Positions 1 to 64,000 of a stretch of 64,000 bases of DNA are shown here, piece by piece. The notes beneath the pieces were generated by a model. It did not search any database. It saw only the letters and a list, made by a program, of their open reading frames with translations, and was not told the origin of the DNA. The DNA is taken from IMG/VR virus record IMGVR_UViG_3300022602_000024, positions 290,430 to 354,429 of that record. One strand, given 5' to 3'. A program made the translations under genes and the position numbers. Position 1 is the first letter of the stretch, and each line of letters starts with the position of its first letter.

Positions 1-85
1 TTGCGATGCCCAAACTCACTGCTTGTGGGCAACGTCGGGCCATTTGATCAAGGTTGGTATTCATACCATATGCAAAATATTTCAT
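1..85 (-). CDS. gamma-glutamylcyclotransferase (GGCT/AIG2-like) family protein, N-terminal part (runs off window)
   Basis: Manual translation gives MKYFAYGMNTNLDQMARRCP, matching the YFAYGSN motif of GGCT-like proteins. Confidence 0.7.
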   Translation of the reverse strand, partial: MKYFAYGMNTNLDQMARRCPQAVSLGIA

Positions 86-91
86 AAGTGT

Positions 92-120
92 ATTATAACA
101 CCTTATGAATTATGTGTCAA
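92..120 (-). promoter_or_regulatory. sigma70-type promoter, probably leaderless transcript
   Basis: TTGACA-17nt-TATAAT (with TG extension), 6 nt before the ATG at 85. Confidence 0.8.
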
Positions 121-1247
121 ATCCAAGTGGGATTGAACATTTGCTGGAAACTTATACCTCTAATTTTGTCTGTTATTTCAACAAATTTTCGAAATTTGGC
201 AAGTTGCCTGGAATCAAACTCGTAACTGTTGATCCATGATTCCAAAGTTGGATTTGGGTTTTCTTTAAGGTACGATTTAAACTTTTCTACATCCTCGGGT
301 GCTGCAGAGTTTACAGTTAAGTAACCTCCTGACCCATATCCTGATTTTGTATATACTTCGTTAAAATGTATTTTGATATTGTTGTCTTTTGCGTACTTGA
401 TCAAATCAGGCAATGTATAGATACTGCTGTGTTGCAAAACGGTTTCGATAGTTAGTTGTATATTTGGATATTTTTTAATTGTGTCAACTGCCTGCACAAT
501 CGTTTCCCATTTACTGCCATAACGAATATAATCATTATGCTTTCCAACGCCTTCTAGGCTAGCAGATATTCCCACTGTTTTAAATCTTGATAATGCAACA
601 AATACTTTTTCAGTAAAACGAGTCATGTTGGTATTGAATGTTACTTTTACATTGGTATCTTCAATGCTGTTTAGAACATCAACTACCTCAGGAATCATCA
701 TTGGTTCTCCGCCAGTCATATGAATGCTTTTTACACGTTGAACCATACTATACAGTTTATCAAGTGCACCGGGTTCTTCCCACCAACGTATTGTTTTTAC
801 ATTGTGCACTTTAAAATCGTTACTAGAAAATAGTTCGATGTTTCTTACATATTCCTCGCTTAAACTACTGCTAGCATAAGGACCACACATCAAGCATTTT
901 AAATTACAATAATTTCCAAACCGAATTTCGATTTGCTGAATTTCAGGAGTATAATTATCTTGCTTAATCGGATAACACTTATTATGATGCAATCTCAAAT
1001 GAAACTGTCCAGGAATAGATTCTTTATTTTTACAATACGTACACCCATCGTCGTGTTGATTGTTTAACATTTTTTGCCGCAGCAGTTCATTCTCAACTGT
1101 CCACCATGTATCAAAATTTGAGAAATTATTTTCGCTTTTGTAAGTGGGAGCAGGATACTTGTATTCACAACAAGGCAACATCGATCCGTCTGTATCGATT
1201 ACCATGGCCCTAAAAGGAGCAGAACAAAAAGAGTTTGAATTGGGCAT
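117..1247 (-). CDS. radical SAM protein with N-terminal SPASM/twitch-like Cys cluster
   Basis: CNLKCLMC motif, TGGEP, N-terminal C..P....PCC...CxxC. Confidence 0.85.
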   Translation of the reverse strand: MPNSNSFCSAPFRAMVIDTDGSMLPCCEYKYPAPTYKSENNFSNFDTWWTVENELLRQKMLNNQHDDGCTYCKNKESIPGQFHLRLHHNKCYPIKQDNYTPEIQQIEIRFGNYCNLKCLMCGPYASSSLSEEYVRNIELFSSNDFKVHNVKTIRWWEEPGALDKLYSMVQRVKSIHMTGGEPMMIPEVVDVLNSIEDTNVKVTFNTNMTRFTEKVFVALSRFKTVGISASLEGVGKHNDYIRYGSKWETIVQAVDTIKKYPNIQLTIETVLQHSSIYTLPDLIKYAKDNNIKIHFNEVYTKSGYGSGGYLTVNSAAPEDVEKFKSYLKENPNPTLESWINSYEFDSRQLAKFRKFVEITDKIRGISFQQMFNPTWI

Positions 1248-1254
1248 AATAGAA

Positions 1255-1273
1255 ACCCGCCACTAGGGCGGGT
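1255..1273 (-). terminator. probable intrinsic terminator after groEL
   Basis: ACCCGCC-CTAGT-GGCGGGT hairpin with a short U tract. Confidence 0.5.
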
Positions 1274-1296
1274 CGGTTAGTGTAATATTATTTATA

Positions 1297-3214
<1,918 letters not shown>

Positions 3215-3240
3215 AATAATCTCCTTTTATGATTTAATGT

Positions 3241-3270
3241 ATTATATAATAGAAAATGCCAGCATGTCAA
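3241..3270 (-). promoter_or_regulatory. sigma70-type promoter for groES-groEL
   Basis: TTGACA-18nt-TATAAT upstream of an AAGGAG RBS. Confidence 0.65.
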
Positions 3271-3296
3271 CATCACTGGCAAAAATTATTTATCTT

Positions 3297-4070
3297 TTAG
3301 AAATAGGTACAATTTTTCCTGGGAAAGAAACATTCGTTGTTCTGCAATGGTTTGATTTTCATTGTTTCTAACATGCTTTCTTTGCCCAAGCCCATAGCTA
3401 AACTATAAACAAAGTTTTGATTGGCCATAACCATATCTGCTCCTGCAACTATGTTGGCCAGTTCCAAAAAGTCTTGAACTGGATGGTATGGGATTGGAAC
3501 TCCAGTTACTTTGACAAAATCCCTATGTTCTTCTTTGGTACCCAGAAAAACTCCGTTAACATCCAGCATACCCTGGTCGGCCATGTACTCCCAGTATGTA
3601 TCAGATTCGGGATCTCTATAGCGGAAAGTACGGCTAACCACAATAGGTTTGATCCTAACAGGATCTGCTTCCAACCAAGGTGTATCATAATCCTGCATTA
3701 GGAATGGCAAGCCAAATGTTCTGTGGTATGCTTCCACATAGTTGCCTTCAAAGCCACGGAACAGTACCCCACGGAAACGATCCAGGTCTACATCAGGTTC
3801 GGGCGTGCCTTGTGTCCATGTGCCAGCATCGGCAATGTAACTTTGGCGGTTGAGTAAGGGCCGTAGCCATTCATAATCTTGGTAAGTAAATCTTCCCCGG
3901 TGTGCAGGATCAACTTCTTCGGGTCTGTATCCATATTGTGCAACACAATGTTCGATATTGTTTAGGGCCACAAGGAACATGGCATTGTTCTCTACTGCCA
4001 TTTTCTTTACCGCACTTAGGCTATAAATCAAATCGCCTAGTGTTCCTGAATGTCTATATGTCGTCATCAA
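3297..4070 (-). CDS. putative GT9-like (GT-B) glycosyltransferase
   Basis: N-terminal GTLGDLIYSL and C-terminal 'LELANIVAGAD..ANQ' resemble the GT9 pattern; glycan-locus context. Confidence 0.55.
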   Translation of the reverse strand: MMTTYRHSGTLGDLIYSLSAVKKMAVENNAMFLVALNNIEHCVAQYGYRPEEVDPAHRGRFTYQDYEWLRPLLNRQSYIADAGTWTQGTPEPDVDLDRFRGVLFRGFEGNYVEAYHRTFGLPFLMQDYDTPWLEADPVRIKPIVVSRTFRYRDPESDTYWEYMADQGMLDVNGVFLGTKEEHRDFVKVTGVPIPYHPVQDFLELANIVAGADMVMANQNFVYSLAMGLGKESMLETMKIKPLQNNECFFPRKNCTYF

Positions 4071-4252
4071 TATCTACTGCCTTCTTGTCCTGGTTCATTG
4101 CTGTGTGAGCACTCTAATTCGTGATTGGTTGCTCGGGGGCAACGTTTATTGCCGCAATCCGGGCATACTATAAACGTGTAACTGGTTACTGGAATTCCGT
4201 TTTCGTCCTCAATTTGACTCAAGCACCGATAACACCAACACTTGTATTTCAT
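4067..4252 (-). CDS. small Cys-rich (Zn-finger-like) phage protein
   Basis: CWCYRC and CPDCGNKRCP motifs; ATGA-coupled to both neighbours. Confidence 0.65.
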   Translation of the reverse strand: MKYKCWCYRCLSQIEDENGIPVTSYTFIVCPDCGNKRCPRATNHELECSHSNEPGQEGSRY

Positions 4253-5139
4253 AGCGTCTCCAGTATTGCACCAGCAATGGCAGCAGTATCAAAATTGTTG
4301 TTGCAAGGAGTGTTTCCTTTTTTGCAAATCAATCTACTAACTGGACGTTGCTGAATGTCATTACATCCTGCACAATCTTCTAAAGTCTGTATAGCCACTG
4401 CGTTTTTACCATCTTCCCAATTTCGGATTGGCACAATGACTTCAGGACGTAGATGTGTTAGTAATGCAATGATATGTGTATCACTTGCAGCCGCACACCA
4501 ATAAGGACCCGAATCAACCCCAGCAAATGCTCGTGCACCATCACACAGCACTTTTATCTGTTGGTTATTAAACCGGGCTCTTGCGTCAACAAACAAAGGA
4601 TGATCAACAAAATGATCAGTCGAGCCACCAACACATACAACCTTAAAGTCGGCTTTTTGTTTAAATACTTGAGCATATACATCTAACCACACATCCATAG
4701 TAATATTCTTAGCAGTCCAATGCCAATTACGCATATGAACCACAATGTATTGATCTAACTCATTTTGTCGTTGAAACTCAGCAACTGCAGCTTGATCTTC
4801 ATTAGATGGGAATAATTCTACTCCGTGATTTAGCGAATTAACACCAAACGCACGATACATATAATTCTTTTGATAATGTTGCGTAGGATTAAGTTCGTAT
4901 GCATTATCCAAGTTGATGTATATGTCCCAACCTGCTACATTGGGAATTTGATCCACTGGGAAAATGTTTCTAATATGCGGGTTGTTGCGATATACTTCAG
5001 CAAAGTCTGTAGCCACGTCAATATTTGCGTTGGATCCATATTTTAGTTTTAATTCTCTTACTACTGCGGTGCTCATGATAACATCGCCAATGGCCGCACG
5101 ACGTTGCACTAATATGTTAATTGGTTGTTCTAATTTCAT
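4249..5139 (-). CDS. glycosyltransferase family 9 (heptosyltransferase-like)
   Basis: RRAAIGDVIM and GVDSGP motifs; C-terminal Cys cluster. Confidence 0.85.
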   Translation of the reverse strand: MKLEQPINILVQRRAAIGDVIMSTAVVRELKLKYGSNANIDVATDFAEVYRNNPHIRNIFPVDQIPNVAGWDIYINLDNAYELNPTQHYQKNYMYRAFGVNSLNHGVELFPSNEDQAAVAEFQRQNELDQYIVVHMRNWHWTAKNITMDVWLDVYAQVFKQKADFKVVCVGGSTDHFVDHPLFVDARARFNNQQIKVLCDGARAFAGVDSGPYWCAAASDTHIIALLTHLRPEVIVPIRNWEDGKNAVAIQTLEDCAGCNDIQQRPVSRLICKKGNTPCNNNFDTAAIAGAILETL

Positions 5140-6347
5140 TCTGCTTGTAATTTTGGAAAATAGCGTAAAAATCGATCGTTGGCGTTATCTCTACGGGCTT
5201 TGATCTTGGATCTAATTTCTTTGTAGAAGTTCCATGCCAGGGGAATGAACAACACCGACTCATCTGTGCCAATGCTGTCTAAATAGTCAATGCCTACTAC
5301 AGGAATATCAGTGCCAGGACAATATAATCCTTGCTTTAAAGGATTATCATCAACAACACAATCCATTTCAATTTTGGCGGCATTGATCAATGTCATTCCT
5401 TTGGCGGCTGCTCCATATCCAACAACACGATATCCTTGCGCTCTACTACTGTCAATACTGTTTTTCAAGTCTGACAATAGTGCAGTAACTCCAGTGGCCC
5501 AATCCGTATATGTACTGGGTTGATGTAGTTTGGCTTCCATTGCTAGTATGTTTTGCATATGGAAACGATTCTCTGGTTTCTTAGCCAACACAAAGATATA
5601 ACTTGTGCCATGTATAGGAGTCTTGACCACATCAACCAAGTACAGGCCAGCACGTTCAGCCAATCTACGCATCGATTCTGCATTGTAAAAACTGATGTGC
5701 TCGTGATAGATGGTGTCAAACTCACCATTAACAACCATGTCTGCTTGGCTTGTGCTGATAAAGATCTTGCCATCATGTCGCAATACACCGGCAGCAATTT
5801 GCAAGTATGTTAAAGGATCGGGAATGTGTGCAAAGGCATTTTGACTTGTTATAATATCAAATTCACGTCCCAGTTGGTCAGCACAGGCTTGATTCCAGAA
5901 TCCTTGTACCACTTGATGTCTTTTGGCACTACTAACAGGATACAAGTTCTCTGCAGGATCTACTCCGTATGTATCCATACTCAACCGTCGAAATGCATCA
6001 AGTTGACTGCCGTCATTGCACCCAATATCTAACACTGACATAGGACTATGATAAAAATGTTCACGTACAAACCTAGCATACCAATCCATATACTCAGTAT
6101 AGGTCCGACTTGTTCCGCTAACATACAGATAATGTGTATAGATTAATTCAGGATCAACTGCATGTGTAAGTTGTAAGTGATCGCAATCTTCACATCGGTT
6201 AACTGCTAATGGATAACGATCTTCGTGTTCTTGACTGGCAGCGTTGCGAAAATTATTGGCCAGGGGCTGATCATTGAGATCTAAGGTCGGCACCAGATCA
6301 TTGCCACCACAGGCAATGCATTTAAGAATAGATGTACAATGTTCCAT
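5136..6347 (-). CDS. NDP-hexose C-methyltransferase
   Basis: N-terminal Zn site (CIACG...CEDC), DIGCNDG, IYHEH, HG.S, GYGAAAKG. Confidence 0.9.
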   Translation of the reverse strand: MEHCTSILKCIACGGNDLVPTLDLNDQPLANNFRNAASQEHEDRYPLAVNRCEDCDHLQLTHAVDPELIYTHYLYVSGTSRTYTEYMDWYARFVREHFYHSPMSVLDIGCNDGSQLDAFRRLSMDTYGVDPAENLYPVSSAKRHQVVQGFWNQACADQLGREFDIITSQNAFAHIPDPLTYLQIAAGVLRHDGKIFISTSQADMVVNGEFDTIYHEHISFYNAESMRRLAERAGLYLVDVVKTPIHGTSYIFVLAKKPENRFHMQNILAMEAKLHQPSTYTDWATGVTALLSDLKNSIDSSRAQGYRVVGYGAAAKGMTLINAAKIEMDCVVDDNPLKQGLYCPGTDIPVVGIDYLDSIGTDESVLFIPLAWNFYKEIRSKIKARRDNANDRFLRYFPKLQAE

Positions 6348-7072
6348 TAGTTTTTGATAGGTGATCCGTTGGGTGCAATTTGACCTTCTACGCCAAGATT
6401 GGCAATTTCTTGCACATGTTCTGCGGGCAGGAACTTGGCCAACACGTGTTCAATATCAATGTATCCGCCGGCATTGACACGTTCAGCAAAGAACATGAAA
6501 CTGTCGCGATACACTTGAATAACTTCGTCAGTCATTGAGTTAGGCCAAGACCATAGTCTAGCCATGTACTGCCAAGGTTGTGTGGTTACTTCCACTGGGA
6601 ATTGGCTTTTGAACTTGGGACCAATGATGATCTTGTCTGTGTTGGCAGAGTCTTCGTACATTGCTGGATCAAACATGTCATTGAGCACATAGCGCCCTGA
6701 CATCTTATGCACACGATCAATGCCCTCAAACTTGCCAGAATTATTCAATGCTTCTAGTGCATTACCAAAGCACATGATCTCTGTGCCGTTTTTGACTACA
6801 TCCCAGTTGTCTGAGTCATACATGGCCTGCACGTTGGGATCTTTACTGTAGTCAATGAATCCATTGCTGGCTGCAATCAAATGATTGGCCTGTTGATCTG
6901 TAATGGGTGTTCCGCAACATTCCATAACAAAGATTTTAGCAGTGGGTATCCGGCTACGAATACTGGTAATAGTATCTAGTGTTTGGTTAAGCCGTTGTGC
7001 GGCACTAAAAACACCAAACTTGCTGTTGATTGCACTTGTGACAACAAATGCGTGATTTACTTGGTTAGCCAA
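6347..7072 (-). CDS. hypothetical protein, possibly glycosyltransferase-like
   Basis: FVVTSAI...KMSGRY pattern; coupled within the glycan operon. Confidence 0.55.
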   Translation of the reverse strand: MANQVNHAFVVTSAINSKFGVFSAAQRLNQTLDTITSIRSRIPTAKIFVMECCGTPITDQQANHLIAASNGFIDYSKDPNVQAMYDSDNWDVVKNGTEIMCFGNALEALNNSGKFEGIDRVHKMSGRYVLNDMFDPAMYEDSANTDKIIIGPKFKSQFPVEVTTQPWQYMARLWSWPNSMTDEVIQVYRDSFMFFAERVNAGGYIDIEHVLAKFLPAEHVQEIANLGVEGQIAPNGSPIKN

Positions 7073-8097
7073 CGTTTATTCTCCAATGTCCATTGTACCA
7101 TTCCGGCAATACGCTCACTCAATTTGATCTTAGGTTCCCATCCCAACTGCTTTAGCAAGCCACCATCTAAGGCATAACGCAAGTCATGTCCGGGACGGCT
7201 ACCATGGAAGTCCACCATTTCATAAACAAGTTCTTTACCTACACCAGCAGCAATCATTTGTGCCAAGGTCAAGTTATCAATTTCTTCTGTACCCACTAAG
7301 TTAAACTTGGGGCAATGTGCCCATCCGTAATCACCTGTGTGTTTGTAGTTTTGTGGCAATGTTTGTAATATAAACATCAGTCCTTCTGCTACATCTCGAG
7401 CATGAATATACATACGTGTGCCAGCTGCAGTCTTGGTAGGATCAGCGTGGATGAAAATCTTTTCTCCGTCACGTACACGTTGGATACACATGGGAATAAA
7501 CTTCTCTGGATGCTGACGCTCCCCAAATACGTTCATGGTATGTGTTACAACAATGGGCATCTTGTAAGTGTTTTCGTAAGCAACGCAGAATTCTTCTGCG
7601 GCTGCTTTACTTGCACTGTAGGGATTGGTACTGTTATAACGATCATACTCTTTATAACTTACTCCCGGAGGTGCAACACCAAAGATCTCGTCTGTGCTAA
7701 AGTACACAAAACGCTCTAGGTCGGGCAAGTTTTTACGTGCATAGTCCAACATATTGACTGTGCCCACTGTGTTGTCTAACACAAACTCCATGGGGTATGT
7801 AATACTACGATCCACGTGGCTACTGGCAGCCAAGTGCAACACAATATCAATCGGACCAATGTCGGCTACAATTTGACTGTTTAGTTCTGCTTTGATATCG
7901 TGAAAGATAATGCGTAAACGTTCACTGACCAATTTGGGATCGTGATCTTTCAACATGTCGTGCAGTCTGTTTAGATTACCGCTGATGTCCAAACGGTCTA
8001 GTGTGACCACATTCCAATCAGTATCTCGTAAAATTTTATCTATAACGTGGTGGGCAATGAATCCCGCACCACCGGTGATTAATACGTTCTTTGACAT
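7057..8097 (-). CDS. rmlB: dTDP-glucose 4,6-dehydratase (RmlB-like); start revised to MSKNV
   Basis: TGGAGFIA, HLAASSHVDRS, STDE, YSASK, RPGHDLRY. Confidence 0.9.
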   Translation of the reverse strand: MSKNVLITGGAGFIAHHVIDKILRDTDWNVVTLDRLDISGNLNRLHDMLKDHDPKLVSERLRIIFHDIKAELNSQIVADIGPIDIVLHLAASSHVDRSITYPMEFVLDNTVGTVNMLDYARKNLPDLERFVYFSTDEIFGVAPPGVSYKEYDRYNSTNPYSASKAAAEEFCVAYENTYKMPIVVTHTMNVFGERQHPEKFIPMCIQRVRDGEKIFIHADPTKTAAGTRMYIHARDVAEGLMFILQTLPQNYKHTGDYGWAHCPKFNLVGTEEIDNLTLAQMIAAGVGKELVYEMVDFHGSRPGHDLRYALDGGLLKQLGWEPKIKLSERIAGMVQWTLENKRWLTK

Positions 8098-8113
8098 AGT
8101 GTTCCTGTTTGAA

Positions 8114-8989
8114 TTAGCTAGTATACGGATATTTTGGCAACAAGTCAACGGCTTTGGCTTCCGGATTGCTCAAAATAAATTCGGCATACTTTTCTTGATT
8201 GTCTACAATGGTTTTAGGGAAGTACGAGTCCAATTCCACAATGCTATAACGATCGTTGGGATTGCCACGATTCCATTCTTTGCGTTCGGCAATCGACTTT
8301 TCTACATCAATCTGCTCAATAAACTCGGGACGATTAACTTCAGCATGTGCAAAGTTCTTGGCCTTGTTACGCAACCATTCGTTGTTGCCCATATAACCAA
8401 AGTGCCAACCACCATGCTCAATCACTTCACATCCATCGTTCTTGAACTGATAAGGCGCTGACATGAATTGGAAACGTATGCGTCTGAATTCTGTAGGGGT
8501 AATGTCTTTCAATAACGCCCGACGCCCGGCCATGGCCCAAATGTCATATTCGCCTGGAGTGGCTCTCATGTAATTGAACTTGAAGTTGTGCAGGCTCATA
8601 CGTAGTGCAAATAGGCTTTGATCGCTAGCAACCATGTACTGTAGTGCAGCCGGACGAATGATTTCATCCAAGTCACTGATCAAGATCAAATCATCTAGGG
8701 CAGCATCAGCAATGCCTTGGCGAATTTGATCTCTGTGGTGTGCTTCGTTAACCCAGGAATCTGGATCATTGGGCATGTCATCAACTTGGATATGGATAAT
8801 CTTATCTGCCCACTGTGCGTAGCGGGCCTTATTATCTTCGTAGTAGTAAGGCTTTGGATTACCTTGATGTGTCATATTGGCTTCAACCAAAACAAAGTGG
8901 TCGACAAAATCATATAATTCTGTTAATCTTAGTTCAAGTAGATCCAACTCATTGTAGAAGGGGAAACAATCGTAGATTTTTATTTTCAT
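8114..8989 (-). CDS. glycosyltransferase family 17
   Basis: YDCFPFYNELDLLELR, SDLDEI, GWHF motifs. Confidence 0.9.
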   Translation of the reverse strand: MKIKIYDCFPFYNELDLLELRLTELYDFVDHFVLVEANMTHQGNPKPYYYEDNKARYAQWADKIIHIQVDDMPNDPDSWVNEAHHRDQIRQGIADAALDDLILISDLDEIIRPAALQYMVASDQSLFALRMSLHNFKFNYMRATPGEYDIWAMAGRRALLKDITPTEFRRIRFQFMSAPYQFKNDGCEVIEHGGWHFGYMGNNEWLRNKAKNFAHAEVNRPEFIEQIDVEKSIAERKEWNRGNPNDRYSIVELDSYFPKTIVDNQEKYAEFILSNPEAKAVDLLPKYPYTS

Positions 8990-9044
8990 AGTGATATTTA
9001 TTTGCTAATAAATACTGTACATTAATTTTCAAAGGCGGTCAACC

Positions 9045-9728
9045 ATGTATGCTGTTGTAAGCATGTGCACTTCAAACCTAGATGACCTGGGTAACTTAAC
9101 AAACAAATACAAACTCGAATACTGTGAACGCCATGGTTATGAGTTCTTCAATATCGGCGACGAAGAAATTGGCCCAGTAGACGGCCCATGGAGTTTTTCA
9201 ATGGACTGGCATAAACCACGTTATGTCAGCAACCTATTTGCTCAACGCCCAGATATTGAATGGGCACTAGTAACCGAAGCCGACGCCACCATTACCAACT
9301 TGACCATTCCCATGAGTGATCGGGTAGACAATGACTTCCATGTGGTTGTTCCAGTGGATAGACTCAACATCAATTCCGGCAACATGTTGGTACGCAATAG
9401 CCCAGAAGGTCGTGCTTACTTGCAAGCCATGTTGGCAGACGGAGACAAGTACCTTACAAATACCACCAACAATCCCATATTTGGATTGCAGTTATGGATG
9501 GTAGATACCATTGATCAACATGGTGATATCACAAAGATTGTACCACAAAAGCACATGAACAGTTACGAACTGGAAATTTACGACTATTGCGATGTCAGCA
9601 CCGACATCATGGGCAATAGCGGAGTATGGACCCGGGGCGACTGGATTGTGCACTGGCCTGGTATCAGACATGAAGTTAGACTTCAACGTGCTGCATCATT
9701 AGAAACAGAAGGAAGGATAACAAGATAA
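9045..9728 (+). CDS. glycosyltransferase family 34-like
   Basis: YCERHGY, W.K, EADA, NSG..L.RN, GDWIVHWPG. Confidence 0.8.
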   Translation: MYAVVSMCTSNLDDLGNLTNKYKLEYCERHGYEFFNIGDEEIGPVDGPWSFSMDWHKPRYVSNLFAQRPDIEWALVTEADATITNLTIPMSDRVDNDFHVVVPVDRLNINSGNMLVRNSPEGRAYLQAMLADGDKYLTNTTNNPIFGLQLWMVDTIDQHGDITKIVPQKHMNSYELEIYDYCDVSTDIMGNSGVWTRGDWIVHWPGIRHEVRLQRAASLETEGRITR

Positions 9729-10279
9729 TGGCTATACCATTTGGAGAAGATGACACAATCAAAATAGATCGGTGTCATGCTGATTTATTAAGAGGCTTGA
9801 TAGTTGCTGGAAAACCCCGGACTGTATTGGAATTGGGCATCGGCGGTGGACAAGCAACGGATGCAATGCTAGACGGATTAGCGTATAATCAACAAGCATA
9901 CGAATACACACTGGTTGATAACTGGCTAGACTTCAACAGTACAATGCCTGCCCGAGTTGGCGAGTTATACAGCAGTAGAGTCAACATTGTTACATCCGGT
10001 GAAAAAGAATTTGTGTTCAGCACCAACAAGAAGTTTGATTTGATAATGAGTGATGCAGATCACCACCATACACAAGAATGGTTTGAGTATGTATACGAGA
10101 ATCTGCTGAATGATGATGGTATACTTTGTTATCATGATGTTATGTTAACTTCACAGTTTCCAAATTTAATGGAAATATATAACAAGTGCAAAGAACTTAA
10201 CCTAAGATACAAACTGTTTGACAAAGATAGTTTATCAACCGAAATGTGCTTTCGTGGCTTTTTAGTAATTTTTAAATAA
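9728..10279 (+). CDS. class I SAM-dependent methyltransferase (Methyltransf_24-like)
   Basis: VLELGIGGG, FDLIMSDADH, GILCYHD. Confidence 0.8.
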   Translation: MAIPFGEDDTIKIDRCHADLLRGLIVAGKPRTVLELGIGGGQATDAMLDGLAYNQQAYEYTLVDNWLDFNSTMPARVGELYSSRVNIVTSGEKEFVFSTNKKFDLIMSDADHHHTQEWFEYVYENLLNDDGILCYHDVMLTSQFPNLMEIYNKCKELNLRYKLFDKDSLSTEMCFRGFLVIFK

Positions 10280-10286
10280 GGCAGCA

Positions 10287-10937
10287 ATGACAAGTATTCA
10301 AGAAACATTTACTGACATATATGTTAATCGACGTTGGGATGAGCCCAACAAACCCAACGAATCGGCCAGTGGCAACGGATCAACACTGGACTTCACTAGA
10401 AATTTACGTAAAGAACTGCCAAAGTTGTTTGACATGTTTGCTATACAATCAGTATTTGACGCACCGTGTGGTGATTTAAATTGGATGAGTCAAGTGTTAT
10501 CAGAGTGCCCAGACATTGACTATATCGGCGGAGACATTGTTGCGCCGTTGATCGATCAACTCACTGAACAGTATGCCGAATATGCCAACATGGATTTTGT
10601 TAACATCAATATTATCAATGACGAGCTACCTGCTGCAGATTTAATGATCTGCAGAGACTGTTTGTTCCATCTAAGCGAAGCAGATGTCAAAACATTCTTT
10701 AGAAACTTTGTCTCTTCCGATATTGCGGCTTTGTTAGTTACATCCGATATACTGCCAGAACCCAACAGAGACATTGAGACTGGCGACTATCGTCACCTGA
10801 ATCTATTCACTGCACCTTACAACTTTACCGCCGATTACATATACGAAATCAGCGATTGGCCTTATCCTACTCCCGCTACTAGAAAAATGTTTATGTGGAG
10901 TAGAGAACAAATTGAAGAAATAGTGAGCAAATTTTAA
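10287..10937 (+). CDS. class I SAM-dependent methyltransferase
   Basis: SGNGS, DAPCGD.NW, ADLMICRDCLFHL. Confidence 0.8.
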   Translation: MTSIQETFTDIYVNRRWDEPNKPNESASGNGSTLDFTRNLRKELPKLFDMFAIQSVFDAPCGDLNWMSQVLSECPDIDYIGGDIVAPLIDQLTEQYAEYANMDFVNINIINDELPAADLMICRDCLFHLSEADVKTFFRNFVSSDIAALLVTSDILPEPNRDIETGDYRHLNLFTAPYNFTADYIYEISDWPYPTPATRKMFMWSREQIEEIVSKF

Positions 10938-10938
10938 T

Positions 10939-11880
10939 ATGAATATTTTTATTACTGGCATGGCAGGTATGATCGGGTTTCATACTGCCAAACATTTAAC
11001 TGCATTGGGACACACAGTAACAGGCGTAGACAACTTCAATGACTATTACGAAGTCAGTTTAAAAAGAGAACGTGCACGTATCCTGCAAGACGAGCATGGA
11101 GTCGCTGTAACAGAAGCAGATATCATTACACTAGATTACGACTCTGCATTGTCAGGTGTAGATGTAATTTTACATTTATCTGCTTATGCCAACCCACGTC
11201 ACAGTTTGGAATATCCGCAACTGTACATTGACAACAACATTACTGGCACACAAAGATTGATTGAAGGTGCAGAGCGCATGGGTATACACAATGTGGTATA
11301 TGCATCTAGTAGTTGTGTGATGCATGGACAAGAATTGCCTTGGAAGGAATCCGACAATCCTGGACATCAAAACAATCCATATGGATGGACCAAACGCAGT
11401 AATGAATGTCAATTCATATACAGTAAGATCAAAAACACAATGGGTTTAAGATTCTTTACAGTATATGGACCTTATGGTCGTCCAGACATGGCCTTGTTTA
11501 ACTTTACTAAAAACATTTTAAACAATGAACCAATCGATTTGTTTAATTACGGAGATATGAAGCGAGACTTTACCTTTGTAGACGATATTGTCCAGGGTAT
11601 TACCTTGGTTATAGACAACTGTGTCAAGCAAGACCATGTGCACGAAATCTACAACATTGGTTATGGTCAACAAGTCAATTTGATGGATTTTGTTAGCGAG
11701 ATTGAACGTTGCTTGGAGCGGAAGGCAGTGACCAACTTGTTGCCCAAGCACCCAGCAGATGTACCAGCTACTTGGGCCGATACAACTAAGATTCAGGGTT
11801 TGGGTTATCGGGCAACTACCAGTATTACTGACGGTGTTAGCAAATTCATTGACTGGTATCGCAGTTATTACCGGATTTAA
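10939..11880 (+). CDS. NAD-dependent epimerase (UDP-glucuronate 4-epimerase-like)
   Basis: TGMAGMIG, YASSS, YGWTK, RFFTVYGPYGRPDMA. Confidence 0.92.
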   Translation: MNIFITGMAGMIGFHTAKHLTALGHTVTGVDNFNDYYEVSLKRERARILQDEHGVAVTEADIITLDYDSALSGVDVILHLSAYANPRHSLEYPQLYIDNNITGTQRLIEGAERMGIHNVVYASSSCVMHGQELPWKESDNPGHQNNPYGWTKRSNECQFIYSKIKNTMGLRFFTVYGPYGRPDMALFNFTKNILNNEPIDLFNYGDMKRDFTFVDDIVQGITLVIDNCVKQDHVHEIYNIGYGQQVNLMDFVSEIERCLERKAVTNLLPKHPADVPATWADTTKIQGLGYRATTSITDGVSKFIDWYRSYYRI

Positions 11881-12554
11881 TAATTAATATAACGGCTATT
11901 ATGGTTAACGCCATATAGTCGTTCTTTAGTTGCGATATTGATAAACATAATATCAACTTGAACCAACACATGATCCCCGGTATGGATTTCTAATAAATCG
12001 CTGGGGATAAATCGTTGACTGGCCATGTATTCCAAATACTCTTGTATATTTGGTGCACCTATATTGTATTTGCCTATAGGGCATTCTAGGTAAACTAAAT
12101 CCACTGCAGGCAGTATTGTTTCTGCTCCACGTAAGATATCCAACTCAGATCCCTGTGTGTCTATCTTTATAAAGTTAGGTGCAGGCATTTCGCACTCGTT
12201 AACAATAGACTCTAGAGTTCTTGCTGGAACTGTTATTGGCGTTTTACCGTCATAGATTGGTGTATTTTCTTTGTAGTAACTGTCGCCAGTGCCGCCGTAG
12301 CCGTCAGTGGTATAATACTCAACTGAGTCTCTGCCAGGGTTACTTAATATTCCGATATAGTAAGGCAAGTTAGTTCTTTGTAGTGCAGGTTCGTGTGCAA
12401 CATTGCCCTCAAACAAGTAGAAGTAACTGTTTCTTAACACGCCTGCTTTCATTGGCACGGCCCAATTGCCTTGATTGGCTCCTATGTCAAATACTGTTTC
12501 TATGCGTAACCCGTCTTGCTGAATTTGTTTGAGATAATTTTCTAATGTGTTCAC
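11877..12554 (-). CDS. FkbM family methyltransferase
   Basis: FDIGANQG, IKIDTQGSELDILRG. Confidence 0.9.
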   Translation of the reverse strand: MNTLENYLKQIQQDGLRIETVFDIGANQGNWAVPMKAGVLRNSYFYLFEGNVAHEPALQRTNLPYYIGILSNPGRDSVEYYTTDGYGGTGDSYYKENTPIYDGKTPITVPARTLESIVNECEMPAPNFIKIDTQGSELDILRGAETILPAVDLVYLECPIGKYNIGAPNIQEYLEYMASQRFIPSDLLEIHTGDHVLVQVDIMFINIATKERLYGVNHNSRYINY

Positions 12555-13507
12555 AAAAATACCGTTTTGAATTTATTCATAACTTGATCTGGGGCAAACT
12601 GTTCAACCCGCTTGCGCCAATCTTCTGTTGTTGCAAGATCACGTATATGTAATAATTTATCTCGAATTGTTTCCTGAGTATAAATTAGTCCCGAGTCTTT
12701 TAACATCAGTGCATGATTTTGATCGTTGCCACCAGCCCATGACAATACTGGTTTATTCATGTATAAGGATTCAGCAACTGCCAGTCCAAAACTTTCACCA
12801 TTGCTACGTGCGTGCAAGGTAGCATCACAGGTGTTAAAGAAGTTGGCTTTGCGTTGAGTATCATGAAACTCGGGAATGTATCGAATGTTGGCATGTTCGC
12901 CCCAAGGTTGTGTTCCAGCAAATACAAACACAAAATCGTCACGTTGAGTAACGATATCTGCAATGGCCTGTTTAACAAACATCAAGTCAAAGGTCAAAAA
13001 GCCACCTATGCGTCCTATTACTGTTTGACCGGGACGGATGTTGAGTTCTTCACGTAGATCACCTGTTGGCTCAGGCAGTGTAACAATGTGTGGCACATAA
13101 GGGCGGTTATCATTATACTGAGCGTTCATTGCCGACGCTAACCACTCACTGATATAAGCATATTCACGATACTCGGGCTTTACCTCATGACGTTGCCACA
13201 CTTCGTGCATAACCACCGGGCAATTGTCAGGAATGAATCTATTGCCGTTGTACAAGAGATCTACATGTTCTCTGTCGATGATGTCTTGAAGTTCTTGGAT
13301 ATCATCATAAGCAATAACTGTAAACTCCTCTTGTAAGTTAGCAAGAACTTCAGGTTCTGTACCTACATCAAGAGTCCAAGGCCTAGCACCATCATAACAA
13401 ATTATGCTTTCATTGCCCAGTATCGTTTGATTGTATCGTGCATAGTCCGTGATGGCAACTGTGCTACCACGATAGTTCAATATATCAGTTTGGAATAAGA
13501 TTTTCAT
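12551..13507 (-). CDS. GT-B (GT4-like) glycosyltransferase
   Basis: GESFGLAVAE nucleotide-sugar binding motif. Confidence 0.8.
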   Translation of the reverse strand: MKILFQTDILNYRGSTVAITDYARYNQTILGNESIICYDGARPWTLDVGTEPEVLANLQEEFTVIAYDDIQELQDIIDREHVDLLYNGNRFIPDNCPVVMHEVWQRHEVKPEYREYAYISEWLASAMNAQYNDNRPYVPHIVTLPEPTGDLREELNIRPGQTVIGRIGGFLTFDLMFVKQAIADIVTQRDDFVFVFAGTQPWGEHANIRYIPEFHDTQRKANFFNTCDATLHARSNGESFGLAVAESLYMNKPVLSWAGGNDQNHALMLKDSGLIYTQETIRDKLLHIRDLATTEDWRKRVEQFAPDQVMNKFKTVFL

Positions 13508-13665
13508 TCGACATCGTCAGCAGTGATCTTTTGCCCAAGGTATTGTTTAACTACACGAATCAATTTGCGTTCTGTGTCATAAACAAACTCTTTGGTGTCG
13601 TCTTCGGTATTGATAACCAAAATAAAACCATTTGCGGCACGACGAATTTCTAAAGTTTCAAACAT
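13504..13665 (-). CDS. small hypothetical protein (53 aa, MFETLEIRRAANGFILV...), not in ORF track
   Basis: Manual translation; AGGA RBS, upstream TTGACA/TATAAT-like promoter, ATGA overlap with the next gene. Confidence 0.7.
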   Translation of the reverse strand: MFETLEIRRAANGFILVINTEDDTKEFVYDTERKLIRVVKQYLGQKITADDVE

Positions 13666-13719
13666 AATTGTTCCTAAAAAGAGTTGATAGCATTATAATA
13701 GCATATATTGATTTGTGTG

Positions 13720-14466
13720 TCAAACGTTTGTGATACCAAAACGCCCATAATCAAAAGGCACAATTTGGTTTTCGTACTGATTGTAGTTTAACATAAGGTC
13801 TTTGGCAATATCTTTGAACATGGTGTGATACTCATCACTCATATGGCCAACACGATCCATTTGATATGGCGTTACACCAATCAAATCACCTTCGTGTGCG
13901 CTAATAGTTTCAAATGCAAAGTCTAACAATACACCTCTAGCGAAATGTCTCTTGGCCATTTCTCGTGATAGCTCTGTATTAGGTAAAAATATAAATCGAG
14001 TTTGGGGAAATTGGGCAGGCAAATCTAAACACCATTTGACCATTTGTTCGTAGTTGAACTGGGCCTGTGCTTGATTGTGCAGGACTTCGTAGTAAAGTCC
14101 CAGTGCTTGTATGCACTTTTCTGCTTCGCCGGGCTGAAATAAATGCCGGTCTTCTTCGTAGATAGCTCTGTTTTCGGCGTGTGCTGATAAGATCTTTTGC
14201 CATTTGGGATCATCTATGTACAAACGATTGTCCCAGGTAAAAGTAAAGAAAGCATAATCAAACTCCACGCCGCGAGCCTGTGCTTCTTTCCATTGTGTGA
14301 TAGCGTAGTATTGATTGCTACCACCCAACCCTGATGTGATTACAGGAGCATCGAGTTCTTCTAATAGGCGTTGTGCCCAGATTTTCTTTTCTGGGGGCAC
14401 TCGATACGTTGGCCAACGATGCCAAACTATGTCAATATAACTGTCACCAAATAGTCCAATTTTCAT
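13720..14466 (-). CDS. hypothetical protein, SGNH-hydrolase-like
   Basis: N-terminal FGDSY, GLGGSN and a late GH motif. Confidence 0.5.
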   Translation of the reverse strand: MKIGLFGDSYIDIVWHRWPTYRVPPEKKIWAQRLLEELDAPVITSGLGGSNQYYAITQWKEAQARGVEFDYAFFTFTWDNRLYIDDPKWQKILSAHAENRAIYEEDRHLFQPGEAEKCIQALGLYYEVLHNQAQAQFNYEQMVKWCLDLPAQFPQTRFIFLPNTELSREMAKRHFARGVLLDFAFETISAHEGDLIGVTPYQMDRVGHMSDEYHTMFKDIAKDLMLNYNQYENQIVPFDYGRFGITNV

Positions 14467-14477
14467 TCTTGTCCTTG

Positions 14478-14750
14478 TGTACTAATAAGTTTGAGCACAA
14501 TACATCTGCTTTTCGACTGTGGACCACAATGTGTGTTGGAGCGACCAACAACCACTAACTGAGCAAGCTCAGTATTGTTCATGGAATCTTAAACGTTTTC
14601 GCAGTTTTAAAATCTAATATACCCTCGGGAGTACCCGAATCCGCCTATCCAGCGCACGAGGTATGGGTTGTGAATTGCTTCACTACTGCTACTAAGCCTA
14701 CCACACGTATCAGATAGTCGCCACACTTTGTGCTCAAACTTATTAATACA
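14478..14750 (-). ncRNA. unassigned ~270-nt structured ncRNA
   Basis: 23-bp closing stem (14478-14500/14728-14750), internal hairpins, own sigma70 promoter just upstream. Confidence 0.7.
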
Positions 14751-14755
14751 AGCTG

Positions 14756-14784
14756 ATTATAAGTTATTTACACACAAAAGTCAA
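14756..14784 (-). promoter_or_regulatory. sigma70-type promoter for the ncRNA
   Basis: TTGACT-17nt-TATAAT, with a TAAATA in the spacer. Confidence 0.75.
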
Positions 14785-14801
14785 GGATTTTTTAAAATAA
14801 T

Positions 14802-14889
14802 TGGCGGAAACGGTGAGATTTGAACTCACGGAACTTTTCAAGTCGCTGGTTTTCAAAACCAGAGCCATAGACCACTCGACTACGTTTCC
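14802..14889 (-). tRNA. tRNA-Ser(UGA)
   Basis: Cloverleaf, long variable arm, TGA anticodon, encoded CCA. Confidence 0.95.
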
Positions 14890-14901
14890 AATAAATACTG
14901 C

Positions 14902-15138
14902 ATGATATCCGAAGATTTAGAGTTTGCTTATAGACTTTTGTACACACAGTTGGCCAACAAACCGTATGCGCCTGCGGCATATCATACTAATTCCAGGGAT
15001 TTTGTGCCGGACCCTATACTAACGGATCCAAAGTTCATGCTAGATGAAGATTTGGTGCAACCTCCAGGAATCGAACCTGGTTCAACGGCTCTTCAGACCG
15101 CCGCTATGACCACATCAGCTAAAGTTGCAGATAAATAA
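14902..15138 (+). CDS. possible small late gene overlapping tRNA-Phe on the antisense strand
   Basis: Preceded by TAAATA-4nt-ATG like other late genes; no recognisable homology. Confidence 0.3.
   Translation: MISEDLEFAYRLLYTQLANKPYAPAAYHTNSRDFVPDPILTDPKFMLDEDLVQPPGIEPGSTALQTAAMTTSAKVADK
15053..15128 (-). tRNA. tRNA-Phe(GAA)
   Basis: Cloverleaf, GAA anticodon, CCA. Confidence 0.95.
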
Positions 15139-15159
15139 GTTTAACTTCAAAGGATTAAT

Positions 15160-15906
15160 ATGTCTTCACCAGGAATTACAATCGGACCAGGTATTACAAT
15201 CGGCGGCGGAATAGACATCGGCGGCGGATATAACTCTTACAGCAGTGGCAACGGCAGTTTGCAGTTTTCGAATACCGGAGATGTAAAAATTACCGACAGT
15301 AATAGATTGAGTTTAAGCACAGGAAACAACTGGACCATTGAAGGTTGGTTTTATTTTAATTCTTATTCGAATCAAGACCGCTATTTTGACAAATATAACA
15401 ACAGCAACAACGAATACATATTCTGGGCCGAAACTGCTGGAACACGTTCGTTTGTTACTTATTCAGCGGGTGGCGGAACTCAAAACATGGACTGTGCATT
15501 TAACAATCCTCCACTGAACACTTGGGTTCATTTGGCCTTTGTAAGATCTGGCAGCACATTCAATGTTTATCAAAACGGCACAGTGGTTGGAACTTCTACT
15601 GGAATAGTTGGTTCTGTTAATGTCAATTCTGGATCCGCATTTGAACTGGGATATAGCGGAAGCTATAATGTCAGCAACTTTAGGATAGTGCCCGGGGTCG
15701 CAGTATATACTGGTGCATTTACGCCACCTGCTGCACCTTTAGGTGTCACTCAATCTAGTGGTACTAATATCAGTGCAATCACTTCAGGTCAAACTGCACT
15801 ATTATTGAATACTTATACTGCAACGCCTTTGTTGGATGCATCAGGTTATTATGGTAATGTACCAGTTAATGGCACAATTACCTACTCATCTGCAGCTCCA
15901 TTCTAA
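15160..15906 (+). CDS. LamG/concanavalin A-like domain protein (likely virion-associated)
   Basis: WTIEGWFY, WVHLAFVR, VYQNG, SNFRI. Confidence 0.8.
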   Translation: MSSPGITIGPGITIGGGIDIGGGYNSYSSGNGSLQFSNTGDVKITDSNRLSLSTGNNWTIEGWFYFNSYSNQDRYFDKYNNSNNEYIFWAETAGTRSFVTYSAGGGTQNMDCAFNNPPLNTWVHLAFVRSGSTFNVYQNGTVVGTSTGIVGSVNVNSGSAFELGYSGSYNVSNFRIVPGVAVYTGAFTPPAAPLGVTQSSGTNISAITSGQTALLLNTYTATPLLDASGYYGNVPVNGTITYSSAAPF

Positions 15907-15910
15907 TATT

Positions 15911-15985
15911 TGGTCTGGCCTGCAGGAATCGAACCTACATTCGTAAGGTAGAAGCCTACTGTACTATCCATTGTACTAAAGACAG
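15911..15985 (-). tRNA. tRNA-Arg(UCU)
   Basis: Cloverleaf, TCT anticodon, CCA. Confidence 0.9.
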
Positions 15986-15991
15986 AATGCG

Positions 15992-16078
15992 TGGTGCGGG
16001 ATACCAGATTTGAACTGGTACGCTTTATTAAGCGGCGGGTTTTAAGCCCGCTGGGTCTGCCGATTCCCCCAATCCCGC
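15992..16078 (-). tRNA. tRNA-Leu(UAA)
   Basis: Cloverleaf, long variable arm, TAA anticodon, CCA. Confidence 0.95.
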
Positions 16079-16098
16079 AAAAAATACTTAATTAAAAG

Positions 16099-16172
16099 TG
16101 GTGCCCCACGACAGAATCGAACTGCCATCACAGGATTACAAAACCAGTGTACTACCATTGTACTAGTAGGGC
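16099..16172 (-). tRNA. tRNA-Thr(UGU)
   Basis: Cloverleaf, TGT anticodon, two U-U pairs in the anticodon stem, CCA. Confidence 0.9.
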
Positions 16173-16173
16173 T

Positions 16174-16247
16174 TGGCAGGGGAACTAGGGATCGAACCTA
16201 GAATAGCAGAATCAAAATCTGTTGTGATACCATTTCACTATTCCCCA
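16174..16247 (-). tRNA. tRNA-Gln(UUG)
   Basis: Cloverleaf, TTG anticodon, CCA. Confidence 0.93.
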
Positions 16248-16254
16248 ACTAACC

Positions 16255-16330
16255 TGGTGGTAATAAGTAGAATCGAACTACTGACAGGCGGCGTATGAAG
16301 CCACTGCTCTACCAACTGAGTTAACGATCC
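16255..16330 (-). pseudogene. chimeric/defective tRNA with CAU anticodon
   Basis: D, anticodon and T arms pair; the acceptor stem GGATCGT/TATTACC pairs at only 2 of 7 positions. Confidence 0.75.
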
Positions 16331-16337
16331 AAATGTG

Positions 16338-16562
16338 TTAGCGAACCTTACGAATTCCTTCAAGTCCCAACTCACCATTCTGGATTTCTAGGAGTGCAGT
16401 GACTGGTGTATGAAGATGTTCAATACGATTGCTGTGTCTGTTGTTGGCACTGATCTCACGTGCTCGTGCCGCGGCAATGATAACCAAGTTAAATCGATTG
16501 CCACCTACGTTATCCACGCATCGGTTAGTGTCAATATATGTTCCACGACTGATATAACTCAT
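16338..16562 (-). CDS. rpoZ: RNA polymerase omega subunit homolog
   Basis: GNRFNLVIIAAARAREI and PVTALLEIQNG match the omega conserved regions (GNRFDLVLVAARRARQ, VIALREIEEG). Confidence 0.9.
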   Translation of the reverse strand: MSYISRGTYIDTNRCVDNVGGNRFNLVIIAAARAREISANNRHSNRIEHLHTPVTALLEIQNGELGLEGIRKVR

Positions 16563-16586
16563 AATTGCCTTTCTTTGTAAGTATGT

Positions 16587-16615
16587 ATTATAACATGTCT
16601 TTTGTTTGTTGTCAA
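16587..16615 (-). promoter_or_regulatory. consensus sigma70 promoter for rpoZ and the downstream tRNAs
   Basis: TTGACA-17nt-TATAAT with TG extension. Confidence 0.85.
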
Positions 16616-16618
16616 CTA

Positions 16619-17215
16619 TTACATTGCAGGTCCATTTCCATTTTTACGGAAATCAACTTCACCTCCTTGTGCTTTGATGAGTTTGATAGCATCCTCAAAC
16701 AAGATAGGTGCAAAGTCTGGCAACTGCTCTACACAGGCACACCAGTATCTTGGGTCAACTACCTTGGTGTTGCCCGCTTTCTTTGTCCATCCTGGCATCA
16801 TAACACGATTAGCGTGCAAGTGACCATGTATGTTGGTACCAAAGCGTCCCAATGACTCAGGGTGCAAAGGGATATGACTCAAGATCATGCCCGACATCAC
16901 ATGGTAAGCTCGCAACTCGCGAAAGTGCTCACGATAGTCTTCGTCTCGGAAAATGTCGTGATTGCCACGGATCAGGACTTTGTCTCCGTTTAAGCGATGC
17001 ATGATTTTCAATGCTCGGCGATTGATCACAACATCGCCCAAATGGTAAACTTTGTCTGTGGGCCGAACACGTTCGTTCCAAGCCCGAACCATGGCTTCGT
17101 CCATTTCTTCTGGATCCGTCCATGGGCGCAATTTTGTCACTCCGTCATCACGTGTGAATCTACATACTCCGGCATGACCGAAGTGCGTATCACTGACTAA
17201 AAATACACTAGGCAT
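16619..17215 (-). CDS. calcineurin-like metallophosphoesterase; start revised to MPSVFL
   Basis: SDTHFGH, HLGD, GNHD, SH.P, HGH.H. Confidence 0.9.
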   Translation of the reverse strand: MPSVFLVSDTHFGHAGVCRFTRDDGVTKLRPWTDPEEMDEAMVRAWNERVRPTDKVYHLGDVVINRRALKIMHRLNGDKVLIRGNHDIFRDEDYREHFRELRAYHVMSGMILSHIPLHPESLGRFGTNIHGHLHANRVMMPGWTKKAGNTKVVDPRYWCACVEQLPDFAPILFEDAIKLIKAQGGEVDFRKNGNGPAM

Positions 17216-17681
17216 ACCATATCTCCTTAAAGCCCTCTTCTTCAGTGGGCATTTCAAAACTTGCCAACATACCTTCCAATACTGCATCAGGAATTTCTTT
17301 ACCAGGTCGGCTATCTAGTCTACGTTTTAATTCAATCCTTGATGGAGTCCCAAATACCACTGCAATTGCATAGTAGTCCGGAAGCATATTGAACTTTCTT
17401 GTACGACTAGTAACTGTAGTTGATGTTTGATCCCAAATAATGTCCCGACCAGATTCACGTGCTGCAACAACTTCTTGTGCCATTAGTTCAACAGCAGTAG
17501 GCATATATTCATTGAATACTTCCGAATATGTTTTGCCTTGTGTAATAGCATAGGCCAGCACAAATTTGTCAGTGGATATATGCGTACAAGTATCTGCCCA
17601 GTCTTGGTTACTGACCCAGGTGCTTTTACCCGATCCAGGCACACCCACTAACACATAAAGTTTTGGTTGTTTTGTTTCCAT
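17208..17681 (-). CDS. P-loop kinase, polynucleotide-kinase-like (AAA_33)
   Basis: GVPGSGKST, ISTD, DQT, EEGF. Confidence 0.85.
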   Translation of the reverse strand: METKQPKLYVLVGVPGSGKSTWVSNQDWADTCTHISTDKFVLAYAITQGKTYSEVFNEYMPTAVELMAQEVVAARESGRDIIWDQTSTTVTSRTRKFNMLPDYYAIAVVFGTPSRIELKRRLDSRPGKEIPDAVLEGMLASFEMPTEEEGFKEIWYA

Positions 17682-17699
17682 ACTGTATTATACTATAAA

Positions 17700-19025
17700 T
17701 CACCGTATTTGCAAAATACGATTTTCTTTTTCCAGACAAACTGATCCTGAGTGTTGTTTTAATGCCACAATTAACGCATCACTGCGGCTTTTTAGCCACG
17801 ATAATCCATAACGTGCTATAGTGTGTTCCATGTTATAAGCATTACTGACCCACATATACACATTGCCTTGTAATGTGTTAACAAAAGTATCGACCTGTTC
17901 AGTATCATGTAGATCCAGCAGAGTATAGTCAATCGTTAACTGGCAATACTGTTGCCAAGCAGATTGAAAGTCTGCGGCAGTCATTCTAGCTGACGTTAAA
18001 AATGCTGACACTTCAGTGTCCCATGTATTCCAACTGCGCCAAGCATAAATTAAATCGGAATGTTGTTTTTGGTACTGATCAAAAACTTGCTGGTAATCAG
18101 CAAAGTTACCGTCCCAGTTAGCTACCAAATATCTTTGATAATCCAATGCAGGTTTGCTAATGTCAAATAGGCTAACTCTGGTATCAGCATCAAATCCTTG
18201 AGAATTTAATACTGCCACTGCTTTTAATCCGCCACATACACCTACATAGTGGTCAATCTTACGCGGTGTGGTTATCAGCACTGGTTCACTATTTAATACA
18301 TAAACTGTACGTAAGTCATCCGCAAACAAACCACGTATATGACCAGCATATTTTTGTAGCGGTATTACAGTGGGGTTGAATGTCCAGTCCTTAAACAACT
18401 GTTCAAGTTCCTTTTGATTGTCTGTAGGATACAAATAGACTTTTCTATTTCTAATGTTATTGTTTACATTAATTAATCGGTATCCATGTTCTAAAAATGT
18501 TCGTACTACATGGGTACCAAACTCAAATTCTCGGACTTGATATGTTTGTGTGCCCGTAGCGGGTCGAATCCAATAGGGAGTATATTCATCATGAAAGTTT
18601 TCTTTACTACGTTCTACGCAACAACTAGTAAAACGATATCCCCCAGGTACACCCGGGACTGCGCCGAACCGTGGCCGACCCACTGCTGTCCACGCCTGCA
18701 AGTTCAAACAAAAGAACTGCGGATCAATATTGTAATATCCTCTACGATCCAACAAGTGTCCCACTAATGGAGCGTTGTTATCGATGCTGTCTGAGATGAT
18801 TTCATCGTTAATACTGCCCAGGCGTAGATAGTTGCCCAATGCCGACACCACTACGAAATCTACTCCACGGTCTGCAAGCTCTATCAGTTTATCATCTAAG
18901 TGTGTGGTACTATCAAATCGCCAACCCGCTACAGGAAAGTGATAATATTGATTTAATTCTAATAAGCGTGTGTGTACCACTTCGCCAACATCAGTGTTGT
19001 CATAACACAAAAAAACTTTATTCAT
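17700..19025 (-). CDS. hypothetical protein
   Basis: 441-aa ORF coupled to the upstream gene. Confidence 0.75.
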   Translation of the reverse strand: MNKVFLCYDNTDVGEVVHTRLLELNQYYHFPVAGWRFDSTTHLDDKLIELADRGVDFVVVSALGNYLRLGSINDEIISDSIDNNAPLVGHLLDRRGYYNIDPQFFCLNLQAWTAVGRPRFGAVPGVPGGYRFTSCCVERSKENFHDEYTPYWIRPATGTQTYQVREFEFGTHVVRTFLEHGYRLINVNNNIRNRKVYLYPTDNQKELEQLFKDWTFNPTVIPLQKYAGHIRGLFADDLRTVYVLNSEPVLITTPRKIDHYVGVCGGLKAVAVLNSQGFDADTRVSLFDISKPALDYQRYLVANWDGNFADYQQVFDQYQKQHSDLIYAWRSWNTWDTEVSAFLTSARMTAADFQSAWQQYCQLTIDYTLLDLHDTEQVDTFVNTLQGNVYMWVSNAYNMEHTIARYGLSWLKSRSDALIVALKQHSGSVCLEKENRILQIR

Positions 19026-19968
19026 TGACAGTGACTCGTAGTTGATCTGCCGAAAAACTATTTCTACGATTTCGGAGCATGACCAAAAATTCTTTACCTG
19101 ATACTACTCGTCCAACAGGCATGCCGCAAATTGCCGGTGTGTATGTTACACCACCTTTGGCTAACCAATTTTGAAAATCTGTTGTTTTAACAATGTCTGA
19201 TCTTCTTAATGGCGAAATATCAATCGCTAGTTTTGCTGAGTACCCTAACATATGGGTTATGTCCCATGCTCCTGCATCATCATCTTCGTAATAAGCAATT
19301 ATATAATCTTTGCCTAGTATGCTGGTTCCTACCCATACATCATAATCGCCACTATCATCCCAATATGGATAATCTTCTTGCTCTATATTAAAAAAACATT
19401 CTTTAATAAGTCTGGTGCCATCGTTGATGTAGGTGTTGGCAATAATTTCAACTTGTTGAGCCAATTCTGAAATATTATTGGTTTTAAGATCTGTTTTAAC
19501 ATACAGTTCTGTTTTATGTACTATATCATTGATTTGATCTATCAGATACAAAAATCTATCCTGATCCGACTCCTTTAACTGAAATGTCAAAGGCACTCTA
19601 TCATTCCACACATACGGCGGACCATCATAATATGAACGATGTGCAGTAGTAAATGCTCGATGCAAGTCATTCAGATAATGCTGGGTTTCTTTGGTTCTTT
19701 TTTGCATCAGATCTACATCAACTTGATATAAAAAGTCGGTACCCATTGCATTTAATTCATTGATAGTATCAGTGAGACGTTGTATTTGCGTGTCGACAAA
19801 TCCCTGCGGAGGTGAAAGCATGATTCCGCCATAAGTCTTTGTGTAAAATATTGTCGGATAGTCCAAAAACATTTCTGTAATTTTCGAAATAAATTTGTCT
19901 GTAAAAGAATTTTTTACAACTTCGATTTGAGAAACACCCAATGGAGATTCTATTGTGATTGTTGACAT
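19018..19968 (-). CDS. hypothetical protein, paralog of the frameshifted gene at 36308-37121
   Basis: Shared motifs YLN.LH, N..VHK.E, LGK, WL...G, P.G.V. Confidence 0.75.
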   Translation of the reverse strand: MSTITIESPLGVSQIEVVKNSFTDKFISKITEMFLDYPTIFYTKTYGGIMLSPPQGFVDTQIQRLTDTINELNAMGTDFLYQVDVDLMQKRTKETQHYLNDLHRAFTTAHRSYYDGPPYVWNDRVPLTFQLKESDQDRFLYLIDQINDIVHKTELYVKTDLKTNNISELAQQVEIIANTYINDGTRLIKECFFNIEQEDYPYWDDSGDYDVWVGTSILGKDYIIAYYEDDDAGAWDITHMLGYSAKLAIDISPLRRSDIVKTTDFQNWLAKGGVTYTPAICGMPVGRVVSGKEFLVMLRNRRNSFSADQLRVTVNE

Positions 19969-19997
19969 GTTCGTATTTACTCCTATAAATACCCTAT

Positions 19998-21119
19998 ATG
20001 AACAATTATTGCCCTGACTTATTCAACACTATCTTTATACAAAAAGTCAATGAATCAGAGTCCGAGATTGGACATTGTTGTGTTAGCAAGTTGAGTGACC
20101 CAGTATCCACTATTGATTTTCAAAGTGATTTCTTAGCTACCAATCGACAACATTTTTTATCAACAGGCAATCTCCCGCCTGCTTGTGTTTACTGCACCAC
20201 TGCTGAATCCAAAGGGGAAATTTCAAGACGCACTAAACGGTCAAGACCTTATGTAGAAAACAATAACTATCCAACTGAAGTAGTGGTAGAACATTTAGAT
20301 TACAATTGCGACAATATATGTAATTTGAAATGTATAATGTGTAGCGGATACTACAGCAGTGCCTGGAGAGAAGATGAAGTAGCACTAGGTTTCAGAATAG
20401 ATTATCGTACTAAACCTACCAAACACAACACAATGATATACGATGCTGATGTGAGTAAACTCAAAAGCATTTATTTCAACGGAGGCGAACCCTTAATGAC
20501 TCGGGATCATATAAATGTGCTGAATCATGCGTTGTCTAATAGTCAAGAACCACAACATATTCGGATTAGCTATAGCAGCAACGGCACCTTTCCGATGACT
20601 GACGAGATGGCAGATTTGTGGAAACAGTTCGAAGCAGTTTACATCAACTTCAGCATTGACGCCACAGAAAAAGAATTTGAGTACATACGGTTTCCTGCAA
20701 TATGGGCTGACGTTGAAAAAAATATTGATACTTTCCGCTTGCCAAATTTGGTAACAAAAATTACTGCTACCGTAGGAGTACACAATATATTGTACTTTGA
20801 CAAATTGTACCATTGGGCAGCTAAACGCAACATAGAAATATATGTACAAGATACCAATGGTAGATCACAACTTGCAATACAAAACTTTCCCAGGGCTGGC
20901 AAAGATCGTTTGATTGCTTATCTTAATAAATTACCAGAGTCTGGCAGTAAACAATCGTTGTTGAATCTTGCACACAACATCAATAACGACGGGCATGCAC
21001 GATGGATCGAGTATCTTAACAAACTAGACCGTATGCGAGGCAACAACTGGAGAAATAGTCTAAGTAGACTGAATGAAATCAACAGGTCATGGATGTATGG
21101 AGTAAGGGGTGAGATTTGA
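19998..21119 (+). CDS. radical SAM protein with N-terminal twitch-like Cys cluster
   Basis: CNLKCIMC, NGGEP, YIRFP; paralog of 117-1247. Confidence 0.85.
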   Translation: MNNYCPDLFNTIFIQKVNESESEIGHCCVSKLSDPVSTIDFQSDFLATNRQHFLSTGNLPPACVYCTTAESKGEISRRTKRSRPYVENNNYPTEVVVEHLDYNCDNICNLKCIMCSGYYSSAWREDEVALGFRIDYRTKPTKHNTMIYDADVSKLKSIYFNGGEPLMTRDHINVLNHALSNSQEPQHIRISYSSNGTFPMTDEMADLWKQFEAVYINFSIDATEKEFEYIRFPAIWADVEKNIDTFRLPNLVTKITATVGVHNILYFDKLYHWAAKRNIEIYVQDTNGRSQLAIQNFPRAGKDRLIAYLNKLPESGSKQSLLNLAHNINNDGHARWIEYLNKLDRMRGNNWRNSLSRLNEINRSWMYGVRGEI

Positions 21120-21175
21120 ACTCACGGTTGTACTGGTTTGCAATCAGTTGCCTTGGACCACTCGGCCACCCTTAC
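21098..21175 (-). tRNA. tRNA-Cys(GCA)
   Basis: Cloverleaf, GCA anticodon, U73, CCA. Confidence 0.93.
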
Positions 21176-21176
21176 A

Positions 21177-21869
21177 TTATTTTTTTTGCCGAACTAAACG
21201 AACAGGTCCTTGAATCATACGAGAACCTGGTTGACTAACAGGATTTACTAAAGAGATATACTTGTCGTAGTATTTTTTATCCATAGTAAGATTTAATTTG
21301 TTTAAAAAACTTAAAAAGTAATCCCAATTTCTCCAGATTTGTTCAATATCAATTTCATAATCAAACAAACCCGAATTATAATATTTTCGAATGTCATTTT
21401 CAATAATACGTTTATTTTCAGCTGGGTCTCCATTGGCGGATGGTATCAGACCTGTTTTTAATATAAGGTCTTTATTGACTCTATCAAAATCCAAACTGTA
21501 CAGATATATCTTGATTTGATTTTTTTCTACTATATTTTTGTATGAACATGTTGATATCTGTTGAAAATATACACTAGGATGACAAGGTATGACAGTATTG
21601 TGATTTTGTGCCACAATATTTAAATAAGAACTCTTGATCTCTTCAATGGGCACTATAACGTTAGGACGTCTAAACGGGTGTGCTGCTTGTTTGTTAGTTG
21701 CCCATCTTGGACTATAAAATTTAACAGTATTACCGTAATCTTTACCAGATTTAGTGTCCAATCTCCAAGTTAGCTCATTGTCAGCTAGTACCATGTTATC
21801 TGCATGTTCTAATAGATTAGCGAACCCATCACCCCCGACTCCGGGTGTATAGAATATCCAATACTGCAT
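21177..21869 (-). CDS. hypothetical protein
   Basis: AT-rich ORF with a TATAAATA promoter; N-terminal PGVGGDG loop. Confidence 0.7.
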   Translation of the reverse strand: MQYWIFYTPGVGGDGFANLLEHADNMVLADNELTWRLDTKSGKDYGNTVKFYSPRWATNKQAAHPFRRPNVIVPIEEIKSSYLNIVAQNHNTVIPCHPSVYFQQISTCSYKNIVEKNQIKIYLYSLDFDRVNKDLILKTGLIPSANGDPAENKRIIENDIRKYYNSGLFDYEIDIEQIWRNWDYFLSFLNKLNLTMDKKYYDKYISLVNPVSQPGSRMIQGPVRLVRQKK

Positions 21870-21883
21870 AAAGATTATTTATA

Positions 21884-21971
21884 TGGCGGAGCATGTAGGA
21901 ATCGAACCTACTCACCCATTGCTGAATGACAGATTAGCAATCTGTTGCCTTAACCGGTCGGCCAATGCTCC
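21884..21971 (-). tRNA. tRNA-Ser(GCU)
   Basis: Cloverleaf, long variable arm, GCT anticodon, CCA. Confidence 0.95.
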
Positions 21972-21974
21972 AAT

Positions 21975-22553
21975 TTAGATCAGATTTAACTCTGTTAATT
22001 CTTTGCGTTTCCATACAAGTAATGGTTCAGTGAACTGCTCCCATTTACATCTATCTAACGCGGTTTCGTATCCTTTAATCTCTAAATATGATTCAAGTTC
22101 TTCTACCCAGAAATCCGGAACGTAAAAACTTATCTTACCGTCAAGATTAAGATACTGAAATCTTTTTGTATTTCTTTTCCATTCATAATGATTAGCATCT
22201 AACCACTTGGCCACAACAAGTTCCCATGTGCCATCTAAAAACACTTCGCCAGCAGTGGGTGAAATATATTTAAACTTCTTACATCTACCTGCCTTTGGCA
22301 TCCAACCCGATTCGTATCTTGCGATAATTCGTTTTCTCTGCGTTTCTTTAAACTCGTCAGAATGTTTTACGGGCGCTTTAGTTAAATTATGCAGATTTCC
22401 TGCATTACTTCTATTTCTTGATTTAAAGACCCCTCGTTTAATAGCCATTCGTATAGCCCCGGGAGATACTCCGTAAGTGGCATATAGCTGACTATGAGAC
22501 ATGCCTTTGTCATACTCTGACTGAATAAATTCCCAATTGTATTTTGCTTTCAT
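21975..22553 (-). CDS. free-standing PD-(D/E)XK endonuclease with an N-terminal HTH-like region (putative homing endonuclease); start revised to MKAKY
   Basis: GTWE, YVPDF, YLEIKG motifs; KHSDEFKE NUMOD-like segment; flanked by a 9-bp direct repeat. Confidence 0.75.
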   Translation of the reverse strand: MKAKYNWEFIQSEYDKGMSHSQLYATYGVSPGAIRMAIKRGVFKSRNRSNAGNLHNLTKAPVKHSDEFKETQRKRIIARYESGWMPKAGRCKKFKYISPTAGEVFLDGTWELVVAKWLDANHYEWKRNTKRFQYLNLDGKISFYVPDFWVEELESYLEIKGYETALDRCKWEQFTEPLLVWKRKELTELNLI

Positions 22554-22615
22554 ACAATTATTTAGCATTTTTGCGTTAATCTGCTCCAATACCATTATGG
22601 GACCATTCCTAATTG

Positions 22616-22689
22616 TGGAGCGGGATAGCGGAATCGAACCGCTGACTTGAACTTGGAAGGATCTCGTTTTACCATTAAACTAATCCCGC
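22616..22689 (-). tRNA. tRNA-Gly(UCC)
   Basis: Cloverleaf, TCC anticodon, CCA. Confidence 0.92.
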
Positions 22690-22695
22690 ATTTCC

Positions 22696-22769
22696 TGGCG
22701 TCCCCCTAGAGACTCGAACTCCAACGAACGGTTTTGGAGACCGCTATGCAGCCATTACATCAGGGAGAC
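22696..22769 (-). tRNA. tRNA-Trp(CCA)
   Basis: Cloverleaf, CCA anticodon, CCA end. Confidence 0.93.
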
Positions 22770-22776
22770 AATAACT

Positions 22777-22850
22777 TGGAGCGGGTAGAGAGAATCGAAC
22801 TCTCACACAATCCTTGGCAAGGACCGAGGCTACCTTTACATCATACCCGC
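22777..22850 (-). tRNA. tRNA-Gly(GCC)
   Basis: Cloverleaf, GCC anticodon, CCA. Confidence 0.92.
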
Positions 22851-22861
22851 AACTAAAAACA

Positions 22862-22936
22862 TGGCTCCCCAGGGTGGGTTCGAACCACCGACCAACGGAT
22901 TAACAGTCCGCTACTCTACCGCTGAGCTACTAGGGA
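22862..22936 (-). tRNA. tRNA-Asn(GUU)
   Basis: Cloverleaf, GTT anticodon, CCA. Confidence 0.96.
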
Positions 22937-22975
22937 ATACGTCTATTATACTATCTTTTTTATTCTGCGTCAAGT

Positions 22976-24523
22976 TCAACGCTTTATATTAAATAAAGGA
23001 CCAAACCAGGCCGCATCTAAGATTTTTTTGTTTACCCCTTTACCGATTAACCAATTATAATAGGTATTAATAAGATCCACCGCATCAGATTTTAATAAAC
23101 TACGATGAATTCCGAATACTAATATATCCGTGTCGCCATAATCTAATGTTTCAGGACTAAAAAAATAATGATATAACTTGGCATCAAAATGCCTCCCATG
23201 TAAAGTGTGCCATACTGTTGTAGGGACTTCTGGTATAATATCTTCATTTTCAGTCAGGGCATATATGCTGTATATCATAAATTCGCTAGGGGTATGCCTG
23301 TCATTTTCATCAGTAGGTTTATTCCAATCAATCAATTGAGTTATGTCGTTTTCTCTTAGTATACGACGAGCCAATGATGTTTTTATAACAAAAGGAGTCA
23401 TTGGAATAGGCAATTTGTCTGGTATTGTTAACCCAAGATCGTTGCATTTTTCCTGTAGCCATCTTAATGCCCAAAAGTTTGTTGTTACTTCTACGTTAGT
23501 GCTGTTTCCGTGACCCACTGGCCAGCTAGATAACTTTGTTGGCTTAAAAAATAAATTTTTACTATCTAATAGAAGATATTTGCTATTAGGTATTTGATCT
23601 GCTATTTGCAGTTTGATTTGTTGGTGCCTTATATAGCCATATTCATCTGGAGTTGACTGATTATAATCATGTATTAATTTTAATTGATGTCTAGAATGGT
23701 GCGGTAACAATAAGGTAAGCCACTCAGCATATGATGTATCATTGTCTTCAATCACAACATAATGCACACAAGTATCTACTACAAATAAATCAATTGTGTG
23801 TGCCAATAGTTGCATGGCAAATTTATCTCTAGTACAGGTAACAGTTACGATGACTAGGTCGTGCGTTTCAGTTTCTGATGCAACTCCCAAACTGATGCCC
23901 GAATGTACTGGTATTACTTTATCTCTGAAATAATGTATTAATATCGGAATCGAGTCGGTATCAGATGTAATACCAAACTGGTCGTTCTGATTGGTTTTAA
24001 CTATTTCAGAAAGTATTCTTACTCCAGATTTCTTAGATCGTTCAACTATTGCAACAAGATTTTTGCATAATACATGGTAGTCGCCTTCAAGTACATCATT
24101 GTCAATGTTGTAAACATCAGTTAATGCAGCTTTGATAATCTCGTGCCCAGGTACAGACCCTATAAATCCCTGAAACATAAGAAATGTATCTTCAGATTTT
24201 ACTGTAAAAAAATCATATTTTTCTACCAAGTAGTTTATATCTTTTACTAATACTGCATCAGCATCAATATAAACTCCCCCGCGGACATATAAAAAATAGT
24301 ATCGAAAAAGATCGGCCTTGTGTGGGCCTGACTGTATACTGAGAAATTTTTCTTCTATTAACGGAAAATCGTCTGCAGGATATTCTTTAAAAAAATCCAA
24401 TATATCATCATCTGTAAAAAATTGGTATTGCCAATCGTCACCAGTGAAATATTTGAGTTTGTCTATTACATATTGCGGAGGTTTTTTATTTTTAGTTGTT
24501 TGTACAAGTATTTTTGGAATCAT
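22976..24523 (-). CDS. two-domain glycosyltransferase: GT32/OCH1-like DXD domain plus a second GT-A-like domain
   Basis: MIPKIL.QT, KADLFRY..LY..GGVYIDAD; second half has QQIKL and LLLDSK. Confidence 0.8.
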   Translation of the reverse strand: MIPKILVQTTKNKKPPQYVIDKLKYFTGDDWQYQFFTDDDILDFFKEYPADDFPLIEEKFLSIQSGPHKADLFRYYFLYVRGGVYIDADAVLVKDINYLVEKYDFFTVKSEDTFLMFQGFIGSVPGHEIIKAALTDVYNIDNDVLEGDYHVLCKNLVAIVERSKKSGVRILSEIVKTNQNDQFGITSDTDSIPILIHYFRDKVIPVHSGISLGVASETETHDLVIVTVTCTRDKFAMQLLAHTIDLFVVDTCVHYVVIEDNDTSYAEWLTLLLPHHSRHQLKLIHDYNQSTPDEYGYIRHQQIKLQIADQIPNSKYLLLDSKNLFFKPTKLSSWPVGHGNSTNVEVTTNFWALRWLQEKCNDLGLTIPDKLPIPMTPFVIKTSLARRILRENDITQLIDWNKPTDENDRHTPSEFMIYSIYALTENEDIIPEVPTTVWHTLHGRHFDAKLYHYFFSPETLDYGDTDILVFGIHRSLLKSDAVDLINTYYNWLIGKGVNKKILDAAWFGPLFNIKR

Positions 24524-24553
24524 ATCATATTATGAGTTACTGTACATTATTTA

Positions 24554-24628
24554 TGGTGGAGGATAGCGGGTTCGAACCGCTGACTCAAGCGTGCAAGGCT
24601 AGTGTTTTCCCAATTAGACTAATCCCCC
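24554..24628 (-). tRNA. tRNA-Ala(UGC)
   Basis: Cloverleaf, TGC anticodon, G3-U70, CCA. Confidence 0.94.
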
Positions 24629-24641
24629 CATTTTGGGTTAT

Positions 24642-25583
24642 TCAAAGTTCTGCTACAAGATTTTGAATAATTTTTTTGCAAGGAAGAACTTCGGTTACTT
24701 TATCAATGGAATGCCCGGCATATATATGTCCTTGATCCGTATCTTCTTTCCAAAGTCCGTACTTTAAACTTTCAGTATGATTTACATTATCAGTGCCTTG
24801 AAACTCTTTGAACTTCAAAGCAGTTTGTTTCCTTACTACTTCTGTGTCTCCGTTACGGCGAAACGTGTGGTTAAACTCAGAAAGGTCTTCCTTCTTGGCA
24901 TTTATTACTGCCAACTTGGTTGCTTGCTTGATTGGGCTTTCTGCAGACAATGCCAGAAGAGTGCCAACTGCAACTATTTCTGCTCCAAGATCAATATATT
25001 CTTTAACTTGTTCCGGCGTCCCAACACCGCCATATGGTACTAAATATGCATCCGGGGTTAATTCTTTTTGTGCAAGGAATAACTCTTTAACTGGTGTATA
25101 TCCAGAAAATCCAGCCGATTCAAGGCCTTTGATGCAAAATCCATCAATGAAATGTTTATCAGCAGTTGCTTTGTCCATTGGCTCGTAGATTCTTCTAAAT
25201 ATCTTTACCCCTGCTTCGTGTATTGGTTGCAACCATTCAATGACTGTAGCATCAGGTATATCGTCTTTTGCTGGGGCACTATTAGAGTTACCATAGACAA
25301 TTTCCATGGTAGGAAATGCATTTTTAATAACTATGTCCCGGCAGGCTTTGGCACTGTAGATAGAACGTATTTCAAAGTTACAATGTAATCTATTAGATTT
25401 AGTAAACTTCATGAACATGTCAATGTCTTTTTGCAGTTGGTCGAAGTTGGTGCCGTACGCCCATGAACTTAGACTAGCGTAGCCGCCGGCTCGGTGAACT
25501 GCTATAGCCAGCTGTAGACTGGAACCTTGGTTCATACATGCTTCAAGGATAGGATGTTGAGATTTGAATATTTGTTGTGCCAT
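24642..25583 (-). CDS. nitronate monooxygenase/FabK-like FMN TIM-barrel protein; start revised to MAQQIF
   Basis: HPILEACM, LAIAVHRAGG, GLESAG, YGGVG, GA..VAVGT..SAES; the longer ORF-track start runs through tRNA-fMet. Confidence 0.8.
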   Translation of the reverse strand: MAQQIFKSQHPILEACMNQGSSLQLAIAVHRAGGYASLSSWAYGTNFDQLQKDIDMFMKFTKSNRLHCNFEIRSIYSAKACRDIVIKNAFPTMEIVYGNSNSAPAKDDIPDATVIEWLQPIHEAGVKIFRRIYEPMDKATADKHFIDGFCIKGLESAGFSGYTPVKELFLAQKELTPDAYLVPYGGVGTPEQVKEYIDLGAEIVAVGTLLALSAESPIKQATKLAVINAKKEDLSEFNHTFRRNGDTEVVRKQTALKFKEFQGTDNVNHTESLKYGLWKEDTDQGHIYAGHSIDKVTEVLPCKKIIQNLVAEL

Positions 25584-25630
25584 ACTGATATTTATTTGAA
25601 TAGATCCATGGCAAAAATTACCTATCGGGT

Positions 25631-25705
25631 TGGTTGCAGAGGACGGAATCGCACCGCCGATCTTCAGGTTATGAGCCTGACGAGATACTACTTCTCCACT
25701 CTGCG
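25631..25705 (-). tRNA. initiator tRNA-fMet(CAU)
   Basis: C1-A72 mismatch, CAT anticodon, CCA. Confidence 0.9.
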
Positions 25706-25709
25706 ATAA

Positions 25710-25786
25710 TGGTCCGTGTGACACGATTTGAACATGCGACCACCTGGTCCCAAACCAGGAGCTCTACCAGGCTGAGCTACACACGG
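25710..25786 (-). tRNA. tRNA-Pro(UGG)
   Basis: Cloverleaf, TGG anticodon, CCA. Confidence 0.95.
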
Positions 25787-25793
25787 AAAAAAC

Positions 25794-25878
25794 TGGTGCC
25801 CTAGGTCGGACTCGAACCGACACGCCTTTCGGCAACGGCTTCTAAAACCGTCAAGTCTACCAATTTCATCACCAGGGC
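25794..25878 (-). tRNA. tRNA-Leu(UAG)
   Basis: Cloverleaf, long variable arm, TAG anticodon, CCA. Confidence 0.95.
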
Positions 25879-25900
25879 AATACTTTACTTATACTTTGCG

Positions 25901-25975
25901 TGGGGTGTCGTACGAGAATCGAACTCGTGATAGCGGAATCACAACCCGCGGTTTTGCCACTAAACTAACGTCACC
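25901..25975 (-). tRNA. tRNA-His(GUG)
   Basis: G-1:C73, GTG anticodon, CCA. Confidence 0.94.
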
Positions 25976-25991
25976 ATTTAATTATTAATAG

Positions 25992-26621
25992 TTATTTGAC
26001 TATTACAAATGTTGTAAAACACCAATTGGCATTGGCGATGTATACTTCTGAAAATCCAATGCTTTGGAATTTTTTAGTATACCAATCTACAGATTCTGGA
26101 AACATGACTCCTACCAAGGAATCTGCTTTTTCTTTGATTTCTTTTCTGCTGACACCATGTTTGAATTTGTATTCATGATACTGCTCTAGTGCCAAACCTG
26201 AATTTTCTGTCTTTTCTGACAATATCAAAAAAGCACCAGGCAACATTGCATTATATACACTTGTCAAATAAGATTCTTTATCTTGTATAAAATGCAAAGT
26301 CCAATTACACAATACTGCTGAAAATTTTACCGCAGTGTCAGGAAACTCACTAGTGCAATAATATGTGGCATAGTTGGGCGGGCATTTTGCCAGCATGTCT
26401 TGACTATTATCCACTGCATGTATATTAGCGAAACCAGCAGAGTGTAATCTGTTAACAGTCTCACCAATGGCACACCCAATTTCCAATATGGGATCAGAGT
26501 GTTGTAACTTTTGTTTACAAAAATCAACTGACAACTCTAACACACGATCGTAATCGGGTATATGTTGCCTTGCATGTTGATTAAACAACTCTGCTATGGT
26601 GTTGTTGAATTTCCATTCCAT
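25992..26621 (-). CDS. CmoA-like SAM-dependent enzyme
   Basis: W.F...A..F...IPDY, EIGCAIG, VDNS..M, NWTLHF, LILSEK, K...G.S..EI..K collinear with CmoA. Confidence 0.85.
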   Translation of the reverse strand: MEWKFNNTIAELFNQHARQHIPDYDRVLELSVDFCKQKLQHSDPILEIGCAIGETVNRLHSAGFANIHAVDNSQDMLAKCPPNYATYYCTSEFPDTAVKFSAVLCNWTLHFIQDKESYLTSVYNAMLPGAFLILSEKTENSGLALEQYHEYKFKHGVSRKEIKEKADSLVGVMFPESVDWYTKKFQSIGFSEVYIANANWCFTTFVIVK

Positions 26622-27436
26622 ATGATTACATTTTCTTGAGTTAAATCCTGGCTGATCGGTTGAGGAAAGAATTTTGCCATATATCTATTATGATTTTTAA
26701 TATCATAGTAATACGGTAATTCTGTTTCTGCTTGACTGTATAAACTATCATCATATCCAAAATTATTTTGTTTCATCAACAAGATCAATGCAGATAAACT
26801 TACAATACTTGCAGTAATACGTATGCTGCCTTTTTCAGACACACCTTGCATACGAATACGTTCGCTAGGTTGTATAATACTTAAAGTTTTGCTCACTGCC
26901 GATCTTTGTTCATCTGTGGCATTGGGAAATAATCTCCGATACCCATTGAATGGATGTACTGTGTCAATGATAATTGTTTCTTTGGCTAATCCAGCTATTT
27001 TGCGTACAAAATCAAAACTATCAAATACTGCATACAGCATGCCACTGGCAATTACAATGTCAAAATGTTGATCGCTTGTGTAATCAGCAAAACTTGATTG
27101 GACAATATTGTATTGCCCAGGATCATAATACTTTTTGAATAGTTGTTCGCTGGGCAATGAATAACGTTCTAGTTGTTCTATCCCAGTGTAATGGCGAGCA
27201 CCATTTGCCAAACACCATGCACCGGTTGCTCCCATACAGCTACCTATATCCAGTACTGTTTTATCTTTAATCAAATCTGGCGGCAACATAACACGATGCC
27301 TATTGAACATAAATTCTGGATTTATGTTGTAACTAAGACTTGGCCCAGATTTGCCTGGACTAGGTACTATTACTTTCCTACCTATTCTATCATCAGTTAA
27401 AACCCAATCTGGTTGTGTTTCAAAAATGTTTATCAT
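26594..27436 (-). CDS. class I methyltransferase, CmoB-like motifs
   Basis: KTVLDIGS..G, GA...TGIE, FDIVIASGMLY. Confidence 0.65.
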   Translation of the reverse strand: MINIFETQPDWVLTDDRIGRKVIVPSPGKSGPSLSYNINPEFMFNRHRVMLPPDLIKDKTVLDIGSCMGATGAWCLANGARHYTGIEQLERYSLPSEQLFKKYYDPGQYNIVQSSFADYTSDQHFDIVIASGMLYAVFDSFDFVRKIAGLAKETIIIDTVHPFNGYRRLFPNATDEQRSAVSKTLSIIQPSERIRMQGVSEKGSIRITASIVSLSALILLMKQNNFGYDDSLYSQAETELPYYYDIKNHNRYMAKFFPQPISQDLTQENVIIWNGNSTTP

Positions 27437-27477
27437 AATCTATTTATAGAACAATTTTATTAGAAATTATTTAATAT

Positions 27478-27608
27478 ACCATATAGAAACACACTCGGCC
27501 ACGCTCTGAACCTGGACTCTTAGTAATGTGTTTTTATGTGGTGGACGCCTAGATACTATCAACGCCCTGGGATTGTTAGCTACCACAGGACCGAGCCTGA
27601 ACAATCTC
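27478..27608 (-). ncRNA. structured intergenic RNA(s), including an Ala-type microhelix ending in ACCA
   Basis: GATTGTT/AACAATC stem, GGGCGTT..GGCGTCC-ACCA, then an 18-nt imperfect inverted repeat. Confidence 0.45.
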
Positions 27609-27619
27609 TTTACTAAACT

Positions 27620-27706
27620 TGGTGGATGAGGTTGGACTTGAACCAACAATGCCATTACGACGGAAGATTTACAGTCTCCTGGGGTTACCAATTTTCCTAC
27701 ACATCC
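27620..27706 (-). tRNA. tRNA-Tyr(GUA)
   Basis: Cloverleaf, long variable arm, GTA anticodon, CCA. Confidence 0.94.
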
Positions 27707-27716
27707 ATAACTAACT

Positions 27717-27792
27717 TGGTACATCGTACGAGATTCGAACTCGTGTACCCGCCGTGAAAGGGCGGTGTCCTAGGCCTCTAGACGAACGATGC
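27717..27792 (-). tRNA. tRNA-Glu(UUC)
   Basis: Cloverleaf, TTC anticodon, CCA. Confidence 0.96.
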
Positions 27793-27797
27793 ATATT

Positions 27798-27925
27798 TGG
27801 CGCTCTACAGGATTCTCACCTGCTCACTGAAGACCCCTATAGCGGGGTTTTTATCTCTCTACTGCCATGAGTTGCGAACTCACCGTAGAACCCGAGTTGC
27901 GAACTCGGCGTGGAAATATCAGAGC
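27798..27925 (-). ncRNA. tRNA-like ncRNA (128 nt) with a T-arm and GCCA end but a non-tRNA interior
   Basis: GCTCT/AGAGC acceptor-like stem, GCAGG-TGAGAAT-CCTGT arm, two GAGTTCGCAACTC hairpins. Confidence 0.7.
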
Positions 27926-27932
27926 ATAAACT

Positions 27933-28007
27933 TGGCGGTCCCAAGGAGAATCGAACTCCTATCAACGGCGTGACAAGCCGCTATACTAACCATTATACTA
28001 TGAGACC
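27933..28007 (-). tRNA. tRNA-Asp(GUC)
   Basis: Cloverleaf, GTC anticodon, CCA. Confidence 0.95.
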
Positions 28008-28010
28008 AAA

Positions 28011-28268
28011 ACTATATTAAAATATACTACAGGAATACATGTATTGTATTTAAAGACATCTCTTCTCTTACGCAACACACACATTACAGTCAGAATAGTC
28101 CACCTCGCCGCGATCTTTTTCGCGTTTCCCTTTGCTTGTTACGGCCTAGGTATACGTGCATTGTAACTGTACAACCCTGTGATGTCTCACATATTATGGA
28201 CGAAACCGGACGTCGATAGCTGTACAGTACCTAGTGGTCTGATAACCTGCAGTACATTTTAATATAGT
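28011..28268 (-). ncRNA. unassigned ~258-nt structured ncRNA
   Basis: 23-bp closing stem with 2 G-U pairs on the minus strand; nested helices and a potential pseudoknot. Confidence 0.7.
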
Positions 28269-28343
28269 ATGTGGGCATCGAGTGCTTTTGTTTAATAGTA
28301 AGGGCATCTCCCTTACTACCCACAATACTATATTAAATTTAAC

Positions 28344-28374
28344 TTTTTAAAGAACAAGTGTTAATTTCTTAACA
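28344..28374 (-). promoter_or_regulatory. boxB-like hairpin plus boxA (Nus antitermination site)
   Basis: TGTTAA-GAAA-TTAACA hairpin, then TGTTCTTTAAAAA, just after a promoter. Confidence 0.65.
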
Positions 28375-28381
28375 TGTATGT

Positions 28382-28410
28382 ATTGTAGCACTAGTTGAAT
28401 TAAGTGCCAA
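28382..28410 (-). promoter_or_regulatory. sigma70-type promoter for the ncRNA/tRNA array
   Basis: TTGGCA-17nt-TACAAT with TG extension. Confidence 0.65.
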
Positions 28411-28432
28411 ATACGGTGTTGTTTTTATGCAA

Positions 28433-28541
28433 CTGTATCTTAAAGCATATTGGTGTCATACACATATTCAATATGTGTATTGCCCCGTCAAGGTTTATCA
28501 ATCCTCCGGCTTTGTTTCGTCCAATATGCTTTAAGATACAG
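28433..28541 (-). ncRNA. unassigned structured RNA with a perfect 21-bp closing stem
   Basis: CTGTATCTTAAAGCATATTGG inverted repeat enclosing two hairpins. Confidence 0.55.
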
Positions 28542-28678
28542 AGTGTTGCCACTCTGCAGATAGGATCGTGTCCTACCCAGGAGTCTTAGTAACTGGTTAC
28601 CGCCCAGCTTTCATGTATCCTGTCCGCCCGTTCGTGCTTTTTTAAGTGAGCACAGGACCTCGTTCCCTGTAACACTTT
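28539..28678 (-). ncRNA. unassigned multi-hairpin GC-rich RNA
   Basis: CCTGT/ACAGG, CTGG/CCAG, GTAGGA/TCCTAT and CAGAGTG-GCAA-CACTCTG stems. Confidence 0.5.
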
Positions 28679-28682
28679 AGTA

Positions 28683-28844
28683 TTAACGTTTGTGCGTATC
28701 TAACTTTCTAGCCATTTCAGCCAAGGCTCGTAGATGAGCTTCTGCACGTTGTACCTTATCTTCCATCAACTTCATTCTCTGCTCTGGTGTTAAAATCAAA
28801 CCAGGAACAAATTGTTGATGAGTTTGCTTTTGTTCTAACATCAT
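28683..28844 (-). CDS. small helical protein (53 aa, MMLEQKQTHQQFVPG...), first gene after the attenuator; not in ORF track
   Basis: Manual translation; AAGGA RBS. Confidence 0.65.
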   Translation of the reverse strand: MMLEQKQTHQQFVPGLILTPEQRMKLMEDKVQRAEAHLRALAEMARKLDTHKR

Positions 28845-28856
28845 TGCTTCCTTAAA

Positions 28857-28890
28857 GTAAAAAGCCCCGGAGTTTTTAGTTCCAGGGCCT
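28857..28890 (-). terminator. attenuator terminator
   Basis: AGGCCCTGGA-9nt-TCCGGGGCTT followed by a U tract. Confidence 0.75.
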
Positions 28891-28916
28891 TAGTTAATAT
28901 ACTTGTGTGAAATATG

Positions 28917-29039
28917 TTAACTGAGACCCCCAACTGGTTCACGGTCACTATTAATCTGTGCATCAAACATAGACCAATAGGCTGACCCGCCTAAGGCTAG
29001 CGTTTGGGGTTTGCATGAATGATTAATAGTGTGCGTCAT
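28917..29039 (-). CDS. putative attenuation leader peptide (40 aa, all 20 amino acids): MTHTINHSCKPQTLALGGSAYWSMFDAQINSDREPVGGLS
   Basis: Manual translation; starts 9 nt after a sigma70 -10 box; its 3' end overlaps the antiterminator arm. Confidence 0.75.
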   Translation of the reverse strand: MTHTINHSCKPQTLALGGSAYWSMFDAQINSDREPVGGLS

Positions 29040-29048
29040 AATAAATCT

Positions 29049-29077
29049 ATTGTAGTTTATTTATCATTGAGTGTCAA
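29049..29077 (-). promoter_or_regulatory. sigma70-type promoter of the leader
   Basis: TTGACA-17nt-TACAAT, with a TAAATA in the spacer. Confidence 0.8.
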
Positions 29078-29087
29078 TAGTGTTTGG

Positions 29088-29216
29088 TTAAATGACTTCG
29101 TATTCGTCTTTACCGCAACCACATTCGGGACACAAAAAGTCCTCGGCTAGATCTTCCCATTTGCCTTCTAAGATTTCATCGTGGACATGTCCACAAACTA
29201 CGCATACGTGATCCAT
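29088..29216 (-). CDS. rubredoxin (42 aa); not in ORF track
   Basis: MDHVCVVCGHV...WEDLAEDFLCPECGCGK; TAATG coupling to rubrerythrin. Confidence 0.92.
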   Translation of the reverse strand: MDHVCVVCGHVHDEILEGKWEDLAEDFLCPECGCGKDEYEVI

Positions 29217-29665
29217 TATAGTGCCTCCAATTTTGCTTGATATGCTTCAGCATGACGCTTTTCAATTTTGGCCAATGCTGCAAAACGCTTTTCTGCTTTG
29301 GCTAGAATAGCCGCAAATTGTTCTGCGTGCTCTTTGCTTTCGGCGATTTGCTCGGCGGCTTCGTAAGCCGCTGCAGTATTGCCTTCATCTTCAGCTTGTG
29401 CTTTGAATTCAGGATACATTGTAGTGAATTCATAAACTTCGCCTTCAATGGCTTTTTGCAAACATTCAGCAGTACTGGGCTTGCCAATCAGCAATTCTAA
29501 ATGCCCCCAAGCGTGTAACAACTCTTGATTAGCAGTATGCTCAAAATGTTGTGCAATATCTTCGTGACCCTCTTCTCGGGCAATTTTTGCAAAATAACGG
29601 TATTTTGTGTGAGCCTGTGACTCGCCAGCAAATGCCGCTTCTAAGTTTTTAATAGTAATGCTCAT
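29216..29665 (-). CDS. rubrerythrin
   Basis: NLEAAFAGESQA, E..H, EGE.YE...MYP.F, E..H di-iron motifs. Confidence 0.95.
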   Translation of the reverse strand: MSITIKNLEAAFAGESQAHTKYRYFAKIAREEGHEDIAQHFEHTANQELLHAWGHLELLIGKPSTAECLQKAIEGEVYEFTTMYPEFKAQAEDEGNTAAAYEAAEQIAESKEHAEQFAAILAKAEKRFAALAKIEKRHAEAYQAKLEAL

Positions 29666-29716
29666 TGTTTTTCCTTTATTTGATTAAGTATCTCAGTGTT
29701 TCTACTGATATATTTA

Positions 29717-29938
29717 TTATTTTAACGCAGGATCCACGGTTTTGTCAATGGTTTTCAACTCTTCTTCCGTGGCAAATCTACCAGGGGTAGTTGAATGCCA
29801 ACTGCTAAACCATCCCAATGGTTTCCAAAAACGATGTAGAATATTATTGATTAACACAATAAGAACCACTGATACAAGAATTGCTAACCCAGTCAAAATA
29901 CTTCCAGCTAAAATGTTTGCGGCATTATCGATATCCAT
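29717..29938 (-). CDS. small membrane protein; start revised to MDIDN
   Basis: One hydrophobic segment; AAGGA RBS; the longer start overlaps a tRNA. Confidence 0.7.
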   Translation of the reverse strand: MDIDNAANILAGSILTGLAILVSVVLIVLINNILHRFWKPLGWFSSWHSTTPGRFATEEELKTIDKTVDPALK

Positions 29939-29961
29939 TTTGATTCCTTGAAAAAGTTGTT

Positions 29962-30038
<77 letters not shown>

Positions 30039-30047
30039 AAGTTTTAT

Positions 30048-30076
30048 ATTATACTAGAAGTTGAATACTTTGTCAA
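30048..30076 (-). promoter_or_regulatory. consensus sigma70 promoter
   Basis: TTGACA-17nt-TATAAT just upstream of the tRNA. Confidence 0.8.
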
Positions 30077-31548
30077 CGACGTTGACGCGGTGTGTCCGCT
30101 ACGCCACGCTTTTCTCGGGCTTTTTCTGCGGCTTTTGGACGAAGTCCACTGGTTGATTTACCACTGGCTATATCTGCTATCTTTTGATCAGTTTTCTTGT
30201 CTAACTCTTTCCAATCTGCACGTTCGACCTGTGTCAGTTCGGTAAGCAGATCGCCTTTTTCGATATAGTTTCTAACATACTTGCCATCCTTCTTGTTCTC
30301 AAACTTGGATCGAATGGTAATCAATATTCGCTTGCTATTATGCACATCATGAATAATCACTTCGGGACGTGCTTTAGATTCTACATAAGTGGCAGTGATA
30401 TCAATGTTGCGTAGTTTTTCCGCTAACTTGTTAAAACGTAGGATTTTAAATCCGCCTTTGTCAAACTGTACCAATTCTACATTGTCATCGCCCAAGGTAG
30501 CAAAGTATGTGACTGCATGAGCAATTTTATCAACAAATTCAGCTTCATCGTCGGGGCTGGCACGTTTAAGTTGTGCAGCCAATTTATCAGCAACAGATCT
30601 ATACATGTACTCGATTGCGTGCTCTTGCCCTTCACCATGTGCTTGCTCAAACTTTTGAGCAAATGGCTTTACATCAATGCCAAAATGTTCCCATAGGGCA
30701 ATCATGGATTCGATGTCACTACCGCCAACTTGACCAAACTGTTTAACTGGCCCTGCTTTTAAACTGGCATTCAATCGTAACTTACGCATGTTGCCTTGTG
30801 CATCACGTACTGCTACCCAAACATCAACCTTGCTGGTTTTTTCGTTTAAGGAGCCGTCGGCAATAACAGCAATGTGATCTTGTTTGCCATTTAGGTAAAA
30901 ATACTTACTGTAACGTTCAGCCATTGAACTGTTGACATAGGCCACTGCACTATTGAATTCATTCTTTAGTGCTTCACGTTTGTCAGGATCCATTAGGTCT
31001 TTATAAGGTCCTGTTTTGAGCGACAGTTTGAATGTCACTAAATCAGCGTGTCGGTTATCTGAATCTTTTACTTCAACTTGATATAGGTCTTCGCCAACAT
31101 TTTTTAATTTTGATAGCACAGAGGAAACGTCTGCAGGGGTGATCATTCCGATGTCTTCGTTACCTTCACGCTTGGTAAATTTAGCAAACATAGCTGCACC
31201 CAGAATACCTTCAGCAATTTCTCCGCGATTAGCCAATTTGTCTGCATGAATAAATGAACTGTTTAGTCCTGAGGCACCACCGTGATAAGTCCAAATCTGC
31301 CCATCTTCATCGTGAAAAGCCCAGTGATGAGCTCCTGCCGTGGGATTGCCAATGGATGCGGCCCATCGAGTAGGATCGTTGGCTTCTTCCCAATCCATTC
31401 TGGTCATGGGACCTTCTACATTAATACCTTGTGCAGACAATTGTGCAGCTAGTGCTTGCCCATTTTGACTACCGCTGAGTAAGAACGGTGTGCCCACTGG
31501 GTAATTGTCAACCGTTGCTTCGTTTAGGATGTTTATTAAATCACGCAT
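30073..31548 (-). CDS. hypothetical protein, possibly head-packaged with a PD-(D/E)XK-like core; start revised to MRDLINILNEA
   Basis: TAAATA-4nt-ATG; GEIAEG, KVDV..., SLK motifs. Confidence 0.65.
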   Translation of the reverse strand: MRDLINILNEATVDNYPVGTPFLLSGSQNGQALAAQLSAQGINVEGPMTRMDWEEANDPTRWAASIGNPTAGAHHWAFHDEDGQIWTYHGGASGLNSSFIHADKLANRGEIAEGILGAAMFAKFTKREGNEDIGMITPADVSSVLSKLKNVGEDLYQVEVKDSDNRHADLVTFKLSLKTGPYKDLMDPDKREALKNEFNSAVAYVNSSMAERYSKYFYLNGKQDHIAVIADGSLNEKTSKVDVWVAVRDAQGNMRKLRLNASLKAGPVKQFGQVGGSDIESMIALWEHFGIDVKPFAQKFEQAHGEGQEHAIEYMYRSVADKLAAQLKRASPDDEAEFVDKIAHAVTYFATLGDDNVELVQFDKGGFKILRFNKLAEKLRNIDITATYVESKARPEVIIHDVHNSKRILITIRSKFENKKDGKYVRNYIEKGDLLTELTQVERADWKELDKKTDQKIADIASGKSTSGLRPKAAEKAREKRGVADTPRQRR

Positions 31549-31555
31549 TTTGTAT

Positions 31556-32311
31556 TTAGTTGCTGATCTTATATAAGTTCTTATCAAACCAACATACAAC
31601 TAAATCTTCCAACCGTGCATAGCCGTATTTGTTTAGACTATCCTTTAGACTATCATTAATTAAGTTACGATCTGCTAAATCATGCCAACTTGCGTGGTTG
31701 GGCAAGGGATCGTGTTCGCTAGCATAAACGCCAGCATATAGCCAAGGGCTATTTTCTTTGCGGTAAAAGTAAGCATCTCTACAGTCAAATCCCGATATAG
31801 CCAACATATACATCAAATTCAGTATGTTATAGCTGTAGTACTGCTGACTATGATTTGTTACTACTAACCGATTATTGTACATATATGTAGTCTGCGGTAT
31901 ACTCAATATCAACATACCATTTACATTTAATGTTTGTTTCCACAGAGCTAGGCACTTAAAAGGATCACGTGCATATTGAAAAGTATCATGACTCCAAATC
32001 AAATCAACTCGACGTCCAATAGGAACTTCTTCAAAGTTAACTTTAACAGGAACAATATTGGGACTACCGGCTAAAATCTCTGGCTCAATTTGATCTACTT
32101 TTTGATCTACTGCATAAACTTTGTAGTTGTGGGGCAGTGGTGGATCATCTCTTGTATACAAGTTGGCCCACCATTCTGCATCCATACCTGCACCACAACC
32201 CATGTCAGCAATAGAACTCAAGTTGTCCAGGAAACTATCGTACCCGTACAATACATTTAAGATTTCCAAACTGTGCTGATGACTATCATATGCGTTTTTA
32301 AACAGTGCCAT
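31556..32311 (-). CDS. class I SAM-dependent methyltransferase
   Basis: ADMGCGAG, VDLIWSHD, L..NGML. Confidence 0.8.
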   Translation of the reverse strand: MALFKNAYDSHQHSLEILNVLYGYDSFLDNLSSIADMGCGAGMDAEWWANLYTRDDPPLPHNYKVYAVDQKVDQIEPEILAGSPNIVPVKVNFEEVPIGRRVDLIWSHDTFQYARDPFKCLALWKQTLNVNGMLILSIPQTTYMYNNRLVVTNHSQQYYSYNILNLMYMLAISGFDCRDAYFYRKENSPWLYAGVYASEHDPLPNHASWHDLADRNLINDSLKDSLNKYGYARLEDLVVCWFDKNLYKISN

Positions 32312-32552
32312 TGGTAAGTATTTCCATTATTAGTTTTTCTTTTAGTCGAGCCAATCTTGGTTCAAGTTGATAACAGGCTTCGGCTATTTCTAAATCTGTT
32401 CCCCAGGCACGTTGTGTAGCAAGATGACTTGCCCATTTGCCCACTGCATCTTTTTCTAGTTGAATATCAACTGCATCATGTCTAGGTTTGGCCTGACAAC
32501 ACAGATCATATTCTTTCAACAGTTCTTCTGCACGGTACTGCCAAGGTCTCAT
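32298..32552 (-). CDS. hypothetical protein
   Basis: Coupled ORF in the operon. Confidence 0.65.
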   Translation of the reverse strand: MRPWQYRAEELLKEYDLCCQAKPRHDAVDIQLEKDAVGKWASHLATQRAWGTDLEIAEACYQLEPRLARLKEKLIMEILTNGTV

Positions 32553-33001
32553 ACTACAATGTCCTCCATACCAGCAGTACGCAAACGCACCACGTGTCCC
32601 AACATATAGTTTTTACTTTCTAAGCCTTTCATTACCCCGAGCCATTTGTTGCGTAACAACGCTACTTCATTGATAATGGTTTCCATATCAATTACTTCGT
32701 CTTCGGCTTCAGCATACTTTTCAGCATCTCTACTGGTCAGAGCACGTTGGTATGCTTCGAGATATTTTTTGTAATGCCGTTGACGAATCTTACGCAACTG
32801 TATATTTAAAAATTCCAATATGGCTTCAATTTCTTGTAGTTGATTAAAACGTTGTTCAGTCACACCCGGCAGATTACTCAATGCACGTTCAACATTGCCA
32901 ACGATTTTTAATTCGGTTTTTGCAACTGTTAATTCTGCTTCATAGTAATCAATAAAACCAGGAATTTCACCTAAGTTTGAAACTACACGGTTATACCACA
33001 T
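32549..33001 (-). CDS. uvsY: UvsY-like recombination mediator
   Basis: Helical ~150-aa protein with 'YAEAEDEV' and 'KGLESKNYML' patterns; same operon as uvsX. Confidence 0.7.
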   Translation of the reverse strand: MWYNRVVSNLGEIPGFIDYYEAELTVAKTELKIVGNVERALSNLPGVTEQRFNQLQEIEAILEFLNIQLRKIRQRHYKKYLEAYQRALTSRDAEKYAEAEDEVIDMETIINEVALLRNKWLGVMKGLESKNYMLGHVVRLRTAGMEDIVV

Positions 33002-33004
33002 AAA

Positions 33005-33232
33005 TTAATCTTCGTAGTCAGTATCTTCATCATCGTCGTGGTCAACGGAGTATTCTTTAAGGGCTTTTTTCAGATTACTATCAGTGCCCCCAAAATCTTT
33101 TAAGTCGATATCGTTTAGCATATCAACTACAACACTCATGACGTTGTCAGCGGCTTCTTGCCGATCTTTTTGCGGAATATATTGTTTTAGGATAGTATAT
33201 ACTTCGCCTAATATTTCTACTTCAATACTCAT
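33005..33232 (-). CDS. small acidic hypothetical protein
   Basis: ORF in the operon. Confidence 0.65.
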   Translation of the reverse strand: MSIEVEILGEVYTILKQYIPQKDRQEAADNVMSVVVDMLNDIDLKDFGGTDSNLKKALKEYSVDHDDDEDTDYED

Positions 33233-33234
33233 TA

Positions 33235-34716
33235 TTAGCTTACCTTATTAAAATTTTTAAGTGCATTAATATGATCCGACAAACTGGATAAATCGCCCCA
33301 GGATCCAGGATATTTCAAATCTAATACTAGTTTTGATAATTCGATGTAACGTCTGAATCTTTCCTTAACAGTAAAATCTGGATTTGTTGTTACATCAAAA
33401 AAATATGTGTTATACGTTTCGTTTACAATACCTACTTCATGTTTCATTGCATCAATGGGAGTATTTTTTAACAATACAAAAGGTTGATGCAATGTTACAT
33501 TAATAACTGTTTCGTCTAATAGATACTTTTGGTATCTTTTAAACATTAACAAAGTATCTTCGTGATCTTCTAGTGTTTCAGTTGGGTATCCAGTAAACAT
33601 CAATAATGTATTTTTAATTTTATATTTAGAACACATTTCTAAATGGTAATCAAGATCTTCATTAGTAAACTTTTTACCCATATGAAATCTAACTTTGTCA
33701 CTACCGGTTTCTACTCCAACAATAATGTTATGACAACCTGATTCGTTCATTAGTTTATAAAGTTCTTCTTTGTGTTGTACTGCAGATCGTATAATAAATT
33801 GTCCAGTATATTTAATATCACGAAACATAATATTATTTTTTCTTAACTCGGCTAACTTTTTTATCAAATCTGTGAATTGTTTCAACGATCCGTTGATCAA
33901 ACTATCAGTAAACCAGAATTGTGTAATGCCCGTTTCTTCTATATGTTTGGTCAATTCCAATACTATATTATCTGCACTTCTAAATCGAAACTTCTTCCAT
34001 ATATGCCCAACATCACAGAATGTACATCTACGAACACACCCACGGCTGCCAGTTAAACTGATTGAATGTGTTAAATTTAATCCTGGATTATAGTTATCAA
34101 AATTAATATTTTTATATGTAGGTAAAACACAATCATCTAAATTATCAATTTGTAATGCCCACGATTCGTGGGGATTGCTCTTGGAATTTAGTCCGATTTC
34201 CTCATGACCTTTAAGGAATTGATCAAGAACATATTCACCTTCCCCTAGTACATAATAGTCTATTAGGTTTTTTTCAAGAAACATTTTTCCCGCGGTAATG
34301 TTTGATTCAAATTCATATGAAATACCAGGACCGCCCGCAATAACCGGAGTAGAAGATTTATATTTTAACTTTGTTAAGAAACGGCCAGTCAGCTGAATTT
34401 GCTGGTAGCTAAAAACCGTGATTGCAATTAAATCAGCTGACATAGCAAGCACTGTATCTACTGCCGAATCCAGTATCAAATCAATGTTGTCAAGCAATTC
34501 ATTATTTTCAAATTGTTCCAATGATGTAAACATTGTGTAGGCTTGATTCCACTGGTCTTCGCCTAATGCATTTCTGATATATATGTTTAAATCTAAGATT
34601 TCATGCTTTATGGAATTAGCTTCGCATATGCCCGACAAAAATGCCAATGCAGGTGGCGGCTTTTCAACCGTTAGCAGACCCGACGCCATTAGAGCAACTT
34701 TATTAAATTTTAACAT
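33235..34716 (-). CDS. radical SAM protein with a B12-binding-like N-terminal domain
   Basis: IAGGP, GEGE, SRGCVRRCTFC, GVETGS, GYPTET. Confidence 0.9.
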   Translation of the reverse strand: MLKFNKVALMASGLLTVEKPPPALAFLSGICEANSIKHEILDLNIYIRNALGEDQWNQAYTMFTSLEQFENNELLDNIDLILDSAVDTVLAMSADLIAITVFSYQQIQLTGRFLTKLKYKSSTPVIAGGPGISYEFESNITAGKMFLEKNLIDYYVLGEGEYVLDQFLKGHEEIGLNSKSNPHESWALQIDNLDDCVLPTYKNINFDNYNPGLNLTHSISLTGSRGCVRRCTFCDVGHIWKKFRFRSADNIVLELTKHIEETGITQFWFTDSLINGSLKQFTDLIKKLAELRKNNIMFRDIKYTGQFIIRSAVQHKEELYKLMNESGCHNIIVGVETGSDKVRFHMGKKFTNEDLDYHLEMCSKYKIKNTLLMFTGYPTETLEDHEDTLLMFKRYQKYLLDETVINVTLHQPFVLLKNTPIDAMKHEVGIVNETYNTYFFDVTTNPDFTVKERFRRYIELSKLVLDLKYPGSWGDLSSLSDHINALKNFNKVS

Positions 34717-35236
34717 TGGCCAATATATTTTCTAAATCCAAAAGACCTTCTTTTAACAATTGAGATTTTTTGGGATGGTATGTAGCCGTTGACCATTCGT
34801 CAACACCAGAAAATTCATAATAGTTATTAAATTTTAACTCCAATAACCAATCAACTATTGGATATACAAAGGTTAACTTCCATACTCCATTTTCGCCCCA
34901 GGTTAGTGCCCGGGGCTTTGTAGTTGGTCCTACTATGTACAATCCTTGATATTTAAAAAAGTCAGGTACAGGAACATTATCAATACAAATAGTATCTAGA
35001 GTTACTAGTTGGTCCTTGACTATATTATTATCTACTAGAATAGTATTATTATACGTTTTCCCATAAAATTCAATGTCTAATACATGTTCGCCATCAAGTA
35101 AATCCAATGGGATTTTGATTAATGCAGAATCACTGGTAAATTCATAATCTTGTATTAAATCGTCATCAACCAAAAACTTCAGACGTGGCCACCCATTGCA
35201 CTCCGTGGCAGTGAATGAGATAGCCAAATCGTTCAT
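34703..35236 (-). CDS. hypothetical protein
   Basis: Coupled to the rSAM gene. Confidence 0.7.
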   Translation of the reverse strand: MNDLAISFTATECNGWPRLKFLVDDDLIQDYEFTSDSALIKIPLDLLDGEHVLDIEFYGKTYNNTILVDNNIVKDQLVTLDTICIDNVPVPDFFKYQGLYIVGPTTKPRALTWGENGVWKLTFVYPIVDWLLELKFNNYYEFSGVDEWSTATYHPKKSQLLKEGLLDLENILANVKI

Positions 35237-36303
35237 TCGCTGATTGTTTCTTCGTCGGGTTGTGGAGCAGGATTTGCACGGTGTGGGTTTGCAGTAATAT
35301 CTGCCATTACCCGATCCAGTGACTCATTTTCATTGCGTTCCCATGCTTTGCGGAACTGCTTAATGACTGTACCATCTGCTAGTGTGTATTTAAGACTGTT
35401 GCCTTCTTTGGCCAACAAACCTTTGCCCTCAATCAAGTCAACCATACCTGAATATGGATTCATACCTGTTTCATAAGGAATCTTAACTTGTACTGATTCA
35501 AAAGGTTTAGCATAGCGTGTTTTCATAATCTTACAAGCAGCACGAATACCTTTTACTTCTGAAATCTTGTTGCCATCTTCGTCTTCTTTGAGTTTGAGTT
35601 TACGCATAGCAACTACAATACTGCTGGCATAGATAAAACCCTGTCCACCTGAAATCTTGTCATCGGGATCAAACATGTCTTGGCTTGCGTATGTGTGGTT
35701 AGTTGCTACTAGACCCAAGTTCAAGTCGCCAAACATGTTAACACAGTTACGAACCAGTGCGGTAAGTGCTTTGGGCTTACGACCCATGTCACCTTTCAAG
35801 TCTCCGGCTTCGAATTGATTTACGTCAGTTGGTGTTAGCAACATACCTAAACTGTCTAGTACAAACAATACTTTAGGACGTTGGTCTTCAGGCATTGTTT
35901 TATACTCTTTTACAAACTCGCTAATCATTTTAGCCACATCATCAATCATGGCCATGTTTAACTTGAGTAGTTTGTCTTCGCTAGTGTCAACGCCAAGAGC
36001 GTGTAGCCATGCTTCATCTAGTGCGTTTTCTGTATCAATCAAGATAGGATAGATGCCTTGCGCCTGTGCATTTTTAACTAAGTTTCCGCTACAGATAAAA
36101 CTTTTACCTGCGCCGGATTCGCCAGCAAAAACTGTGACCTTGCCCATGGGAATTCCTTTGTGGAAGTCCCCGGAGATAAGATAGTTTAGTGCATAGTTGT
36201 TGGTACTGATCCAGTCTGTAGGATCATTGAACCCCACGGAGATACCGTCGATACTTTTTGTAATTGATTTTCTAAATTTGCTTACGTCGAATGGTTTTGC
36301 CAT
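35233..36303 (-). CDS. uvsX: UvsX/RecA-like recombinase
   Basis: GESGAGKS, DTENA, DSLG, NHTY, SGGQG. Confidence 0.95.
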   Translation of the reverse strand: MAKPFDVSKFRKSITKSIDGISVGFNDPTDWISTNNYALNYLISGDFHKGIPMGKVTVFAGESGAGKSFICSGNLVKNAQAQGIYPILIDTENALDEAWLHALGVDTSEDKLLKLNMAMIDDVAKMISEFVKEYKTMPEDQRPKVLFVLDSLGMLLTPTDVNQFEAGDLKGDMGRKPKALTALVRNCVNMFGDLNLGLVATNHTYASQDMFDPDDKISGGQGFIYASSIVVAMRKLKLKEDEDGNKISEVKGIRAACKIMKTRYAKPFESVQVKIPYETGMNPYSGMVDLIEGKGLLAKEGNSLKYTLADGTVIKQFRKAWERNENESLDRVMADITANPHRANPAPQPDEETISE

Positions 36304-36307
36304 AAGT

Positions 36308-37121
36308 TTATTCCTTGATTAAAATTTTGTTTATATATCTATGTTTGTTAATACTATTCATTGCAGAATTAATATTATCTACGCTACCTAAAGGCAATTT
36401 TCTATGCCCTAATGTTTTATTATAAGGGTCTATACCATTATTTGTTAACCACATCAGATAATTATTATCAGCAAAACAATCATATTCTTTAAATGTAAGA
36501 GATGCTTCTCCACTGTAATAGTGTAAATTAGCAAATCCCGGATAGGATAAATCTAATTTGTCTTCATACAAGTCAATAAATTCTTTTCCTAATTCTGCAT
36601 AATGTAAAAATAATGTCCCCGGCGGAAATTTAAATTCAAAAAAACTGATAATCAGATTCTGATAATAAAAATCTTCTATATTTGTCTTTGTGAAAACTAA
36701 TATAAAAATCTCTACCATTTAGTTTACTGTGTTCTACCTTATGTACAAATACATTTAAATTTCGTATTGCTGATTTAAGTTCTGAATTAGCTACTTCAAA
36801 TAACCGAGTAGGCCTGCCAAACTTTCCATTTAGTTGTTCAAATTTTAAATGCAAGTAATTGAAATATTCTTGAGAATCTTCATTTGGTTTTATGTTAATA
36901 AAATTTTTCAAATACTTGTTAATTGTAATGCAAGCATCAGTTAAGATTTGTCTAGCTTCATCTGGTGTTAAAAAGCTCAAAAATGCTTCTTGTTGATTAA
37001 AATCGCAATGGTCTAGGCACCATTGTAATTCTTTTACCCATTTATGTACAAAAGGATTATCATTGAGTGTGACGTCAAATGACGCCTCACCCAAGGTGCC
37101 TAGAACAACCGATAACTTCAT
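36308..37121 (-). pseudogene. single gene split by a +1 frameshift at a T7 run (~36637-36643); paralog of 19018-19968
   Basis: ORF 36636-37121 ends TTT TTT TGA; the +1 frame continues EFKFPPG...LGK, matching the paralog C-terminus. Confidence 0.7.
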
Positions 37122-38138
37122 TTAGTTACTGGATTTACGGTTTCTAATCAATGCTAAAATGTCTTCAGCTTTTTGACTTTTTGCAGCTGGCGGTGTTACT
37201 ACCGGTGCAGAAGCTTCTGCTGGCTCGTCTGCTTCAAATGGTGCCACATCATCTTCTGCTACTGCGGCTTTTGGTACAGCTACTGCTACAGGTTTAGCAG
37301 TTACTGGTGCAGCAACTTCGTCACCAGTGGAACCCGAGCCACCGTGGAAGCCAGCTGGCTTGTAGTAGTTGGCCCAACGATCTGGATCGTATGGTTGTCC
37401 ATCTACTGACGCTTCAAACATTTCCTTGATCACTTTCAATTCAACGTCTGTGGGCTTCTTGGGCAAGAAGTCACTTAAGTTGTGCAAGCCAAACTGCTCA
37501 ATAGCTGCTTGTTCGTCACCGTTGAGTGCAGTTTCTTTGCGTGACCATTTGCTAGTACTGTAGTCAGCATAGCCACCTTTTGATGTTTTAATGATCTGGA
37601 AGTCCAGGCCACTGGTGTAATCTGTGGGCATACTTTCCATCTCAGGATCCATCAGTGCAGCTTTGATAATGTTAAAGATTTGTGGGCTAATAACAAATCT
37701 ACGAATAGGATTTGCTGGTGTCTTGTCATCGCTTAATGCATTTTCACGTACAAAGCCTTGGAACAAATAAGATTTTTTCTTCCAATATTTACGACCCATA
37801 TCTTCCAATGCTGGGTCTTTGAACCAAGGACGCACTTCTGCCAAGATTGGGCATGGTGTTCCGTCTTTGTACATTTCCACACAAGGAACTTGTACAATAA
37901 CTGGTTTTGAATCTGCTTGTCCTTTAATGCCAGCGAATGGCAAACGGATCATTTCACGATCAACCCAGAAGAAATCATTCTTTGCGTTGCCGTCTGGTAA
38001 AAATCTAATTCTGGACGTTGTTCCCTCGGGAATATTCCAATGTGGATAAATGGCGTTGTCGCCACCTTGTGATTTGCCGCCCCCGCGGTTTTCATTTGCT
38101 TGTAGTTTTGCGCGAATTTCTGCTAATGTCATTGCCAT
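37122..38138 (-). CDS. gp32-like single-stranded DNA-binding protein
   Basis: RIRFLPD, C...CPI, YW.K..Y, DF.I.K..KGGY.DY..SKW. Confidence 0.85.
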   Translation of the reverse strand: MAMTLAEIRAKLQANENRGGGKSQGGDNAIYPHWNIPEGTTSRIRFLPDGNAKNDFFWVDREMIRLPFAGIKGQADSKPVIVQVPCVEMYKDGTPCPILAEVRPWFKDPALEDMGRKYWKKKSYLFQGFVRENALSDDKTPANPIRRFVISPQIFNIIKAALMDPEMESMPTDYTSGLDFQIIKTSKGGYADYSTSKWSRKETALNGDEQAAIEQFGLHNLSDFLPKKPTDVELKVIKEMFEASVDGQPYDPDRWANYYKPAGFHGGSGSTGDEVAAPVTAKPVAVAVPKAAVAEDDVAPFEADEPAEASAPVVTPPAAKSQKAEDILALIRNRKSSN

Positions 38139-38231
38139 GATGTATTTCCTTTATAAGATGGTCTTTGTAATGTGCCTAGATATATTCTAGCACTCCGCTA
38201 GTATATAACAATAGTATTTATCAAGTCAAAG

Positions 38232-38257
38232 AAAAAGGCACAATAAATGTGCCTTTT
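38232..38257. terminator. bidirectional intrinsic terminator
   Basis: AAAAAGGCACA-ATAAA-TGTGCCTTTT. Confidence 0.75.
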
Positions 38258-38274
38258 GGTAAAGTATTTTTGGA

Positions 38275-39759
38275 TTAACGTTTGATACCAGCCAAACTAC
38301 GGATAAAGTCCAAATCATCTGCTTCACGTAGTTTAACGTTGGGATCAGTTACTGGATCATCCATACTGCTTGCACCATACTGATCATTTGGATGTGCATC
38401 TTCGGGACTAACTGGATTCACATGATTGGTGTGTGCGTCATCTACATTGCGTTGCCCGATCGTTAATTGGCTCAACACTTCTGGCTTGTGATCACGTAGC
38501 CATGTTTTAACCAATGGTCGAGCATCTTGGTCCGGACCTTGATCTTTGGCATAGTGATAAATGGCTATATTTAAATCAGTTAAGTCATCGCCGGGGAACA
38601 ATTCTTTTAAATCAGTTGTAGCATCAATACCTTGCATACCAATGGTCCAAGGTTGTGACATTTTGTCTTGTAGTGCGTCAATATCAAAATCTGCAGTGGA
38701 TTCTGATTCGTCCCATACACTTTCAGTTACACCGTCAGCCCACTCGTCTAATTCATTACCCAGTTGTGCGGCTGCTTCTGATTGATATTTCTTGTATGCT
38801 TTATAAACTGTTGGCAATGCTTCAGTAAAACGATCATCATAGACCTTTTTAACAAAACGTTCACGTAGTGCATCTACATCCACATCTTCTTCAGCAGATG
38901 ATTCAGGAACAAACTGCTCTATAAATTCTTGGTAGTGCTTTCTGTTGGCCAGATGACGTAGTGTATTTTTAAGTTGTAGGTAATGGCGTGTTGCAGCCTG
39001 AGCCATGTCAGCCGTTTCAGAGTCTTCAAATTGTCGACGTTTGGTAGCACGAACAAAATGACTCATACTGCTCATTTCGCCAACCATGTTGGTAATGCAC
39101 TCGCCAATTTCATCACGCATATCGCCACCGTGTGTGATATGATTACACATGGCACGAGCACCGTGTAGGTTCTTAAATGGCATTAGGAAACGTTCGCCAC
39201 GTGGAGTTTCCACAAATATTTCACGTATCTTACGAGCACGGTCACCACGCACTTCATCATTTACTAGTCCATCATGCTTGATCAGCAAGCGGCATTCACC
39301 AATGTCGGCATAACTGTTACGGCTTGTTCCGTATAGTCGGCTTTCAGTTACTGCTACATCATTGGCACTAGCAACATTATCAACCTTGGCCTGTTGTTTA
39401 ATATCCTGCAGTTCAAGATTGCTTTTGGTAATGTCACGAGTGTCAAAAGTCAGCAAGTTACGACGTGCAAAGTCACGCATGTTGCGCAGGAACATGTACC
39501 AATCTTTGCGTTGCTCCCGGTCCATTTCCGTGGATATGTTTTGTCCATAGTAGACTTTTAAACTGGTTTCATCAATTAAACTAATAGTAACGGTACCAAA
39601 TTGGGCACCAGTAGGATCACTGTAAGTAAAGTTAAAAAACCGTGCTTTTTCAGGATCTGTGGTGGCTTTGGCTTTTTCATCGCCGAGCGTCACATTTTCA
39701 AAGCGTGAACGGACTTTATCAAATAGGGCGGCTGCAACGGATTCAATTTCTTTGGACAT
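38275..39759 (-). CDS. hypothetical late (probably head-associated) protein
   Basis: TATAAATA promoter; C-terminal RSLAGI motif. Confidence 0.75.
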   Translation of the reverse strand: MSKEIESVAAALFDKVRSRFENVTLGDEKAKATTDPEKARFFNFTYSDPTGAQFGTVTISLIDETSLKVYYGQNISTEMDREQRKDWYMFLRNMRDFARRNLLTFDTRDITKSNLELQDIKQQAKVDNVASANDVAVTESRLYGTSRNSYADIGECRLLIKHDGLVNDEVRGDRARKIREIFVETPRGERFLMPFKNLHGARAMCNHITHGGDMRDEIGECITNMVGEMSSMSHFVRATKRRQFEDSETADMAQAATRHYLQLKNTLRHLANRKHYQEFIEQFVPESSAEEDVDVDALRERFVKKVYDDRFTEALPTVYKAYKKYQSEAAAQLGNELDEWADGVTESVWDESESTADFDIDALQDKMSQPWTIGMQGIDATTDLKELFPGDDLTDLNIAIYHYAKDQGPDQDARPLVKTWLRDHKPEVLSQLTIGQRNVDDAHTNHVNPVSPEDAHPNDQYGASSMDDPVTDPNVKLREADDLDFIRSLAGIKR

Positions 39760-39769
39760 AGTAGTGTAT

Positions 39770-41332
39770 TTATATCATTATAAAAGGAAGTGGCTCTACA
39801 AACTGATCTATACTGTCTCGCACTTCTGAATCTAATCCAGAATCAAACTGTTGTATTAGTTGTAGCATACGCAATACCAGTAGTGTAGCCATAACCAAAT
39901 CGTCGTGGTCGCCCAATTTGGCAGCATACCCAGTGCCCGATGCAACAAATGATTTTAATTCGCTAATTAACGATTTACTGGCTATATGCATACGTTTGGT
40001 TTCTATTAGGCTTTTTAGTTTGGCACAAGCAGCCAACTTGCTCTTGTTAGTAGTAGTAAATCCTTTACGATATCTAGTGCCTGTGCCACCTCGACGGGGC
40101 TCTGTTAAAAACGTTCCAGGAATGTTTTCCTCGCCCATTTGGCTAATAACCACTAAAGCGGCTTCTCCTAGGGTATTATTTTCTATGCTGTAGTATACGT
40201 TAGTGGGACCTGTAATATCGGCAAGATACTTGCAGATTTCCTGCATAATCACCACCTGTCGTTGCACAATTGTGCGATTATGACTCCATTCGGCCACCTG
40301 TTTTAGTCCCGGCATCTCAAACACTTGTATAGCTGCTGGATCGGATCCTGTGCCTAAGCTAGGATCTAATCCCACAATATAGGTATGATCACGTTGCGGT
40401 TTTTTGTACCAGCGTATTTGTCCTTGCTTTTCAACAGGATCAATGCCGGCCATTTCAACCAAGTGCAAGGGATTGATTAGGGTTTCATCAAAGATAATAA
40501 ACTCGCAGTCCATTTCGCGACGGAATCGTTCTTCTCCCAATTGTGCTCGCATTTGGTCAGCCCAAGCATCATCACGATCTGGATGCTCACGCCAAGCACT
40601 ACGAAATGCTTTGAATCCGTTTTTGCCCAGTTCTGTTTCGTTGCCGTATTCGTCAAAGCAATTGTTGGCGCCTTTCCAAATCTGTGCAAACTGATCTTCA
40701 TCTGAGTTTGGTGTACTTGTAATAATACACTTACCACCAGTTGCTAGTGTAGGAGTAATCGAAGTCCAAAACTCTGACGCAATAGTGGGACGAACGAACG
40801 CAAACTCATCACAATACAGGAGTGATATGGACATACCACGACCGGTATTTTCTGTTGTTGTCTGCGAAACTATCCTTGACCCGTTTTCAAAGTCCAACGA
40901 TCCTTTGTTGTAACTGGTAACACCAGCACGTATAAAGTCTGGGCAGTTTTCGTATGCATATCTGACACGTTGCATAATCTCTTGTGCACCCAAATACTTG
41001 TGTGCTGCCACTAGGATAGTCGAGTCCGGGACAAACATAGCATACCATAACAAGTATCCTGCGGCACTGGTTGATTTCCCCGTTTGTCTAGGCATCATAC
41101 TGATACTGTATCTATAATTATGATATGTATCTATCAGTCGTTGTTGATATTCAAACGGATGATATTGTATTGCACCCTTGGTTGGGTGCTGGATGAAAAA
41201 GTAATTGCTCATAAAATACTGTGGACCAGTTTCAGGATCGGCACACCGTGCGATTTCCAAAATTTGTTCTTCAGTATAAGACATCCGCTTGTACGGTGCC
41301 TTAATAATTGCCGTTTCTAGTTCTTTAGCCAT
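39770..41332 (-). CDS. terminase large subunit (gp17-like)
   Basis: PRQTGKST, DEFAF, TSTPN, nuclease D motifs (GLDP, HDDLVM). Confidence 0.97.
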   Translation of the reverse strand: MAKELETAIIKAPYKRMSYTEEQILEIARCADPETGPQYFMSNYFFIQHPTKGAIQYHPFEYQQRLIDTYHNYRYSISMMPRQTGKSTSAAGYLLWYAMFVPDSTILVAAHKYLGAQEIMQRVRYAYENCPDFIRAGVTSYNKGSLDFENGSRIVSQTTTENTGRGMSISLLYCDEFAFVRPTIASEFWTSITPTLATGGKCIITSTPNSDEDQFAQIWKGANNCFDEYGNETELGKNGFKAFRSAWREHPDRDDAWADQMRAQLGEERFRREMDCEFIIFDETLINPLHLVEMAGIDPVEKQGQIRWYKKPQRDHTYIVGLDPSLGTGSDPAAIQVFEMPGLKQVAEWSHNRTIVQRQVVIMQEICKYLADITGPTNVYYSIENNTLGEAALVVISQMGEENIPGTFLTEPRRGGTGTRYRKGFTTTNKSKLAACAKLKSLIETKRMHIASKSLISELKSFVASGTGYAAKLGDHDDLVMATLLVLRMLQLIQQFDSGLDSEVRDSIDQFVEPLPFIMI

Positions 41333-41359
41333 GATAAGTATATTTAACTGTTATTCAAA

Positions 41360-41902
41360 ATGAGCGATACACTTCTCTTAAACTCTGATTACTCACCTAT
41401 TTCTGTTTTACCACTCAGCGTTATTGGGTGGCAACATGCTATTAAACTGATGTACCTGGGTCGTATTCATGTACTCGAAACTTATCCTGATTGGATAATT
41501 CGCAGTGAAAAATTGGCTATAAATGTACCCAGTGTAGCAGTGACTAAAGATTACTTTCATTACAAAAAAGCAGTAAAGTTCAGCAGATACAACATGTACA
41601 TGCGTGACTTGTTTAAATGCCAATATTGCGATGATGTGTTTGATTGGGAAGAATTGACTATTGATCATGTGTTGCCTATCAGCAAGGGTGGCAAAACCAC
41701 ATGGACTAACTGTGTTACTAGTTGCAAAAGTTGCAATCATCGCAAAGGCAGTTCAACCAATATCTTTCCCAAGATTAAACCCTACAAACCTGACTACTAT
41801 AGCTTAGTTAAAAAATGGAAAGACATGCCGTTCTCTGTTAAACAGGCCAGTTGGAATCAGTATTTAGGAACTTCTAAGCCTGTTCACCGGGCAGCGGCCT
41901 AG
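41360..41902 (+). CDS. HNH endonuclease
   Basis: RD.FKCQYC, TIDHV.P.S.GG..TW.N.V..C..CN..K. Confidence 0.93.
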   Translation: MSDTLLLNSDYSPISVLPLSVIGWQHAIKLMYLGRIHVLETYPDWIIRSEKLAINVPSVAVTKDYFHYKKAVKFSRYNMYMRDLFKCQYCDDVFDWEELTIDHVLPISKGGKTTWTNCVTSCKSCNHRKGSSTNIFPKIKPYKPDYYSLVKKWKDMPFSVKQASWNQYLGTSKPVHRAAA

Positions 41903-42287
41903 GGCGATACTCAGGGTGTGCCTTTAAGTATTCTTCAATCTTGCTTTCTAAACTGCCGTTTAGATAAGGCTTGGAGAAGTTGATAATAAACCACAGGTCG
42001 GTGCCAGGGCGAGCATGATACTTTTGCATCATGTCATTGCGCTCTTTAGCAGTAGTACTGATATTGCTACCCACTGGGCTAGTAATGCCAGTCTCCGAAG
42101 CCTGTGGTGTTCTGATATCTAATCCGTTAACTGCACCCGCGCCATTGTCGCCCATACCAGATTCTGCAATGGGCATACCAGCCAGGCGTTTGAGTTCGTT
42201 TAATTCATGCGGATCAATGAAAGCGTCCGCATCACCAGTTTCGCCTTGGGGCACAAAGTTAGCACTGGTTATGCGATACTGTTTCAT
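41874..42287 (-). CDS. hypothetical protein
   Basis: Coupled ORF; ELKRLAGM motif. Confidence 0.7.
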   Translation of the reverse strand: MKQYRITSANFVPQGETGDADAFIDPHELNELKRLAGMPIAESGMGDNGAGAVNGLDIRTPQASETGITSPVGSNISTTAKERNDMMQKYHARPGTDLWFIINFSKPYLNGSLESKIEEYLKAHPEYRPRPLPGEQA

Positions 42288-44191
42288 TTGACTTTCTTAA
42301 TACTTTCGTATTCAGCAGCCAAACGTGCTTCTAATTCAACTGTGCTCTCTTTGATTGCACCAGCTCCATTTTTAATTGGCATCTTACGTGCAGGCTCAGT
42401 CATACCATTGTCGCCCATTGGATGTGGGGGATACATACGTTTCTCACCAGTATCACCTTCGCCAGGATTCATAGTGCTTTGCTTCATACTCTTGTATTCT
42501 GGCTTAGGAGCATTCACTGGCTCTTCTTTAGGCTCGTCAACTTTTACTGTTTCTTTAACAGGCAATCCAGACAGTTTCATAACTTCATCTAAATCGCTAG
42601 TGTCAGTATAGTGCTTGCCGTCTAGTTCAAACTCGCCACCTTTTTCGGTATTAGCAAGTTTACCAGTGAAAGCATTGCCTTCCATTTCTGGTTTTTCATC
42701 TAAATTGCTGTTGTCAGTATAGTGCTTGCCATCCAATTCAAATTCTCCACCTTTAGGAGTTGATTTCAATTTACCAGTGAAAGCATTACCTTCTTCAACA
42801 TCTAGTCCTGCTAGGCGTGCTAGTTCGTTTAGTTCTTCTTCAATTTCATTTGTAGGATGTGTTTTACGCTCTAGATCTTTGAGCATTTCCTCATCGCTAG
42901 GATGACCAAACTTGTCTAGTGCTTTTTGTCCCAATTGTTTAGCACGATCCAACATGCTGGGCTTGGGTGCAACAGGAGCAGTAGCAGGCGGAACAACTGT
43001 TTCCATTTCTAGTTGTTTGTGATGATTGCGTAGATCCATACAGTCACGTAGGAAGTCACTGCACTCGCCAGTCATTTTGTATTTGTTGTAATGGTCGTTG
43101 AGTGTGCTCATACACTCGTCCATGGTCATACCGTGTTCTTCAGCCATGCGTTTGAAGTTGGCTTCTAATAGGATACGGCTTTCGATTAATGTCATTGATT
43201 CAGCGATGCCACGCTTGGCTTTCTTCTCATCTGCATTAAAAGCAGCGTCGGCAGCAGTATTACGTGATGTATCATCGTTTCTTGCACCAGGAACATACTT
43301 GCCTTTGCCTTTGGGAACAGTACCGCTAGTACGTCCAAATGGATCGCTCATCTTGCTGTATTCTGCAGGCTTTTCTTGTGTGGGACGACCACGTTGTCCT
43401 GTTGCGACTTTTTTCTTTGGTGTATCAGAATTGGGATCAACTTCGTAGCCGTAGTGGCCTTTATGAACATGGCCACCTTTAACAGGAACCAATTGTCCTT
43501 CTGCCATGTCTTTTTCTTCTTTGCTACTATACTTGGCACGAATGTTTTGCATAGTTTTTTCACTCTTGTGTTCTTGTCCAGCTTTACGCAATGCTGCCAT
43601 TCCGTCTTTGCCGTACTTTTTATTGCCCAAGTAGGCTTGTAGTCCGGATTCTTCCATGTTGTGCTCAGTACATGTACCTTCTGCACACATAGCGCACTCG
43701 TCTTTTTTGTTTTTGTTGTCTAGCATACCACGCTTGTTAGCAGTTGCCCAGGCAATGTTTTCTGCTTCTTTGTCACTGTGTCCAGCTTTCTTTTCACTGG
43801 ATTTAACATGAGCAACCATACGATCAACTTTGGCACCTTCTTCGATATCTGTTTCTTCTAGTTTGCCAGCTTTGGCCATTTTTGCTTTCACTGCACCAGC
43901 AACACGCTCGCCAGCGGCTTTACTACCATATTCTTTAGCAGCTTTATCAGCAACTGCTTTAAAGCCAGTAGTCTTTCCATTGTTGTGTTTTCCCAAGTCA
44001 CGCTCAACAGCAAATTGTTCTGCTAGACGTGCTTGTACTTGGCCAACGCCATCAACGATACTGCCACGTGCTTCTACACTTTCGCGGATTGCCTGTGCTT
44101 TATCTTTGATGATTTCAGCAGGGGTCGGCTCCAAGGACTTTAATTTGCCTAGGATACTGTAAATGTTGTCGTCTGGATGATTCTTGCTCAT
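42284..44191 (-). CDS. highly charged modular protein, probable prohead core/internal head protein
   Basis: K/E-rich; many hydrophobic-x-E-(G/S/A) sites; internal repeat. Confidence 0.65.
   Translation of the reverse strand: MSKNHPDDNIYSILGKLKSLEPTPAEIIKDKAQAIRESVEARGSIVDGVGQVQARLAEQFAVERDLGKHNNGKTTGFKAVADKAAKEYGSKAAGERVAGAVKAKMAKAGKLEETDIEEGAKVDRMVAHVKSSEKKAGHSDKEAENIAWATANKRGMLDNKNKKDECAMCAEGTCTEHNMEESGLQAYLGNKKYGKDGMAALRKAGQEHKSEKTMQNIRAKYSSKEEKDMAEGQLVPVKGGHVHKGHYGYEVDPNSDTPKKKVATGQRGRPTQEKPAEYSKMSDPFGRTSGTVPKGKGKYVPGARNDDTSRNTAADAAFNADEKKAKRGIAESMTLIESRILLEANFKRMAEEHGMTMDECMSTLNDHYNKYKMTGECSDFLRDCMDLRNHHKQLEMETVVPPATAPVAPKPSMLDRAKQLGQKALDKFGHPSDEEMLKDLERKTHPTNEIEEELNELARLAGLDVEEGNAFTGKLKSTPKGGEFELDGKHYTDNSNLDEKPEMEGNAFTGKLANTEKGGEFELDGKHYTDTSDLDEVMKLSGLPVKETVKVDEPKEEPVNAPKPEYKSMKQSTMNPGEGDTGEKRMYPPHPMGDNGMTEPARKMPIKNGAGAIKESTVELEARLAAEYESIKKVK
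42584..42793 (-). repeat. 111-nt (37-aa) tandem repeat
   Basis: EGNAFTGKL..T.KGGEFELDGKHYTD.S.LDE occurs twice. Confidence 0.9.
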
Positions 44192-44820
44192 TTTGTTTTC
44201 ATTCCTTTTGTTCCGCGATATACTTTGTTCTGCGTTGTGCCCACTGGTGCTACATCACCTTGTGGAAGATCATTAGTTGTCTTACCTGTGGTAACTACTT
44301 TGTCGCCGTCGGTTAAATCATTGCCAGCAATTTCAAACTTACGTGTGTGCTTTTCTAATTCTGCGATCAAACTTGTGATGCGTCCAGGTCCTACTAGTGA
44401 TTGTGCTCCGGGAACATCTTTTAATTCTGTTTCGTCTAGTAGGGCACCAGCGTGATCTTTGCCCAAGTTTTCTGCTTCGTCAGTATAGTTGGCTTCGTTT
44501 AGATTGCGCACATTGATCCAATTTGGATTTAGTTGTGCACGCTCTTTTAGTGTCTGCATGATAACGATGTTGGTAGTTGGATATGCCAACTTAACATCAA
44601 ATTGCCAGCACTCACAGGGACCGCCCCAATTTGGAAATTCTCTGTGTTCTTGTATTGGATGACTCTTAACTGCGCTAATGCTTTCCAATTGGAAAGTATC
44701 CAATGCGGATTTGATCTTATCCATTACTTCCCCAACAGGGTTTATGCCAGCAAGTTTAATTCTAAACTCACTGGGCTTGCTTAATTCAAAGATGTAAGTC
44801 TGAAAATTTTTCAACATCAT
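44188..44820 (-). CDS. hypothetical late protein
   Basis: N-terminal LKNFQTYIFE; upstream TAAATA. Confidence 0.7.
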   Translation of the reverse strand: MMLKNFQTYIFELSKPSEFRIKLAGINPVGEVMDKIKSALDTFQLESISAVKSHPIQEHREFPNWGGPCECWQFDVKLAYPTTNIVIMQTLKERAQLNPNWINVRNLNEANYTDEAENLGKDHAGALLDETELKDVPGAQSLVGPGRITSLIAELEKHTRKFEIAGNDLTDGDKVVTTGKTTNDLPQGDVAPVGTTQNKVYRGTKGMKTK

Positions 44821-44855
44821 TATAATCCTATATTGTTATATTTAGCCAGAAAACG

Positions 44856-45344
44856 CTATTTGTCTTTCTTGGCCAGTATCGATTTTAGTAGTTCATTACG
44901 ATCTAGTATTACGCCTTGCCCTTCTATTGCTTCTTCAGCAGGGTCTTTTTTATCTTTACTAATCTGGTGATCTAATCGGGCTTTTTGTAGTTGCAAACTG
45001 ATCATGCGCAACTTTTTATCCATTTTGGCAGTTTTGGCAGTAATCGCATGCCCCAGCATTACTCCTGCAGTTTGTAGGATAACACCACTAAAACGTGGCT
45101 CTACATTCATACCCAAATCTATTAGGTCTTCGGCTTTTTGTTTGGCTAGATTTGCTAGTTCATCCAGTTCGCTATCGCCAGTGTCTAAGTCTCTGACCAA
45201 GGGTAGTGCAGCATCAATTTTGCTGATGGCACTATCTACTTCAGTGATCAAATCACGATTTTCATCAATGATAGCTGCAGTTTCTTCCGGCGTTGTGTTA
45301 GGAGCAGGGGCTAAATTTAGTAGTTCTTCTAGGCGTTTGGTCAT
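44856..45344 (-). CDS. hypothetical protein, possibly terminase small subunit
   Basis: Helical 162-aa protein with a C-terminal 'ILDRNELLKSI' pattern, near terL. Confidence 0.4.
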   Translation of the reverse strand: MTKRLEELLNLAPAPNTTPEETAAIIDENRDLITEVDSAISKIDAALPLVRDLDTGDSELDELANLAKQKAEDLIDLGMNVEPRFSGVILQTAGVMLGHAITAKTAKMDKKLRMISLQLQKARLDHQISKDKKDPAEEAIEGQGVILDRNELLKSILAKKDK

Positions 45345-45352
45345 ACCAATAT

Positions 45353-46066
45353 TTACCGCTGGGCATCTACGGCATGTTGATAACTATTGATCATTATTTG
45401 TTCAAACAGGGGGCTACGCCATTGTCCGTGCACTATCATATGAAAGCGTTGCTCGTTGCTGTTGTTCACTACACAATGCTGGTAATGGTTATTAAACAAA
45501 AACGTACTTCCGGTGTTTTTAAACGGTACTGTGCCTAGCTCTGTTGTTAGATAGCAATTGTCGGGATTGTTTAAACTGATGTTTATGGCCGCAGTCAGCA
45601 TAGGATTAGCATTGTCTGAATGTGGTTCAATGTATCCACCAGGTTCTACCAACATGAATCTCACACGTTGATATCTAATGTAAGGAAATATATTTTTGAA
45701 ATAGTTATGGGTAACAGGACATTGGTCAACAATTTCAGTCCATTGATAAATTGATTGATCTCTAGCGTCTAATCCATAGGCATTTGCAGCATCAGTCTTT
45801 TCTGCGCCGAAGCCGTGCACACACAAACTGCGCCATCCGTAACTGTCACCTTCTCGATGTGTGACAAATTGCGGCTCTAATGCCTGCGCTTCTGCCAACA
45901 TCTCAGCATAGGGAGCATCTATCAATAGTTCTAAATATGGTGATGGATTATTATTTTGTAAGAATCTAAAATTGTCAGCAGCTATTTCTGAAGGAAACGG
46001 CCGATATTGATAGGTATTATCTTTATTATCAACATGGAATTTTTGTGCTAGTGCTTGGCTGGTCAT
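45353..46066 (-). CDS. Asp/Asn beta-hydroxylase-like 2OG-Fe(II) oxygenase
   Basis: RFMLVEPGGYIEPHSD, H.V.N, R.H.IVH. Confidence 0.85.
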   Translation of the reverse strand: MTSQALAQKFHVDNKDNTYQYRPFPSEIAADNFRFLQNNNPSPYLELLIDAPYAEMLAEAQALEPQFVTHREGDSYGWRSLCVHGFGAEKTDAANAYGLDARDQSIYQWTEIVDQCPVTHNYFKNIFPYIRYQRVRFMLVEPGGYIEPHSDNANPMLTAAINISLNNPDNCYLTTELGTVPFKNTGSTFLFNNHYQHCVVNNSNEQRFHMIVHGQWRSPLFEQIMINSYQHAVDAQR

Positions 46067-46497
46067 TTTTTACCTTGTATCCAGAGATCACGTTCTGTGA
46101 TTATACGAAAACTTAAATTTTGTGCTCTACAATATGCCCTGGCTGCTTCCCATTTGGCCATATTTAATATGGCTGCAGCCTGTGCCCTTGGACTCTTTCC
46201 AGCTTCTTGTAAACTGGTTTCTTTTGTGGGTTTAATTTCCCAAACTTCTCCGTGTGTTTTACCACTGGAATCAACAAACATAACAAAGAAGTCGGGCACA
46301 TATATAGTATTTCGATTAGTAAATGGATTACGATAATTTATGTGTAGAGCTTCGCTTGCCCATTGGAGTATGCTAGGATTATTATCACACATACTCATAA
46401 CCGCAAATTCCCACGAACTTCTGTATGTGGGACTTTTGTTGCCTACGTATTTTTCAGGGTTCAATAATTGATATTTACCCTGTGCATATTTGCTCAT
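46063..46497 (-). CDS. head completion nuclease (gp4-like)
   Basis: NPEKY.G, YRSSWE, W.SE, Y.PDF, EIKP, N.AKWEAA. Confidence 0.93.
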   Translation of the reverse strand: MSKYAQGKYQLLNPEKYVGNKSPTYRSSWEFAVMSMCDNNPSILQWASEALHINYRNPFTNRNTIYVPDFFVMFVDSSGKTHGEVWEIKPTKETSLQEAGKSPRAQAAAILNMAKWEAARAYCRAQNLSFRIITERDLWIQGKK

Positions 46498-46503
46498 ATT
46501 TGA

Positions 46504-46914
46504 TTAAAGTATAATACTTCTAGTTACCAGACTATTTGTCTTTGCGCCTGTATTTACACCTAATATACTTGTTGGCACACGAGATATATTTAAGAAAGCA
46601 ATCAAATAGTTGTTTAACTGTCCTTTTGGCATAGCCCGAAATTGCGCCAATATAGTCAAAGGGTCTGTATTCTGTGCCAACGCAGTGGCCATTACTGCGC
46701 TAGCAAGATTATCTGCTGCTGCTTTAGTCGGACAGTATTCTTCAAAAAAAGCAATTAGTGCATCGTTGGTATTTGCCGAAGTTGCAAAACTAGTAGCATA
46801 CAAATTGTTATAATATTTTTGTGCGCCTTGCGCTGCCGAAGTAGCAGTTAAGTTTGGTCCGCCAAGGTTAGTAGCATTTGAAGATTGTGTTGACATAATA
46901 TTATGGTGGGCCAA
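46504..46914 (-). CDS. hypothetical virion-associated protein
   Basis: Coupled ORF in the structural operon. Confidence 0.65.
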   Translation of the reverse strand: MAHHNIMSTQSSNATNLGGPNLTATSAAQGAQKYYNNLYATSFATSANTNDALIAFFEEYCPTKAAADNLASAVMATALAQNTDPLTILAQFRAMPKGQLNNYLIAFLNISRVPTSILGVNTGAKTNSLVTRSIIL

Positions 46915-48433
46915 TTACCGCACTGGTCGTTGATGATGATCCATCGTTTTCGTAATAAACAGTAGTCAAAGGTGTATTAACTGCCAATGGTGAATAAGAA
47001 TTTTCAGCATTGTTTGTTGAGCTGGGACCAATATTAAATGCACTTTGTAATCCAGATGGCAGTTTGGCTGCAAAATAACTGTTGTTGAAGTCACCACTAG
47101 CAACTGCCTGTACCCCTTGATTGATATAACTAACTCCACTGCTGATTGCCCCAGTTATAGGATCTATCACTGTCTTATTAACATAGTCCACCCCTTGGCT
47201 AACTTGTCCAGCAATATAATTAGAAGCAGCATTTACTGCGGTACCTACTACAATATTAGTTACGCTATTTTCAATAGTTTTTAGTAACTGATTTGGATTT
47301 GTTGCTGCGGCTGCTAATAAAGTACCAGTTTGTCCAAACTTACTTGCGATAAGTGAAGCAGATTGTGCTGCACTCAACCCCACTGGTATGCCGGCAGATC
47401 TAAGAGCACCTGTTAAAGTTGCATTTTGTCCTGCAACTAAAGAACCGCCAGTGAAATTAAAATTAGCGTTTTGGGATATACTTGGAATGTTGTATCCACC
47501 GTTGTTGGGCTGAATTGCCGACATACTGTTTTGTAAATTAGCAAGAGCAATCGAAATACTAGTTGATGATCCAGTGGGGCCATTTGATCCTGTTACTGCT
47601 GATGGCGTCGGTGGTGGTACCGGGGCATTTGCAAAATCTGTAACAATACTCGATTGGAGTCCTTCAGGTATGATACCTGTACTACCCCAGGGACTAGAGT
47701 TAATTGCGTCATAAGGACCACCTTGGTCATCATAATGCAAATCAATGAATCCCCCTGCAGTATTTTGTGTAACTGAACCTGAATAATATTTTACTGTTTC
47801 AAATTGCACAGTCATTTGATGTTGTAGCAAGCTGGTGTTTTCCCCATTGGCTAGCTCGCCGTGTCTGAAACTAGTTATAACTGGATTAATCAGTTCGTAT
47901 TCGTCAAACTGTTGTTGATACAAACTGTAAATTCTAATAGCCTGTATATACTGATACGGTTGTAGTTGTAAAGAATATTGTTGTTGTATAGGATTGGGAT
48001 TACTTGGTTGTTTTGGACTATAGCCCCATCCCATTGTTGGGCGACTTTGATATTTCGAAGTTGCTCTATATGTGCTGTCTACATAGTCGCTGTCTCTGTA
48101 ATAAAAACTATAATAGTCGTACCAAAAATTCAATATGTCATCTGATTGGTCATCGTGAAAAACCATAGTAATAGGATCATACTTGATAGAATTTTGCACA
48201 TAATTTTTTCGATTGTATGCATTATGTTCTTTTACTTGTATGGTATATTTTGGTAAATCGACGCTTTTAACCAGCATGCCCATTTCTTGAGCAGTTACGT
48301 TTGTAATATTACTAATATCAGGATCAAAGTCAAATTCAACATAAAATAAGAATCCATACTTAGGACTCAGTCTGAATTGACTGTCTGTAAATATTCTTGC
48401 CGCGTGTTGATAGTCGCGTAAAACTGTGGTCAT
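46901..48433 (-). CDS. tail-tube-fold protein (baseplate/tube initiator-like) with a low-complexity C-terminus
   Basis: N-terminal VKSVDLP...YDPITMVFHDD parallels tube proteins; adjacent to the tube gene. Confidence 0.65.
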   Translation of the reverse strand: MTTVLRDYQHAARIFTDSQFRLSPKYGFLFYVEFDFDPDISNITNVTAQEMGMLVKSVDLPKYTIQVKEHNAYNRKNYVQNSIKYDPITMVFHDDQSDDILNFWYDYYSFYYRDSDYVDSTYRATSKYQSRPTMGWGYSPKQPSNPNPIQQQYSLQLQPYQYIQAIRIYSLYQQQFDEYELINPVITSFRHGELANGENTSLLQHQMTVQFETVKYYSGSVTQNTAGGFIDLHYDDQGGPYDAINSSPWGSTGIIPEGLQSSIVTDFANAPVPPPTPSAVTGSNGPTGSSTSISIALANLQNSMSAIQPNNGGYNIPSISQNANFNFTGGSLVAGQNATLTGALRSAGIPVGLSAAQSASLIASKFGQTGTLLAAAATNPNQLLKTIENSVTNIVVGTAVNAASNYIAGQVSQGVDYVNKTVIDPITGAISSGVSYINQGVQAVASGDFNNSYFAAKLPSGLQSAFNIGPSSTNNAENSYSPLAVNTPLTTVYYENDGSSSTTSAVIGPP

Positions 48434-48468
48434 ATAGTTTGGTCCCGATACTATAATATTTAGTCCAT

Positions 48469-48496
48469 AAAAAAACCCGGATTTTAAACCGGGTTT
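48469..48496 (-). terminator. intrinsic terminator after the tail tube gene
   Basis: AAACCCGG-TTTAAAAT-CCGGGTTTTTTT. Confidence 0.8.
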
Positions 48497-48517
48497 GATT
48501 TTGTTCGTTACAAACTA

Positions 48518-49132
48518 TTATGGTAAAGCAGTTACACCAGGAGTTTGTGTAACTACGGAAGTACCGATTCCGCCACCTACTGTTTGAACTGCGTTATCAA
48601 ATTTGATTGTTAATGCAATTGTTACAGGATCGTTGCTGTTGTAGTTCATATCACCGTAGTCAACTTGACTCAAGAAACATCCATCTAGTTCCCATGACTC
48701 AAGAATGTTAGGTTGAGTAGTTCCGTTGCCACCATCCAACATATCAAATGTAAGTTGGAATTTGTAGTTAACACCGGCGCTTGCACTTGCTTGTTCTAAG
48801 AAGTCAAACTGTTTCTGAACTTGTTGTCCGACTAATGTACTGACAGCACCAGTGGCATCGTCACGTAGATTAATTGTGGTTTCTTGCCACTCAGGCTTAC
48901 CTTGTAAGTAAATCTTTGAGTTATATACATCAAGAGTAATTGGATTAAAGTTAACGCTGGGACGTTTAATATCCATCACTTGCTTGGTAAGTTCTGTAGT
49001 ACCATTACTTGTTCCAAAGCTAATAAAATTAGCGCGGAATCTGTATTTTAGTTTTGGCATCAACAGGCCTTGCGGGCCCGATTGACTGCCACTTAGTGGT
49101 ACTGTGAAATTATTTAAACTTGCTACTGCCAT
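48518..49132 (-). CDS. tail tube protein (gp19-like)
   Basis: PKLKYRFR, GKPEWQ..TINLRDD, W.L.GCF; follows the sheath gene. Confidence 0.88.
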   Translation of the reverse strand: MAVASLNNFTVPLSGSQSGPQGLLMPKLKYRFRANFISFGTSNGTTELTKQVMDIKRPSVNFNPITLDVYNSKIYLQGKPEWQETTINLRDDATGAVSTLVGQQVQKQFDFLEQASASAGVNYKFQLTFDMLDGGNGTTQPNILESWELDGCFLSQVDYGDMNYNSNDPVTIALTIKFDNAVQTVGGGIGTSVVTQTPGVTALP

Positions 49133-49163
49133 ATTCTTCTCCTGTTATCCTTATTTATCTATA

Positions 49164-52100
49164 TTAGGTTGACGATTTACCTAGGCTAGCAATCGTTCCG
49201 GGATTGTAGATAGCAATAGGAATGTAAATAAACTCAACATCTTTCATTGGTTCGATTGCAACATCAACATACAGTTGGTTGTTAGCAATTCTTGATGATG
49301 TATTGTTGCTAGTGTCACAAATTACCAAGTAGTCATATAGGCCACGCAAACTCATTACGTTATTAAGCGCACTTTCAATTTGTGTAGCAATAGACTTACG
49401 TGTAATTGCATCATTGGGTTCAAACAAATATGCATTGCTCACGCTTGCAAATATTTTACGTAGATAGTTTTCTAAACGAACTACATTAACACGATTACGT
49501 GCAGTGGTATCACCGCTACGTGTTTCTTGTCCCCAAATCACTAGGCCTGTGCCAGGCAATTGTGTAATTGGGTTAATATTCAATGTGTACAATGCATCAC
49601 GTAGACCTTGGTTAATACCATTGTGGATAAATGATCCAGATGTAGCATCAACATATCCAATGTCGTTTAGATTACTTACTAGTCCACGATTAACACCAGC
49701 CGGTGCAAACCATTGATAAGCAACTTGATCATTATACAAATATGTACGCAATGCAGCATGACTTGCTGGTACTGCTACAGTATTACCTGCCAAGTCAGTT
49801 GTTAGACCAGCTGGATAGTAAACTGCCAAATATGGGCTAGCAGTACTCAATCCTTTGCCTGCCCAATCGCCTTGGTTATTGTTCCAGTTGGTCAACTCTG
49901 TTGCAGTAGGTTGCAATGTCATTGGTGTATCTCCAATGATGAAACCAGTGTCGCCACGGTTGTCGTTCAGTGTTACCATGCTTGGAATTAACTCTGGATA
50001 GTTAGGTGCAACTAGTAGATTAAAATCATAGTTGGTATCTAAAATATCTGTGTTGCTGTTTATTGCTGCTTCCATGGCAGTAACAATCAAGTTGCGTTGT
50101 GCAGCTGAACCAGCATACATGACCCCAGACTCGTTAGCACCACTTACGCTTACCCATGTAGCTGACATCGATGGCAATGTTCCTGCTGAACCTGGAATTG
50201 TACCAGGATTTGGGAAACTTGTTGCATTAAAATAGTTAGATTCAAATTTCTTAACATTATATCCACTACGACGTGTATTGAATAGCAACGCACCACGTGG
50301 GTATAAACGATAATCAGGCGCATCTTGATCAATGTAAGAACTTAACAACATTGCACTAGTAGCAGGGAATGATCCAGTTGCAGGATCAACAGTACCTGCA
50401 GTATCCCATCGTGCATCAGCAAATACAATACCGTTGTTTGAAGTATGATCAGCAGTATTGATTGCTACCCAACTTGTTCCATTATAACGTGATAAGTTTG
50501 GATAGTTAATTAAATCACCAGAATTCAACCATAAGTCGCCAGCTACTAATGAAGCGCCAGAGCTTTGGCTAGTTGGTGCAGTAGTACTTACAATAACACC
50601 ATTGGGATCTGTGCTAATTAAGTTATAACCACGTACATCGGATGTTACTGTACGATATCCTTTCCAACCAAAGTTGTTAATCATAATGTCAACATCAGCA
50701 GGATTGCTATAATACCATAGTATACCATCTGCAGGTTCTGCAGCAGGAGTGGAAGTACTGAATACTACTGTTGGAGTTGTTTGCACCCAATTGCTGATAA
50801 AATATACTCCGTTAAACAATGGACTAAATCCAGCATTAGACAATACTGTTGACGATCCACCTGATCCAGATGTTATCTGTATCTGTCCGCCTGTTGTGTG
50901 AGTAATTGTAACCGTTCCGTTACTGTTAACTTGAGCAGTAACATAAGGAATATTTGCATTTAATATGTCGCTAACAAAAGTTGTAGCAGACGAACCAGAT
51001 GTGGTTATAGAATATGCTGTAAATGATGTTAATCCAGGTGCAGTGGCATTAATAGTAAATTGCTGACCTGATGTATACGTTCCAGTGCCCGAACTTGTTC
51101 CCGACGATGTGGTTCCAACCTGCTGATATTCAAATCTGAGTTCGTTGGAATATGCAGCAGTGGTAGCAAAGTTGGCAATAACTTGTCCATGAGTAATATT
51201 TACGCCGCCGCCTGTTGGATCCAATGAATATATTGCCGCAGCATAATTAGGATAGAGTGGTACTGTTAATTTGTCCCAGGTATTTTGAGATGCATTGTAT
51301 TGTCTAAAATCGGGGTTCCATCCGCCACCAGTGGCACTTGTCTTCCACCAAATACTGCCTGTTGGACGTGGTTGATTATCAGAAAAGAACCATCCGCCAG
51401 CTGGAGCTTGTGCATAGCTGCCATAGAAGAAATAAGGACAATATGCAGTTGCGGTACCGCCTGAACTAGCAGTTACCAATCCGCATTTGTATAGAGGGCT
51501 ACTTGTTCCATCGGTAATAACTATTTTACCATCAACTGTGCTACCGTTACTGGTAGCAGCACTGGTTGCAAATAATGTCAATAGTCCACCAGTGGTAACA
51601 ATAGCAGTTACACCCGGAATACTTTGAGCATTAATATCTGCAGCCAATTGTGCTACAGTAGTTTCGCTGCCGCCCATAGTAACAGTAACTGTATTAATTG
51701 TTAATGTGCTACTAGATGTTAACACTGGATTTGCAACAGTACCTTGCAATACTGGGGTTGCATTTTGCCAAGCAGTACTACCAACTGGTACCCAATAATT
51801 AGTATTTCTGAGAGTATTACCGTTTGTTCCACCTTGTGTTGATACTGCGGTTGCTTTGTACCATAGTGAAACACCAGCTGGGCTTGAATCTGCTGAGTTA
51901 GTAAATACCAGGGCATATTGTCCTTGCTGGCCAATTGATGGTAATGGTGCTGCAGGATTGCTACCACTGACTTGCGCTTCGTTTGTAATCAACAACAAGT
52001 TAGAATCAATACTGCTAAATGAACTTGTTGCGGCATTCAGTGAGTAAATACCAAATTCTGTGCTGGCTAAATTCAGCCAGTATGTGCCATCTGCTTCTGC

Positions 52101-52478
52101 GCCTGTAGGACGAACACTTGTGCCTATTAGTTGACCAAGATCAATATCAGCACGGATAGCATAAAGTTGATTACTTAGTCCCAATGCACTATAAGCAGTC
52201 AATAATCCATATTCATTCAACTCGCTGGCATTAATCGGTGTACCGGATGCGTTGAGTTGGAATGTTGGTGTTCCTAGTGCTGTAATCAAATCACGTTGAC
52301 TAGTGAATGTCTGCAATTTGCCAGCATTGGCTTTGCTTGTGCCAGCAGCGGCAGCACCGTTATAGGTTTTATCTTGTGCTGTTGCTAAAACAACTAGTGG
52401 GATCGAGCCAGTATTGCTGTTAACATATTGACTTTGATCGTTAATGGAAATTTGAATTCCTGGAGAAACTAGTGCCAT
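49164..52478 (-). CDS. tail sheath protein (gp18-like) with a large internal insertion
   Basis: N-terminal LVSPG; C-terminal WFAPAG.NRG, INPI, WGQ.T, R.NV.RL, EFIYI. Confidence 0.95.
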   Translation of the reverse strand: MALVSPGIQISINDQSQYVNSNTGSIPLVVLATAQDKTYNGAAAAGTSKANAGKLQTFTSQRDLITALGTPTFQLNASGTPINASELNEYGLLTAYSALGLSNQLYAIRADIDLGQLIGTSVRPTGAEADGTYWLNLASTEFGIYSLNAATSSFSSIDSNLLLITNEAQVSGSNPAAPLPSIGQQGQYALVFTNSADSSPAGVSLWYKATAVSTQGGTNGNTLRNTNYWVPVGSTAWQNATPVLQGTVANPVLTSSSTLTINTVTVTMGGSETTVAQLAADINAQSIPGVTAIVTTGGLLTLFATSAATSNGSTVDGKIVITDGTSSPLYKCGLVTASSGGTATAYCPYFFYGSYAQAPAGGWFFSDNQPRPTGSIWWKTSATGGGWNPDFRQYNASQNTWDKLTVPLYPNYAAAIYSLDPTGGGVNITHGQVIANFATTAAYSNELRFEYQQVGTTSSGTSSGTGTYTSGQQFTINATAPGLTSFTAYSITTSGSSATTFVSDILNANIPYVTAQVNSNGTVTITHTTGGQIQITSGSGGSSTVLSNAGFSPLFNGVYFISNWVQTTPTVVFSTSTPAAEPADGILWYYSNPADVDIMINNFGWKGYRTVTSDVRGYNLISTDPNGVIVSTTAPTSQSSGASLVAGDLWLNSGDLINYPNLSRYNGTSWVAINTADHTSNNGIVFADARWDTAGTVDPATGSFPATSAMLLSSYIDQDAPDYRLYPRGALLFNTRRSGYNVKKFESNYFNATSFPNPGTIPGSAGTLPSMSATWVSVSGANESGVMYAGSAAQRNLIVTAMEAAINSNTDILDTNYDFNLLVAPNYPELIPSMVTLNDNRGDTGFIIGDTPMTLQPTATELTNWNNNQGDWAGKGLSTASPYLAVYYPAGLTTDLAGNTVAVPASHAALRTYLYNDQVAYQWFAPAGVNRGLVSNLNDIGYVDATSGSFIHNGINQGLRDALYTLNINPITQLPGTGLVIWGQETRSGDTTARNRVNVVRLENYLRKIFASVSNAYLFEPNDAITRKSIATQIESALNNVMSLRGLYDYLVICDTSNNTSSRIANNQLYVDVAIEPMKDVEFIYIPIAIYNPGTIASLGKSST

Positions 52479-52577
52479 GGTGTTATTCCTTTAAAATACA
52501 TGTTATAGTTATTTATAATAAAGGTATATTTTTGGGTGGTTACAGGAGCCTTTGGGAAGGTTTAACTTAAATACTGT

Positions 52578-52928
52578 ATGCTTACTAGAGAATTATGCCC
52601 GTTATGTCACACCGATCCAGTTGCTGTTAACTATGTTCGAGAGGGAACAACTCACTACCGAAATAGTTGTAGTGCTTGTATTAGAAAAGGTAGGAAACTA
52701 AAGCCTGAACCGCCAGCATGGCAACGGTTAGGTTATAAGAAAAAACCCACCTGTGAGAAATGTGGCTTTAAATTCAAGTTTATGGAACAAAGTGTAGTGT
52801 TCCATGTGGATGGTAATTTAAAAAACAACAATCACTTTAATCTCAAGACTGTGTGCTTGAACTGTCAACAAGAGATTTATAAGAGCCGCTTGCTATGGAA
52901 ACCGGCTGCGATTGTACCAGATTTTTAA
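52578..52928 (+). CDS. HNH-like Cys-rich protein
   Basis: CxxC pairs, HVDGN..NN...NLKTVCLNC. Confidence 0.75.
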   Translation: MLTRELCPLCHTDPVAVNYVREGTTHYRNSCSACIRKGRKLKPEPPAWQRLGYKKKPTCEKCGFKFKFMEQSVVFHVDGNLKNNNHFNLKTVCLNCQQEIYKSRLLWKPAAIVPDF

Positions 52929-53523
52929 CTGCGGCATACAGTTCTTCGATAGTTCCATTGTTGTCAATAACAACATCAAAACGTGTTCCGGCCCAACTTG
53001 TTTCGCTGGGGTGAATACCGTTGTCTTTTAACCATTTGGCAGCTTTGGTATCGCCTGAGTTGGCCTTGGCAGCAATATCGTACCAGTGTGGAGTAATACC
53101 ACGTTGCACCCAAACGATTCGTCCGCCTTGTGCTTTGATACTTTTAATTTCATTAGGAAAACGGCAGTCACTGATTACTATACTGTCTTGGCTATTACGC
53201 AGTTTATTTTCTAAACTAGCAATCCACATATCGTCATGGAATCCATCACGTATAACTTCAGTGCCCCAGTATTGCAGGACCCATCTTGGAGTAAGATTAG
53301 GCATATTTAAACGTTCTGCCCACCAAGGATCTACTTGCTCGCGCCATTCACGTGCTGACTTAGTACGTCCTTCTAACATGGTACGATCCCAACCAAATAC
53401 TGCAGACACCGCATCTTTAAGTGTGCTAGCAAACGATTCACGCCTAAATTCGTGGAAGTTAACCAAATAGTCTGCGGCTGTATCTTTACCGCTACCAATC
53501 AAACCGCAGATTCCTATGATCAT
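52843..53523 (-). CDS. deoxynucleoside monophosphate kinase (gp1-like)
   Basis: GLIGSGKDT, FA..LKD, PR..LQ..GTE, SDCRFPNE, H.SE. Confidence 0.93.
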   Translation of the reverse strand: MIIGICGLIGSGKDTAADYLVNFHEFRRESFASTLKDAVSAVFGWDRTMLEGRTKSAREWREQVDPWWAERLNMPNLTPRWVLQYWGTEVIRDGFHDDMWIASLENKLRNSQDSIVISDCRFPNEIKSIKAQGGRIVWVQRGITPHWYDIAAKANSGDTKAAKWLKDNGIHPSETSWAGTRFDVVIDNNGTIEELYAAVKNLVQSQPVSIASGSYKSLVDSSSTQS

Positions 53524-53577
53524 AAAAAATGCTCCTATTACAGAGCATTTTAACGGATTTGTAACACAAAGGTCAAA

Positions 53578-53988
53578 TTATTTTTTCTTCAAAACAATTG
53601 GACCGACTCGGCGTGTTGTGCTGGCTTTGTTTACAGAATCAGTTTCACTTGATCCATCTGGAGTGAGTTGTAGGTGTCCAGCTTCAGGACCAAATGCTTT
53701 TGCGGCCTGATCTAAAATACGACGTTCTCCGTCAGTGTAAGCAGTAGCAATCAATGATTGTCCGGCAGGACCTTCTTTGGCAGGTTCGTGCTCATATTCG
53801 CCGCTGGGATCTCCGGCACCTGCTAAGAACATAGCAGAAAAGCGCCAAGGAGCATAAGGACTTGAGTTGTCTAACTTGTGATGACTACGCATACCGGGTG
53901 TGGCAGTTTGATGGCTATCTGGGATGCCATCATTGTCGGCGTCGTTGTCTACTTTTTTTGCTTCTGCAATAATTTCAGTGATTTTCAT
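53578..53988 (-). CDS. hypothetical protein with a capsid-targeting-like N-terminus (MKITEIIAE)
   Basis: Resembles the T4 internal-protein CTS; TAAATA promoter. Confidence 0.7.
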   Translation of the reverse strand: MKITEIIAEAKKVDNDADNDGIPDSHQTATPGMRSHHKLDNSSPYAPWRFSAMFLAGAGDPSGEYEHEPAKEGPAGQSLIATAYTDGERRILDQAAKAFGPEAGHLQLTPDGSSETDSVNKASTTRRVGPIVLKKK

Positions 53989-53997
53989 ATAGTATAT

Positions 53998-54954
53998 TTA
54001 GCCTGTTACCCATGTCAAAGGCTGGCTGCCATCAACATAGTTCTTCAAGTCTTCCTCTAATTTTTCCATTTCGGCTTGTGCTTCTGCTTTCATAGCAGAT
54101 CCGTTAAGTGTGGTGCCACCTTGTGGTCCTGCAATACTACTAAACTTTTCGTAGGCTTGTGCTAGAATACGTTTGCAGAAACTATAAGCCCACTCTTGTA
54201 TCCAGGGAAAAGCATAAGTGTCGTTAAAGATCATTTGATCTGGTTTGACATTGTTGATCCAAAGCAATACCGATTCCATTTGATCTGCTGGCGGATTTGC
54301 ACCTTGCCAGGGAATTTTACGAACCAGTGTTAGTTTCTTAGTAACTGGATTAAATGTGTAATTAATGTAACCACCGAACATGGTCATTGCCAGTTTCTGA
54401 TAATCTACAAACAATTCATAGTTTGTTAGTCCACCAACACGTCCAGCTACCAACATGTAAGTGTTCAGGTATCCTGAACTAAATGGTTCAAATTGGCTAG
54501 CAGTTGTTCCTGTGGTTGATCCAATACCACGTCTGAAAATGGCACGCACATTGATAATTTCTTTGGGCAGTATGTACTCTTGTGTTTCAGGCAACAACTG
54601 CAAAAATGCATAACTTTCTTCTGTTGAGTTTTGTGCTTTTTGTCTGTATTTTATTAGGGCCTGATTAATGCCCATTTCGTAGTGTTCTTTTTCAAGTTCC
54701 ACATCAACTAATCCATCGCCTAGGCGCATACGAATATAGTCAATGATACTGGCTCGCATTGAGTCAGTGGTATTACCGTACTGCCAATTGGGATCAGTTA
54801 CTCCAGGAAATGTTACTGTATCGTTGCCATCGAAGGCTATGTGTGCATTGGCCTGTGTTCCAGTAGCAGGATTAAACAACGATCTCGTGGTGATATTGTT
54901 GTTGTTATCATATCCTGTATCTGCGGTAACATTACCAGTAAAAGGTGTAGCCAT
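53998..54954 (-). CDS. neck protein (gp13-like)
   Basis: IDYI..RLG...VDVEL, W...K..L...KF..I.GPQGG..LNG. Confidence 0.9.
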   Translation of the reverse strand: MATPFTGNVTADTGYDNNNNITTRSLFNPATGTQANAHIAFDGNDTVTFPGVTDPNWQYGNTTDSMRASIIDYIRMRLGDGLVDVELEKEHYEMGINQALIKYRQKAQNSTEESYAFLQLLPETQEYILPKEIINVRAIFRRGIGSTTGTTASQFEPFSSGYLNTYMLVAGRVGGLTNYELFVDYQKLAMTMFGGYINYTFNPVTKKLTLVRKIPWQGANPPADQMESVLLWINNVKPDQMIFNDTYAFPWIQEWAYSFCKRILAQAYEKFSSIAGPQGGTTLNGSAMKAEAQAEMEKLEEDLKNYVDGSQPLTWVTG

Positions 54955-54958
54955 AAAA

Positions 54959-54995
54959 ACTCCGTTATATAGTATTTATAACTACATAACGGAGT
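54959..54995 (-). promoter_or_regulatory. hairpin sequestering the gp13 RBS, with a late promoter in its loop
   Basis: ACTCCGTTATGTAGT-TATAAAT-ACTATATAACGGAGT-TTTT-ATG. Confidence 0.7.
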
Positions 54996-55002
54996 AGGGC
55001 TT

Positions 55003-56175
55003 TTACTGAACTTTGAGTAGGACCATGTCTGCGTTAATGCGCCCGTTTAGTGCAGTTTCTGTGGCTTTAATATTGCCCATAAACTTGCGCAATTCTACTT
55101 TGCTGGCTCTAGCAAACTCTTTGAGTTTTTCATCGGGTTTTCTAATAGTTTTGCAGACACTCTTAACAGTATCGTAACCGGTAATTGTAGTACCCTTAAT
55201 GCCCAGCGGACCTGTTAAACTGTCAGCAACATACTGCCCAATTTTGCGGGTCTTGGTGTTGTACACCCACAGTTCTTTTGCCCCCAATACATCAACAGGA
55301 TTGACACTGATGATTTTGAGTGTTTTATCTTCTTTGGCGTACTTGAGTTTGGCCACAACTTTTTCTTTGCTGACTGCACGTGGAGCACGCACTTTCTTTA
55401 AACTCTTTTTAACGCCTCTATACTGCTCAATATCTTCCAACAGTTTTTCAATGAATGCACTGATACGTTTGAAGTCTGCGGCCTTGTAGTGACGATATCC
55501 TTCTGCAAGTTGCTCATCTTTTTTACTACTGGCTTGTGCAAGTTCAGCTAACCTTGCAGTATACACATCCACATACTTGGTCAATTGACTTTGTGGCACA
55601 TTGTTAGCGACCAAAAAGTCATAGGCTTTAAATGATTTTGTGGCAGTCACAAAGTCATCGTAATGCCCTTCAAGTTCGCCAATGGTTTCGGCAGTTTTCT
55701 CGTTAAGGCGATCCTGGATAGTGGGCACGTATGCTTTGGGCTTTTCGCCTTCCACAGTCTCAACCACTTCTGGGTCTGCTAACTCGATAGATTTTCTAAT
55801 GGCATCTGTAATGAATTCAATGTGGCGTCCACGGAATGGCATGCCCGCACGATGCGCCATGATTAGGCTACAGGCAGTCATACTCAGAGAACGATCTGGA
55901 CTGCGAATAAACGCACTCAATTCTGACTTGGTAAATGTAGTAGGCTGTGCCTGCATCCATTCTACCACATATTTCTTGCAGTCCTTTTGACTGTAGTAAT
56001 AATTGTAGTAATAAAAACTCTTTCGCAAGAAGTGGTCAAATGTCTCATTATCAAACTTCTCAGCACGTTCAGTATCCCACACTGGCTCACTGCCAGTGTA
56101 TTTCTCATCAGCAAAGTTGCCGCCACGTGGCTTTGCTACTTTGGTTTTAATCTTGATGCCTGCTACTATTGCCAT
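55003..56175 (-). CDS. hypothetical protein
   Basis: 390-aa ORF with AGGAG RBS. Confidence 0.75.
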   Translation of the reverse strand: MAIVAGIKIKTKVAKPRGGNFADEKYTGSEPVWDTERAEKFDNETFDHFLRKSFYYYNYYYSQKDCKKYVVEWMQAQPTTFTKSELSAFIRSPDRSLSMTACSLIMAHRAGMPFRGRHIEFITDAIRKSIELADPEVVETVEGEKPKAYVPTIQDRLNEKTAETIGELEGHYDDFVTATKSFKAYDFLVANNVPQSQLTKYVDVYTARLAELAQASSKKDEQLAEGYRHYKAADFKRISAFIEKLLEDIEQYRGVKKSLKKVRAPRAVSKEKVVAKLKYAKEDKTLKIISVNPVDVLGAKELWVYNTKTRKIGQYVADSLTGPLGIKGTTITGYDTVKSVCKTIRKPDEKLKEFARASKVELRKFMGNIKATETALNGRINADMVLLKVQ

Positions 56176-56184
56176 GTGTGCTCC

Positions 56185-56628
56185 TTACGAAAGTTTTTCA
56201 AGTATAGCATAAAGTTTAACAGCCAACAACCGTTCTCTACTCCATGCCTCCAATTCCCAGGGTTGCTCATAGTAATCTTTCTTTACTTGCCGACCCATCC
56301 AAAAGTGTTTTAGCCCACGTCGGGTTTCTTCCAAACGATACTGCCCTTTAACCATTTGTTTTACATGCACCATTTCGTGTGCTAGAGTATATACCAAATC
56401 TTCAAATTTTAGTGAACTGTCCAAAAACATCATGACATACTTGGGACGAATCATGTCAGCTTTGATAATACATCCACGCATGTCATCTGTTTTGCGCAAT
56501 TTGGGACGAAACACAATTTCCAATTCCCACATACTACTGGTAATATTGAGTTCTCTTTGAAAGAACCCAGCCGCTTGCTCTACAAAAGCTCGTTTACCTC
56601 TAGCACGGCAATTTACTACTGTTTTCAT
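56185..56628 (-). CDS. HEXXH zinc metallopeptidase-like protein
   Basis: LAHEMVHVKQ, Y..QPWE.EA. Confidence 0.8.
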   Translation of the reverse strand: MKTVVNCRARGKRAFVEQAAGFFQRELNITSSMWELEIVFRPKLRKTDDMRGCIIKADMIRPKYVMMFLDSSLKFEDLVYTLAHEMVHVKQMVKGQYRLEETRRGLKHFWMGRQVKKDYYEQPWELEAWSRERLLAVKLYAILEKLS

Positions 56629-56637
56629 ACCTACCTT

Positions 56638-56889
56638 TTAGTATAACAATTTGGAAAAAATAACCCAATGCTCAAAATCCTGTATACTGTTGTTTAATTG
56701 CAACAATAAATCTGTGTACTTTGGTGTTACTTGTCGTAAACGCTTACATTCTACAGATTCTCTGCTTAAATCATCAGCAATTTTTCGACAATTTCGGTAC
56801 ATTTTAAATAGCTCGCTACGGGCTCTCATATCTGTAGTACTTTTTACTACATTAAAAAACTCTTCTAGTCGGGCTATTTGTTGGTCCAT
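56638..56889 (-). CDS. hypothetical protein, probably a leaderless early gene
   Basis: TTGACC-17nt-TATAAT 6 nt before the ATG. Confidence 0.7.
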   Translation of the reverse strand: MDQQIARLEEFFNVVKSTTDMRARSELFKMYRNCRKIADDLSRESVECKRLRQVTPKYTDLLLQLNNSIQDFEHWVIFSKLLY

Positions 56890-56954
56890 ACGTGTATTAT
56901 ACTATAAAAATCATTCTGGGTCAAATCCATAAATATTACAATATAGGAACAGTT

Positions 56955-58337
56955 ATGGCACGTTTGAGTCTTTGGAAAGACGGATTACACACTAATGATT
57001 ACAAATTTTTTGATCGACGTATCAGTGAGATGTTTACCATTGGTGGAACTGGGATATTGCTCAACAAGTATTTAGGTCCTGCTGCATCCGGAACACAACT
57101 TGCCACTAGTTCTGCACAATCCGCAGTCAGCGACCCTCTGACCTTTAGCAATACCACAGGTGTACAAGTTGGCAATTTTGTGTTTGGTTCAGGTATCCCT
57201 TCTGGAACTACAGTTGCCGCAGTTACCTCAACCACTGTTACATTGAGTGCCAATACTGCAGCCGTAGTTGGTTCTGGTGTCACCATTGGCTTTAGTTCTG
57301 ATGCTACACAACCTGCGTACACCAATACCAGTGCCTTAAACATACAAGACTTGTTGTACACAGAAAATAGAGATCGCAAGTACGATACCAATGTTTACAA
57401 AATGCGTGGCATCTATCAACGTGCCGATCAAGATTTTGACTTGAGTCAATTTGGTTTGTTCTTACAAACTGGCACCTTGTTCATGGTGTTCCACTTACGT
57501 GACATGGTTGATACCATTGGACGCAAGTTGCTGGCTGGTGATGTGCTAGAGTTCCAGCACCTGAAAGATTATGATGCGCTAAACGAAGACTTGCCAGCGG
57601 CACTAAAAAGATACTATGTGGTTGGTGATGCGTCATTTGCTGCAGAAGGATTCAGTCCCACATGGTGGCCGCACCTATGGCGTGTCAAACTTAATCCCTT
57701 AGTGGATAGCCAAGAATACAAAGACATTCTCAACAACTTGTCGGCCGGTCCCGGAACAACTACACCAGTGGGACAAGTATTGAGCACTTATCAAACATAC
57801 TTGAACATCAATGAATCAATCATTGCACAGGCTGAATTTGATGTTCCAGAGTCCGGGTACGACACCAGTGCCATGTATACTTTGCCCACAACCGAAAACG
57901 GCGCTGATCCTGTTGGCCCGCCAATCACTGCTGATACCACTGCAATTACATCTGACAACATCAATGATACTGTCAACTTGGGTATTAGCAGTCCACTAGG
58001 CAAAGTACAAGGCTACTTGACCGGCGACGGTAAAGCTCCCAACAGTCTAGTAACTGGTGCTGGTATTGGGTTTCCTGCCAATCCCTCAGTCGGCGATTAC
58101 TTCTTACGTTTAGATTACTTGCCCAACAGACTATTCAGATTTTCTGGTTCATACTGGGCTCGAGTTGAAGACGCAGTCAGAACCAATATTACCCCAGGTG
58201 CTGCAAATAACCAAACACAGAGATTTAGTTACGTCAACGACACAAATACATATATAAACAGCGAGGGGCAAACAATGAACGAACTACAACCATTGAGTCG
58301 TGCACTAACTCCTTCCGCTGACAATAATGAAAGTTAA
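56955..58337 (+). CDS. neck protein (gp14-like); start revised to MARLSLW
   Basis: LSQFGLF, G...GD..E; between gp13 and gp15-like genes; AGGA RBS. Confidence 0.7.
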   Translation: MARLSLWKDGLHTNDYKFFDRRISEMFTIGGTGILLNKYLGPAASGTQLATSSAQSAVSDPLTFSNTTGVQVGNFVFGSGIPSGTTVAAVTSTTVTLSANTAAVVGSGVTIGFSSDATQPAYTNTSALNIQDLLYTENRDRKYDTNVYKMRGIYQRADQDFDLSQFGLFLQTGTLFMVFHLRDMVDTIGRKLLAGDVLEFQHLKDYDALNEDLPAALKRYYVVGDASFAAEGFSPTWWPHLWRVKLNPLVDSQEYKDILNNLSAGPGTTTPVGQVLSTYQTYLNINESIIAQAEFDVPESGYDTSAMYTLPTTENGADPVGPPITADTTAITSDNINDTVNLGISSPLGKVQGYLTGDGKAPNSLVTGAGIGFPANPSVGDYFLRLDYLPNRLFRFSGSYWARVEDAVRTNITPGAANNQTQRFSYVNDTNTYINSEGQTMNELQPLSRALTPSADNNES

Positions 58338-58343
58338 ACAATA

Positions 58344-59714
58344 ATGGCCGGACTTGTACAATATTCTTACGATGGACAGATCCGTCGCTTCATCTTGCAA
58401 TTCATACGCATGATGAGCAACTTCCAAGTTCAATTTGGCAGTGCGGCCGCAGGTACCGCTACGCTACAAACGGTTCCTGTTTATTATGGTGATCCCAGTC
58501 GTCAAGCCTCAACTATCCTAAAACAAAACAGCGAGAACGCTCTCAATGCCGTTCCTGCTATGAGTGCTTATATGAGTGCATTAACATACGACCGTGATCG
58601 TTTGCAAAATCCCTACTACGAAGGCGTGGTTAGAATAAGAGAACAAAATCTTAATCCTGCTACGCAAACTTATACTGGCACACAGGACGGACAGTATAGT
58701 GTAAGTAGATTAATGCCAGCACCATACAAGTTGGGCATGAAGTTGGATATTTGGACTTCAAACACAGATCAAAAGCAACAACTATTGGAACAGATGTTGC
58801 CCTTGTTTAATCCTGGTTTTGAAATCCAAAGCAGTGACAATTATGTGGATTGGACCAGTTTAAGTGTTGTGTTGTTAAACAATGTGACCTTAACCAGTAG
58901 AGTTGTGCCACAAGGCGGAGACGACAGCAGCATTGATATTGCCACATTAGAGTTTGAAATACCTATATGGCTTACTCTGCCATCTAAGGTGCAAAAAGGT
59001 GGCGTTGTCCAGCAGATTATTGCTAATATCTACGATGATTCAGGCAGTTTTAATGGCGATTTGATTGACATTGCCAGTACTAGTCAAATGCGCTATACAC
59101 CATTAAATTACAGTTTAGTTTATGTAGGCAATACCTTAACACTTTATAAAACTCTAAGTGAAGATGGCACCTCAGGCACTACATATCCTTGGGCCGGCTT
59201 GGTAAACTTGTATGGTTCTCTTACCAATGGTATCAGTCAAGTTCGGTTAACTTTTGATTATCCCGATGGACCACATGAGATAGTGGGTACTGTTGCATAC
59301 AATCCCGGCAATGGTAATCAGTTGTTGTTTACACCTGATCCAATGACCTTGCCGGCTAATACATTACCAGCAGTGAATGCCATTATTGATCCATTCACTG
59401 TCACTGTAACCAGTGGATTACTGAATCCGACTACTGGAACCAGTTACTTGATATTGAATCCCATTGGCGACAACAACTCCACTTCGGCCATGGCATGGGC
59501 TGGTGCAGCAGGTACTAACTTGGTTGCGGCTGCTAACGATATTATTAAATGGAACGGCACTTATTGGACAGTGGAGTTTGATAGTGCAGCAACTGCTACT
59601 CCAGAATATGTAACTAACTTGAACACACAGGTTCAATATCGTTGGACTGGTTCTGCATGGGTAAAGAGTTATGAAGGTATTTACAGATCAGGCCAATGGA
59701 GTTTGGTACTGTAA
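58344..59714 (+). CDS. tail terminator/sheath stabiliser (gp15-like)
   Basis: Y..QIRR, VPV.YG, P.PY.L...LDIW, QLLEQ.LP.FNP. Confidence 0.85.
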   Translation: MAGLVQYSYDGQIRRFILQFIRMMSNFQVQFGSAAAGTATLQTVPVYYGDPSRQASTILKQNSENALNAVPAMSAYMSALTYDRDRLQNPYYEGVVRIREQNLNPATQTYTGTQDGQYSVSRLMPAPYKLGMKLDIWTSNTDQKQQLLEQMLPLFNPGFEIQSSDNYVDWTSLSVVLLNNVTLTSRVVPQGGDDSSIDIATLEFEIPIWLTLPSKVQKGGVVQQIIANIYDDSGSFNGDLIDIASTSQMRYTPLNYSLVYVGNTLTLYKTLSEDGTSGTTYPWAGLVNLYGSLTNGISQVRLTFDYPDGPHEIVGTVAYNPGNGNQLLFTPDPMTLPANTLPAVNAIIDPFTVTVTSGLLNPTTGTSYLILNPIGDNNSTSAMAWAGAAGTNLVAAANDIIKWNGTYWTVEFDSAATATPEYVTNLNTQVQYRWTGSAWVKSYEGIYRSGQWSLVL

Positions 59715-60142
59715 TGACCGATCACACAGAAGGAGTTGGGGCACTTGTGTACTCCAAAAGCACCAACCGATACTTGTTCTTGTTACGCAACAAAAGTCGT
59801 AGTGCTGGATCTTGGGGCATTGTTGGGGGCAAAATAGAACCTGGCGAAACTGTTATCCAAGGGCTTGTAAGAGAGATCACGGAAGAAATTGGCGCAGACT
59901 TTGCTAATAAAAAATTTATTCCTTTGGAAACATTTACTGCAGATAATCGCAAGTTTGCTTACTATACTTTTTTGGTAGATTGTGGCGAAGAGTTTGTACC
60001 TAGTTTAAACGAAGAGCATCGAGGCTATTGCTGGGTAGAGTTGGCAGATCATCCGCGACCATTGCATCCTGGCTTATGGCGCAGTTTTAACTTTGATATT
60101 GTTAAGAAGAAAATTAAGACACTAGAAAGTATATTGAATTAA
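59714..60142 (+). CDS. Nudix hydrolase
   Basis: GGKIEPGET...LVREITEEIG Nudix box. Confidence 0.92.
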   Translation: MTDHTEGVGALVYSKSTNRYLFLLRNKSRSAGSWGIVGGKIEPGETVIQGLVREITEEIGADFANKKFIPLETFTADNRKFAYYTFLVDCGEEFVPSLNEEHRGYCWVELADHPRPLHPGLWRSFNFDIVKKKIKTLESILN

Positions 60143-60540
60143 CCAAGATTCAATTGTACTTCAACTTGCCCATTGGCACTGTTGCTGACTGCACGACCAA
60201 CAACACATCCTACACTGGGACCAGAGGCAACATCAGGATTGTAATAAATCTGTCCAATACTCTGCACAAATCCACCTGATCCAGCAGTGATCAAATCACC
60301 TTGTTGAGCGGTACCCACAATACTGCACATGACACGACCTTGTGTGGCTACTGCTACTACATTAGGACCAGTGAGTGTGTTGTTCAATAACAATTGTGCA
60401 TCGGCAACCACAATGCCAGCAATGCTGGTAGTTTGCTGTGTTGCTAGTGTGACTTCATTGTTGCCACCAAATTGTACTGCGGTACCTGCACCGTAATTGG
60501 CGTCGGCTTGAAAGTTTGTTGCTATTACTGGGTGTGCCAT
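60139..60540 (-). CDS. stand-alone copy of the tail-fibre C-terminal domain
   Basis: NFQAD..Y..GT...FGG..EVT, GRV.C, GDL, G.V.G.A shared with the 63206 ORF. Confidence 0.7.
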   Translation of the reverse strand: MAHPVIATNFQADANYGAGTAVQFGGNNEVTLATQQTTSIAGIVVADAQLLLNNTLTGPNVVAVATQGRVMCSIVGTAQQGDLITAGSGGFVQSIGQIYYNPDVASGPSVGCVVGRAVSNSANGQVEVQLNLG

Positions 60541-60542
60541 GT

Positions 60543-61283
60543 TTATCCTATGTCTGCTTCTAGTACGAATGCTCTAGTGTCAATTTGACGAAAATTGGTC
60601 AATGGTTGTAGGTCTTCAGGAATCCACCAATTGGCAGTGGGCATGACTCTTACAAAATCCACTGAGGGGTATGCTTTAACTACGTTACTCAACGACATGC
60701 CCCAAAATGTTTTGTCTTGCATTTCATCTGGGGGCAAATAACCATTGGTGTCTTTGTATACATTGTTAATGGGTCCAGGAATATCGTAACTGTCATAGCC
60801 CATCAAAAATACTTTTTGATGTCCATCAAAGCAGGCCATATACGCAGCCAAGGCACCTGTGTCATAAAATAAATTTTGAGGAATCAAATAAAACTTTCCC
60901 GGATATCGCAACACCAGGTCACTATTGGCATACGCAATGTTGTTGTCACAATAGCCAGATCCAGCAATTTCTTCAGCAATTACATCACCACTTACAATCA
61001 AAAAGTCTGGGGCAAAATCTCTGTAGATGGCATTGCAACCATAACTTTGCAATCTATTGGCACCACCAAAACCTGCTTTGTGTGTGGCAATTAGACGCAG
61101 GTCAAACCCAATGCGACTTTCACCGTTGCCAATGGCAATGGCCTGCGTAGTAGTATGTGTAGTAAAAACTGCATTGGGAACCATTTCAACTGTGGGATTC
61201 CAATCTCCACCTTCGTAACGTAGTTCAGTGACCACTTGCTCACCGCTGTAATTGCTACGATATAATTGCTTTAGTTGTTGCAT
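60543..61283 (-). CDS. hypothetical protein (Rossmann-like, IGNGESR motif)
   Basis: IGNGESR, YGCNAIYRD, VFLMGYD. Confidence 0.65.
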   Translation of the reverse strand: MQQLKQLYRSNYSGEQVVTELRYEGGDWNPTVEMVPNAVFTTHTTTQAIAIGNGESRIGFDLRLIATHKAGFGGANRLQSYGCNAIYRDFAPDFLIVSGDVIAEEIAGSGYCDNNIAYANSDLVLRYPGKFYLIPQNLFYDTGALAAYMACFDGHQKVFLMGYDSYDIPGPINNVYKDTNGYLPPDEMQDKTFWGMSLSNVVKAYPSVDFVRVMPTANWWIPEDLQPLTNFRQIDTRAFVLEADIG

Positions 61284-61315
61284 TTGAGATTCCTGTTATA
61301 GTGTATTTATGTAAT

Positions 61316-63124
61316 TTACATTGGTATAGCAGTTCTAGACAATTTTACAGTATTGTTTGAACTAGTTCCAACAGCCCAAAGTGTTATTGTGCCTGTGCTT
61401 ATATTTGCAGAGAACGTCATTCTCTGGCTTGTACCTGTATAAACTATGCCGTATGTGACTACGTTAACGTTTGCTCCGTCTTGTGCTAATATTATTTCTG
61501 TTGCTTGGCTTTGTGATGAGATAATATCTTGTGTAGATACTACATATTTTGCAGTACGTATAGCGGTATTAGCAAATGCATCAATTGCAGTTGCACCTGT
61601 ACCAATGCTTGTAATTGTATTTGAAATATCACTTACTAATGTTGGGCCACGTGTAATATTACCTGCAATAGCAATGGTATTAGCATATGTGTGCTCGCCA
61701 GTTGTGGTGTTGTACATGACCACATTGCCAATATTGGTTATATCGTTACGTGTTGGTTTGACAAAAAATCCAACAACACCGTTATCATTTAATTGAGAAC
61801 CAGTGGCATTTAAAATAACACTAGATGCTGCTTGAACAACACCGGCACTATTACCAATGGCTACTGCGTTAGTTGCCTGATTTGTAGATCCAGCTCCCGG
61901 TCCAATTGCTACTGCACCAGCACCTTGATAAGATGTTCCAGCATAACTACCAACCGAAACAACATTGGCATTATTACTGTTAAAGCCAGCATTGTAACCA
62001 ATTAGTACACTTTGTGCTCCAGCGGTGTTTTGTCCTGCTTGGCCGCCAATTACAACACTATATGCACCTTGAGTATTATATCCAGCGTAGGTACCAATGC
62101 CAACGGCATAAGTACCTTGACTGATTGCACCTGCACTAGCACCCAATGTAACTGTTGTTTGTGTGGTTTTTAAACTGCTAAATGTTGCGGCACCCGGAGT
62201 TGTTCCGCCAATTGTGCCAGGGCTTGCTGGATTAAAACTACTACCTGAACTGTATGCCGCACCATTGGACCAATATACTCCACTAGCAGTAATCAGATTA
62301 CCAGCCCATAAGTTTCCGCTAATACCAGCACCACCTGCTACTACTAATGCACCTGTAGTGGTTGAACTTGACGTCGTAGTACCTGGTATGACTACATTGC
62401 CTAATTGATTTACACTTAGTACTGATTGGAGATTGTTATTGCCATTGTTACCGTCTGCTTTAATAAACCATTGGAAAGTGGCTCCGTAGTTATTATCATC
62501 AATTGCACCAAATCTTGCACCCGGTATTCCGTTACCTACACCAGTGTATGTGTAAAAATCAATAGCAGATCCAGCGCCACCGCTACCACCAGTATTAATT
62601 AAATTAAGTTGTGTTTTTAGTGTAGCTGACTGGCTATTGATTAAATTTAATGGGGCTACAGTATATAAATTATTTGGACTACTTGGAACTGTACCAAGTG
62701 TTACATTGCCTATAAACGCTCCAGCAACTTGTACATTACCACCTACATACATATTACTAGAAATACTAGCCGTGTTAGCATATAGTCCAGTGTTTGCAAT
62801 CAAATTTCCTAACTGCAAATTACCAACTACGCCCAGGATAGATCCCTGTACCATTAGCAGGTTACCAACGGTCAAATTGGCATAACTTTGAACTGTAATA
62901 TTACTGGCAGTAACTCCAGCATTGGCAGTTAGGGCAGTTACATAACTTTGAGTCGATTCACTCCAGTAAAAGGCAGCATTAGGCACTAGGCCGTTGGCAC
63001 GATTAAACACAAATCCTACGTCAACATTGGGAGTAGTTGCACCACCATGTAGAACAGTCATTGAATCTGTAAAAATTGCTACGTTAGTTAGTAACTGTCC
63101 TAAACGTGGTTGCGTTAATGCCAT
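61316..63124 (-). CDS. tail fibre/virion structural protein with YadA-head-like repeats
   Basis: G/N/T/A-rich; repeated (A/S)V(A/G)IG..AG units. Confidence 0.75.
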   Translation of the reverse strand: MALTQPRLGQLLTNVAIFTDSMTVLHGGATTPNVDVGFVFNRANGLVPNAAFYWSESTQSYVTALTANAGVTASNITVQSYANLTVGNLLMVQGSILGVVGNLQLGNLIANTGLYANTASISSNMYVGGNVQVAGAFIGNVTLGTVPSSPNNLYTVAPLNLINSQSATLKTQLNLINTGGSGGAGSAIDFYTYTGVGNGIPGARFGAIDDNNYGATFQWFIKADGNNGNNNLQSVLSVNQLGNVVIPGTTTSSSTTTGALVVAGGAGISGNLWAGNLITASGVYWSNGAAYSSGSSFNPASPGTIGGTTPGAATFSSLKTTQTTVTLGASAGAISQGTYAVGIGTYAGYNTQGAYSVVIGGQAGQNTAGAQSVLIGYNAGFNSNNANVVSVGSYAGTSYQGAGAVAIGPGAGSTNQATNAVAIGNSAGVVQAASSVILNATGSQLNDNGVVGFFVKPTRNDITNIGNVVMYNTTTGEHTYANTIAIAGNITRGPTLVSDISNTITSIGTGATAIDAFANTAIRTAKYVVSTQDIISSQSQATEIILAQDGANVNVVTYGIVYTGTSQRMTFSANISTGTITLWAVGTSSNNTVKLSRTAIPM

Positions 63125-63162
63125 TTAATTCTGTCCAAATAATAATGTATTTATTAAAAAAC

Positions 63163-63183
63163 AAAAAGGGCCGAAGCCCTTTT
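63163..63183 (-). terminator. UUCG-loop intrinsic terminator
   Basis: AAAAGGGC-TTCG-GCCCTTTTT. Confidence 0.85.
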
Positions 63184-63205
63184 AGATTCGCAGTAAATTG
63201 GTGTT

Positions 63206-64000
63206 TTAGAAACGACCAACTACAACTTCAATAACACCTTTTCCGGCGATTTGAAAGTCTTGTAGTGCTTTACCAATAACTGTGCCAACTGGGGGAGCGT
63301 TATTAACTTTGGCATAACCAAAACCAGCCGATACCATCAAGTCGCCTTTGGCTACCGGGCCAATAACTTGGCAAGGAACACGCCCTGTGAAAGCCACTGG
63401 GGTAACATTTGGTCCACTTAGGGCACCATTCATCAAGTGAGCAGGATTAGTAGAAACTACACCAGCAACACGAGTTGTATCAGCATCTGCAACCGTGACT
63501 TCCTGTGAACCACCAAACATCAATACTGTTCCAGGGTTGTAGAACCGGTCGGCTTGATAGTTCTCGGCCAAGTCAGCGTATAAGCTGTGTTGTGCTGTAC
63601 CGTAGATGTTGTTAAACCAAGCCGATGTTGAACCTATGTTAGTTGCTACGTTAGCGTTAGGTAATATTGATGCTCCACTTGATGCGCCAATATAAACAGA
63701 TGTTGCAGCACCGCCTAAGTTAATAGTAGTTGCGGTTGTATTAGCAATTGGGAACGTAGATTGGTTGGTAGTAATACCACCTGAAGCGTTAATTGCAACT
63801 GTACCCGACACTGTTAAACCTGTTAGTGTACCGACAGCAGTAATATTTGTTTGACTTGCAGTTTGTAGTGTACCTGTTAATGTTGTACTACTACTTGCAC
63901 CAATTGATGTAACACCACCTAATGTTGTAATATTTGGCTGACTTGCAGTTTGTAGTGTACCTGTTAATGTTGTACTACCACTTGCACCAATTGATGTAAC
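63206..64000 (-). CDS. tail fibre-like protein, C-terminal part (frame open to the window edge)
   Basis: No stop from 64000; YADLAENY...GVVST.PA..MN C-terminal domain. Confidence 0.8.
   Translation of the reverse strand, partial: VTSIGASGSTTLTGTLQTASQPNITTLGGVTSIGASSSTTLTGTLQTASQTNITAVGTLTGLTVSGTVAINASGGITTNQSTFPIANTTATTINLGGAATSVYIGASSGASILPNANVATNIGSTSAWFNNIYGTAQHSLYADLAENYQADRFYNPGTVLMFGGSQEVTVADADTTRVAGVVSTNPAHLMNGALSGPNVTPVAFTGRVPCQVIGPVAKGDLMVSAGFGYAKVNNAPPVGTVIGKALQDFQIAGKGVIEVVVGRF
63840..64000 (-). repeat. 87-nt (29-aa) tandem repeat within the fibre gene
   Basis: VTSIGAS.STTLTGTLQTASQ.NIT occurs twice. Confidence 0.9.

What the first reader, a model, noticed from the sequence alone, without database searches (positions are those of the whole stretch)
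28344..28410. rrn-style boxB/boxA antitermination site leading the tRNA array
Seen: a promoter, then a GAAA-tetraloop hairpin, then TGTTCTTTAAAAA. Established: rrn leaders use boxB-boxA (TGCTCTTTAACA) to load NusB/E/G/A and SuhB and protect untranslated RNA from Rho. Inference: the phage borrows host rRNA antitermination for its long noncoding operon. This second promoter also bypasses the attenuator, so control may be two-tiered.
Basis: partly seen in the sequence, partly recalled or inferred. Interest (0 to 1): 0.6.

Follow-up and report, generated by a model that had tools for sequence, protein, structure and literature searches.

The report
rRNA-style boxA leader on phage tRNAs
A freshwater T4-like jumbo phage starts one of its tRNA/non-coding RNA units with the same promoter–hairpin–boxA leader that bacteria use on their ribosomal RNA operons, and the same leader recurs at tRNA arrays of many uncultured phages, so phages probably recruit the host's rRNA transcription machinery for their tRNAs.

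Summary
On the minus strand lie a sigma-70-type promoter (TTGGCA-17-TGcTACAAT, 28410-28382), a 6-bp hairpin with a GAAA loop (28374-28359), a 2-nt linker, then TGTTCTTTAAAAA (28356-28344).

Within this 354-kb genome alone the boxA match is no better than chance. Comparison changes the verdict. In relatives whose intergenic DNA is otherwise unalignable, the same module recurs: promoter, short GNRA-capped hairpin with covarying stem, then [T/C]GTTCTTTAAAA, directly ahead of tRNA arrays.

In loci fetched without reference to boxA, the published functional consensus GYTCTTTAANA occurs in 14 of 503 tRNA-cluster leaders on the sense strand. That compares with 1 antisense and 0.95 expected. It occurs in 13 of the 23 promoter-led leaders long enough to hold it.

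The site is 12/13 identical to the E. coli 16S-23S spacer boxA, and its layout matches the E. coli rrn P2 leader. Phage leaders with Bacteroidota-type promoters carry the Bacteroidota rrn spacer 16-mer.

Nus-factor loading is therefore the best explanation (about 0.6), but it is untested, and the host is unknown.

The operon is mixed tRNA and protein genes, not purely non-coding. The upstream "attenuator" is part of a conserved structured RNA with no U tract.

The parts
28405..28410 (-). -35 hexamer TTGGCA of the promoter
   Evidence: Consensus scan, 10/12 with 17-nt spacer. A sigma-70-type promoter sits at the same place after the conserved structured RNA in L008, L012 and L039. Metagenome variants change only spacer bases 28393 and 28396.
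28382..28390 (-). extended -10 element TGcTACAAT; predicted start of transcription about A28375
   Evidence: The start site is inferred from the usual 7-nt distance and has not been mapped.
28359..28374 (-). 5'-proximal hairpin TGTTAA-GAAA-TTAACA (6 bp, GNRA loop); candidate boxB equivalent or 5'-end protecting stem-loop
   Evidence: Fold -3.0 kcal/mol. In 11 leaders, 4 of 6 pairs show changes on both sides, 92% of cells are paired, and 0 of 500 shuffles reach this. Loops are GAAA, GCAA or GAGA. A GNRA hairpin ends 1-6 nt before boxA in 12 of 38 promoter-linked sites and in 0 of 80 other sites.
28344..28356 (-). boxA-like element TGTTCTTTAAAAA (core GYTCTTTAANA = 28355-28345), preceded by linker CT 28358-28357
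   Evidence: Perfect match to the functional consensus of PMC5725501. It is 12/13 identical to the E. coli spacer boxA TGCTCTTTAAAAA. It recurs in relatives and is enriched in tRNA leaders. It is the only hit of the module's covariance model in the whole genome.
28336..28343 (-). GTTAAATT, a 3' extension of the motif
   Evidence: It is identical in the window, L086/L090 and L091, although their flanks differ. Its function is unknown.
28251..28344 (-). long A/U-rich hairpin (arms 28344-28325 and 28270-28251) with an inner 9-bp stem-loop
   Evidence: Fold -33.4 kcal/mol, z -5.0; inverted repeat I4. Metagenome variants lack exactly its interior, 28272-28335.
28011..28268 (-). 23-bp long-range stem (28268-28246 with 28033-28011) around a 212-nt structured RNA; it shares one arm with the hairpin above
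   Evidence: Inverted repeat I1. The stem is present in the minimum-energy fold of the 369-nt leader, z -5.3. L086 has the same layout. A variant lacks or replaces the interior, 28036-28242.
27620..28007 (-). tRNA-Asp (27933-28007), tRNA-Glu (27717-27792), tRNA-Tyr (27620-27706): the first tRNAs of the unit
   Evidence: ARAGORN and Rfam.
   Evidence: Invariant AACGAGG and ACGGGCGG. P1 and P2 covary in 10 sequences. There is no Rfam match and no U tract after the stem.

Best explanation
The site is the leader of a host-RNA-polymerase transcription unit of a T4-like freshwater jumbo phage, built like a bacterial rrn P2 leader. Transcription starts about A28375. The first 16 nt fold into a small GNRA-capped hairpin. 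Two bases later the nascent RNA shows the boxA sequence UGUUCUUUAAAAA.

Inferred mechanism: host NusB-NusE(S10) bind this boxA and, with NusA, NusG and SuhB-type factors, convert RNA polymerase into an rrn-type antitermination complex. That complex carries it through about 760 nt of untranslated, highly structured RNA (a stem-enclosed 212-nt RNA, then tRNA-Asp, Glu and Tyr) and on into a mixed tRNA/protein operon. It would resist Rho, and may also help long-range helices form for processing, as it does in rRNA operons.

Shown here: the sequence elements, their conservation and covariation, their strand-specific association with promoter-led tRNA leaders, and their identity with rrn boxA.

Inferred, not shown: the start site, Nus binding, the effect on termination or folding, and the role of the hairpin.
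For: Sequence:
- The site is a perfect match to GYTCTTTAANA, the consensus derived from functional E. coli boxA elements.
- It is 12/13 identical to the E. coli 16S-23S spacer boxA, which recurs about 2 kb after each leader boxA in all 7 rrn operons.

Architecture: E. coli rrnH P2 runs -10, 10 nt, hairpin, 2-3 nt, boxA. The phage runs -10, 7 nt, hairpin, 2 nt, boxA.

Conservation:
- The module recurs in relatives with 30-80% protein identity and no alignable intergenic DNA.
- The distance from the -10 to the motif varies from 6 to 41 nt, and the distance to the tRNA from 4 to about 420 nt. This fits an element read on the RNA, not a promoter part.

Unbiased enrichment:
- 14 of 503 leaders carry the consensus on the sense strand, against 1 antisense and 0.95 expected.
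- 13 of 23 promoter-led leaders of 31-70 nt carry it.
- 33 of 36 promoter-linked sites have same-strand tRNAs downstream.

Hairpin: the stem covaries and the loop stays GNRA.

Host tracking: a phage leader with a Bacteroidota-type promoter (L196) carries GTTCTTTGACATATTG. This 16-mer lies in the 16S-23S spacer of 6 of 8 Bacteroidota loci checked.

The phage has no NusB or NusG gene of its own and uses many strong sigma-70-type promoters.

boxA is necessary and sufficient for rrnTAC formation (PMC10250234).
Against: - No experiment or read data bear on function. The one RNA run held only contigs from relatives.
- The host is unknown, so the match to its own rrn boxA is untested.
- In this genome the 11-mer occurs 8 times against about 3 expected, and the other 7 copies show no such promoter-hairpin-tRNA context. 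Sequence alone is therefore not diagnostic.
- Only one of the phage's promoter-led tRNA units has the element. tRNA-Met (30038) and the Asn cluster (22936) start 8-10 nt after their -10.
- No C-rich, G-poor rut-like stretch and no intrinsic terminator stand out downstream, so a need for antitermination is not evident.
- The hairpin is weak, and in the fold of the full leader the boxA region pairs otherwise.
- The leaders counted are partly related by descent, so the P-values overstate independence.
Confidence: 0.6

Rival explanations
1. RNA stability and processing leader, independent of Nus factors. The 5'-terminal hairpin protects the transcript from 5'-end-dependent decay. The A/U-rich single-stranded tract is an entry or cleavage site for RNase E/G, or a spacer for RNase P, during tRNA maturation. 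The likeness to boxA would be convergent.
For: - The hairpin starts 0-3 nt from the predicted 5' end in most leaders. By established knowledge of E. coli mRNA decay, that is the geometry that stabilises RNA.
- In many leaders the motif ends 14-19 nt before the tRNA.
- GNRA loops are a common way to cap short weak stems.
Against: - An 11-nt sequence kept identical to rrn boxA across unrelated leaders is more than an A/U-rich tract needs.
- The Bacteroidota-type leaders carry the Bacteroidota rrn 16-mer rather than a generic A/U tract.
- Distance to the tRNA ranges from 4 to about 420 nt.
Confidence: 0.17
2. Phage-specific, lambda-N-like antitermination. A small phage protein binds the conserved GNRA hairpin and, together with boxA-bound host Nus factors, makes a phage-only termination-resistant complex.
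For: - The hairpin loop is always GNRA and the stem covaries. Lambda N recognises a GNRA-like boxB loop (PMC10250234).
- The 14-nt hairpin is identical in the window and at a second promoter of L086, despite different flanks.
- In rrn operons boxB has no known partner.
Against: - The order is hairpin then boxA, as in rrn, not boxA then boxB as in nut sites.
- Many leaders have boxA without any hairpin (types c and d: L091, L032, L044, L175).
- No candidate protein was identified, and N-like proteins cannot be found by homology.
Confidence: 0.1
3. DNA-level operator. The palindrome and the A/T-rich tract are binding sites for a repressor or nucleoid protein that controls the promoter.
For: The palindrome overlaps +1 to +16, a usual operator position. 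Its sequence is well kept between the window, L194 and L086.
Against: - Stem sequences change with compensation while the loop is kept. That is the signature of RNA, not of a half-site operator.
- The motif is strand-specific, 14 sense against 1 antisense.
- It sits at variable distances from the promoter.
Confidence: 0.06
4. Chance resemblance in A/T-rich intergenic DNA, with no function.
For: Within the genome the match is at chance frequency, and in its 37-nt context the hairpin is no better than shuffles (z -0.12).
Against: Recurrence, covariation, strand bias and enrichment in independently fetched loci.
Confidence: 0.04

Closest known systems
E. coli rrn operon leader (P2 - boxB - boxA - boxC) and 16S-23S spacer boxA; rrn antitermination complex (NusA, B, E, G, SuhB, S4)
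   Same: - Host sigma-70 promoter, then a hairpin starting 7-10 nt after the -10, then boxA 2-3 nt after the hairpin.
- The 13-mer is 12/13 identical to the spacer boxA and 11/13 to the leader boxA.
- It is followed by untranslated structured RNA enclosed by long-range helices and by tRNAs, as rRNAs are enclosed by leader-trailer helices.
   Different: - It leads a phage unit of a small unknown RNA plus tRNAs and then protein genes, not rRNA.
- The hairpin is a minimal 5-8-bp stem with a GNRA loop, not the longer rrn boxB.
- No conserved boxC. TGTGGG follows in the window but not in L086.
- Nus dependence is untested.
Lambda nutL/nutR sites (boxA - boxB, N protein plus host Nus factors)
   Same: A phage transcript carries a boxA next to a small hairpin with a GNRA-type loop. 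It presumably uses host Nus factors to modify host RNA polymerase.
   Different: - The order is reversed: the hairpin comes first.
- The boxA is of the full rrn type.
- No N-like protein is known here.
- The target is a tRNA/non-coding unit of a T4-like lytic phage (gp23 capsid protein).
boxA elements outside rrn operons, e.g. the suhB 5' UTR (Baniulyte et al. 2017, PMC5725501)
   Same: A perfect GYTCTTTAANA close to a promoter in a 5' leader, found by the same kind of consensus search.
   Different: Those elements precede protein genes and repress them. This one precedes RNA genes. That survey explicitly left out non-coding RNAs, and it does not discuss tRNA genes.
Phage T4 tRNA operon with two small stable RNAs of unknown function (from general knowledge, not tested here)
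   Same: A T4-type phage that co-transcribes tRNAs with small structured RNAs from host-type promoters.
   Different: To my knowledge no boxA leader has been described for T4. I did not examine T4 itself.

Membership tests
rrn-type boxA (NusB-NusE loading site) | RNA sequence matching the functional boxA consensus GYTCTTTAANA | tested here: met
   GTTCTTTAAAA at 28355-28345 is a perfect match. The 13-mer is 12/13 identical to the E. coli spacer boxA.
rrn-type boxA (NusB-NusE loading site) | Lies on the transcribed strand, shortly after a promoter, in an untranslated leader | tested here: met
   It begins 25 nt after the -10 of a 10/12 promoter with an extended -10. No ORF of 60 aa or more starts before the tRNAs. 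The promoter is predicted, not mapped.
rrn-type boxA (NusB-NusE loading site) | Kept by selection in related genomes | tested here: met
   It recurs in relatives with diverged flanks. Enrichment is 14 against 0.95 expected, with 1 antisense. 13 of 23 long promoter-led tRNA leaders carry it.
rrn-type boxA (NusB-NusE loading site) | boxB hairpin just upstream, in the rrn order boxB-boxA | tested here: met
   The hairpin at 28374-28359 ends 2 nt before boxA and covaries. The order and linker match E. coli rrnH. In rrn operons boxB is not required for function.
rrn-type boxA (NusB-NusE loading site) | boxC (GU-rich) downstream of boxA | tested here: inconclusive
   TGTGGG lies 19 nt after boxA in the window (28324-28319), but L086 has nothing similar.
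rrn-type boxA (NusB-NusE loading site) | Same sequence as the boxA of the host's own rrn operons | not testable with these tools
   The host is unknown. The 20-mer scan of genomes gave 4 chance hits, and no handle for sampling Proteobacteria could be obtained. The principle holds for Bacteroidota-type phage leaders.
rrn-type boxA (NusB-NusE loading site) | Binds NusB-NusE and makes RNA polymerase resistant to Rho | not testable with these tools
   This needs binding and reporter assays.
lambda-type nut site | Order boxA then boxB | tested here: not met
   The hairpin precedes boxA in every leader that has one.
lambda-type nut site | Phage N-type protein that binds the boxB loop | not testable with these tools
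   N-like proteins are short and have no detectable homology. None was sought beyond NusB and NusG scans, which found nothing.
intrinsic terminator / attenuator (the upstream stem 28541-28433) | G+C-rich stem followed by a U tract | tested here: not met
   The stem is A/U-rich and is followed by GTTGCATAAAAAC. The terminator scan does not list it. It is the covarying distal helix of a conserved RNA.

The most novel reading that the evidence does not exclude
Phage tRNA arrays are commonly built as pseudo-rrn operons. They would have a promoter-proximal boxB/boxA leader copied from the host lineage's rRNA operons, and in some phages long-range stems around extra structured RNAs. The host rrn antitermination/chaperone complex would then transcribe and fold them. 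If so, the boxA variant and its flanks track the host lineage and could serve as a host-prediction marker for uncultured phages. The conserved GNRA hairpin might be the handle for a still unknown phage factor.
Probability: 0.35. Interest if true: 0.75.

Novelty: new member of a known kind. Interest (0 to 1): 0.6.

Why it matters
The boxA/Nus system is known from rRNA operons, lambdoid nut sites and a few cellular genes. I found no paper in the searched library that describes it at phage tRNA arrays.

If the reading is right, it would explain how large lytic phages get long untranslated RNA units transcribed by host polymerase in the face of Rho. It would add a class of Nus-factor targets. It would also give a simple sequence marker, the boxA variant plus its flanks, that links uncultured phages to host lineages.

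It is directly testable with standard reporter and binding assays.

Tried and rejected
- **BLAST to cultured phages.** The 0.8-1.5-kb region matched only tRNAs.
- **Rfam.** Scans of the region at permissive thresholds gave only chance microRNA-like hits.
- **Chance from the genome alone.** The own-genome statistics pointed to chance. Comparative data overturned this.
- **The motif as a second promoter** (TTAACA-17-TAAATT). Rejected, because in L091 the tRNA starts right after TAAATT.
- **TTTAATATAG as a phage-wide promoter motif.** Rejected; it occurs only in this locus.
- **Scan of 185,579 genomes for the 20-mer GTTCTTTAAAAAGTTAAATT.** It gave 4 hits, all in Bacteroidota, with no rRNA or promoter-and-tRNA-leader context at the site (one locus holds a tRNA 6 kb away). 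These are chance hits, so no host was found.
- **Sampling Proteobacteria through an E. coli record.** This gave only a record handle without relatives.
- **Covariance model R1 of the module.** It finds only close variants, and only this one site in the genome.
- **NusB and NusG genes in the phage.** None found.
- **RNA evidence.** The one metatranscriptome held 5% of the words, as contigs of relatives. It gives no start site or expression level.
- **Rut-like C>G scan.** Nothing clear.
- **Alignment A1/A2 identity of boxA (0.99).** Circular, because those rows were chosen by the motif. It is not used as evidence.

Full report
**What the window is.** The window is bases 290430-354429 of a 354,429-bp IMG/VR virus record with 40% G+C, estimated 98% complete. 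The record encodes a T4-type gp23 capsid protein at 328 bits. It carries 54 near-consensus sigma-70-type promoter matches, 46 of them on the gene-rich minus strand. It also has TATAAATA motifs biased to that strand. I therefore read it as a T4-like jumbo phage whose early genes are read by host RNA polymerase.

Near-identical DNA occurs in freshwater and lake metagenomes of about 20 studies. No cultured phage matches the region beyond its tRNAs. All 21 tRNA genes of the genome lie in the window on the minus strand. They are interleaved with genes for methyltransferases, a nitronate-monooxygenase-like protein, a glycosyltransferase and others.

**The observation.** Read on the minus strand, the site has these parts:
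- TTGGCA at 28410-28405
- a 17-nt spacer ending in TG
- TACAAT at 28387-28382
- seven bases
- the hairpin TGTTAA-GAAA-TTAACA at 28374-28359
- a CT linker
- TGTTCTTTAAAAA at 28356-28344

The promoter scores 10/12 with an extended -10. The hairpin is worth -3.0 kcal/mol.

**Chance within this genome.** The boxA likeness is not remarkable in this genome alone. There are 22 sites within two mismatches of the E. coli leader boxA, against 19.2 +/- 4.7 simulated. There are eight perfect matches to GYTCTTTAANA against about three expected. The other seven show no promoter-hairpin-tRNA context like this one.

**Relatives.** A neighbouring rubrerythrin gene (29216-29665) brought in 80 related IMG/VR loci. 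Beyond a small conserved ORF, their intergenic DNA does not align with the window, except in a 99% identical fragment (L006) and partly in L008. My first impression was therefore 'not conserved'.

A pattern scan with the motif plus its 3' flank then found it in L086/L090 and L091. These contigs share proteins at 30-68% identity with this phage.
- In L086 a promoter is followed by the hairpin AGTTAG-GAAA-TTAACT and then CGTTCTTTAAAAAGTTAAATT.
- In L091 a promoter is followed by the motif and then directly by a nine-tRNA array.

Searching all held loci showed the same module in many rubrerythrin-clade loci. It sits in front of tRNA-Gln, tRNA-Glu or tRNA-Leu, with hairpins ATTGA-GAAA-TCAAT, ACTAA-GCAA-TTAGT and others.

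**Unbiased tests.** I fetched a further 119 phage loci with a tRNA-Glu pattern that says nothing about boxA. Across the 199 loci obtained without reference to the motif (1.88 Mb):
- 503 distinct 100-nt windows precede the first tRNA of a cluster.
- GYTCTTTAANA occurs in 14 of them on the sense strand and 1 on the antisense strand, with 0.95 expected from its overall frequency. A looser core gave 19 against 2.
- Of 62 such leaders with a promoter of at least 10/12, 39 have 30 nt or fewer between the -10 and the tRNA, and none of these has the motif.
- The other 23 have 31-70 nt, and 13 of them carry the perfect consensus.
- Of 36 promoter-linked motif sites, 33 have same-strand tRNAs downstream, often arrays of 8-12.

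The leaders are partly related by descent, so the P-values (about 1e-12) are too optimistic. Even so, at least ten leader types with unrelated flanks carry the motif.

The distance from the -10 to the motif ranges from 6 to 41 nt, and the distance from the motif to the tRNA from 4 to about 420 nt. This speaks for an element read on the RNA rather than a promoter part or a fixed processing site.

**The hairpin.** In an alignment of 11 leaders:
- four of six pairs change on both sides
- 92% of cells pair
- no shuffle of 500 reaches the observed covariation
- sliding the partner by one to three columns drops pairing to 9-36%

The loops are GAAA, GCAA or GAGA. A GNRA hairpin ends 1-6 nt before the motif in 12 of 38 promoter-linked sites and in none of 80 other motif sites.

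So this is an RNA hairpin. But several leaders have boxA without it, so it is not obligatory. It begins 0-3 nt from the predicted 5' end, which also fits a protective 5' stem-loop.

**Comparison with real rrn operons.** The E. coli rrnH leader reads: -10 TAATAT, ten bases, a hairpin, two to three bases, TGCTCTTTAACAA. That is the same order and nearly the same spacing as in the phage.

A pattern search of an E. coli chromosome shows seven pairs of boxA about 2 kb apart. The leader copy is GCTCTTTAACA and the spacer copy GCTCTTTAAAA. The spacer 13-mer TGCTCTTTAAAAA differs from the phage site at one base, the Y of the consensus.

The consensus GYTCTTTAANA was derived from functional E. coli elements (PMC5725501). 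boxA is reported as necessary and sufficient for assembly of the rrn antitermination complex, while boxB has no known partner there (PMC10250234).

**Host-lineage tracking.** A phage leader with a Bacteroidota-type promoter (L196) carries GTTCTTTGACATATTG, and L114 carries a close variant. That 16-mer is present in 8 of 81 sampled Bacteroidota genomes, while the reversed control pattern hit once. In 6 of 8 loci checked it lies between the spacer tRNAs and the 23S rRNA. So, at least in that lineage, phage tRNA leaders copy the host-type rrn boxA with its flanks.

For the window's own phage I could not do this test. The host is unknown, the one genome-collection scan gave only chance hits, and I could not obtain a handle to sample Proteobacteria. 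Strong TTGACA/TATAAT promoters and Shine-Dalgarno sequences argue against a Bacteroidota host.

**What the leader leads.** After boxA come:
- an A/U-rich hairpin (28344-28251)
- a 23-bp long-range stem (28268-28246 with 28033-28011) around 212 nt of structured RNA
- tRNA-Asp, a 140-nt spacer, tRNA-Glu and tRNA-Tyr

L086 has the same plan, with two stem-enclosed RNAs before tRNA-Asp. Metagenome contigs of related strains lack or replace exactly the interiors of these stems, yet keep the arms, the hairpin and boxA. Their only change inside the module is a one-base deletion in the linker. In the promoter only spacer bases vary.

No intrinsic terminator is predicted on this strand before the next strong promoter at 22973. 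The unit may therefore run on through two methyltransferase genes, four tRNAs, a nitronate-monooxygenase-like gene, tRNA-Ala and a glycosyltransferase gene. It is thus not a purely non-coding operon. Other tRNA clusters of this phage have leaderless promoters or follow protein genes. The module occurs once in the genome. It heads the longest untranslated stretch, which fits an anti-Rho or folding role, but no rut-like stretch is evident.

**The 'attenuator'.** The 21-bp stem upstream (28541-28433) belongs to a conserved structured RNA of about 250 nt. That RNA has invariant AACGAGG and ACGGGCGG, two covarying hairpins and a covarying distal stem. It is present in at least ten relatives and usually lies next to tRNAs. 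It has no Rfam match and no U tract. I see no basis for attenuation or two-tiered control.

**Verdict.** Function through host Nus factors is the best explanation (about 0.6), since the phage has no NusB or NusG of its own. It remains an inference.

The rivals, in order of weight, are:
- a Nus-independent stability or processing leader
- an N-like phage factor acting on the hairpin
- a DNA operator
- chance

I found no description of boxA leaders at phage tRNA arrays in the searched literature. I therefore file the site as a new member of the boxA family in a new context, with a possibly general rule behind it.

Noticed in passing
window 28433-28685 (minus strand); L008:6992-7190, L012:7551-7735, L028:4805, L039:7211-7400, L081:8181, L086:11952, L133:439 (minus), L189:7967, L199:12484 (minus): A conserved structured RNA of about 200-250 nt with invariant AACGAGG (hairpin loop) and ACGGGCGG, two covarying hairpins (8 of 10 pairs with double changes) and a long covarying distal stem. 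It has no Rfam match and usually lies directly beside tRNA genes. It may be an undescribed phage RNA family.
   Followed up: partly
window 28011-28344 (minus strand); L086:12936-13346: Long A/U-rich stems (20-23 bp) enclose variable structured RNAs between boxA and tRNA-Asp, with two alternative pairings that share one arm. Related strains in metagenomes lack or replace exactly the interiors (28272-28335 and 28036-28242). This resembles rRNA leader-trailer processing stems. The enclosed 212-nt RNA is unidentified.
   Followed up: partly
whole genome, e.g. window 120, 3270, 16615, and genome positions 243081, 228480, 153596 (minus strand): Many consensus TTGACA-17-TATAAT promoters (46 on the minus strand, 8 on the plus strand at 11/12 or better). 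Several have an ATG only 6-8 nt after the -10, which suggests leaderless early mRNAs.
   Followed up: no
whole genome; in the window 27448, 21883, 39774, 52517, 54980 (minus strand): TATAAATA, the T4 late-promoter motif, occurs 20 times on the minus strand and 5 on the plus strand. Several copies lie just before a Shine-Dalgarno sequence and ATG. Together with the gp23-type capsid gene at genome 14474-15424, this points to T4-type late transcription.
   Followed up: partly
L196 (minus strand, leader of tRNA-Asp) and L114:10935; Bacteroidota loci L217, L219-L223 position 1501-1516: A phage tRNA leader with a Bacteroidota-type promoter (L196) carries the same 16-mer, GTTCTTTGACATATTG, that lies in the 16S-23S spacer of Bacteroidota genomes; L114 carries a close variant. 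Leader boxA variants may tell the host lineage.
   Followed up: partly
phage records H86-H110 (e.g. T5-like MF431736.1 4709-4727 in the left terminal repeat; Escherichia phage LL11 251-271; Kayfunavirus 4436-4457): Stretches of 19-22 nt identical to the E. coli rrn leader boxA and its flank occur in early regions of T5-like, SP6-like and T7-like coliphages.
   Followed up: no
L012:7790-7878 and L039:7446-7530: Between the promoter and tRNA-Asp, relatives carry a tRNA-like gene with a GTA anticodon loop, a long extra arm and an encoded CCA. ARAGORN did not call it. The window has the stem-enclosed RNAs at this position instead.
   Followed up: no
window 27793-27932 (minus strand): The spacer between tRNA-Asp and tRNA-Glu holds two copies of a T-arm-like hairpin (GAGTTCGCAACTC) and a CCCC/GGGG hairpin. 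These may be remnants of decayed tRNA genes.
   Followed up: no

Follow-up and report, generated by a model that had tools for sequence, protein, structure and literature searches.

A candidate pan-amino-acid attenuator at the head of a jumbo-phage tRNA cluster

Why would a phage place a 40-codon ORF that uses all 20 amino acids, and that ends inside an RNA hairpin, at the head of its tRNA genes? The question arose in a 64,000-nucleotide stretch of DNA (the window; positions 290,430 to 354,429 of IMG/VR record IMGVR_UViG_3300022602_000024), part of a 354-kb contig of a jumbo myovirus with a T4-type large terminase. A sequence-only reading had proposed that the ORF is the leader of a ribosome-coupled attenuator, in which stalling at any codon before the stop codon allows read-through into the downstream ncRNAs and tRNAs. 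We examined the locus, collected its relatives and asked whether the leader composition and the hairpins are conserved.

Anatomy of the leader and its hairpins

All elements described by the sequence-only reading are present on the minus strand, and its observation is correct in every detail. The promoter has 11 of 12 consensus matches, and its −10 box ends 9 nt before the ATG. With this spacing the transcript should start 0–3 nt before the AUG, and the mRNA is therefore essentially leaderless and has no Shine-Dalgarno sequence. The ORF reaches 19 kinds of amino acid at codon 35 and all 20 at codon 36. The intrinsic terminator downstream was missed by a consensus scan only because the loop limit of that scan is 8. 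The alternative helix claimed by the sequence-only reading is real, with 15 of 17 positions pairing (two C·A mismatches, two G·U). When the 3′ terminator arm (arm C) is withheld, as before it is transcribed, the minimum-energy fold is one long hairpin in which the G-rich last codons (arm A) pair with the 5′ terminator arm (arm B), GGGGUCU with AGGCCCU, and the stop codon sits in the upper stem. This fold scores −21.2 kcal/mol, against −25.0 kcal/mol for the terminator conformer, which is thus thermodynamically favoured. The U-run is followed after 14 nt by ORF53, then by about 670 nt without ORFs that contain a conserved structured ncRNA, and then by the tRNAs.

Table 1. Features of the locus, in window coordinates
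Feature	Position	Strand	Description
Sigma-70-type promoter	29049..29077	−	TTGACA (29077-29072), 17 nt, TACAAT (29054-29049)
Leader ORF	28917..29039	−	ATG at 29039; 40 codons plus TAA; all 20 amino acids; 32 different codons
Long hairpin in the ORF body	28941..29036	−	Includes an 11-bp perfect stem between codons 3-6 and 29-32; possibly an RNA polymerase pause or timing hairpin (inferred)
Arm A	28923..28934	−	G-rich segment GUUGGGGGUCUC in codons 36-39; pairs with the terminator's 5′ arm
Apical part of the antiterminator hairpin	28892..28922	−	Holds the last sense codon and the stop codon (28919-28917)
Intrinsic terminator	28859..28891	−	11-bp stem; 5′ arm B 28891-28881, 9-nt loop 28880-28872, 3′ arm C 28871-28861, U-run to 28859; −16.9 kcal/mol
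ORF53	28683..28844	−	53 codons; conserved small protein with a Shine-Dalgarno sequence
Structured ncRNA	28430..28670	−	P1 loop AACGAGG at 28664-28658; invariant AACGGGCGG at 28632-28624; outer coordinates approximate
tRNA array	14802..28007	−	Co-oriented; 20 tRNAs in this stretch, starting with Asp, Glu and Tyr at 28007-27620, interspersed with protein genes

Within the window alone, the 20-amino-acid property is not significant. Three of 140 ATG-ORFs of 36–60 codons are also complete, 1 of 43 ORFs of 38–42 codons is complete and that one is this ORF, and a random 40-mer of this phage's composition is complete with P = 0.0066. Chance is adequate for the single window, and the case rests on relatives.

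Conservation of completeness and of the RNA switch

No cultured phage shares the locus. DNA and protein searches with the leader, terminator, ORF53 and ncRNA gave nothing usable, and the closest cultured relatives by large terminase are PA5oct-like Pseudomonas jumbo phages at 54% identity. The flanking rubrerythrin and rubredoxin genes have 420 relatives in IMG/VR, but the DNA that follows them is mosaic, and only two close variants (loci L005 and L006) kept the leader. Between the window and L006 the ORF shows 5 replacements and 2 synonymous changes, yet stays complete. A distant syntenic locus, L037, revealed a conserved RNA motif just after ORF53, consisting of AACGAGG, a hairpin and then AACGGGCGG. 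This motif is independent of the leader's content and was used as the search key. Of 95 loci with the family-type ncRNA and enough upstream DNA, 88 have a small ORF whose stop lies 8–35 nt (the search criterion) before a strong intrinsic terminator. A second scan with a stricter pattern gave a hold-out set of 44 new loci, all 44 of which have the module, for a total of 132 of 139 uncultured jumbo-phage loci. A scan of bacterial genomes with the ncRNA motif gave no host clue, as the first 120 hits all look like chance matches in unrelated, mostly high-GC genomes.

The 120 distinct leader peptides (78 plus 42, typically about 40–50 residues) are highly divergent, with a mean column identity of 20%. 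Nevertheless, 70 contain all 20 amino acids and 22 contain 19, whereas about 1 complete peptide in 40 is expected by chance; the remaining 28 (about 23%) have 18 or fewer kinds. Among 40 representatives below 60% identity, 20 are complete, compared to expectations of 0.6 with proteome composition, 1.1 with the family's own pooled composition and 3.1 with a uniform composition, and none of 20,000 simulations reached the observed number. The effect is specific to the reading frame. In frame 0, 36 of 63 are complete, against 0–2 of 63 in each of the other five frames, with mean kinds of 19.2 against 16.5–17.4, a control that holds both base composition and phylogeny constant. Rare residues occur exactly once, Cys in 84% of leaders, Trp in 87% and His in 76%. 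In 44 representative leaders, Cys is single-copy in 38 at 16 different alignment columns and His is single-copy in 32 at 15 columns, indicating that selection keeps the residue present rather than keeping a site. Of 36 complete leaders, 29 are already complete upstream of arm A, although some unique residues (Asp, Arg, Glu, Pro) sit within four codons of arm A, where a stalled ribosome might already mask it. The loci are phylogenetically related, so the P values here and below overstate independence.

The RNA switch is conserved and co-varies. In 64 of 67 members, folding the transcript up to arm B pairs arm B with a G-rich segment in the last 1–9 codons. Because arm A was not in register between subfamilies in MAFFT alignments, pair counting was replaced by a cognate versus non-cognate duplex test and an anchor-based gapless helix count. 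Cognate A:B duplexes average −14.4 kcal/mol, against −12.0 for non-cognate partners from other family members (permutation SD 0.29, P < 1e-4), −7.4 for shuffled arm A and −5.6 for a control window further upstream; the terminator itself averages −16.9 kcal/mol. The hold-out set repeats the duplex result (−13.9 against −5.7 kcal/mol). The helix anchored on the GGG:CCC core has a 7-bp core that is 72–100% canonical, with AU/GC/GU/CG exchanges at one position and CG/UA at two others. Overall, 0.78 of positions are canonical, against 0.19–0.57 when the partner is slid by 1–3 nt and 0.69 ± 0.01 when partners are permuted among sequences (0 of 2,000 reach the observed value). The GGGU(C/U) core of arm A falls in all three codon phases (14, 23 and 8 cases), and is therefore an RNA constraint and not a peptide constraint. 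The terminator stem is conserved in 63 aligned relatives, as is the loop A(C/U)UAAA(A/C)AC. RNAalifold on one subfamily recovered only the terminator.

Leader length varies from 27 to 58 codons and the position of arm A relative to the stop codon varies by about 20 nt, with a median span of −20 to −9 nt. However, the stop codon always lies between arms A and B and is 13–31 nt before the terminator stem in every member. In 27 of 63 relatives the −10 box ends 6–10 nt before the ATG, and these leaders have no Shine-Dalgarno sequence and depend on leaderless initiation, while another 25 have a 5′ UTR of 12–67 nt.

The downstream tRNA operon and its match to the leader

The first cargo of the proposed switch is a small ORF and a conserved ncRNA. 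There is no room for a promoter between the U-run and ORF53, so ORF53 can be transcribed only by read-through. In 18 of 78 leaders ORF53 is absent and the terminator abuts the ncRNA directly. The ncRNA is a genuine structured RNA, with many compensatory changes in both P1, which has the invariant AACGAGG loop, and P2. Every locus with enough downstream DNA continues into a co-oriented tRNA array, reaching 26 tRNAs within 6 kb and 34 in locus L324, with none on the opposite strand. In 9 of 60 loci, a strong sigma-70-like promoter lies between the ncRNA motif and the first tRNA.

Leader composition also tracks the phage's own tRNA repertoire, which the sequence-only reading did not foresee. Loci L324 and L330 have complete leaders and arrays covering all 20 amino acids. 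The leader of L341 lacks C, D, F and Y, and its 18-tRNA array lacks all four; that of L360 lacks only F, and its 22-tRNA array lacks only F and L. Over 51 loci, 37 of 46 cases of a missing amino acid coincide with a missing tRNA, compared to 17.1 ± 3.5 expected when leaders are permuted freely and 23.8 ± 3.0 when they are permuted within array-size classes (P = 0.0002). Within-locus hypergeometric tests agree (z = 3.2–3.4 in the first set and 3.8 in the hold-out set). Arrays are truncated by the length of DNA retrieved, and leaders also contain amino acids for which the retrieved part of the array has no tRNA. Short leaders (27–35 codons, 14–18 kinds) go with small arrays of 4–8 tRNAs. At the codon level no tuning was found, as leader codons match phage anticodons no better than long phage ORFs do (65% against 66%).

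A proposed attenuator and its alternatives

The comparative tests that the sequence-only reading called for all passed, and they support its interpretation. We propose, with moderate confidence and without experimental data, that this is a ribosome-coupled transcription attenuator at the head of the phage's ncRNA and tRNA operon. In this model, host RNA polymerase starts at the promoter and a ribosome loads on the (nearly) leaderless AUG. Arms A and B are made before arm C and, left alone, form the antiterminator, so that transcription reads through into ORF53, the ncRNA and the tRNAs. If instead the ribosome has decoded the whole leader in time, it would unwind or cover arm A, B would pair with C, and transcription would stop. 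A shortage of any one charged tRNA would therefore delay the ribosome and switch the operon on, and it would be shut off once decoding is fast again, a feedback loop on the phage's own tRNA supply. Translation of the leader, the polarity, the timing and the trigger (tRNA cleavage or starvation) are inferred. The ORF body is unusually structured (z = −3.9 against shuffles for the window's leader, mean z = −2.6 for 55 relatives) and could pause RNA polymerase to set up a race between about 40 codons and about 75 nt, which is speculation. In the computed folds it shares no nucleotides with arm A, and RNAalifold on one subfamily recovered no consensus helix there, so an untranslated leader may be ON.

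The main rival, though an unlikely one, has the same parts with the opposite polarity, as in pyrBI and pyrE attenuation, where the signal is UTP-dependent polymerase pausing. A ribosome that keeps pace and parks at the stop codon would prevent the terminator from folding, so that fast translation gives read-through. In E. coli, a ribosome at the stop codon partly represses a terminator when the spacer is under about 27 nt (PMC4824070), and the spacers here are 13–31 nt. However, this model leaves unexplained the conserved, co-varying A:B helix, which would give read-through precisely when the ribosome lags. The G+C-rich core of the terminator stem also usually begins 21 nt or more after the stop codon, and shutting off tRNA supply when decoding is slow has no obvious benefit.

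Equally doubtful is an attenuator that senses overall ribosome availability or translation initiation, for example free 70S ribosomes acting on a leaderless mRNA, with the even composition being secondary. The nearly leaderless members, the lack of codon-level tuning and a predicted default state of read-through without translation are consistent with this. It does not explain single-copy Cys and His kept at changing positions, completeness far above even a uniform-composition null or missing amino acids coinciding with missing tRNAs, and 25 of 63 members have ordinary 5′ UTRs.

A functional micro-protein whose gene ends at a leaky terminator, the hairpins being ordinary 3′-end structure, is less likely still. 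The ORF is conserved and has one invariant Trp column and the DRTPE and KQAG motifs, and one subfamily has been annotated as 'hypothetical protein'; the window's ORF has never been called as a gene in a collection of about 15 billion proteins. Apart from the initiator Met and the Trp column, however, no columns are conserved, replacements outnumber synonymous changes between the window and L006, selection acts on presence and not position, the C-terminal residues follow an RNA motif that shifts reading frame, and Pfam and PHROGs searches gave no function for the leader ORF or ORF53. A purely RNA-level element with an incidental ORF, suggested by the structured leader RNA and some strongly conserved synonymous sites, is the least likely, as completeness is specific to one reading frame, the ORF is kept in 132 of 139 loci, with a start next to the promoter or a purine-rich stretch, and Rfam has no match.

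Leader-peptide attenuation is itself classical. The trp- and his-type leaders likewise appear to combine a short translated ORF, a terminator and an antiterminator whose 5′ strand lies at the end of the ORF, but they carry runs of one to three cognate amino acids and control biosynthetic enzymes, whereas this leader has no such runs and about one codon for each of the 20. Attenuators upstream of antibiotic-resistance genes such as bmrCD, vmlR and lmo0919 also seem to sense impaired elongation, but in response to drugs, often through specific arrest peptides. T-box riboswitches couple tRNA charging to read-through by binding one specific uncharged tRNA, probably without a ribosome or an ORF. 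Searches with the Rfam leader families (His_leader, Trp_leader, Leu_leader, Thr_leader and others) and T-box gave no hit in the window at gathering thresholds, at E ≤ 5 around the locus or at E ≤ 1 in nine related loci, and the ncRNA has no Rfam match. Full-text literature searches found no description of such an element. The pan-amino-acid leader, its viral setting, its cargo and its match to the tRNA repertoire appear to be new.

In the most far-reaching form of this model, which we consider about as likely as not, uncultured jumbo phages carry a translation homeostat. The leader peptide would list the amino acids whose tRNAs the phage can supply, in most cases all 20, and would turn on the tRNA operon and a new structured ncRNA whenever any one of them is decoded slowly, for example after host tRNA decay or cleavage by an anticodon nuclease. 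This would be the first pan-amino-acid attenuator and the first known regulatory logic for phage tRNA arrays. It would also provide a compact genetic part of about 230 nt that reports shortage of any aminoacyl-tRNA, and it flags a widespread, uncharacterised structured RNA as the first cargo of the switch. Why phages carry tRNA genes has been debated for some fifty years, with codon compensation, host tRNA decay and escape from anticodon nucleases as competing hypotheses. If the element works as proposed, the phage measures decoding capacity for every amino acid and adjusts its own tRNA output, which makes these hypotheses directly testable, and leader-peptide attenuation, known for single amino acids, would extend to a general, composition-encoded sensor.

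Structured RNA and small protein downstream of the attenuator

The attenuator is followed by a conserved multi-stem ncRNA, which is also found in more than 130 loci, including L037, a distant syntenic locus, and the related locus L119. P1 has an invariant AACGAGG loop, P2 is a hairpin, and these are followed by an invariant AACGGGCGG and then by further stems, while a long stem holds a variable insert that in some loci carries a T-arm-like GGUUCGAAUCC. P1 and P2 show compensatory changes. The ncRNA has no match in Rfam and always heads a tRNA array. ORF53, a conserved small protein of about 50 residues with the motif LTPEQ..LI..K.ERA, is the first gene after the terminator in about 80% of loci and is absent in the rest. 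It has no Pfam or PHROG function.

Coordinates of features in the window and in two related loci
Feature	Sequence	Positions	Strand
Conserved ncRNA	Window	28430-28670	minus
Conserved ncRNA	L037	6224-6420	
Conserved ncRNA	L119	1272-1450	
ORF53	Window	28683-28844	minus
Terminator loop	Window	28872-28880	minus
Leader promoter spacer	Window	29055-29071	minus
Rubrerythrin and rubredoxin gene pair	Window	29088-29665	minus
Perfect-consensus promoter and lone tRNA-Met	Window	29962-30076	minus
Part of tRNA array with interspersed enzyme genes	Window	21975-27436	minus

Terminator loop, leader promoter and upstream region

The terminator loop sequence A(C/U)UAAA(A/C)AC is conserved across subfamilies whose stems differ, which suggests that the loop has a role beyond closing the hairpin. 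Leader promoters share an ATAAATAA-like element in the spacer between the −35 and −10 boxes, and in 27 of 63 loci the −10 box ends 6-10 nt before the ATG, giving a leaderless mRNA. The rubrerythrin and rubredoxin gene pair is conserved at 75-100% identity in the 80 loci kept of 420 IMG/VR matches, whereas the DNA immediately after it is highly mosaic, consisting of tRNA-Met, unrelated genes, or this leader. Upstream of the rubrerythrin genes, a perfect-consensus promoter (TTGACA, 17 nt, TATAAT, 12 of 12) directly precedes a lone tRNA-Met.

Leader length and the tRNA array

One clade (loci L097, L117, L145, L155, L176, L180, L185, L353 and L371) has short leaders of 27-35 codons with 14-18 kinds of amino acid. 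This goes with small tRNA arrays of 4-8 genes, typically including Tyr, Glu, Cys, Trp and Gly. In the window, the tRNA array is interspersed with several SAM-dependent methyltransferase genes and a glycosyltransferase gene, identified by Pfam hits, and these might modify tRNA or DNA.
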